In this document: in pieces, positions 1 to 32,000 of the stretch
Numbering within the stretch: the stretch's first letter is position 1
How the letters are laid out: each line of letters opens with the position of its first letter
Assembly: GCA_016205145.1 (NCBI GenBank)
Contig: JACQJH010000001.1
Span: 1-32,000 of the forward strand
DNA length: 32,000 nucleotides
Origin: Candidatus Iainarchaeum sp.
GTDB lineage: Archaea; Iainarchaeota; Iainarchaeia; Iainarchaeales; JACQJH01
Reading direction: 5' to 3'
Position numbers and translations under genes: made by a program
The notes under the pieces: model-generated
Told to the model about the DNA's origin: nothing
The model's database searches: none
The model's input: the letters and a program-made list of their open reading frames with translations, nothing else

Positions 1-71
1 GGGTGGGGCAGCCAGGAGTGCCCGTCGGGCTCATAACCCGAAGGTCGAAGGTTCAAATCCTTCCCCCGCTA
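1..71 (+). tRNA. initiator tRNA-Met (anticodon CAT); about the first 4 nt of the acceptor stem are cut off by the window edge
   Basis: The cloverleaf is readable by eye. D arm GGGC-AGCCAGGAGT-GCCC (6-23). Anticodon arm TCGGG-CTCATAA-CCCGA (25-41), with CAT at 32-34. Variable loop AGGTC. T arm GAAGG-TTCAAAT-CCTTC (47-63). Acceptor 3' strand CCCCGCT (64-70) plus discriminator A71; no CCA is encoded. Three G:C pairs close the anticodon stem and an A1:U72 pair is implied, which together are the archaeal initiator signature. Confidence 0.9.
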
Positions 72-490
72 AAAAAATAAAACACTATTTCTTTAAAACC
101 CACAGAACCAAGCCTTAAAAAAACACAAAAAGGCAAAAAGAACCGGAAAGCTTCCACACTACACCGATTAGACCTAAAAAAAGCGGCATCTAATAAAAAA
201 AGATCACAAACTTTTGCACCTAAAACTTAGGACCGCTTTTAGCCGGGCCCAAAAGCCAAGCAACCGCCCTCACCCAGGCTCACAAATACACGCCACCCAC
301 GAGAACCATAACAAAAAAACCAGGCGGCAAAAAACCCGGCAAAAAGCAAAAAAACAATGCCTCACAAAAGGCGGGAATGTTGGCATATGATCGTCCCACC
401 TAAAAGGAGCCTGGACAAAACAAAAATGACCCATATAACAAGGCTCAAAAAACCACTTTAAAGCGAAAAAAGGACAAACAAAACAAAAAT

Positions 491-549
491 AAGTAATTAC
501 AAGTAATTTTAGTAAAGGCGTGTTATTATAGTAAAATATTTAAGTAATT
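491..549 (+). promoter_or_regulatory. three direct copies of AAGTAATT (491-498, 501-508, 542-549) in the AT-rich region upstream of the 568 ORF; candidate operator/promoter
   Basis: Exact 8-mer repeats are seen in the sequence. The first two are 10 bp apart. The third overlaps a TATA-like TATTTAAG about 25-30 nt upstream of the ATG at 568. Confidence 0.35.
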
Positions 550-567
550 ACGGCAAATATAATAATC

Positions 568-975
568 ATGGTTTTAGGATTCCTTATAAAAATTTTGGAA
601 AGACTGCGCGGCCCCCCCACCGGCACGGCAAAAATTTATCCCGCAGCGGAACGCCAGGAGGAAATCCGTTCTGTTTGGGACCACCTGAAATTGGTTGAAA
701 ACACCCAGGCGTTCCACCTCGCCAGCGTTATAGGTTTTGATGAGTGGGTTGATATGGAAGAGATCCGAAGGCGGGTCGTTGCACTTTTCGGGATAGAATA
801 CAAAAATGAGAAAAGCCTCTATCCTTATCTCAAAACCCTTTCAGACATAGGGCTTTTTGAGTCGACAAGCGCCGGGGGAAGGAGAAAATGGCGCAAAAAA
901 GACCTCATTATCATAATAAAGACAAAAAAAGACGAAGAAAAGGCAAAAGAAATCTATCAGAAAATAACAGCCTGA
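568..975 (+). CDS. small hypothetical protein, possible winged-helix DNA-binding protein
   Basis: 135-aa ORF with an ATG start. The segment EKSLYPYLKTLSDIGLFESTSAGGRRKWRKK looks like a recognition helix followed by a basic wing. It ends in a Lys/Glu-rich tail. No named family was recognised. Confidence 0.55.
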   Translation: MVLGFLIKILERLRGPPTGTAKIYPAAERQEEIRSVWDHLKLVENTQAFHLASVIGFDEWVDMEEIRRRVVALFGIEYKNEKSLYPYLKTLSDIGLFESTSAGGRRKWRKKDLIIIIKTKKDEEKAKEIYQKITA

Positions 976-1005
976 AAAAAAGCAAGATTGGGGTTTAAAA
1001 GAAAA

Positions 1006-1572
1006 TCAGGGTGTTTTGGCCGCCGTATAAAAGGATTTTAGGCGCTCTGATTTTGGGTAAAGCTCCTTAAACCAAACATTACCCGTGAGCTTTCTTGCTG
1101 TTTCCACTGCAATAGTTTTTATGGCTGGGTCGCCGGAACCAACCAAGGCAGATTCGACTCTGGCTGGGGTGTCGCCTGAAAGAATTTTGGTCCGGTCTAG
1201 CAGTGCCTCAAGCGCGGAAACCGCCTCTTTTTCGCTTACGTCTTTCTCGTTAAGGTAGTAAACCGCTTTCCAATCCCCTTTTGTTTGCCATTTGTGGGTC
1301 GGGTTTTTGCCTGTTTTGAAAAAATCTGTGAGTTCCTGAAACGCGTCAGGCGGGATTATGACACAGCTTTTGCCGGCGCGGATAAAAGGAAATTTTGACA
1401 GAACGCCTTCGCGGTGGTATTGGTAGTTTTTGCCGTTTGATTTGAAAACCGCCTGGGTGTAGCCGTAGATCGCCCGGAAGAGTTTTTGGTAGGTATAAGA
1501 GGAGTGTTTTGTGTTTTCGGGAAGAATGAATTTGTATTGGATGAAATAACCTTTAACGCCCATGGGCCCCAC
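1006..1572 (-). CDS. hypothetical protein, 188 aa, no family recognised
   Basis: Long ORF with protein-like composition. An AT-rich upstream region (1573-1685) contains the inverted repeat CATTAT-N10-ATAATG (1608-1629). It is on the same strand as the PRC-barrel and recombinase genes. Confidence 0.6.
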   Translation of the reverse strand: MGPMGVKGYFIQYKFILPENTKHSSYTYQKLFRAIYGYTQAVFKSNGKNYQYHREGVLSKFPFIRAGKSCVIIPPDAFQELTDFFKTGKNPTHKWQTKGDWKAVYYLNEKDVSEKEAVSALEALLDRTKILSGDTPARVESALVGSGDPAIKTIAVETARKLTGNVWFKELYPKSERLKSFYTAAKTP

Positions 1573-1685
1573 ACTTCCACTATTTAATATAATTAAGTAT
1601 TTGAAAGCATTATGTATATATTTATAATGTCAATTTATCGGCTGATAACGAACAATATAAACATAACTCTTTGTTTTTTGTTCTT

Positions 1686-1976
1686 TTAGCGGCGATGCCT
1701 GGCTGGCGGGGCTTCCACACTCTCGTCTTCCGAGACGTCTTTTCCCACACCAACAAGAACTATGTCTTTTGCTGATTTGACGTTCCTGTACGGCACGCTC
1801 TTTTCCGAAATGATCCTTTTTGCGTCCTGCTTGGATTTTGCCCTCAGCGGCTCGGTTGTGATGGTCTCAACCCTGCCTTTCTCCAGGTTTATCACAAGGT
1901 CGTAAACCTTGCCCTTATACTCTGACGTTGTGGTGTAAATGTCCATACCAAACAACTTTGAAAGCCTGACTGTCAT
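1686..1976 (-). CDS. PRC-barrel domain protein
   Basis: 96 aa. The N-terminus LFGMDIYTTTSEYKGKVYDLVINLEKGRVETI matches the typical small archaeal PRC-barrel pattern (G.dVy...G..lG.V.Dlvid). GGAGGG lies 7 nt upstream of the ATG, and a TATA-like TCTATAATA lies further upstream on the minus strand. Confidence 0.7.
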   Translation of the reverse strand: MTVRLSKLFGMDIYTTTSEYKGKVYDLVINLEKGRVETITTEPLRAKSKQDAKRIISEKSVPYRNVKSAKDIVLVGVGKDVSEDESVEAPPARHRR

Positions 1977-2195
1977 GAAATATCCCTCCCCTATTAAGCG
2001 TATTATAGAATGGAATTTAAATATTTAAATCTATCTCACCTGCCGCCAAGCGGCTTGTTTGGGGTTGGTTTGCCGGGCCGGCCCACGGGCCGGTGTCCAA
2101 GATTTTGTGTTTTTACTTCTGCTGCCGCCGGCGGTTGCCCCCGGCCCGTGGTTTGGGTGAACGCAATAGTGGAAGTGCCGCCCCGCCGGCCGGTT

Positions 2196-3170
2196 TTATT
2201 TTATTTTTATTTTGTCCAGCGGGCTCTCGACTTTTTTCAGCTGGTCCGTTGAAACCGCGGTGTAAATCTGTGTCGTGCTGAGGTTTGAATGGCCGAGAAG
2301 TTCCTGTATTTTCCTGATGTTTTCCCCCCCTTCAAGGAGGTGCGTGGCAAAGCTGTGCCGCAGTGAATGCGGCGTCACCTTTTTCTGTATGCCTGCGCGG
2401 CCGGCTGCTTTTTTTACTATTCTTTGCACTGTGTCGGTTGACAGCGGCTTTGAATTGCTTTTTTTCGAGAACATGAATTCGGACGGGATCTTTTTTCCTT
2501 CCAGGTATTTTTTTGCTTTTTTGCACCAGTCCTTTGACAGGATTATGACCCGGTCCTTGTTGCCTTTCCCGCCTTTTACTCTGGCCATCTTTTCTGCAAG
2601 GTCAAGGTCGGCAACCTTCATTTTCACGCATTCGCTTACCCTGACCCCGGAAGAGTAAAGCAGTTCCACTATCAGGCGGTTGCGCTTTTTTTTGATCGCT
2701 TTTATAAGGGCTATTACTTCCGGCACGGAAAGCGTTGTCGGCAGATGCTTTGCCTTTTTCGGCCGCTTTATTTCATCCACTATCCCCATTTTCAGGTATT
2801 CCTTGAAGAAGAACCTCAATGAGGCCAGCACCAAGGCAAGCGTGGCGTTGCCCGCGTTGCCTTTTTCCTTTTTGTGCGCGAGAAACGAGACAACGTCTTC
2901 TCGGCTGCAGGTTTCGGGTTTTTTTTTCACAAACGCAAGGAATTCCTTAACGTACATCGTGTAGGTTTCCATGGTCTTCTTGCTGTAACCGGTTATGAGT
3001 AGTTCCTGCCGGAAACGCTCAGCGGTTTTTGCCATGTCCTGTTCAGTGCCGCCCCCCGCCTTGCCTTGCTCTGCCGCCGGCTCCCCCCCGGTTTTTCCTA
3101 GGCCGCCTGTACGGGCAGTTTGTTGCGGCATATTGTTTTGCCCCTGCCGGGAGCCGGTTTTTTCCTGCAT
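2196..3170 (-). CDS. tyrosine recombinase, XerA / XerC-XerD family (chromosomal resolvase or element integrase; cannot be distinguished here)
   Basis: Catalytic signature: ELLYSSGVRVSE (Arg), HSLRHSFATHLL (H-x-x-R), LGHSNLSTTQIYTAV (His, Tyr). There is a SAM-like N-domain (YSKKTMETYTMYVKEFLAF). A 45-aa Gly/Gln/Thr-rich N-terminal extension precedes it; an alternative start is M46 at 3035. A TATA-like ATAAATATAAAAG on the minus strand (about 3196-3208) sits about 21 nt upstream of the ATG at 3170, which supports the long form. Confidence 0.9.
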   Translation of the reverse strand: MQEKTGSRQGQNNMPQQTARTGGLGKTGGEPAAEQGKAGGGTEQDMAKTAERFRQELLITGYSKKTMETYTMYVKEFLAFVKKKPETCSREDVVSFLAHKKEKGNAGNATLALVLASLRFFFKEYLKMGIVDEIKRPKKAKHLPTTLSVPEVIALIKAIKKKRNRLIVELLYSSGVRVSECVKMKVADLDLAEKMARVKGGKGNKDRVIILSKDWCKKAKKYLEGKKIPSEFMFSKKSNSKPLSTDTVQRIVKKAAGRAGIQKKVTPHSLRHSFATHLLEGGENIRKIQELLGHSNLSTTQIYTAVSTDQLKKVESPLDKIKIK

Positions 3171-3244
3171 AACAGAATCTGGCTTTTTTCGCTTTTATAT
3201 TTATGGCTTGCCGGCTGGTTCGGCTTGCCGGGGCCATTTTTAGG

Positions 3245-3256
3245 ATAAATTTAAAT
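3245..3256. promoter_or_regulatory. TATA-like box ATAAATTTAAAT upstream of the 3282 ORF (divergent region with the recombinase gene)
   Basis: An AT-rich palindromic box centred about 30 nt upstream of the ATG at 3282. The same AAATTTAAAT core recurs at 20886-20895. Confidence 0.4.
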
Positions 3257-3281
3257 CCTTTTTACCTTCAATATTGTTTTC

Positions 3282-3521
3282 ATGGCAATGCGCAAACCCC
3301 GCCCGGATGGAAAGATCGAGAATGCCGACGATAAGGCCTGGAAACAGTGGTTTTCCGAGATTCCGGACAAGGAGCACGACGATTACCTTAAACAGCTCGG
3401 TTTGGATGAAGAGGACATGAAAGAGTGGCACGAGCACAAACCGGCTGAGAAGATTCTTGACTCCGGCGAACCCGTTGCGGAGCCGCCCCGCCAACCTGGA
3501 AAAAAGAAGGGAAAAACTTAG
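3282..3521 (+). CDS. small acidic hypothetical protein with a basic C-terminal tail
   Basis: 79-aa ORF with an ATG start at the correct distance from the TATA-like box. Composition is charged and plausible (DDYLKQLGLDEEDMKEWHEH ... PGKKKGKT). The overlapping minus-strand ORF 3240..3494 looks less protein-like. Confidence 0.45.
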   Translation: MAMRKPRPDGKIENADDKAWKQWFSEIPDKEHDDYLKQLGLDEEDMKEWHEHKPAEKILDSGEPVAEPPRQPGKKKGKT

Positions 3522-3660
3522 TTTCCGTTTGCGGTATTCGTACCATATGCCTTTTTAAACTCCGCAAGCACCATTAAGTATAGTGGCAATTGATCCTTTG
3601 AAAATCTCTTTCTCTTAGTTTCTTTGGGTTTTGGTTTTTAAAGTTTCAAGGTGGGATTTG

Positions 3661-3822
3661 ATGTATCTGGACAAAGTCGATGAAAAACTCAGGCAGGAAC
3701 TTCTTCAAGAAGAATTCAAGATGAGGAAAAAGCAGCCTCAGGCTTGGACGAAAACAAAGTACAGGCGCTTTGCGAATTTCGGAAGGAACAGGCCGAAAGA
3801 ATCTGTTGCGGCGGTCGTTTAA
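3661..3822 (+). CDS. very small basic hypothetical protein (53 aa from the internal ATG)
   Basis: ORF only; followed by a T6 run at 3839-3844. There is no homology signal. Confidence 0.25.
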   Translation: MYLDKVDEKLRQELLQEEFKMRKKQPQAWTKTKYRRFANFGRNRPKESVAAVV

Positions 3823-3981
3823 GGCCCCGCGTTCCCTATTTTTTGCGCTTTTCGTAAAAAAGGTCTCCTTTTCAGGCTAGCGATGGCTATTTTGGATTAA
3901 TCTGGCTTGGCTGCTTTCATCGGGCGGCAGCTGGGCCGGCAGGCCTGCAGTTTGGTTGTCCGGCATGGCTGGTGTTTTGCC

Positions 3982-4266
3982 TTAAACCTTTGAAATCGTG
4001 CCCATTCTGCCTGTGCCGAGCTGCATTTTGCCCTTGTATTCCGAGACCCAGCCGTTTTCGATTTTGACTTTGTCGCCTTCCTCGAATGTGTCGGTCTGTT
4101 CGTTCCACAAGGTCAGGCTGATTTCGCCGGTTTCGTCCTTGGCTGCGCAATTGCAGACTTTGCCGGAGCCCCTGTCCGAGGCGAAATCCCTTGACTCGCC
4201 TTTTGAGACGATTTCAAGGGTTATTTCCGGTACTGCGCTTTTTGGTTTGAGTTCATTGACTTTCAA
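3982..4266 (-). CDS. single OB-fold nucleic-acid-binding protein (SSB/RPA-like)
   Basis: The pattern KVNELKP...EITLEIVSKGESRDF....GKVCNCAAKDETGEISLTLWNEQ..FEEGDKVKIENGWVSEYKGKMQL..G is typical of short archaeal OB-fold proteins. The start is placed at the TTG at 4266. A TATA-like CTATAAAAAAAG on the minus strand lies about 20-25 nt upstream, and the longer ORF form adds a non-homologous leader. Confidence 0.75.
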   Translation of the reverse strand: MKVNELKPKSAVPEITLEIVSKGESRDFASDRGSGKVCNCAAKDETGEISLTLWNEQTDTFEEGDKVKIENGWVSEYKGKMQLGTGRMGTISKV

Positions 4267-4438
4267 AAAACCACCGCTTTTTTTATAGGTTTGGCACCGA
4301 AACAATTTAAACTGCAATGCAACAAAAACAACTTAACTTAATGAATTAACTGTAATGGGTAAATTTATATATTCTTGGGGCATAATTATTTATTGTAGTT
4401 AACTTATTTATTTAGAACAATTACTTGCCGTGGTTTTG

Positions 4439-5194
4439 ATGTCGGAAGCTGATGTTAACAGCCTTTTTCTTGAGCTTGGGTTGACGGAATACGAGTCCAA
4501 AACGCTTTCCACCATCCTGAAACTTAAGGAAGCCGAGGCGCCTGACATCAGCAGGCTTGCGCAGGTTCCGAAGACCCGCGTCTATGACGTTTTGGACAAG
4601 CTTATCAGGCGCGGCCTGATAATCGAGATTTCCGGCAGGCCCAAGAAATACCGCGGCATAGACCCCTCCGAATCAGTGAACCTTTTGCTTAACGAGAAGA
4701 AAGCCGGTTTGAAGGCATTGGAGTCGAAGGCAAACGGTGTAAAACAGCTTTTTTTGTCCGCAGGCCAGGGCATTGCAACCGCCGAAGAGAAGGTCCTCAA
4801 AGTGAAGGACAAATCCGATTTTGAAAGGATTCTTGCGCAGGAGCTTGAAAGCGCGGAGTCAAGCGTTGTCGGTTTCACTGCTTTGGAATCAGAGTCCTCT
4901 GTGCTGGCGAACGCGCTTGAGAAGGCGAAGAACAAGAACGTCACAATCCGGCTGGTCAACCACGCGCCAACGGACGCAATCAAAAAGCATGCCAGGGACA
5001 TCGGCCTGAACGTCAGGCATTCCAACCACGGCCTCACCGCATTTGTTGTTGACGACAAGAAAGTCGTGCTTGCATTGAGCGACACCGAGAAAAGCCCGGA
5101 ATACCATTTTGCAATCTGGTCCGACAACAAGGCAATGGCTTCCATGCTGCAGGGCTATTTCGACAAGCACTGGGATGCCGGAAAGCCCATTTAA
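4439..5194 (+). CDS. TrmB-family transcriptional regulator
   Basis: The N-terminal wHTH LGLTEYESKTLSTILKLKEAEAPDISRLAQVPKTRVYDVLDKLIRRGLI is the classic TrmB N-domain. The length of about 250 aa fits a TrmB C-terminal domain. The ATG at 4439 is preferred over the GTG at 4430. Confidence 0.85.
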   Translation: MSEADVNSLFLELGLTEYESKTLSTILKLKEAEAPDISRLAQVPKTRVYDVLDKLIRRGLIIEISGRPKKYRGIDPSESVNLLLNEKKAGLKALESKANGVKQLFLSAGQGIATAEEKVLKVKDKSDFERILAQELESAESSVVGFTALESESSVLANALEKAKNKNVTIRLVNHAPTDAIKKHARDIGLNVRHSNHGLTAFVVDDKKVVLALSDTEKSPEYHFAIWSDNKAMASMLQGYFDKHWDAGKPI

Positions 5195-5366
5195 ATTCTG
5201 CCAACCGCGCAAACCAACTTAAAAACACGCCAAAGCGCAAACGCCCGAAGATACACACAAATTCTTGGACGACCGGTTTCGTCCGGCTCGCCGTCACGTC
5301 CGGCGGGTACGTGCGCTATCTTCGATAGCGCTGCCTCGCTTTGCTCGGAACGGCTGGTTTGACGAC

Positions 5367-5442
5367 GGGTACTTCGCAAAATCCAAGATTTTACGACGTG
5401 CCCAGAATCTTCGGATTCTGGAGCATTGCTGTTGCAATACCC
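5367..5442. ncRNA. copy 1 of a recurrent predicted four-way-junction element: closing helix GGGTA/TACCC plus three hairpins
   Basis: H1 is AAAATC-CAA-GATTTT (5378-5392). H2 is CCAGAATC-TTCG-GATTCTGG (5402-5421). H3 is ATTGC-TGTT-GCAAT (5425-5438). It is homologous to 31563-31640, with loop-only or pairing-preserving differences. The transcribed strand is unresolved. Confidence 0.45.
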
Positions 5443-5526
5443 AGCTACCTTCTTTTCGCTTCGATTCTTTCATTGCCCACCTGCATTTTTTAATAGTTAG
5501 GCGCACTAATTGGTTTTGTTGGTTTT

Positions 5527-7194
5527 ATGTCCCTTGACGAAGACGCTTTCCGTTATGCGGTCAAGAACGCTTTTTTGCATGGCGGAAAAGCCGACATCGG
5601 CGCGGTTGTCGGCAAGCTGAAAGCCCTGCACGCCGCGGCCGGCATGAAGGAGATTGTCGCGTCGGCGCAGGCCGCAGTGAAAAAAACCAATTCCCTTTCA
5701 TTGCAGGAAATCGAAGGCGATTTCAGGAAGTTTGCTGCTGAAGGCTACGAGCTGAAACCGCCTGAAAAAGTTGAGGGCTTGAAGCCGCTGGCATGGGCTG
5801 AAGGCGAGAACGCGGAAAAGGTTGTAACGCGTTTTGCCCCGAATCCCAATGGCCCGTTTCATTTGGGCAATGCACGTGCCGCTATTCTGAGCCACGATTA
5901 TGCGCGCAAATATGGCGGGGAATTTTTCCTGCGGTTTGATGACACCGACCCGAAAGTGAAAAAGCCTGTCGCCAATGCCGAGCAGTTGTTCCGCACCGAC
6001 CTGGAGTGGCTGGGCTGTTTTCCGGACAAGGTTTTTTTCGCTTCCGACAGGCTGGAAATCTACTATTCTCTCATGCGCAAAATAATCGGCATGGGAAAGG
6101 CGTATGTCTGCCTTTGCGATGTTGAAAAGTGGCGCGAACTCACGGAAAACAAAAAAGCGTGCCCCTGCCGCGGAAAGCCTGAAACCGAACAGCTTGCGTT
6201 GTTTGAAAAAATGCTTTCAAATGATTTGAAGGAAGGCCAGGCGGTCTTGCGCATCAAAACCGATCTGGAGCATCCTGACCCGAGCACGCGTGACTGGTGG
6301 GCAGCCAAAATCGTTGACCGGCCTGAGCACCCGAATCCGAATGTTAAGGGAAAGTTTGTCTGGCCAAGCTACAATTTTGCTTCCGCGGTCGACGACCACG
6401 AGCTTGGAGTTTCGCTCATCATCAGGGGCCAGGAGCACGCGCAGAACCAGACCAAGCAGGAATTCCTGTACAAATATTTTGGCTGGAAGTATCCGCATTC
6501 AATCCATTTCGGCAGGGTCAAATTGGAAGGCATGGTTTTGAGTACCTCGAAAATCAAAGCGGGCATTGAAGCGGGCGAATATTCGGGCTGGGATGACCCG
6601 CGGCTTGGCACGATCCAGGCCCTGCGCAGGAGAGGCTTTTTGCCTGAAACCCTGCGCAAGGCAATCATTTTCATTGGCTCGAACCAGAATGACACGACAA
6701 TCAGTTCCGATGCCCTGGCTTCATGGAACCGCGAATCATTGCAGTCCGCGCCAGGTTTTGTTTTCATCCAGGACCCGGTCAGGCTTGAAGTCAAATTCTG
6801 TCCTGCAACCGAGGCCGAGCTTGACAATGAAACGGTTTCCCTGGATGAGGGTTCGCAGTCTTTTTTTGTTTCGAAAAAAGAGCTTGAAAAAGCCGGCCCT
6901 GCAGGAGTTTTCCGCCTGAAAAAGGCGTTCAACGCAAAGCTGGAAACGATTGAGGAATTTTCAGCCGGGGCGAAGTTTGCCGGAACCCACAGGCTTGAGC
7001 CGGTTGTTTCATGGCTTTTGGTGGGCGCTGACATTGAAGTTCTGATGCCCGACAATTCAAAGGTTGTCGGCCTGGTCAACGAAAAAATTTTGTCGCAGAA
7101 AATAGGTTCGGTTGTACTGCTTGAAAGGTTCGGCTTTGTCAGGCTTGATTCCGAAAAGAATGCGCGCCTGCAGGCAGTGTTCTCGCACAAGTGA
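5527..7194 (+). CDS. gltX: glutamyl-tRNA synthetase (archaeal type)
   Basis: Class I HIGH-type motif FAPNPNGPFHLGNARAA and KMSKS-equivalent VLSTSKIK. Length 555 aa. Confidence 0.95.
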   Translation: MSLDEDAFRYAVKNAFLHGGKADIGAVVGKLKALHAAAGMKEIVASAQAAVKKTNSLSLQEIEGDFRKFAAEGYELKPPEKVEGLKPLAWAEGENAEKVVTRFAPNPNGPFHLGNARAAILSHDYARKYGGEFFLRFDDTDPKVKKPVANAEQLFRTDLEWLGCFPDKVFFASDRLEIYYSLMRKIIGMGKAYVCLCDVEKWRELTENKKACPCRGKPETEQLALFEKMLSNDLKEGQAVLRIKTDLEHPDPSTRDWWAAKIVDRPEHPNPNVKGKFVWPSYNFASAVDDHELGVSLIIRGQEHAQNQTKQEFLYKYFGWKYPHSIHFGRVKLEGMVLSTSKIKAGIEAGEYSGWDDPRLGTIQALRRRGFLPETLRKAIIFIGSNQNDTTISSDALASWNRESLQSAPGFVFIQDPVRLEVKFCPATEAELDNETVSLDEGSQSFFVSKKELEKAGPAGVFRLKKAFNAKLETIEEFSAGAKFAGTHRLEPVVSWLLVGADIEVLMPDNSKVVGLVNEKILSQKIGSVVLLERFGFVRLDSEKNARLQAVFSHK

Positions 7195-7208
7195 TGCCGG
7201 GGTTTTCC

Positions 7209-7715
7209 TTAAGTTGTCCGTTTTCTATGTGCCGGGTCAATAGTGCCCCTGAGTTCCGGCATGCGTGCCGCAAAGATTTCATTTGCACTGCCCCTAATCC
7301 ACTGGTCGGTTGACAGGGTCCGTTTGACTGCCGTTAGGGCATTGACGTGCAGGGATCTTCTTTCCGTGCCGGGCGCCCCGGGGTTTCCAACGGGCCTGCC
7401 GTTTTTGTCCGTCACTAAAATGTGCACATATCGGGTGTGGTCTTCCCCGAGGATTTTGCTGATTGGCGGGCCGAGGTCGTATATGACCTGGCCAGTGCGC
7501 GGGTCAACCCTTCGGCCGTCTTTATATGACATTGAACTGAGACCTTCGGAGTCGACCGGAATGGCTTTGATATAATAAACCGGATTGCGCTTCTCGGCTT
7601 TCGCCCGCCTTTCGGCGGCTATCCGCCTTGCTTCGCCGGGCTTTACCAGCCTTCTTCCGGCCGCTTTTTGCGGCCGCCTTGTTTCTCCGGGGCCTGAAGT
7701 CATTCGCAGTGGCAT
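7209..7715 (-). CDS. hypothetical protein with an Arg/Lys-rich N-terminus, no family recognised
   Basis: 168-aa ORF. A minus-strand TATA-like TTAATAAT sits about 23 nt upstream of the ATG at 7715, which is leaderless geometry. The antisense ORF 7243..7575 looks less protein-like. Confidence 0.5.
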   Translation of the reverse strand: MPLRMTSGPGETRRPQKAAGRRLVKPGEARRIAAERRAKAEKRNPVYYIKAIPVDSEGLSSMSYKDGRRVDPRTGQVIYDLGPPISKILGEDHTRYVHILVTDKNGRPVGNPGAPGTERRSLHVNALTAVKRTLSTDQWIRGSANEIFAARMPELRGTIDPAHRKRTT

Positions 7716-7940
7716 GCTTTACTCTTTCTCTATTCTGATTATTAAGTTTTTCTCCGGTTTTGGTTATTGCAAGCCGTTCTAGGCAAAGCCGCAACCAAAA
7801 TTGTTAATGCGATGGCACGCGCGGCATCCTCCGACAGGCGTGTGCCGCAAAGTTCCGCGTGCGCGGGCAGGCCGCTTGGGCGGAATCGGCTTTTTAAGCT
7901 TTTTTGTCGCAGAGTATGTCAATCGATTCAATTCGAATTT

Positions 7941-7980
7941 TCGCCGATGAGGATGACGGCCGTTTTTGGCCTGAGGAGGT
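7941..7980 (+). promoter_or_regulatory. K-turn-like motif in the L7Ae leader, overlapping the Shine-Dalgarno sequence
   Basis: The bulged strand is CC-GAU-GA-GG (7944-7952). The opposing strand is CU-GA-GG (7971-7976). This gives tandem G.A/A.G pairs, a 3-nt bulge and a CC/GG C-helix, close to the U4 snRNA K-turn signature. The two GG of the C-helix are the first bases of GGAGG (7975-7979). Confidence 0.4.
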
Positions 7981-7986
7981 GTGCTT

Positions 7987-8355
7987 GTGGCTGAATTCGT
8001 GAAGTTTGACGTTCCAAAGGAAATTGCTGAAAAACAGCTTGACGTTGTTGACAAGGCAAAGAAGAAGGGGAAAATCCGCGTTGGTGTCAACGAGGTCACA
8101 AAGGCGGTTGAGAGGGGCAAGGCAAAGCTTGTTCTGATTGCCAAGGATGTTTCGCCGCCTGAAATTGTCATGCACCTTCCGATAATCTGTTCTGAAAAGG
8201 ATGTCGCGTTCTCTTTTGTTGAAACCAAGAAGGAATTGGGGGAGAAGGCGGGCATTGCGGTCGGCACTTCCGCTGTTGTTGTCCTGGACGAGGGCGACGC
8301 CAAGAAGGAGCTTGCCGACATCACTGTAAAGCTGAAGGAGCTTGCCAAGGCGTGA
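7987..8355 (+). CDS. rpl7ae: ribosomal protein L7Ae
   Basis: FVKFDVPKEIAEKQLDVV...GKIRVGVNEVTKAVERGKAKLVLIAKDVSPPEIVMHLPIICSEKDVAFSFV is the canonical L7Ae/L30e fold sequence. The GTG at 7987 is preferred because it lies 6-7 nt after GGAGG; the GTG at 7981 is also in frame. Confidence 0.95.
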   Translation: MAEFVKFDVPKEIAEKQLDVVDKAKKKGKIRVGVNEVTKAVERGKAKLVLIAKDVSPPEIVMHLPIICSEKDVAFSFVETKKELGEKAGIAVGTSAVVVLDEGDAKKELADITVKLKELAKA

Positions 8356-8362
8356 TGTTTTT

Positions 8363-8581
8363 ATGGCTGAAGACGAGAGCGGAACGCCTGCCGAAGTGGT
8401 TGAGGTCATAAAGCGCACCGGCGTGCATGGTGAGATCCTGCAGGTCATGTGCAAGATCCTTTCCGGCCCCGACCAGGGCAGGATAAAGCGAAGGAATGTG
8501 AAGGGCGTCTGCCAGAAGGGCGATGTGGTCATTTTGCTTAATACTGAGCGTGAAGCCAAGGAAATCAAGACTAAGAAGTAA
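8363..8581 (+). CDS. rps28e: ribosomal protein S28e
   Basis: AEVVEVIKRTGVHGEILQVMCKILSGPDQGRIKRRNVKG matches S28e. The ATG at 8363 lies just after the L7Ae stop. Confidence 0.9.
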   Translation: MAEDESGTPAEVVEVIKRTGVHGEILQVMCKILSGPDQGRIKRRNVKGVCQKGDVVILLNTEREAKEIKTKK

Positions 8582-8605
8582 AATTGTCCGGGGTTTGATT
8601 GTTTT

Positions 8606-8971
8606 ATGCCAAAATGCGCTTTTTGCGGTTCGGAACTTTTGCCCGGCACTGGCGTGCTTTACGTGAAGAAGGACGGCGAATTCCATTATTTTAACGGTTC
8701 GAAGTGCATGAAGAACTATTTGAAGCTGAGGCGCAACCCGCGCCATGTTCCGTGGACCGCGGAATTCAAGAGGCTCAAGTCAGGTATTTCCGCCACTGCA
8801 GCTGCAAAGGCGGAGGCAAAGCCCGGGGCCCCAGTCCCTGTTACGGAAAAGCCCGAGCCGGGTTCCTTGTCAAAGCGCAAGGAGAAGCTGAACGCCAGGC
8901 ATGCCGCGAAAAAGGCTAAGAAGGGGAAGCTTGCGGCGAAGAAGGCGTCCAAAAAAGCGAAAGGTGAATGA
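8606..8971 (+). CDS. rpl24e: ribosomal protein L24e with a long Lys/Ala/Pro-rich C-terminal extension
   Basis: The N-terminal zinc-ribbon-like region CAFCGSELLPGTGVLYVKKDGEFHYFNGSKCMKNY is typical L24e. About 60 extra residues follow (AAKAEAKPGAPVP...AAKKAKKGKLAAKKASKKAKGE). Confidence 0.9.
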   Translation: MPKCAFCGSELLPGTGVLYVKKDGEFHYFNGSKCMKNYLKLRRNPRHVPWTAEFKRLKSGISATAAAKAEAKPGAPVPVTEKPEPGSLSKRKEKLNARHAAKKAKKGKLAAKKASKKAKGE

Positions 8972-8984
8972 AGTGACTGGTGGC

Positions 8985-9458
8985 ATGGAGAGAACGCTTG
9001 TCATTGTGAAGCCTGATGCCGTCAACCGCAGTCTTGTGGGCGAAATCCTTTCGCGTTTTGAGCGCAAGGGCTTGAAGATTGTTGCAATGAAAATGGAGCA
9101 TCTGGCGCCTTACAAGCTGAAAGAGCATTACGCACAGCACAAGGACAAGGAGTTTTACGAGGAGCTCATAAAGTACATGTCCTCGATTCCCTCGATTGTC
9201 ATTGTCTTTGAGGGCAAGGAAGTTGTCGACGTTGTCCGTAGGATGATTGGCGGCACTTTCGGCAGGGAAGCCCAGCCCGGAACAATCAGGGGCGACTATT
9301 CCGTGAGCAACCAGACGAACCTTGTCCATGCCTCCGAGAACAACGAGAAGGCGAAAGAGGAAATCGCAAGGTTTTTTTCCGAGCAGGAACTATACGATTA
9401 TCGCAAGATGAACTTTGACTGGATTTATGCCAGGAACGAGAAAGGGCAGCAGCAGTGA
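8985..9458 (+). CDS. ndk: nucleoside diphosphate kinase
   Basis: [25 protein letters not shown] and GTIRGDY motifs, with the catalytic His in NLVHASEN (variant of N..HGSD). The upstream part of ORF 8901.. overlaps the L24e tail in another frame and was discarded. Confidence 0.95.
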
Positions 9459-9483
9459 CTGTTTGCCTTTGCGGGCGGTTTGC

Positions 9484-9915
9484 TTGGATGTTGCAATTGA
9501 AAAGGTTTCCCCTGATGCAAAGTTGCCTTCGCTTTCCCATCACGGCGATGCAGGCTATGACCTTTACGCCAACGAAACCTTAGAGGTTTTGCCCGGCAGC
9601 ATTGCCCTTGTCGCGACCGGCTTGAAGCTTGCAATCCCCGTCGGTTTTGAATGCCAGGTCAGGCCGAAAAGCGGCCTTGCCCTGAATCATGGCATCACTT
9701 TGCTTAACACCCCGGGCACGATTGACGCGGGCTACCGCGGCGAAGTCAAGGTCATTCTGATCAATCTTGGCAAGAATTCTTTTCTTGTCGAGAAGGGCAA
9801 AAAGATTGCCCAGCTTGTTTTCAACAAAATCGAGTCCGCTGATTTTAAGCTGGTCGAAAAGCTTGATGAGACCGTGCGGGGCGACGGCGGTTTCGGTTCC
9901 ACGGGCCTTGTCTGA
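9484..9915 (+). CDS. dut: dUTP diphosphatase, trimeric bacterial/eukaryal Dut type
   Basis: Motifs [25 protein letters not shown] and [10 protein letters not shown]. The start is placed at the in-frame TTG at 9484, which gives a 143-aa protein. The upstream part of the ORF overlaps ndk. Confidence 0.88.
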
Positions 9916-9924
9916 AAAGAAATT

Positions 9925-11724
9925 TTGAAGGTGTTTTTTTTGATCCGCAAACCGATTATCACTGTTCTCGGTCATGTCGACCACGGGAAAACAAAAATTT
10001 TGGATGCCATCCGCGGCACGGCCGTGGCGGAGAAGGAGGCGGGGCAGATTACCCAGCATATCGGCGCAACCGAAGTGCCAATTAACGTGATTGACAAGAT
10101 TTCCGGTTCCCTGCTCAAAAAGTTCGGTTTTTCGCTTTCAATTCCCGGCTTGCTTTTCATTGACACGCCCGGCCATGAGGCTTTCACGAATTTGAGAAAG
10201 CGCGGCGGCTCGATTTCGGACCTTGCTGTTCTCGTGGTTGACATTACCCAGGGTTTCCAGCCGCAGACGCTTGAAGCCATTGACATTTTGCGCTCGTATA
10301 AGACGCCGTTCATTCTTGCCGCGAACAAGGTCGACCTTTTGCACGGCTATCAGAGTTCGGGCAGTGATTTTTCCTCGAATTTTGCCTTGCAGCCTAAATC
10401 CGTGCAGGACCTTGTTGACACGAAGGTTTACGAAATCGTAGGAAAACTTTTCGAGCGCGGCTTCCAGGCCGAGCGCTTTGACAGGTGCACGGATTTTTCA
10501 AAGCAGGTTCCGATCGTTCCCCTGTCGGCGAAGACCGGAGAGGGTTTGCCGGAATTGCTGATGCTTTTGTCGGGCTTAAGCCAGAAGTTTTTGAAGGACA
10601 GGCTTGAGATTTCGGAAACCGAAAAGGCGAAGGCGACTGTTTTGGAGGTCAAGGAGGAACGCGGCCTGGGAAAGACTGTTGACGTTATTCTTTACGAGGG
10701 CAGTGTTTCAGTCGGCGACGAGATTGCCGTGGCGGGGCGCAACGGCATAATCCGCGCCAGGATAAGGGCTTTGCTTGAGCCGAAGCCTTTGGAGGAAATC
10801 CGCGACCCCAAGGAAAAGTTCAGGTCGGTCAGGCAGGTTTTTGCGGCTTCGGGCGTGAAGATTGCCGCGCCCGGCCTGGATGATGTTTTGGCTGGTTCGC
10901 CGCTCGTGGTTGTTGACGGCAATGGCAATAGCGATGATTTGCAGTTGTCCGCGCTTTCCGAGGAGGTTTCATCGCTCACTTTTTCCAGGGCCGGGAACGG
11001 CGTGATTGTGAAAGCCGACACTCTCGGTTCGCTTGAAGCGCTCATAAAACTGCTTGACCTTAAGGGCGTTCCGGTCAAGAAAGCCGACATCGGCGATGTT
11101 TCAAAGAAGGATTTGGTTGAGTGCGTTTCGGCTTTGGCTGCGGCGGGGAAGGATGCTTTCGAGTGCGTGATTTTCGCTTTTCACGTCAAAGTGCCGGATG
11201 ACCTCGAATTTGAGGCCCAAAAGCTTGGGGTCAAAATTTTTAAAAGCAACATAATATATAAGTTGATTGAGAGCCATGAATCGTGGCTTCTGGAAGAGCG
11301 CGAAAGGCGCAAGAAGGAGAAGCTTTCTTCCCTTGTTTTTCCGGCGAAAATCGAGGTTTTGCCGAACCTTGTTTTCAGGAACTGCAAGCCCGCAATAGTG
11401 GGTGTGAGGGTTTTGGAGGGAAAGCTTTGCCAGGGCGTTTCCCTTTTGAACGCCGGCATGGTTGTCGGCAGGGTGCAGGCAATCCAGTCCGAGGGCAAAA
11501 CCCTTTCAGAGGCGAAGAAAGGCGATGAAGTGGCTGTCTCGATTGACGGCGCTTTTGTCGGAAAAAATCTTAATGAGGGCGACACCTTGTTGTCGTTCAT
11601 TCCTTTGCGGCAGTTTGCCGAACTGGAATCATTGGCAGGCGTTTTTTCCGATGGTGAAAAAGAGTTGCTAGAGGAAATAAAGGCAGTGGTTGTTTCAATG
11701 CAGGATTCGGAGGCGAGTGCATGA
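9925..11724 (+). CDS. infB: translation initiation factor aIF5B (IF2 homologue)
   Basis: IRKPIITVLGHVDHGKTKILD, DTPGHEAF and NKVD GTPase motifs; about 600 aa. The start is uncertain: TTG 9925, GTG 9931 and TTG 9940 are all in frame. Confidence 0.95.
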   Translation: MKVFFLIRKPIITVLGHVDHGKTKILDAIRGTAVAEKEAGQITQHIGATEVPINVIDKISGSLLKKFGFSLSIPGLLFIDTPGHEAFTNLRKRGGSISDLAVLVVDITQGFQPQTLEAIDILRSYKTPFILAANKVDLLHGYQSSGSDFSSNFALQPKSVQDLVDTKVYEIVGKLFERGFQAERFDRCTDFSKQVPIVPLSAKTGEGLPELLMLLSGLSQKFLKDRLEISETEKAKATVLEVKEERGLGKTVDVILYEGSVSVGDEIAVAGRNGIIRARIRALLEPKPLEEIRDPKEKFRSVRQVFAASGVKIAAPGLDDVLAGSPLVVVDGNGNSDDLQLSALSEEVSSLTFSRAGNGVIVKADTLGSLEALIKLLDLKGVPVKKADIGDVSKKDLVECVSALAAAGKDAFECVIFAFHVKVPDDLEFEAQKLGVKIFKSNIIYKLIESHESWLLEERERRKKEKLSSLVFPAKIEVLPNLVFRNCKPAIVGVRVLEGKLCQGVSLLNAGMVVGRVQAIQSEGKTLSEAKKGDEVAVSIDGAFVGKNLNEGDTLLSFIPLRQFAELESLAGVFSDGEKELLEEIKAVVVSMQDSEASA

Positions 11725-12206
11725 ATGTGGTGATTTCTGACCCGAAGACGGGCAGGGCTTATTCGAAAAAAGTCGAGGGCACGGTTTTCGAGAACAGGAA
11801 AATCGGCGAACAGGTAGATTTGTCTGAGCTGGGCTTGCCCGGCTTCAAGGCTACGATTGCGGGCGGAAGCGACAAGCAGGGCTTTCCAATGAGGTCAAAC
11901 CTTTCCACTGCCGGCCGCAAAAAGGTTTTTGTTTCGGGTGGCGTTGGTTTCAAGCCTTTGGTGAAAGGCGAGCGCAGGCGCAAGACAATGCGCGGCAATA
12001 CAGTGAGCGCGGAAACAAGCCAGTTGAATGTTTTTGTCACGTCTTATGGTTCAGTGAACCTTGACGAGGCTCTCGGCAAGGCAGCGGGAGCGGGCGGAAA
12101 GGAGGAAGAGCTGTCCGCGAAGGAGCGCGCAGTCAAGCAGTCGCTTGAAATGGCGGGCAAGGGCGACCTCAGTTCCAAGGACATCAAGGGCAAGGTGAAG
12201 CGCTGA
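11721..12206 (+). CDS. rps6e: ribosomal protein S6e
   Basis: MNVVISDPKTGRAY...GGSDKQGFPMR...KGERRRKTMRG is typical S6e. It has an ATGA start/stop overlap with infB. Confidence 0.9.
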   Translation: MNVVISDPKTGRAYSKKVEGTVFENRKIGEQVDLSELGLPGFKATIAGGSDKQGFPMRSNLSTAGRKKVFVSGGVGFKPLVKGERRRKTMRGNTVSAETSQLNVFVTSYGSVNLDEALGKAAGAGGKEEELSAKERAVKQSLEMAGKGDLSSKDIKGKVKR

Positions 12207-12210
12207 GCCC

Positions 12211-12215
12211 TTTTT
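12211..12215 (+). terminator. oligo-T run after rps6e
   Basis: CCCTTTTTC lies directly after the stop codon, followed by further T-rich sequence. Archaeal RNA polymerase terminates at oligo-T. Confidence 0.35.
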
Positions 12216-12248
12216 CATTTCTTTCTTTTCTTTCATTATTTTTGAGGT

Positions 12249-13640
12249 ATGGTTTTGATGTCAGTGAAAAAAAAGCCTTTGTTGAAAAAGCCTTCGGAGA
12301 AGAAGCCGGCCGTTGCGGAAGCCCAGCCTGAAAAGCCGAAGGATGCCAAGGCAGTGCATGCGAAGGCCGAAGCATTGAAGGCAGCCGCAAAGCCTTTGGC
12401 TTCCGATGTTTCCTCAAAGCCTAAGGATGCAAAACCCAAACAGGCTTTTGCCGAGCAGGCCGTCGTCAACATCGGCATGGTCGGCCATGTCGACCATGGC
12501 AAGACGACTTTGACTTCCAAGCTTACGGGCAAGTGGACTGACACGCATTCAGAGGAACTGAAGCGCGGCATTTCAATCAGGCTCGGCTATGCCGATGCGG
12601 TGTTTTACAGGTGTCCGGAGTGCAAGGGGTCGGAAGCGTTCGGCTCCAGTCCCGTCTGCCAGAACTGCAATTCAACTGCGCAGAAACTCCGTAAAGTTTC
12701 ATTTGTCGACGCGCCCGGCCATGAGACTCTGATGACCACGATGCTTTCCGGCGCCGCGCTCATGCAGGGCGCTGTTCTTGTGATTGCCGCGAACGAGCCA
12801 TGCCCCCAGCCGCGCACGGTCGAGCACCTGATGGCTTTGAAGATTGCCGGCATTGAAAGCATTGTCGTGGCGCAGAACAAGGCAGACCTTGTTTCAAGGG
12901 AGCAGGCTTTGGCGCATTACACTGCGATAAAAAAGTTTTTGCAGGAGAACGGCTTTGCCGGTTCGCCCGTCATTCCGACTTCCGCGAATTTCGGCGTCAA
13001 TGTGGATTTGCTGATCGAGGCAATCGAAGAATGCATCAAGACTCCGTCCTTCGATTCGGGCAAGCCCGTCAAGCTTTTTTGCGCGCGCTCTTTTGACATC
13101 AACAAGCCCGGCACCAAAATCCATGACCTCAAGGGCGGCGTTCTGGGCGGTTCGGTGATGCAGGGCACGCTTCGCCTGAACGACCAAATTGAAATCAGCC
13201 CCGGCCTGGAATCCAAGCCGATTCTCACTTCTGTTGTGAGCCTCGGGGTTTCCGGCGGCGCCCTGGAAGAAGCGCGTCCAGGCGGCCTGATTGCAATCGG
13301 CACAACCCTTGATCCGAGCATTACGCAGAACGACAGCATGCGCGGCCAGGTTGTTTCAAAGCCGGGTTCCATGCCTTCGCCCACAACTTCTTTGAGGCTG
13401 AATGTTGTTCCGCTTGAAAGGCTTTTGGTTGACGGCTCGCATGGAGTCAAGGTCAATGACCTGGTTGTCATAACCGTGGGCACAATGACCGCGGTCGGCA
13501 ATGTTGTGAAGGAGAACAAAAAGAGTTTTTTTGACGTTGCATTGAAGAACGAGGTTGTAATAGAGCCGGGCCAGAAGGTTGCCATCAGCAAGCGCGAGTC
13601 CGGCCAGTGGAGGCTTGTCGCTTATGGCATCAGCGGATAG
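12249..13640 (+). CDS. eif2g: translation initiation factor aIF2 gamma subunit with a Lys/Ala/Pro-rich N-terminal extension of about 65 aa
   Basis: VNIGMVGHVDHGKTTL, zinc ribbon CPECKG...CQNC, DAPGHE and QNKAD motifs. The N-terminal extension is KKKPLLKKPSEKKPAVAEAQPEKPKDAK.... A downstream start cannot be excluded. Confidence 0.93.
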   Translation: MVLMSVKKKPLLKKPSEKKPAVAEAQPEKPKDAKAVHAKAEALKAAAKPLASDVSSKPKDAKPKQAFAEQAVVNIGMVGHVDHGKTTLTSKLTGKWTDTHSEELKRGISIRLGYADAVFYRCPECKGSEAFGSSPVCQNCNSTAQKLRKVSFVDAPGHETLMTTMLSGAALMQGAVLVIAANEPCPQPRTVEHLMALKIAGIESIVVAQNKADLVSREQALAHYTAIKKFLQENGFAGSPVIPTSANFGVNVDLLIEAIEECIKTPSFDSGKPVKLFCARSFDINKPGTKIHDLKGGVLGGSVMQGTLRLNDQIEISPGLESKPILTSVVSLGVSGGALEEARPGGLIAIGTTLDPSITQNDSMRGQVVSKPGSMPSPTTSLRLNVVPLERLLVDGSHGVKVNDLVVITVGTMTAVGNVVKENKKSFFDVALKNEVVIEPGQKVAISKRESGQWRLVAYGISG

Positions 13641-14025
13641 CCGGAAAACGGTCGCCTTCGACTCGAATATCCTGCTGCTTGCGGCGCGCGACAAAATTGA
13701 TGTTTTCGCATTGGTGGAAAACCGTTTCGGCGCTGTTTCATTCGTTGTGCCGGAGCAGGTTTTATCCGAGCTTTCATTGCTGGCGGAAAAGAAAAAGGCT
13801 TTGGCGCGCGAGTTCGCGGTTGTGAAAAAAATGTTGGAAGCAAACGATTGCAGGGCAGTTCCGGTTCAGGCCGGGAATGCCGATGACGCGCTTTTCGCGC
13901 TTTCAAAGGATTGCCTGGTGTTTTCGTCGGACAGGCTGCTTGGAAAAAGAATAAAAAACGATAACGGGGCGATTATTTACTTACGCAAAAAAAGGCTTTT
14001 GGAATCAGCGGGTTTGCCGGAGTGA
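13624..14025 (+). CDS. PIN-domain protein (Fcf1/Utp24-like, the conserved neighbour of aIF2-gamma)
   Basis: VAFDSNILL (first acidic PIN residue) and VFSSDRLL. It sits in the conserved archaeal context between eif2g and rpoE'. The ATG at 13624 overlaps the eif2g 3' end by 17 nt. Confidence 0.8.
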   Translation: MASADSRKTVAFDSNILLLAARDKIDVFALVENRFGAVSFVVPEQVLSELSLLAEKKKALAREFAVVKKMLEANDCRAVPVQAGNADDALFALSKDCLVFSSDRLLGKRIKNDNGAIIYLRKKRLLESAGLPE

Positions 14026-14035
14026 GGTTGAGAAA

Positions 14036-14653
14036 ATGTATGCGTTGTGCAGGATAAGGGACACTGTCAGGGTGCCTCCAAAGGATTTTTCGGGAAAGCT
14101 TGATCTTTCCGTGCTGAAAATGGTGCAGGAAGAATATGAGGGCATTGTCGACGAGGACCTCGGCGTTGTTGTCGCTGTCACTGGCGCTTCCGACATTGGC
14201 GAGGGCAAGGTCGTGCCGGGCGACGGCGCAGCGTATTACGATGCCACCCTGGACCTGCTTGTCTACAAGCCTGTTTTGCAGGAAGTCGTCGAGGGCGAGG
14301 TTTCTGAAATAACCGAGTTCGGCGCGTTTGTCAGAGTGGGGCCTATTGAAGGTTTAGTGCACGTTTCGCAGGTGATGGATGATTTCATCAATTACGATCC
14401 CAAGAGCACTTCGTTTGTCGGCAAGAAGACCGGCAGGAAGCTTTCAAAGGAAGAGTCTGTGCTTGCACGGGTCGTTACGGCAAGCCTGAAGGGCAATGTC
14501 TCCAATTCCAAGATGGGTTTGACAATGAGGCAGCCGCATCTGGGCAAGGAAGAGTGGGCCAAGGCCGACGAAAAGGCGAGGAAGAAAAAGGAATCCGAGC
14601 CGCCGAAAATTGCTTCCAAGGGAAAGCCCAAGGATGCCAAGCAGTCAAGGTGA
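14036..14653 (+). CDS. rpoE: DNA-directed RNA polymerase subunit E' (Rpo7) with a basic C-terminal tail
   Basis: It has an N-terminal Rpo7 domain. An S1 domain follows (VVEGEVSEITEFGAFVRVGPIEGLVHVSQV). The tail is KADEKARKKKESEPPKIASKGKPKDAKQSR. Confidence 0.9.
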   Translation: MYALCRIRDTVRVPPKDFSGKLDLSVLKMVQEEYEGIVDEDLGVVVAVTGASDIGEGKVVPGDGAAYYDATLDLLVYKPVLQEVVEGEVSEITEFGAFVRVGPIEGLVHVSQVMDDFINYDPKSTSFVGKKTGRKLSKEESVLARVVTASLKGNVSNSKMGLTMRQPHLGKEEWAKADEKARKKKESEPPKIASKGKPKDAKQSR

Positions 14654-14677
14654 ATTTTCTTTCAAAGGGGGTTTTTT

Positions 14678-14872
14678 ATGAGCAAGGAAAAGGCCTGCAG
14701 GAACTGCAGAATGGTTGTCGAGGACTCCAAGGTTTGCCCGAATTGCAACGGCAATGCCTTCACGACTTTCTGGAGGGGTTATTCCATGATAATCAATCCG
14801 GAGCAGAGCGAGATCGCCAAAAAGGTGGGCACGCAAAAGGTCGGCAAGTTTGCATTAAGGTTGAGCAGGTGA
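14678..14872 (+). CDS. spt4: transcription elongation factor Spt4 (RpoE'')
   Basis: 64 aa with zinc ribbon CRNC...CPNC and WRGYSMIINPEQSEIAKK, typical of Spt4. Confidence 0.85.
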   Translation: MSKEKACRNCRMVVEDSKVCPNCNGNAFTTFWRGYSMIINPEQSEIAKKVGTQKVGKFALRLSR

Positions 14873-14880
14873 AATTGGTT

Positions 14881-15261
14881 ATGAAAGTTGAAATTTCGGG
14901 CAGGGAAAAAAACGACCTGTTCTCAAGGGAAGAGGTTTCGTTTGTCGTGAAGGATGCGAAAGTGACGCCGTCGAAAAAGGAATTGCGTGAAAAGCTTTCC
15001 GCTTTGACAAACGCCAATCCGGAAGCAGTGGTAATCGGCAGGGTTGTCACTGGTTTCGGCTCCACAGCAGTTTCCGGCACTGCGAAAATCTACAAGGACG
15101 CAGCGGCAATGAAAAAAGCCGAACCGAAATTCCTGTTGGAGCGCAATTTCGGCAAGCAAAGCGCTGACGCTTCCGCAAAGCCGGGCGAAAAAGCAGAGGA
15201 AGCCAAGGCCGAGCCGGCTGCAAAGCCAAAGCCCGAAAAGAAGGCAGATGCAAAGAAATGA
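14881..15261 (+). CDS. rps24e: ribosomal protein S24e with a Lys/Ala/Pro-rich C-terminal tail
   Basis: MKVEISGREKNDLFSREEVSFVV...TPSKKELREKLS...VIGRVVTGFG. The internal ATG at 14881 was chosen; the upstream part of ORF 14554.. overlaps rpoE'/spt4 in other frames. Confidence 0.85.
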   Translation: MKVEISGREKNDLFSREEVSFVVKDAKVTPSKKELREKLSALTNANPEAVVIGRVVTGFGSTAVSGTAKIYKDAAAMKKAEPKFLLERNFGKQSADASAKPGEKAEEAKAEPAAKPKPEKKADAKK

Positions 15262-15281
15262 TTTGTTTTTGGTGATGTTTG

Positions 15282-15503
15282 ATGGGAAAGAAGAAAAAGA
15301 AGTCTACTGAAAGAAAGGGCAAGAAGCCCAAGAAAAAGCATGCGAAAAGGCTGAAGTCCGCGGCTTACAAGGTCGAGGGCTCAAAGATTTCGCGCAAAAA
15401 GGACTGCCCTAAATGCGGTGCCGGCATCTTTTTGGCCGAGCACAAGGACAGGCTTTCATGCGGCAAGTGCTCTTACACGGAATGGAAGCAGGCTGCCAAG
15501 TGA
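15282..15503 (+). CDS. rps27ae: ribosomal protein S27ae
   Basis: Basic N-terminus and zinc ribbon [22 protein letters not shown]. Confidence 0.85.
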
Positions 15504-15520
15504 AAGGCAGCCATTATTAA

Positions 15521-15528
15521 TTTTTTTT
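15521..15528 (+). terminator. T8 run ending the ribosomal/transcription supercluster
   Basis: TTTTTTTT lies 18 nt after the rps27ae stop. Confidence 0.5.
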
Positions 15529-15544
15529 CCTCAGGATTCTTTTG

Positions 15545-16102
15545 ATGCCTGACCCGCTTTTTTTCGCGCTTGACCTTTCACTAGTCCTGCTGCCATACGC
15601 GTTCATCTGCGCTTCAAAGAAACTGAATCCATTCCGCATGGATTCAGTGAAGGCTTTTCTTGCGGACCTTCGCCTGAAACCGGAAATTTCAAAAAAAGCG
15701 TTTTTCCAGGCGCTTTTTCTTGCGCTTGCATTGCTGCTGTTTTCTTCCGCGCTTTCGTTCGGCCTTGAAATGGCGGGCCTGAACGACCTTGAAAAAGTTG
15801 ACGATGCCATAAGCGGCATTTCATCGCGCCCGTTTTTTCTTGCATACGTCCTGCTCGTCGCGGTGCCCGCCGAGGAGATTTTTTTTCGGGGCTTTCTTGT
15901 GAAACGCACCGGCGCAGTCATGTCGTCAGTTTTGTTCGGCCTGGCGCACATTGGTTTCGGCTCCATGGCAGAGATTCTCGGCGCTTTTGTCCTCGGCCTT
16001 GTCCTCGCAAAGGCGTTTGAAAGGAACCAAAACCTTTTTCCCAACATTTTTGCCCACATGCTTTACAATGCCGGAGTGGTTTTGCTCGCGGTGATTGCTT
16101 GA
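15545..16102 (+). CDS. CPBP-family (CAAX/Abi-like) intramembrane metalloprotease
   Basis: Motifs EEIFFRGFL, FGLAHI and H..YN in a polytopic hydrophobic protein. Confidence 0.8.
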   Translation: MPDPLFFALDLSLVLLPYAFICASKKLNPFRMDSVKAFLADLRLKPEISKKAFFQALFLALALLLFSSALSFGLEMAGLNDLEKVDDAISGISSRPFFLAYVLLVAVPAEEIFFRGFLVKRTGAVMSSVLFGLAHIGFGSMAEILGAFVLGLVLAKAFERNQNLFPNIFAHMLYNAGVVLLAVIA

Positions 16103-16716
16103 AAACGAAAACAATTGTCCTCTCGGAAAAAAATTTTCCCTCCGCTGTTGAAGCCGCATGCAGTGTTTTGCGCAAAGGCGGGCTTGTGGTCTATCCGACC
16201 GAAACATGCTATGGCCTGGGCTGCATTGCAACGGACGGGAAAGCCGTTGCAAAGGTTTTTGCGGCAAAAAGGCGCGGCCCGGAAAAAGCGCTTTCCATAA
16301 TCGTCTCCGGCGTTCCGATGGCAGAAAAGTTTGCAGTTCTCGATGGCTGTTCAATGCGCCTCGCCAAAAAATTTTTTCCCGGCCCTCTGACGCTTGTCAC
16401 GGAAAAGACTCAAGCGGTTCCGGATGTTCTGAGCAAAGATGGCATCGCATTCAGGGTTTCATCGAACAGGTTTGCGTGCGCGGTTGTTGAAGCCCTGGGC
16501 GCGCCCATTGTGAGTTCGAGCGCGAACTTCGAGGACGAACCGGAAATTTATTCCGGGAACGCTGTGGCAAAAAAGTTTTCGGGCACCGCCGATTTGGTTG
16601 TCAATGCGGGCGTTCTTGAAAAAAATGTTCCTTCGACGATTTTTGACTGCCGAGCAAAGATGATACTGCGCGAGGGCGCGATTTCCGCAAAAGAGGTTTT
16701 CCGCGCCTTATCCTAA
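16099..16716 (+). CDS. L-threonylcarbamoyladenylate synthase, short YrdC/Sua5-type (t6A pathway)
   Basis: LVVYPTETCYGLGC, LSIIV, PGPLTLV and VSSSANF motifs. The TTG start overlaps the upstream stop (TTGA). Confidence 0.9.
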   Translation: MKTKTIVLSEKNFPSAVEAACSVLRKGGLVVYPTETCYGLGCIATDGKAVAKVFAAKRRGPEKALSIIVSGVPMAEKFAVLDGCSMRLAKKFFPGPLTLVTEKTQAVPDVLSKDGIAFRVSSNRFACAVVEALGAPIVSSSANFEDEPEIYSGNAVAKKFSGTADLVVNAGVLEKNVPSTIFDCRAKMILREGAISAKEVFRALS

Positions 16717-17253
16717 AAAGAATGCGAAGATTCCTGCGGCAAACAGGAATTTCAGGACTTCTGAGTTGTGGAAAATTTTGAGCGTCCAAACCAGCGCAAT
16801 CGTGGGAACGAACACTATCACGGCATAAACAGTCCAGAACGCCTTTGTTATCGCGCCTGTCCTCGCATTCATTTTCCTGTCAAACGACCTCGAAAGGCTG
16901 TTGTACGCGTTTTCCGCGTCGTGGTCGCTGGGAAAAGCATAATACAGTGTCGAGAACCCGAGCCACCAGAAAAGGTATTTCATTGCCTGGCTTTGCGCGG
17001 TCTGGCTGAAAAGCAGGAACTGCACTCCGAGGAATGCGCCCACAAAAAATGGCGCAATGCTTATCAGCACCGCAGCCAGGGTCGACCTTGGCCGCTCATG
17101 TACGACATACGCCGGGCCCTGCAGGCTGAACAGTTTTACCCTGTAAACCCTCACTCCTGCGAGCAGTGAAAAAACGTAGTGGCCCAGCTCGTGGATTATC
17201 ACGCCCGGAAAAAGCAAAAACCAGAACACGCGCAGACTCTGCATTATGGGCAT
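16708..17253 (-). CDS. polytopic membrane protein with an HExxH motif (putative membrane-embedded zinc metalloprotease), paralogue A
   Basis: GVIIHELGHYVFSLLAGVRVYRVKL...ISIAPFFVG...YYAFPSDHDAENAY. It is clearly paralogous to 19833..20360. Its 3' end overlaps the Sua5-type gene 3' end by 9 nt (convergent). Confidence 0.65.
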   Translation of the reverse strand: MPIMQSLRVFWFLLFPGVIIHELGHYVFSLLAGVRVYRVKLFSLQGPAYVVHERPRSTLAAVLISIAPFFVGAFLGVQFLLFSQTAQSQAMKYLFWWLGFSTLYYAFPSDHDAENAYNSLSRSFDRKMNARTGAITKAFWTVYAVIVFVPTIALVWTLKIFHNSEVLKFLFAAGIFAFFLG

Positions 17254-17282
17254 TTTCGTATCATACCACTTCTAGTCTAATC

Positions 17283-17292
17283 TTTAAAAAAA
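17283..17292 (+). promoter_or_regulatory. TATA-like box upstream of kae1
   Basis: TTTAAAAAAA lies about 30-40 nt upstream of the ATG at 17322. Confidence 0.4.
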
Positions 17293-17321
17293 GGTTTTTG
17301 CAGCAGATTCTTCCGGTTTAC

Positions 17322-18314
17322 ATGATTTGTTTGGGAATAGAAAGCACCGCCCATACCTTTTCGGTCGGCATTGTCTCGGATGACAACGCAAAATGCAACA
17401 TTCTGGCGAACGAAAAAAGCGCTTTCACCGCAAAGGAAGGGGGCATCCATCCCGCCAAGGCGGCGGAGCACCATTTTGAAAACGCGCACGGCGTTTTCCT
17501 TCGCGCCCTGAAGAATGCAGGCATCCGCGAAAGCGAAATAGACGTTGTTTCTTTTGCGCAGGGTCCAGGCCTCGGCCCGTGCCTTCGCGTCGGCGCGATT
17601 GCCGCAAGGACGCTTTCATTGAAACTCGGCAAACCATTGGTCGGAGTCAACCATTGCGTTGCCCACGTCGAAATCGCAAAAGCCCTTACCGGAGCAAAGG
17701 ACCCGATAACGGTTTATTCTTCGGGCGCGAACACCCAGATTATCGGCTACGAGAACAAACGCTATAGGGTTTACGGCGAAACCCTTGACATTGGCATAGG
17801 AAACGCATTGGATTCTTTCGGCAGGGCGCTCGGCCTGGGCTTTCCCGCAGGCCCGGTCCTGGACAAAATGTATTTTGAGGCGATGCGGGAAGCTTTTGTC
17901 GAACTGCCGTATTCGGTCAAGGGCATGGACCTTGTCTTTTCCGGCCTTGTCACTGCGGCGGAGCAGAAAATCGGAAAGGTTCCGGAAAAGGCTCTGGCTT
18001 ATTCTTTCATGCACACTGCCTGCGCAATGCTTTGCGAGGTTGCGGAAAGGGCCTTGGCTCACACGGAAAAAAAAGAACTGATGATGACGGGGGGAGTTGC
18101 TGCAAGCAGGGCCTTGCGTGAAATGCTCGGCAGGATGTGCGAAGCCCGCGGCGCAAAACTGTTTGTTCCGGACTGGCAGGTGTGCGTGGACAACGGTGCA
18201 ATGATTGCATGGCAGGGTTTGCTTGAATTCAAAGCGGGAAACAGGACAAAAATTTCCGACAGCCGCGTGAACCAGAAATTCCGCACCGACGATGTTGAGG
18301 TCAACTGGATTTAA
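17322..18314 (+). CDS. kae1: tRNA N6-adenosine threonylcarbamoyltransferase Kae1 (not fused to Bud32)
   Basis: MICLGIESTAHTF, metal-binding HCVAHVE, GGVAAS and CVDNGAMIAW motifs. The internal ATG at 17322 gives 330 aa. The upstream ORF part overlaps the divergent membrane gene. Confidence 0.95.
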   Translation: MICLGIESTAHTFSVGIVSDDNAKCNILANEKSAFTAKEGGIHPAKAAEHHFENAHGVFLRALKNAGIRESEIDVVSFAQGPGLGPCLRVGAIAARTLSLKLGKPLVGVNHCVAHVEIAKALTGAKDPITVYSSGANTQIIGYENKRYRVYGETLDIGIGNALDSFGRALGLGFPAGPVLDKMYFEAMREAFVELPYSVKGMDLVFSGLVTAAEQKIGKVPEKALAYSFMHTACAMLCEVAERALAHTEKKELMMTGGVAASRALREMLGRMCEARGAKLFVPDWQVCVDNGAMIAWQGLLEFKAGNRTKISDSRVNQKFRTDDVEVNWI

Positions 18315-18344
18315 TTGGATTGCCGCATTTGCATTTTTGCAGGC

Positions 18345-18914
18345 TTATTTTCTTCCGTGGTGCCTGATCCTGAATTCTTTTGTGTGGCTGTACGAATAGC
18401 ATAACAATGCCAGAATCAGCGCGAACAGCGCCGCGTTGAAGACCGTGTCGAACGGCGGAAAAACCCCGAACCTGCGCCATTGGATTATCTGCCATTCCGG
18501 GTCGAGATAGGCGGCAATAGAAATTGCTATGATTGAAACGAACGCGATTTCCACCAGGAACAAGGCAATGAACCTGATGTCGTCCTTTGCGCCTTTCAGC
18601 TTTGCCTTTGCGTTGTGCCTGAAAATGCTCGGCAGAAGCCTGAATTCCGCATGCGTTCTGGGATACCTTGCCCTGACAGTGAGATGCACTATTGCCATGA
18701 ATGCGATTATCGCGAACAGGAAAACGTACAATGCAGGGTCTTCCTGCAATGCAATGCTGAACGAGCCGGCCGTGACTTTCAGTGCCAAAATCTTGTAAAT
18801 GATGTAAAACATCAGGAACATCATGGTTGTCTGCATCAGCAGCAGCATGATGGGCGAAACCCTGACATTCTCGAAGCCGAAAAAGCCTTTCACCCTGGTT
18901 TTAAGCGAAGCCAT
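18345..18914 (-). CDS. hypothetical membrane protein (about 4 hydrophobic segments)
   Basis: ORF with hydrophobic segments LLLMQTTMMFLMFYIIYKIL, LYVFLFAIIAFMAIV, FIALFLVEIAFVSIIAISIAAY and FNAALFALILALLCY. The start is placed at M31 of the track ORF. Confidence 0.55.
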   Translation of the reverse strand: MASLKTRVKGFFGFENVRVSPIMLLLMQTTMMFLMFYIIYKILALKVTAGSFSIALQEDPALYVFLFAIIAFMAIVHLTVRARYPRTHAEFRLLPSIFRHNAKAKLKGAKDDIRFIALFLVEIAFVSIIAISIAAYLDPEWQIIQWRRFGVFPPFDTVFNAALFALILALLCYSYSHTKEFRIRHHGRK

Positions 18915-19110
18915 GCATATCAGTTGGCTTTTTTGGTTAAAAAAGGTTTTGGCAAGCCGTCTCGTCCGGCTGGTACGAACTAAGGCGTGTCCCTGCCGTG
19001 ACACGCCGAGTGAGCATATCCGTATTTAGTGGCTTGTAAAGGAGAGTACTCCATCCAGCGCGGACTCGCTTGGCCGAGCGCAGGATTTTATTCTTCCGCA
19101 GCATTGTCTT

Positions 19111-19836
19111 TTGTTAATGCGCAGAGATTCCGCGGTTGTGCCTGCAACAAGACAGCATAAAGGGGCAGTTCCAGAGCGTCGGTTGTCTACAAAGGAGCTG
19201 GCACTGCGGCAGACGAGATTACGATTGCGCCGTGCCAGGGAAGTCCGGCACAGCACTGAACGCGGCGCTTTTGTAAAGAAATTCAAGAATTTTGTAGGGC
19301 GCGCAGAACACCGCATAGCCGGTGGGCGCATAGCTCTCCTCGGCTTCGGCTCAGATAACGATCTTGCGCAAAAAGGCGCAGTGGCCATTTCATTCGGGCG
19401 TGACATTCTCGGGGTTGCGCGCATCCGTTTTTCTGAGCCGGACCGGCTTGGCCGGGTCGCGGTTTTGATTGACGAGTTCCAGGGCGAAGGCGGCTCACGC
19501 GAAGCACAGAGGCAAAATTTCCGGCAAAAGAACGGCGCGCCTTGGAATGTTGTTTTAGTGCGGTCGATTATTGATGCCGCGTATAATGCCGGCTTCAACC
19601 GCGTGCTGTTGCAGGACCCGAAAACAATCGAAGGCTATGAATTTCCGGTTCCCGCCCAAGGTGTTGACCTCTTTGAAGACGCTCCCGCATTATTTTTACC
19701 CCAAGCGCAAGCCGAGGTCAGGACCCGGATGGAAAAACTCTACAATTGGACAAAAAGAGACTGCGATTTCTCCGGCGAGGACTGGCTTGAGGTTGGCGGC
19801 AAAAAACGGCATTACTGGGTCAGGGAATTTCCTTAA
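19111..19836 (+). CDS. hypothetical protein; the coding status of the 5' third is doubtful
   Basis: 241-aa ORF. The C-terminal 150 aa look protein-like (WNVVLVRSIIDAAYNAGFNRVLLQDPKTIEGYEFP...YWVREFP). The first 55 or so residues are Arg-rich and lie in a locally GC-elevated stretch that also carries a long antisense ORF. There is no ATG between 19117 and the C-terminal region. Confidence 0.35.
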   Translation: MLMRRDSAVVPATRQHKGAVPERRLSTKELALRQTRLRLRRAREVRHSTERGAFVKKFKNFVGRAEHRIAGGRIALLGFGSDNDLAQKGAVAISFGRDILGVARIRFSEPDRLGRVAVLIDEFQGEGGSREAQRQNFRQKNGAPWNVVLVRSIIDAAYNAGFNRVLLQDPKTIEGYEFPVPAQGVDLFEDAPALFLPQAQAEVRTRMEKLYNWTKRDCDFSGEDWLEVGGKKRHYWVREFP

Positions 19837-20360
19837 ATCGCGCCCGCCGCGCCGAGCAAGCAGGCAACCCAGATTATGCGCGTGAATCCGAATTTTCCGA
19901 TGAAAAGCATTACCGCCGCCGCAACCGAGAGCGGCGCGAACACGAAGGGAAAAGTTGCAATCCACAAAATTTTTGTCGCAACGCTTTTTTCCTTCTGCCT
20001 TGCTTTTTTCGCGTAAAACGAGAACACGCTTTCGAACGCGTTTTTCGCGTCCTGTCCGCTTGGAAACGAGTGGTATGCAAGCGAGATTGCGAGCCAGAAA
20101 AAAAGCACCGATGCAAGCACTGAATTCTGCACCAGCGCAAAAGCCGTTTTTGCGAGCAAAAAGCTCACGATGTTTCCGAGCAGGAACGGGGCAAGGCTTA
20201 TTACAACGCTTTGCCAGGCATTCGGCTTTTCGTGCTCGACAAAGGCTTCATCTCCAAGCAGTTTGACCCGGAAGACCCTGACCCCGAACAGGAGGCATGC
20301 CAGCAAATGCGATATTTCGTGGAAAATTACTCCCAAAAAAAGCAGCCGGTTTCCGAGCAA
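19833..20360 (-). CDS. polytopic membrane protein with an HExxH motif, paralogue A'
   Basis: GVIFHEISHLLACLLFGVRVFRVKL...ISLAPFLLG...YHSFPSGQDAKNAF aligns along its whole length with 16708..17253. It has a TTG start. Its stop codon shares the TTAA with the convergent 19111..19836 ORF. Confidence 0.65.
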   Translation of the reverse strand: MLGNRLLFLGVIFHEISHLLACLLFGVRVFRVKLLGDEAFVEHEKPNAWQSVVISLAPFLLGNIVSFLLAKTAFALVQNSVLASVLFFWLAISLAYHSFPSGQDAKNAFESVFSFYAKKARQKEKSVATKILWIATFPFVFAPLSVAAAVMLFIGKFGFTRIIWVACLLGAAGAI

Positions 20361-20432
20361 GTTTTGTACACCTGAAAATGCAAAAAAATTCCTGAAAAAA
20401 ATGCTTTGGGGTTTTCCGGGTTCGGCTTTTTT

Positions 20433-20864
20433 TTATTCGTCTTCAAAGCCTATGCCGAATTCCCGGTCGATGCGTTTTGCCGTTTCTTCCATTCTTTTGA
20501 AAATGCGTTCGATGTCTTCCTGGATTTCCTGTATCGTGCGGTACATTGACCTGCTTCTTGCAAGGTAAAAGCGTCCGTCTTTCACGACCAGGCCTGAGCG
20601 CATGAGGTTGTTCAGGTGGTTGATTGCCGCGCCCCTGCTCATTCCGACTTTTTCCGCAACCCGGGTTGAGGTCAAAGGCTTTCCTTTCTCGGTTGCAATG
20701 ACAATTTCGCGGAAAATCTGCGCCGCGCCGGAATCGCTTTGCGCTTCCATTGGCAGGAAGCCGAAAGAATTGCACAGCCAGTTGAATTCGTGGTCGAAGT
20801 CTGAAGAGAACGGCTGTTCGACTTTTCTGATGACTATCTTGAAAGAGGCTTTTCTTGCCTGCAT
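20433..20864 (-). CDS. small wHTH transcriptional regulator, divergent from grpE
   Basis: The HTH is KPLTSTRVAEKVGMSRGAAINHLNNLMRSGLVVKDGRFYLA, followed by a C-terminal helical segment. The start is placed at the ATG at 20864, about 22-31 nt from the palindromic TATA box. The longer track ORF (to 21476) runs antisense through grpE and was rejected. Confidence 0.65.
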   Translation of the reverse strand: MQARKASFKIVIRKVEQPFSSDFDHEFNWLCNSFGFLPMEAQSDSGAAQIFREIVIATEKGKPLTSTRVAEKVGMSRGAAINHLNNLMRSGLVVKDGRFYLARSRSMYRTIQEIQEDIERIFKRMEETAKRIDREFGIGFEDE

Positions 20865-20885
20865 ACCAAAACTGTCAGCATAAAC

Positions 20886-20895
20886 AAATTTAAAT
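20886..20895. promoter_or_regulatory. palindromic TATA-like box AAATTTAAAT shared by the divergent regulator and grpE genes
   Basis: It lies about 22-31 nt from the minus-strand ATG at 20864 and about 24-33 nt from the plus-strand TTG at 20919. This geometry fits two leaderless or short-leader transcripts. Confidence 0.5.
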
Positions 20896-20918
20896 GTTTT
20901 GTTCAAGAATTCCATTAA

Positions 20919-21635
20919 TTGTCCATATTTTTTGGACAAATAGGTGATTTTTTGTCTTCGCACAAGCCAAAGGATGAACGGGGAAGCAATGCAGCCGGCG
21001 TCAATGGCGAACCAGCCAAAGGGCATGGCAGTGCGGATTTTGCAAAGCTGAAGGGGCTTGAGCAGAAGCTTGAAAAATCGGAGGCGGATGCCGCGGAGTT
21101 CAAGGCAGACCTGCAGAGATTGCAGGCGGATTTCGAGAATTTCAGGAAGCGGTGCGAGAGGGAAAAAATTGAAACTGCGTTGCACGCGAATGCAGGCCTG
21201 CTCCAGGATTTTTTGCCATTGCTGGATTCGCTGAATGCAGCCTTGTCGGCAAAACAGCTTTCGACCGAGGAGAAAAAAGGCATTGCCTTGGTGAAAGGGC
21301 AATTTGAGGAAATTTTGAAAAAGGAGGGCGTTTCTGAAATTCCGGCCCAGGGAAAGCATTTTGATTCGGGCGTGCACGAATGCCTTTTGCGCGAAAGCGT
21401 TCCGGCGAAGGCTGACGGCATTGTGCTTGAGGAACTGCAGAAAGGCTATCTTTTCAGGAACAGGGTTTTGAGGCATGCGAAAGTAAAGGTGAATGTTTTG
21501 GAAAATGCGGAAGATGATGCAGTTGACAATGCGGACGAAGGCGCTGGCCCGCGGAGCGCGGAAAGCGAAGTTGTTGGCGGCAAAAGCTGCAAAGGTGACG
21601 ACGTCAAAGGCAGGGTTGGCGGCAAAAGCGTTTAG
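20919..21635 (+). CDS. grpE: nucleotide exchange factor GrpE
   Basis: DFENFRKRCEREK, LPLLDSLNAAL, FDSGVHECL and LQKGYLFRNRVLRHAKVKV are canonical GrpE blocks. The start is uncertain (TTG 20919). The C-terminal tail contains an in-frame 15-nt direct repeat. Confidence 0.9.
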   Translation: MSIFFGQIGDFLSSHKPKDERGSNAAGVNGEPAKGHGSADFAKLKGLEQKLEKSEADAAEFKADLQRLQADFENFRKRCEREKIETALHANAGLLQDFLPLLDSLNAALSAKQLSTEEKKGIALVKGQFEEILKKEGVSEIPAQGKHFDSGVHECLLRESVPAKADGIVLEELQKGYLFRNRVLRHAKVKVNVLENAEDDAVDNADEGAGPRSAESEVVGGKSCKGDDVKGRVGGKSV

Positions 21636-21638
21636 GCG

Positions 21639-21648
21639 TTTTTATTTT
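21639..21648 (+). terminator. T-rich run after grpE
   Basis: TTTTTATTTT starts 4 nt after the grpE stop. Confidence 0.35.
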
Positions 21649-21810
21649 GAATGATCGTTGTGGTGTTTTTATGGTTGACGAAAAACAGGTTTTGGCAAAT
21701 TTGGCGGTGAGGAAGGATGTTTTGCACGCCTTTGAGGAGGCGGCAAAGCACCCTGAACCGGAAGTTTCAAGGAAAATGTTTTTTGCATCTTGAAAAGAGG
21801 GTGATACGAC

Positions 21811-23718
21811 ATGGCGAAAACTATCGGCATTGATTTGGGAACTTCAAACAGCGCTGCAGCTGTCCTGGAAGCGGGCAAGCCCCGCATTATTCCGAGCGCG
21901 GAAGGCGCTTCCCTTTACGGAAAGGCTTTCCCTTCAGTTGTTGCTTTTACAAGGGACGGCCAGGTCCTTGTAGGCGAGCCTGCGAAAAGGCAGGCTGTCT
22001 CCAATCCGGAGCGCACCATTACCGCAGCGAAAAGGAAAATGGGAACAGATTTCAAGTATAAAATCGGGGGGAAAGATTATACTCCGCAGCAGATTTCGGC
22101 TTTCATTCTGCAGAAAATAAAAAAGGATGCTGAAGAGTTTTTGGGCGACAAGGTTGAAAAAGCAGTAATCACTGTTCCGGCTTATTTTGACGACAACCAG
22201 CGCCAGGCCACAAAGGATGCGGGAAAAATCGCGGGCCTGGACGTCATAAGAATTGTCAATGAGCCCACAGCCGCTGCACTGGCTTTCGGCGTCGACAAGA
22301 AGGGCGTTGACCAGAAAATCTTGGTCTTTGATTTCGGCGGCGGAACCCTTGATGTTACTATCATGGAGTTCGGCGACGGGGTCTTTGAAGTGAAGTCCAC
22401 TTCCGGCGACACCCAGCTTGGCGGCACTGACATGGACAAGGTGCTTGTCGATTTTATCGTTTCAGAATTCAAGAAGGAGCAGGGCGTTGACCTTTCCAGG
22501 GACAGCGTTGCAATGCAGCGCCTGAAGGAAGCGGCGGAGAAGGCAAAGATCGAGCTTTCAACCGTTGTCGAAACCGACATCAATCTGCCGTACATTACCG
22601 CTGACTCGACCGGCCCCAAGCATTTGGCGATGAAGGTTTCGCGCTCGAAGCTTGAACAGCTTGTCGAACCGATCATAAAGAAATGCGAGAAGCCCGTCCA
22701 GCAGGCAATGGCTGACGCAAAGCTTACGCCGGCGGACATTGCCCGGATCATTCTTGTCGGCGGCCCGACCAGGATGCCGGTTGTACAGAAGTTTGTCGAA
22801 AAAATCGTGGGCTCGAAAGTCGAGCGCGGAATCGATCCAATGGAATGCGTTGCAATGGGCGCAGCTGTCCAGGCAGGCGTGCTTTCCGGCGAAGTCAAGG
22901 ACGTGCTTTTGCTGGACGTTACTCCATTGTCGTTGGGCATTGAAACCCTTGGCGGCGTATTCACCAGGCTCATAGAGCGAAACACAACCATTCCGACCAA
23001 GAAGAGCCAGGTGTTCAGCACTGCCGCGGACAACCAGCCCGCAGTCGACATTCTTGTCCTGCAAGGCGAAAGGCAGATGGCAAGGGACAACAAGACTCTC
23101 GGGAGATTCCAGCTTGTCGGAATTCCCCCCGCGCCCAGGGGAATTCCACAAATCGAGGTTTCGTTTGACATTGACGCGAATGGCATTGTCAACGCGAAAG
23201 CAAAGGATCTCGGAACCGGCAAGGAGCAGAGCATAAAGATTGTCGCGTCGCAGAAGCTTTCCGAAGCGGAAATCGAGAAGATGCGCAAGGAAGCGGAAGC
23301 GCATGCGGAAGAGGACAAAAAGCGCAGGGAAGAAGTTGAAATAGTCAACAATGCGGATGCGCTTGCCTATTCCACGGAAAAAACCCTTGGCGAGCTGAAG
23401 GGCAAGGTTTCCGAGGAAAAAGCGAAGCCCGTTGCCGAGAAAGCCGAAGCACTCAAACAGCTGCTTTCAGCCGAGCCAAGGGATTTTGCGCAAATCAAGG
23501 CGAAGTCCGAGGAGCTGAGCGCGGAAATCCAGAAAATCGGGGCCGAGCTTTACTCGCAGGCGCAAAAGCGCGGCGAAGAGCAAGGCGACGGAAGCGGCCA
23601 AGCCGGCCACGGCCACAAGCACAAAAGCGGAGGCCATGGAAATGGCGGCGCAGGTTCCGGCGACGGCGATGACAAGGTTGTCGACGCGGATTTTGAGGAA
23701 AAGAAAAAGGGCGAATGA
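21811..23718 (+). CDS. dnaK: molecular chaperone DnaK (Hsp70)
   Basis: [29 protein letters not shown] and the EEVD-less Gly-rich tail; 635 aa. Confidence 0.98.
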
Positions 23719-23794
23719 ACTCCTTTTTTCAAACCTTCCTCTTTTTTCTTTTATTTCTTATTCCGTGTTTCATCTGGAACGGGTTTGACTTTGC

Positions 23795-24934
23795 ATGTCT
23801 GAAAAGCGCGATTATTACGATGTTCTGGGCCTGAAGAAGGGCGCGCCCGTAGACGAGGTCAGGAAAGCCTACAAGGATTTGGCGAAAAAATTTCATCCCG
23901 ACGTGAGCAGGGAATCCAATGCGGAAGAAAAGTTCAAGGAAATCCTTGAGGCTTACTCCGTGCTTTCCGATCCGCAGAAAAAGGAAAACTATGACAGGTT
24001 CGGCCATGCGGCTGAAGGCTTTCAGGGCCAGGGCTTCAGCGGTTTCAACCGCGACTTCGATTTTGATTTCAGTGATTTGTTTTCAGGCGCTTTCTCCGGT
24101 TTTGAGGGCACGCCGTTCGAAGGCGTTTTCAGCGAAGCCTTTGGAGGCAGGAGGCGCGGCCCGGTAACTGGCAGGAATTTGCGTTTCGATTTGAACATTT
24201 CTTTTGAGGAAGCCGCTTTCGGCGTGGAAAAAGAGCTTTCAGTGCAGAGGCTTGGCCAATGCAGTGAATGCGACGGCTTTGGCGGCAAGGGAAAGCAGAC
24301 CTGCAGCCAGTGCAACGGTTCCGGAATTGTCAGGCACGAGCAGAGAACTCCTTTCGGCTTGTTTGCCACGCAGATGCCCTGCAATAAGTGCAATGGTTCG
24401 GGCCAGTCTTTCAAGGAGCGCTGCGCAAAGTGCGGCGGCAAGGGAAAGTCAAAGGAAAAGGCGACCGTGAAAGTTAAAATTCCGGCCGGCATTGATTCCG
24501 GAAACCATCTGCGACTGAAAGGCTTGGGCGAAGCCGGCGAGAATGGCGGCCAGCCAGGCGACCTATTCATCGTAGTGTTTGTCATGGCGCACGAAATTTT
24601 CCGGCGCGACGGAAGCGACGTTTTCTGCGAAGTTCCATTGTCTTTCAGCGAAGCCGCTCTCGGCGCAAGCGTCGACGTTCCGACTCTCAAGGGAAAGGTT
24701 TCTTTGAAAGTGCCGCCTTCCACGCAATCCGGCACGATTTTCCGGCTGCATGACAAGGGCATAAAAAACCTTGAAGGCGCCGGTTTCGGCGACGAGTTCG
24801 TGAAAGTGATTGTGCAAACTCCTGACGGCCTTTCAAGGCGCCAGCGCGAATTGTTCGGGGAACTTTCAAAGGAAGACCTGACGCAGAAAAAGCGCAAAAG
24901 CCTTTTCGACAAAATAATGGATAAGTTTAAGTAA
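23795..24934 (+). CDS. dnaJ: co-chaperone DnaJ (type I)
   Basis: J domain with KKFHPD, a Gly/Phe-rich region and four CxxCxGxG repeats (CSECDGFG, CSQCNGSG, CNKCNGSG, CAKCGGKG). Confidence 0.95.
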   Translation: MSEKRDYYDVLGLKKGAPVDEVRKAYKDLAKKFHPDVSRESNAEEKFKEILEAYSVLSDPQKKENYDRFGHAAEGFQGQGFSGFNRDFDFDFSDLFSGAFSGFEGTPFEGVFSEAFGGRRRGPVTGRNLRFDLNISFEEAAFGVEKELSVQRLGQCSECDGFGGKGKQTCSQCNGSGIVRHEQRTPFGLFATQMPCNKCNGSGQSFKERCAKCGGKGKSKEKATVKVKIPAGIDSGNHLRLKGLGEAGENGGQPGDLFIVVFVMAHEIFRRDGSDVFCEVPLSFSEAALGASVDVPTLKGKVSLKVPPSTQSGTIFRLHDKGIKNLEGAGFGDEFVKVIVQTPDGLSRRQRELFGELSKEDLTQKKRKSLFDKIMDKFK

Positions 24935-24957
24935 GCGCTAAGACTAATTCTTTTTTC

Positions 24958-25824
24958 ATGCTGCGTTGGAGGCTAAGGAACCCGTTCCGGCGAAAGCATG
25001 CAATGCCTTCCCAGCCGCAAGGCGAAGTTGAACAGCAACAGGCTGAAGGCGCAGGGGATGAAAGGCGGCCGGGCTTTTTTTCGCGTTTCATGCGTTTTTT
25101 TTCTTTCCGCCGGCGCAGGCAGGAGCGCGGGTATTTCAGGCAGCAGGAACAGGCGCAAACGCACATGAAGTCAATTCAGGATGGCCTTCAAAATGGCGTG
25201 GCGGCAATGCAGCAGGAGCAGAACCCTTCGCGCAGGGCGGAAATTTTCGGCCAGCTGGTTGCTTCGATCCCTTCAGTAGAGAATCCCGCCAACTTGCGGC
25301 TTTTGGAAGCCGTGCGTTCAGGCCAGGCTTTGACCCAGGACGAAGTTGATTTTGCAGGCAGGCTCATTGGCGTAGAGCAGATGCAGGCAATTAAAGGCCA
25401 GCTTTTTGAAATTTTTTTCAGCGGTTTCGCGGAGCGTGACCTTCAAGCTTTTGCGAATCTTGAAAGATCAAATCGCCGCGAGTTCTTGGAGGTCTGCAAG
25501 GCGTGGGCGTTGAAAATGAACATTTCCGAAGCCGAATTCGAGCAGGCGCTCTTGGCAAAAATCAGTCCCGCGCACGCGCTGAAGCCGGAGAACTTGGGCA
25601 GGTTTTCAGCCGGTCAGGGGGAACAGCCTGAAAGCCGTGAAATGCCTGAAAGCGAAGGGCCGGGGCATCAGCAAAGGGGCGCAAGGCCTTTGCAAAGAAC
25701 GCCACTACCACGCCGGCGGCGCAGATTTCCGGAAAAGGAAGAAGCGGGGGAACAGGCGGAAGGCGGAGGGCTTGAAGAAGCCGGGGCCGGGGCTGAAGGC
25801 CAGGAATTTGAAGAGGCGGCCTGA
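24958..25824 (+). CDS. hypothetical protein with low-complexity termini
   Basis: 288-aa ORF. The central approximately 150 aa look helical and protein-like (EIFGQLVASIPSVENPANLRLLEAVRSGQALTQDEVDFAGRLIG...). The termini are rich in Arg/Gln/Glu/Gly. The start is uncertain (24958, 25003 or 25165). Confidence 0.45.
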   Translation: MLRWRLRNPFRRKHAMPSQPQGEVEQQQAEGAGDERRPGFFSRFMRFFSFRRRRQERGYFRQQEQAQTHMKSIQDGLQNGVAAMQQEQNPSRRAEIFGQLVASIPSVENPANLRLLEAVRSGQALTQDEVDFAGRLIGVEQMQAIKGQLFEIFFSGFAERDLQAFANLERSNRREFLEVCKAWALKMNISEAEFEQALLAKISPAHALKPENLGRFSAGQGEQPESREMPESEGPGHQQRGARPLQRTPLPRRRRRFPEKEEAGEQAEGGGLEEAGAGAEGQEFEEAA

Positions 25825-26098
25825 GAGTTTTGAAACCCAAACCTTTAAATAGATTATTTGCCAATATTAAATCAGGTGTTTTGTATCGTACAGGGCGGTT
25901 CACTTCTGCTTTAATCCTTCTTTTCCAGTTTCATCTAATCATAAAAACACCCGCGGTTTTTCTTTTTCCACAGCTTCGCCTTTGGCGGGTTTGCCTTTGC
26001 CGTTGCGTTTGCTTGTAGTTTCGGGAGTAGTGCTGTGAAGGCCCCCCCTTTTAAGTTTTAAAAGGAGTGCGTTGTTGAATTTTTGATGCGTGATTGAA

Positions 26099-27862
26099 AT
26101 GGGCGAAAAGATTTCCGGCGCTGAAGCCACGATCAGGATGCTTTTGAAGCATGGCATAAACCTGAGCTGGGGCATTACCGGCGGCGCGATAATCCCGTTT
26201 TTTGATTCGATGCTTTCGCACCAGAAGGATTTCAGGCACATAACGACCAGGCACGAGCAGGGCGCTGCACATGCGGCGGAAGGGTATGCGCGGGCTGTCG
26301 GAAAGCCGGGTTTTTGCGTCGCAACCTCCGGTCCCGGGGCGACAAATCTTGTCACGGGCATAGCTGACGCTTACCTTGATTCCGTGCCGATAATTGCGAT
26401 GGCCGGCCAGGTTTCAACCAACCTGATCGGGAATGATGCGTTCCAGGAAGCCGATTTGATGGGCATCACAATGCCTATCACAAAGCACAATTTCCAGCCG
26501 CGCAAGGCTGAGGAGATTCCTGAAGTCATTGAGAAGGCTTACAGGATTTCGATGGAAGGCAGGCCGGGGCCGGTTTACATCGATTTGCCAAAGGACGTGC
26601 AGACACAGTCGCTTGACTCAGATTTGCTTAAGCGCGAGTACAGGCTTGCGCACAAGAAGATAACCTTGGAAGGCAATCCAAAGCAGGTTGCTAGGGCCGC
26701 GGAAGAGCTTTTGAAGGCGGAGCGGCCGGTCATCATTCTTGGCGGCGGAGCAGTGCATGCTAATGCTGCAAGGGAAGCGCTTGAGCTAGCAGAGCTTTTG
26801 AACGTTCCGGTCGCGACAACGCTCATGGCGAAAGGCATTTTTCCTGAAACCCATCCATTGTCTTTGGGTTGCCTGGGGATGCATGGCACTAAGAGCGCGA
26901 ATTACGCTGTCATAAACGCCGATGTCCTTGTCGGCATAGGCAACCGCTTTGACGACCGCATTACGGGAAACCTCGCAACCTTCGGCAAGCAGGCGAAAAT
27001 AATCCACATCGACATCGACCCGGCCGAGATCTCCAAGAACGTGGAAACGTTTGTCCCGATTGTCGGCGACGCGAAAACCGTTTTGAAACAGCTTGTCCTG
27101 GAAATAAAGAAGCTTCGCCGCAGTCCGAAGAATGCGTGGTTCAAGAAGCTTGAAGGTTTCATGAAAGTAGAGGCAAAGGAAGACATAGTCATTGGAAAGG
27201 ACGATCCTGTAATCCACCCCGTGCAGGCAATGCAGGTTTTGGACAAGGTTTTGGCGGAAGACGACATTGTCGTTACAGGCGTCGGCCAGCACCAGATGTT
27301 CGGAATGCATTATTTGAAGCGCTCGAAGCCGCGCACGTTCATTTCTTCGGGCGGCCTTGGCACAATGGGTTTCGGCCTGCCGGCGGCCATGGGCGCGAAG
27401 GTGGCAAAGCCTGATGTGAATGTTTTCAATCTTGACGGCGACGGAAGCTTCCAGATGACTGTGCAGGAACTTGCGACAATGAAACTGGAAGGCATAAATA
27501 CCGTCAGCGTGATTTTGAACAATGGCACTCTCGGCATGGTGCACCAGTGGCTTGACCTGTTTTATGACAGCAGGCAGTCGCAGACGCATCTGAGGAAATG
27601 CCCGGACTTTGTCAAGCTTGCGGAAGCGTACGGCCTGAACGGCGTGCGCGTTGAAAGGCTTTCAGAGCTTGAGCCGGCTTTGCGGCAGGCTTTGAAAAAC
27701 GATGAAGCCACGATAATCGACGTGGTTGTTTTCAATGCTCACTGCCTTCCGATGTTTCCGAGCGGCGGCAACCTCACGGACTTTTTCGGCGGAACCGTCA
27801 GCAAAAGCTTGGAGTGGTTTCCGGGCGTTGTGAAGGGAAAGGATTTGGGGGCGAAGGAATGA
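26099..27862 (+). CDS. ilvB: acetolactate synthase large subunit
   Basis: Blocks typical of thiamine-diphosphate enzymes: GITGGAIIPFFD, HEQGAAHAAEGYARA, ATSGPGATNLVTG and GLGTMGFGLPAAMGA...NLDGDGSFQM. Confidence 0.95.
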   Translation: MGEKISGAEATIRMLLKHGINLSWGITGGAIIPFFDSMLSHQKDFRHITTRHEQGAAHAAEGYARAVGKPGFCVATSGPGATNLVTGIADAYLDSVPIIAMAGQVSTNLIGNDAFQEADLMGITMPITKHNFQPRKAEEIPEVIEKAYRISMEGRPGPVYIDLPKDVQTQSLDSDLLKREYRLAHKKITLEGNPKQVARAAEELLKAERPVIILGGGAVHANAAREALELAELLNVPVATTLMAKGIFPETHPLSLGCLGMHGTKSANYAVINADVLVGIGNRFDDRITGNLATFGKQAKIIHIDIDPAEISKNVETFVPIVGDAKTVLKQLVLEIKKLRRSPKNAWFKKLEGFMKVEAKEDIVIGKDDPVIHPVQAMQVLDKVLAEDDIVVTGVGQHQMFGMHYLKRSKPRTFISSGGLGTMGFGLPAAMGAKVAKPDVNVFNLDGDGSFQMTVQELATMKLEGINTVSVILNNGTLGMVHQWLDLFYDSRQSQTHLRKCPDFVKLAEAYGLNGVRVERLSELEPALRQALKNDEATIIDVVVFNAHCLPMFPSGGNLTDFFGGTVSKSLEWFPGVVKGKDLGAKE

Positions 27863-28413
27863 CCTTGCATATAATAGGCTTGCTTGTCGAGGACAGGCCG
27901 GGCGTTTTTGCGCGCATTTCAGGCCTGGTTTTCAAGCGCGGCTTCAACATTGAAACGATTTGCGTGGGCAAGTCCGAGAAGCCCGGAATTTCGCGCATCA
28001 TCCTGACGATCAACGCGGATGACAGGACTCTTGAACAGGTCAAGAAGCAGCTCGGCAAGCTCATCGATGTGGTCAAGATAAGCGATCTGCCGAAGTCCGA
28101 GTCGGTTGTGAGGGAGCTTTTGCTTGTCAAGGTCAACACAAAGGATTCGAAGAAGCGCGCCGACATAATCGCTTTTGCCAAGTCTTTCAGGGCGAGCGTG
28201 GTGGATGTTTCGGCTAAAAGCCTTGTCATCCAGCTTGCGGGCCAGCCCTCGAAAATCGGCGCATTCCTTGAGCTTATGCGGCCGTTTGGAATACATGAAA
28301 TTTCGAGGACAGGCACGAATGCCATGAGCCGCGGCCCGAAATCACTGTCCGGCGAAGAGGCAGTGAAAACCGGCGCAAAGGCAAAGCAAGGCGGCGCCAA
28401 GGCCAAAAAGTGA
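27859..28413 (+). CDS. ilvN: acetolactate synthase small (regulatory) subunit
   Basis: The ACT domain is HIIGLLVEDRPGVFARISGLVFKRGFNIETICVG. It has an ATGA overlap with ilvB and a short Lys/Ala-rich tail. Confidence 0.9.
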   Translation: MTLHIIGLLVEDRPGVFARISGLVFKRGFNIETICVGKSEKPGISRIILTINADDRTLEQVKKQLGKLIDVVKISDLPKSESVVRELLLVKVNTKDSKKRADIIAFAKSFRASVVDVSAKSLVIQLAGQPSKIGAFLELMRPFGIHEISRTGTNAMSRGPKSLSGEEAVKTGAKAKQGGAKAKK

Positions 28414-28426
28414 AGGTTTTTTTTCT

Positions 28427-30856
28427 ATGGCTAACGCTGACTTTCACGCGATTGAAAAGAAGTGGCTTGACTACTGGCGCAATGAAGGCGTTTACAAGTT
28501 TGACCAGAGTTCGAAAAAGCCTGTTTTCAGCATTGACACGCCTCCCCCGACTGTTTCCGGGAAAATGCATTTGGGCCACGCTTTTTCCTACTGCCAGGCG
28601 GACATGATTGCAAGGTTCAAGCGCATGCGCGGCTTTGAAGTGTTTTATCCTTTCGGATTTGACGACAACGGCCTTGCAACCGAGCGTTTCGTGGAAAAGA
28701 GCAGGAACATCCAGGCGAAAAATTTTTCGCGCGAAGAGTTCATCAAAATCTGCCTTGATGAAACCAGGAAAGCCGAGGAACAGCTTCAAAAGGATTTTTC
28801 CAGCCTCGGCTTGAGCGTCGACTGGTCGCTGGTCTACAGGACGATTGACAATTTCGCGCGAAAGCAGGCCCAGCGCAGTTTTTTGGACATCCATGCAAAG
28901 GGTAGGCTTTACCAGCGCGAGGCGCCTGCAATGTGGTGCCCGAAATGCGAAACATCGATTGCGCAGGCCGAGCTTGAAGACATGGAAAAGGACAGCAGAT
29001 TCGTGCACATCCGCTTTGATGTCGAGGGCGGAAAAAGCATTGTCATTGCCACGACCAGGCCGGAGCTTCTGCCGGCATGCGTCGCATTTTTCGTGCACCC
29101 GGACGACAAGCGCTACGCGTCATTTGTTGGCAGGAAAGTGAAAATTCCTTTTTCGGACCGCACCGTCCTTGTGCACGCGAGCGACAAAGCAAAGCAGGAT
29201 GTTGGAACCGGCGCGGTTTACTGCTGCACTTTCGGAGATTTGACTGACGTCGAATGGGTTATGGAATTCGGCCTCCCGATAATTGAAATCATCGGCAAGA
29301 ACGGCGTTCTCAATGACAAAGCTGGAAGGTTTGCAGGCAAAAACGTTTTGGATGCGCGCAAGGAAGTTGTCGAGGCGCTTGAGGCGGATGGCAGGGTCAT
29401 GAAAGTCGAGCCGTTGAGGCACGTTGCAAACGTGCATGAGCGGTGCAAGACGCCGGTCGAGATTCTCACTTCCAAGCAGTGGTTTGTCAAATACCTTGAT
29501 TTGAGGGAAACTTTCATTGGCAGGGGAAAAGAAGTGAAGTGGACTCCCGAGCATATGCGCGTGCGCTTTGACAACTGGATTAACGGCTTGAAATGGGACT
29601 GGAATGTTTCACGGCAGCGCTTTTTTGGCGTGCCATTGCCGGTGTGGTATTGCAAAAAATGCAAAAAGCCAAAGCTCGCTTCCCCGGAAGATTTGCCGGC
29701 CGACCCATTGCAGTCCAAGCCTAAAGGAAAATGCTCTTGCGGCTCTTCCGAGTTCGAGCCGGAGAAAGACGTTTTGGACACCTGGTTTACATCGAGCCTG
29801 ACGCCGCAGATCAACTGCAAGTGGCTTGAGGATGAAAAACTGTTCAAGAAATTGTTCCCGATGTCCTTGAGGCCGCAGGCGCACGACATCATAACCTTGT
29901 GGGCGTTCAACACGGTCGTGAAAGCGCATTTGCATTCGAACAGCCTGCCCTGGAAGCAGATAATGATTTCAGGCCATGCCCTCGATCCGAAGGGAAGGAA
30001 AATGTCCAAATCTTTGGGCAACGTCATTGCGCCGCAGGACATGGTTTCAAAATACTGTGCTGACGCATTGCGCTACTGGAGCGCTTCCGCCTCGCTTGGC
30101 GAGGACGTGCCGTTCCAGGAAAAGGAAATGGTTGCGGGCCAGAAGTTTTTGTCCAAGCTGTTGAATGCGGGAAAATTCGTTTCAGGTCTGACACAAGGGA
30201 TTTCGCTTGAAGATTTCAGGAATGAAAAGAAAAACCTGCGCCCGACGGACAAGTGGATTTTGAGCAGGCTCAACACTCTCAAGAAGTCCGTGACCGAAAG
30301 CATGGAATCATTCGACTTTTTCCGCGGCCTGAATCCCGTGCGCGACTTTTTCTGGCTTGAATTCGCGGACTATTACATCGAAGAGGTCAAGTACCGCGCT
30401 TACGACGAAAGCAATCCTTCCTGCAAAGCGGCGAAGCTGACTCTTCTGTCAGTTTACCTTGACTGCCTGAAAATGCTCTCGCCCTTCCTCCCGTTCGTGT
30501 GCGAGGACATAATGCAGTCGCAGTTTTCATCGCACCTCAAAGCCAAAAGCATTCATCTCGAGGAATGGCCGGGTTTCGACGCAACGCTTGTTTCGGATCA
30601 GGCCGAATTCGAAGGCGAAACGTGCAACTCGATCGTGTCGGCCTTGCGCAAGCTCAAGTCCTCGCGCAGCCTTGCAATGAACGCCGAACTCGGAAAGGCT
30701 GAAATTTTCGTTTCCTCGCCGAAGGCGGAGACCGCAGTGAAAGCGGTTTTGGAGGATGTCTGCGGGACAATGAACGTGAAAAGCCTTGCCGTTTCCAGGG
30801 CAAAACCCGCGGAAGGCGCGGTTAAAGTTTCGGAGGAAGTTTTTTTGTCGGCCTGA
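28427..30856 (+). CDS. valS: valyl-tRNA synthetase
   Basis: IDTPPPTVSGKMHLGHAF (HIGH), an editing-domain-sized insertion, and KMSKSLGNVI (KMSKS); 809 aa. The flanking sequence fits ValRS better than LeuRS or IleRS. Confidence 0.92.
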   Translation: MANADFHAIEKKWLDYWRNEGVYKFDQSSKKPVFSIDTPPPTVSGKMHLGHAFSYCQADMIARFKRMRGFEVFYPFGFDDNGLATERFVEKSRNIQAKNFSREEFIKICLDETRKAEEQLQKDFSSLGLSVDWSLVYRTIDNFARKQAQRSFLDIHAKGRLYQREAPAMWCPKCETSIAQAELEDMEKDSRFVHIRFDVEGGKSIVIATTRPELLPACVAFFVHPDDKRYASFVGRKVKIPFSDRTVLVHASDKAKQDVGTGAVYCCTFGDLTDVEWVMEFGLPIIEIIGKNGVLNDKAGRFAGKNVLDARKEVVEALEADGRVMKVEPLRHVANVHERCKTPVEILTSKQWFVKYLDLRETFIGRGKEVKWTPEHMRVRFDNWINGLKWDWNVSRQRFFGVPLPVWYCKKCKKPKLASPEDLPADPLQSKPKGKCSCGSSEFEPEKDVLDTWFTSSLTPQINCKWLEDEKLFKKLFPMSLRPQAHDIITLWAFNTVVKAHLHSNSLPWKQIMISGHALDPKGRKMSKSLGNVIAPQDMVSKYCADALRYWSASASLGEDVPFQEKEMVAGQKFLSKLLNAGKFVSGLTQGISLEDFRNEKKNLRPTDKWILSRLNTLKKSVTESMESFDFFRGLNPVRDFFWLEFADYYIEEVKYRAYDESNPSCKAAKLTLLSVYLDCLKMLSPFLPFVCEDIMQSQFSSHLKAKSIHLEEWPGFDATLVSDQAEFEGETCNSIVSALRKLKSSRSLAMNAELGKAEIFVSSPKAETAVKAVLEDVCGTMNVKSLAVSRAKPAEGAVKVSEEVFLSA

Positions 30857-30857
30857 G

Positions 30858-30863
30858 TTTTTT
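30858..30863 (+). terminator. T6 run inside a GGCCTG/CAGGCC hairpin after valS
   Basis: The sequence is GGCCTG-AGTTTTTTC-CAGGCC (30850-30870), which spans the stop codon. Confidence 0.45.
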
Positions 30864-30965
30864 CCAGGCCGCTTGGCGAAGCAGTTAAGGCGGGCATTTT
30901 TTTGGGCTTTCGGCGGGATCAAGAATATTAATAACGTTTTACCCTAAATTACTCTTGTTGATTGA

Positions 30966-31508
30966 ATGAAACGGCTTTTTCTGTGCGCCCTGCTTTTGGC
31001 CCTGTTGTCTGGTTGCGCGGATTCGGGTTCCTTCAAGGAAAAATTTGACGCCTTGCAGCGCACCGAAGCGAACTTTCATTCTTCAGGCTTGACTCCGACT
31101 GAGATTCCGAAGATTGTCGCACTGCAGTCCGAGCTGAACAAGGTGAAGGTCTCATTGTCCAAGCAGCCGCGCTCGTCCGAGAATTCCGCGCTCACGTCGC
31201 TCATTGACGCGAAGTTTGACCTGCTTGAAATGCGCCTGTCTTTCGAGAAAGGCAAGCTTGAAATGGCGAAAGCCAAGTTCTCCGAAGCCGATTGCCGCGC
31301 CGGCGGCGCGCTTGTCAACGCCGCAGATTTTTTCGAGAAAGCAACTGTTTCCGGGTCAAGCGCAAAATCCAGGTTCCAGTCGTTTTTCAAGAATTATCCT
31401 GCCGAGGCTAAGCAGACCGGCATTTCATTGCAGGATGTTTCCCTGACAATCGATCTGATCGCCGAAAACGCCGCAACACTGCGCGACGGCGTCCTTGGCT
31501 TGTGCTGA
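30966..31508 (+). CDS. putative lipoprotein
   Basis: The signal peptide MKRLFLCALLLALLSGC ends in a lipobox-like LSGC. The mature part is hydrophilic. Confidence 0.7.
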   Translation: MKRLFLCALLLALLSGCADSGSFKEKFDALQRTEANFHSSGLTPTEIPKIVALQSELNKVKVSLSKQPRSSENSALTSLIDAKFDLLEMRLSFEKGKLEMAKAKFSEADCRAGGALVNAADFFEKATVSGSSAKSRFQSFFKNYPAEAKQTGISLQDVSLTIDLIAENAATLRDGVLGLC

Positions 31509-31562
31509 CGCGTTTTCGACCGCGTGTGCCGCGGCGATTTCGTCCGCCGGGTCCGAAACTAA

Positions 31563-31640
31563 GGTCTTCGTTGCAAAATCTTGGATTTTGCGACGTGCCC
31601 AGAATCTTTGGATTCTGGGGCATCACTGTTGTGAAAGACC
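31563..31640. ncRNA. copy 2 of the recurrent predicted four-way-junction element: closing helix GGTCTT/AAGACC plus three hairpins
   Basis: H1 is GCAAAATC-TTG-GATTTTGC (31573-31591). H2 is CCCAGAATC-TTTG-GATTCTGGG (31598-31619). H3 is TCAC-TGTT-GTGA (31623-31634). It matches copy 1 at 52 of 62 ungapped positions (counted by hand). Confidence 0.45.
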
Positions 31641-31708
31641 GAGTAAGGGGTTGTTAGATTTCAGGGGCGTGCGAGGGGGCGGAGCCCCCTGCGTCGGGAT
31701 TAAGGCGT

Positions 31709-31734
31709 ATCACTGTTGTGAAAGGCCGAGTAAG
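31709..31734. repeat. partial third copy: the H3 hairpin plus the 3' flank of the element, repeated 87 nt downstream
   Basis: ATCACTGTTGTGAAAGGCCGAGTAAG differs at one base from ATCACTGTTGTGAAAGACCGAGTAAG (31622-31647). Confidence 0.6.
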
Positions 31735-31778
31735 CCGCAGTAAAAGCCTTTTAAGCGGTTTCCCGGCAGGATTCTTTT

Positions 31779-32000
31779 ATGGCCGTTTTTGAAAACGAAT
31801 TGCTTGTCGCGCGCGGAGCCGAAGCGGAACTCTTCAAATCCGAATACCTTAGTTTGCCGGTGCTTGTGAAAAGGCGCGTCCCGAAATCCTACCGGAATCC
31901 AGTGCTTGATTCGCGCATCCGTTCCGAGCGGACTGTTGCGGAGGCAAGGCTTTTGCATAACGCAAAGGCATTCGGCGTCAGGGTTCCCGCGGTTTTGCGC
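31779..32000 (+). CDS. bud32: Bud32/PRPK-type serine/threonine kinase (KEOPS subunit), N-terminal part; runs off the window
   Basis: Translating by hand from the ATG at 31779 gives MAVFENELLVARGAEAELFKSEYLSLPVLVKRRVPKSYRNPVLDSRIRSERTVAEARLLHNAKAFGVRVPAVLR. The GAEA glycine-loop variant, VKxR, YR..LD and RT..EAR pattern is typical of Bud32. The frame stays open to the end of the window. It is absent from the ORF track because there is no stop codon. Confidence 0.8.
   Translation, partial: MAVFENELLVARGAEAELFKSEYLSLPVLVKRRVPKSYRNPVLDSRIRSERTVAEARLLHNAKAFGVRVPAVLR

Follow-up and report, generated by a model that had tools for sequence, protein, structure and literature searches.

The DNA analyzed here is a window of 32,000 nt, the whole of the stretch presented, from Candidatus Iainarchaeum sp. 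The window consists of housekeeping DNA of an archaeon, with genes for GluRS, an L7Ae-S28e-L24e-NDK cluster, S6e, aIF2-gamma, Kae1, Sua5, DnaK/DnaJ and others, including a TrmB-family protein (4439-5194) and a class I aminoacyl-tRNA synthetase (28427-30856). The nearest GluRS (GltX) sequences in GTDB species representatives are those of Candidatus Iainarchaeum MAGs, at 49-57% identity, and NCBI has an identical TrmB-family protein under the name Candidatus Diapherotrites. Two of its intergenic spacers, one between the TrmB-family gene and gltX and the other between a hypothetical gene (30966-31508) and bud32, contain the two copies of a 76- to 78-nt element on the plus strand: copy 1 at 5367-5442 (93 bits with covariance model R1) and copy 2 at 31563-31640 (103 bits). 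A repeat search of the window lists this pair as family D5. As the original prediction had claimed, 5376-5437 and 31573-31634 align without gaps over 62 nt with 52 identities, while the runner-up 62-mer match in the window reaches only 32/62. The predicted fold is also the same in both copies, a closing helix and three hairpins (H1, H2 and H3), which is obtained with RNA and DNA parameters and for either strand. This fold is very stable, with z-scores of -4.8 to -8.9 and none of 200 shuffles equally stable, and RNAalifold returns the same four-way structure when run on the four copies of the element that we recovered.

The ten differences between the two window copies had been described as structurally neutral, and they are of the kinds stated there. 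The H1 loop reads CAA in one copy and TTG in the other, which is an exact reverse complement, the H2 loop differs by C/T, two compensatory pairs are changed in H3, and there are two A/G changes besides. The A/G position at the foot of H2 reads A/G/G/C over the four copies and is better taken as a variable bulge. The segments CTTCG and GACGTG, previously described as joiners, turn out to pair largely with each other, which extends the H1 stem to 12 bp and leaves almost no unpaired bases at the predicted junction. In copy 1, the 12-bp palindrome H1 (5372-5398) includes two mismatches, U.C and C.A, and is capped by a CAA loop, and H2 (5399-5425) is an 11-bp palindrome with a TTCG loop and a bulged A. 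In copy 2, H1 spans 31569-31595 (loop TTG) and H2 spans 31596-31622 (loop TTTG). H1 and H2 resemble each other, with 16-19 of 27 positions alike when aligned in the same orientation, and have a common core, CA(A/G)AATC..GATT(T/C)TG, which in unit form is CA(A/G)AAUC-N3/4-GAUU(U/C)UG.

The two remaining helices belong together. One continuous hairpin of 9-10 bp with a TGTT loop, flanked by CTAAGG and CCGAGTAAG, has the closing helix as its outer part and H3 as its inner part, and H1+H2 form a 54-nt double palindrome within the 5' strand of its stem, four pairs from the loop. In copy 1, the host 5' strand consists of GGGTA (5367-5371) and TTGC (5426-5429), separated by the insert (5372-5425) and followed by the TGTT loop (5430-5433) and the 3' strand GCAATACCC (5434-5442), so that the host stem reads GGGTA^TTGC TGTT GCAATACCC, where ^ marks the insert site. 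In copy 2, the host stem is GGTCTT^TCAC TGTT GTGAAAGACC, with GGTCTT at 31563-31568, TCAC at 31623-31626, the insert at 31569-31622 and the 3' strand GTGAAAGACC at 31631-31640; this copy is flanked by CTAA on the 5' side and GAGTAAG on the 3' side. As RNA, the basic unit is a 9-10 bp stem with a UGUU loop, preceded by (C)UAAGG and followed by CCGAGUAAG. Lengths are 27 nt for H1, 27 nt for H2 and 24 nt for the host hairpin, and all of these palindromes lie in spacers. The insert is present in the host stem of some copies only, and there it converts what is elsewhere a simple hairpin into a perfect four-way junction. On this reading, selection does not act on the junction as a unit, which results from nesting or is an optional module.

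Recurrence of the element, which had been proposed from the two window copies, extends to a close congener, represented by loci from ENA and JGI metagenomes, whose TrmB-family protein and hypothetical protein are 84% and 69% identical to those of the window. This congener shares the family. There are four distinct filled copies in all, two in the window and two in the congener. The pattern CGACGTGCCCAGAATCNNNNGATTCTGG has three matches in JGI metagenomes, which represent two distinct copies, and none in GTDB species representatives. One of these copies, in locus L058, hardly differs from copy 2, even in the downstream linker and the second hairpin, while the other, in L059 (of which L060 is a duplicate), has a different host stem, GGCGTA^TGC CGTT GCAACACGCC. 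Model R1 found no copy over Iainarchaeum, Woesearchaeota and Nanoarchaeota loci. When Bathyarchaeia and Ignisphaera loci were added, the sole match to model R2, in L006, was a palindrome containing the conserved TATA box on the L7Ae side and is not a family member. Pattern scans of viral contigs gave chance matches or none, BLAST searches of plasmids and phages were without a match, and so was a protein search for other arrays with the spurious ORF that reads through the array of copy 2.

Host hairpins that lack the insert are the commoner form. They are found in the window at 31704-31727 and 18984-19007, and in relatives at L055 (two), L058 and L050, the last of which was the one additional unit found by the empty-hairpin model. 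Empty hairpins thus outnumber filled ones by six to four in about 55 kb of sequence searched from this lineage, made up of the 32-kb window and about 23 kb from relatives. The first empty window hairpin, which we call hairpin C (31704-31727, plus strand; GGCGTATCAC TGTT GTGAAAGGCC, flanked by TTAA and GAGTAAGC; 54 bits with R2), has two uncompensated mismatches relative to its L055 orthologue and its L058 counterpart. The second belongs to unit D (18954-19015, plus strand, 52 bits with R2), in which a module, AGCCGTCTCGTCCGGCTGGTACGAACTAA, precedes the insert-free hairpin GGCGTGTC CCTGCCGT GACACGCC (18984-19007), which is followed by GAGTGAGC. A 34-nt stretch of unit D is identical to a unit at another locus of the relative (L055). 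In the congener, the spacer between the hypothetical gene and bud32 carries two simple hairpins, CTAA GGCGTATTGC TGTT GCAATACGCC GAGTATGC and TTAA GGCGTATCCC TGTT GTGATACGCC GAGTAAGC. The host stems of copies 1 and 2 each resemble a different empty hairpin.

As for the insert, it occupies the identical stem position in all four filled copies, and no copy of it was found outside the host hairpin among those recovered from the window and relatives. With every recovered insert at one host position, the composite itself could be a functional unit. Over the three host contexts available (GTA|..|TTGC, CTT|..|TCAC and GTA|..|TGC), there is no target-site duplication (TSD) at the insert and no terminal inverted repeat (TIR) at its boundaries beyond the internal palindromes. 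None of the recovered loci provides an orthologous filled/empty pair, so insertion of H1+H2 and their precise deletion are indistinguishable.

Covariation follows the same division between host and insert. In an alignment of nine host hairpins, 91% of the cells are paired and 7 of the 13 pairs change on both sides, values of pairing and covariation score that were attained by none of 500 shuffles. When the partner strand was slid by one to three columns as a control, pairing fell to 30-41%. Among the four filled copies, all double-sided changes are confined to the closing helix and H3, in which diverged helices remain complementary, as originally noted for the two window copies. By this measure, the selected or self-maintained structure is the host hairpin, and the alignments support the view that it keeps structure rather than sequence. 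H1 (12 pairs) and H2 (11 pairs) show no double-sided change at all in these four copies. Their pair variation amounts to one U.G/C-G alternation, one apical U.G and the two mismatches in copy 1, and their loops vary: CAA, TTG, TTG and CGC for H1, and TTCG or TTTG for H2. The earlier view of the four-way junction as the selected structure is thus not borne out, since H1 and H2 show no covariation, the host hairpin is commoner without them, and the arrays in which it lies have been reshuffled. Perfect arms and compensatory change can also arise from hairpin-templated repair without selection, and the exact inversion of the H1 loop, CAA to TTG, is a signature of such template switching. Nor does covariation by itself distinguish an RNA under selection from a palindromic repeat that maintains itself.

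The host hairpins are parts of larger arrays. An alignment of seven arrays shows common modules in varying combinations, with insertions and deletions at the level of whole modules. These modules comprise a pair of small GC hairpins whose loops read ..CGTCC.., a variable hairpin, a linker, a host hairpin that may or may not contain the insert, GAGTAAG, a linker that includes a GGGGGC hairpin, and a second host hairpin. Upstream of copy 1, on the plus strand, these modules cover 5267-5366, with the GC hairpins at 5267-5311, the variable hairpin at 5313-5331 (cUUCGg loop) and the linker TGCCTCGCTTTGCTCGGAACGGCTGGTTTGACGAC. Modules of this type are also found in L058 and, in a 94%-identical relative (L054), after another gene (hypothetical). 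The stem of the variable hairpin is wholly different in each copy (window 5313-5331, L054 and L058) yet complementary in each, the L054 version being fully so. Upstream of copy 2, the modules are present in a short form (31509-31562, plus strand), which begins right after the stop codon of gene 30966-31508. From copy 2 to hairpin C runs a linker (31641-31703, plus strand) that is conserved in L055 and L058 and contains the hairpin AGGGGGC GGA GCCCCCT at 31674-31690 (plus strand).

Comparison with relatives reveals turnover of these arrays, with gain, loss and reshuffling among close relatives. The spacer between the TrmB-family gene and gltX is 333 nt long in the window and 150 nt in the congener, in which it has no element, and only the promoter-proximal 36 nt can be aligned. 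Between the hypothetical gene and bud32, a relative has an empty hairpin of another type. The array of copy 2 (192 nt) and the L058 array, which lies at a different locus, share 94.8% identity, while coding DNA of the window and the congener is 70-80% identical, a contrast of 95% with 70-80% that is weaker if L058 comes from a closer relative than L050 and L055, as is possible. Between species, identity is 91% for the orthologous 3' part of the hypothetical gene-bud32 spacer and 70% for the adjacent gene, a difference that is also expected under purifying selection on a functional RNA. The family is in this respect better conserved between congeners than proteins are. The arrays thus act like repeated, recombining or mobile DNA: their content shifts at the same locus, they recur elsewhere, and their similarity between organisms far exceeds that of genes.

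The genomic contexts of the units are heterogeneous. Both window copies are in tandem spacers (TrmB-gltX and hypothetical gene-bud32), and the L058 array is in a convergent spacer, between an intron-containing tRNA with a transglutaminase-like gene and a convergent HerA-like gene. The L059 copy, whose neighbors are an unknown gene and an MBL/beta-CASP-like gene, and unit D of the window are in divergent spacers; the ORF at 19026-19598 on the minus strand beside unit D is spurious by codon scoring. Since units occur in tandem, convergent and divergent spacers alike, they are not uniformly 3' UTR elements, nor are they gene-specific operators, and those in the divergent spacers of L059 and unit D cannot be 3' UTR elements. 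A link with tRNA-related genes, suggested by the presence of gltX and bud32 downstream of the two window copies, is coincidental, as the copies in the relative adjoin unrelated genes.

Several features bear on the strand. On the plus strand, G.U accounts for three pairs and seven cells, while on the minus strand only one C.A would read as G.U. Loops cUUCGg and cGCAAg are on the plus strand, and the L058 array is succeeded, on its sense strand, by a T9 tract. Judging from these features, the family is probably transcribed from the plus strand. Several arrays have TATA-like boxes 8-40 nt upstream, on the sense strand; the arrays that follow the hypothetical gene start at its stop codon and lack a promoter of their own. 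The minus-strand transcript originally considered is disfavored by the G.U evidence, and the AT-rich box proposed as its promoter (5474-5485) is the TATA box of gltX, which is conserved in the congener where the element is absent.

That the element matches no known RNA has been upheld. Rfam 15, searched at the gathering threshold and at E<=10 with both spacers and related loci, returned only tRNAs (window 1-71 and L058 1394-1518), and ARAGORN predicted no tRNA at the element. Inspection by eye of sequence and folds revealed no C/D or H/ACA boxes and no tandem G.A motif as in a K-turn. An archaeal intron with a bulge-helix-bulge, which would have two 3-nt bulges separated by 4 bp, was discarded because the junction is fully stacked and neither boundary of the 54-nt insert has a 3-nt bulge. 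Two DNA elements, an origin-recognition box and an integron attC site, were similarly set aside: no orc1/cdc6 gene is present, the flanking genes are housekeeping genes, and the relative has a tyrosine recombinase syntenic with that at 2196-3170. Four-way-junction RNAs in Rfam (e.g., the hairpin ribozyme) and tRNA cloverleaves share with the element a length of 76-78 nt and a four-helix junction, but the element has no D-loop or T-loop features and no conserved unpaired junction nucleotides, and two of its four arms are optional.

Taken together, these findings make it probable, on our analysis, that the element belongs to a lineage-specific, mosaic family of intergenic palindromic repeats, similar to REP/BIME, in a Diapherotrites/Iainarchaeota archaeon, and that the junction is not the selected unit. 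REPs of bacteria are imperfect palindromes of 20-40 nt, with tens to hundreds of copies in a genome, and REPs often flank a cognate RAYT (Y1 HUH transposase) gene. Bacterial REPs include types tagged with GTAG and with CGTC (PMC3733652) and are part of REPIN-RAYT systems (PMC3116915). As in REP/BIME/REPIN, the units are extragenic palindromes (24-27 nt here) with stems kept by compensation; they form intergenic mosaics with conserved linkers, often right after stop codons; and they have lineage-specific sequences, presence/absence differences among close relatives and probable transcription into RNA hairpins. Their palindromic units and conserved linkers occur in variable combinations over seven arrays, as in BIMEs. 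In contrast to the bacterial systems, the host is an archaeon (DPANN), the units are co-oriented in arrays rather than head-to-head dimers, and a pair of palindromes is nested in another stem, giving a four-way junction. The GTAG head is absent, and CGTC is found only between H1 and H2 (minus strand; joiner GCGACGTG on the plus strand) and in some loops of the upstream modules. Loops of CGTC REPs are 4-5 nt (PMC3733652), whereas the loop here is 3 nt and the stems do not start with A/T pairs. Scanned ORFs of the window, L058 and L059 include no transposase, whether RAYT, IS200/IS605 or other.

Tiny hairpin elements of mitochondrial genomes offer a second parallel. They have conserved stems and variable loops, and form double hairpins by adjacent insertion (PMC2800124, which cites works on hairpin elements in Allomyces, yeast GC clusters and rice). 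The units described here are similarly tiny, scattered in intergenic regions at sites that differ among close relatives, and encode no transposase. However, they are in an archaeal chromosome and not in organelle DNA, they have no sequence relationship with the mitochondrial elements, and their double hairpin is always at one position of the host hairpin. MITEs and IS200/IS605-derived elements are likewise small, non-coding, structured intergenic repeats, with hairpins as a recognized feature, and for IS200/IS605-type insertion no TSD is expected. Unlike in these, no TIR, TSD, conserved target site or cognate transposase was found here, and 54 nt is unusually short. The original prediction had kept a DNA repeat of the MITE type in reserve. 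Of this fallback, the repeat nature of the element is now favored, while the expected TSDs were not found, and a MITE in the strict sense is discounted by the lack of TSD and of TIR beyond the internal palindromes.

Three other readings of the element have to be weighed against this one. It is possible, but in our view unlikely, that it represents a new family of structured noncoding RNA, trans-acting or a cis-regulatory UTR element, the four-way form being a selected functional variant and the simple hairpins its reduced paralogues. Strong covariation in the closing helix and H3, a very stable fold, G.U pairs and UUCG/GNRA loops on one strand, TATA-like boxes upstream of several arrays, arrays more conserved than adjoining genes and a constant position of the insert in the stem would all be expected of such an RNA. 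The very helices that create the junction, however, show no covariation, the loops and bulge vary freely, and hairpin C has decayed through uncompensated changes. Moreover, the orthologous TrmB-gltX spacer of the congener has no element, contexts are heterogeneous (tandem, convergent and divergent), the arrays after the hypothetical gene begin at the stop codon and lack a separate promoter, and there is no Rfam match. Less likely still is that the 54-nt H1+H2 is a tiny non-autonomous mobile element, a double hairpin or a minimal substrate of the IS200/IS605 or RAYT type, which inserts as single-stranded DNA into the host stem. Its two adjacent, mutually similar palindromes, with arms that are invariant and loops that are variable across species, suit this idea, as does the H1 loop inversion, which suggests hairpin template switching, and the fact that the host stems of copies 1 and 2 each match a different empty hairpin. 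A CGTC abutting H1 on the minus strand recalls CGTC-tagged REPs (PMC3733652), and there is a mitochondrial precedent in conserved-stem/variable-loop hairpins and double hairpins formed by tandem insertion (PMC2800124). Against this, no copy was found outside the host hairpin, there is no TSD, and the left flanks (GTA, CTT and GTA) provide no conserved target tetranucleotide. The window and the loci with scanned ORFs revealed no HUH or other transposase, no filled/empty orthologous pair was found, and 54 nt is below the size of known IS200/IS605-derived elements.

The third reading, which we consider very improbable, is that a dimeric transcription factor, such as the adjacent TrmB-family regulator, binds H1 and H2 as operators in double-stranded DNA and thereby controls gltX and bud32. 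The TrmB/TrmBL (TGM-like) operator motif of Thermococcales is TATCAC-N5-GTGATA, which is resembled by some host hairpins, TATCAC-TGTT-GTGA(T)A. In addition, the half-sites of H1 and H2 are perfect and invariant with free central spacers, both window copies are upstream of promoters, and the TrmB-family gene adjoins copy 1. But the TrmB-gltX pair is kept in the congener with no element in its spacer, the L058 copy lies between convergent genes and has no promoter downstream, and the sites never occur outside a hairpin repeat and lie at distances of between about 50 and about 140 nt from the TATA box. In the host hairpins, half-sites vary in a compensated manner, unlike those of operators, and their spacing is N4 and not N5. 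A TrmB/TrmBL operator was consequently rejected on the grounds of N4 spacing, compensating half-sites and the absence of the element from the congener TrmB-gltX spacer.

If the element is, as we favor, a member of a REP/BIME-like repeat family, its hairpins would matter in single-stranded form, most likely as plus-strand RNA within read-through or UTR transcripts. There they may act in the manner of bacterial REP/BIME, as barriers at 3' ends or in termination or insulation. Alternatively, they might matter as single-stranded DNA during copying or transposition, or hairpin-templated repair could keep their arms perfect and their loops free without any selection. A bolder version, to which we give little credence, is an undescribed DPANN system of self-propagating modules in which a 54-nt double hairpin enters or leaves the stem of a conserved hairpin without TSD or TIR, the resulting hairpin and four-way-junction RNAs being kept by selection as functional portions of transcripts, given that their conservation exceeds that of the surrounding proteins; if true, this would be a prokaryotic counterpart of the mitochondrial double-hairpin elements. 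The repeat family that we favor is a new variant of hairpin-repeat elements, not a new RNA class.

DPANN genomes are small and compact, and their repeat families are barely described. The nested palindromes reported here would be a useful case for the spread of repeats without an obvious transposase and for the roles of hairpin repeats in archaeal transcripts, and such arrays are at risk of being taken for novel RNA genes. They also interrupt short-read assemblies of this lineage. Contigs of the same organism in Logan terminate inside arrays, with the end or start of two contigs exactly at the joint between H1 and H2, which hints at additional copies.

Hairpin C (window 31704-31727), an insert-free hairpin of the host type, carries two uncompensated changes in its 3' strand (TAC to AAG) when compared with its orthologue in L055, a locus of a relative, and with its counterpart in L058, a congener-metagenome locus whose repeat array is nearly identical to array 2. 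With these changes it has become the same as the 3' strand found 87 nt upstream in copy 2, the composite four-way-junction element (31563-31640), which suggests local gene conversion between neighboring hairpin units.

In L058, the repeat array lies beside an intron-containing tRNA (1394-1518, minus strand; 55-nt intron), which is detected by Rfam with 45 bits but missed by ARAGORN and is probably a tRNA-Gly(GCC). A 13-nt duplicate of the 3' end of this tRNA (CCCGGTGGTCGCA; 1281-1293, minus strand) is found ~100 nt downstream of it, and the repeat array begins only 4 nt beyond this duplicate. The palindrome AAAACTTTT-N3-AAAAGTTTT is present in two copies (1296-1316 and 1461-1481), one directly ahead of the tRNA-end duplicate and the other within the intron.

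The spacer next to L7Ae contains, on the side of that gene, the TATA-like box G(C/T)TTAAAAAGCC, which is conserved between the window (region 7716-7900, minus strand) and a distant Iainarchaeum MAG (L006, region 3047-3085). The box is also found in L050, another locus of a relative, where it is followed by a hairpin-repeat array, i.e., a mosaic of palindromic modules, on the minus strand (9300-9432). In the window, the place of this array is taken by a different structured stretch of ~170 nt, and for the adjoining gene (7209-7715) no homologue could be detected in L050.

The tyrosine recombinase encoded ~2 kb from tRNA-Met (2196-3170, minus strand), with Phage_integrase and SAM-like N-terminal domains, has the same neighbor genes as its equivalent in the relative (L050 4054-4974), which suggests a long-standing, Xer-like enzyme of the chromosome and not an element that integrated recently. 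The tRNA-Met(CAT) itself (window 1-71) is directly followed by a stretch of ~400 nt (72-470) that is strongly enriched in A and C and poor in G and T, with runs such as CAAAAA and ACAAAAAAACC. This composition style is common to both organisms, like-styled sequence flanking tRNA-Met(CAT) on both sides in L050 (1610-1833 and 1911-2184).

The motif CACAAATTCTTGGAC occurs at window 5256-5270 (plus strand) and 2095-2109 (minus strand, one mismatch), and at L050 1614-1628 (plus strand) and 3939-3953 (minus strand). Each occurrence is on the sense strand of the gene that it follows, 4-100 nt past the stop codon; the four genes are the TrmB-family gene, the TFIIE-alpha gene, and the recombinase gene of each organism. 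The motif may thus mark 3' ends or signal termination.

The window also holds three t6A/KEOPS pathway genes inside 16 kb: Sua5/YrdC (16099-16716), Kae1/TsaD (17166-18314), and a putative bud32 (31779-32000), named in the original prediction, whose 74-residue fragment has no Pfam match. Two ORFs overlap on opposite strands, at 19026-19598 (minus) and 19111-19836 (plus). Neither has a Pfam match, and codon-usage scoring favors the plus-strand ORF (about 0 versus -0.41).
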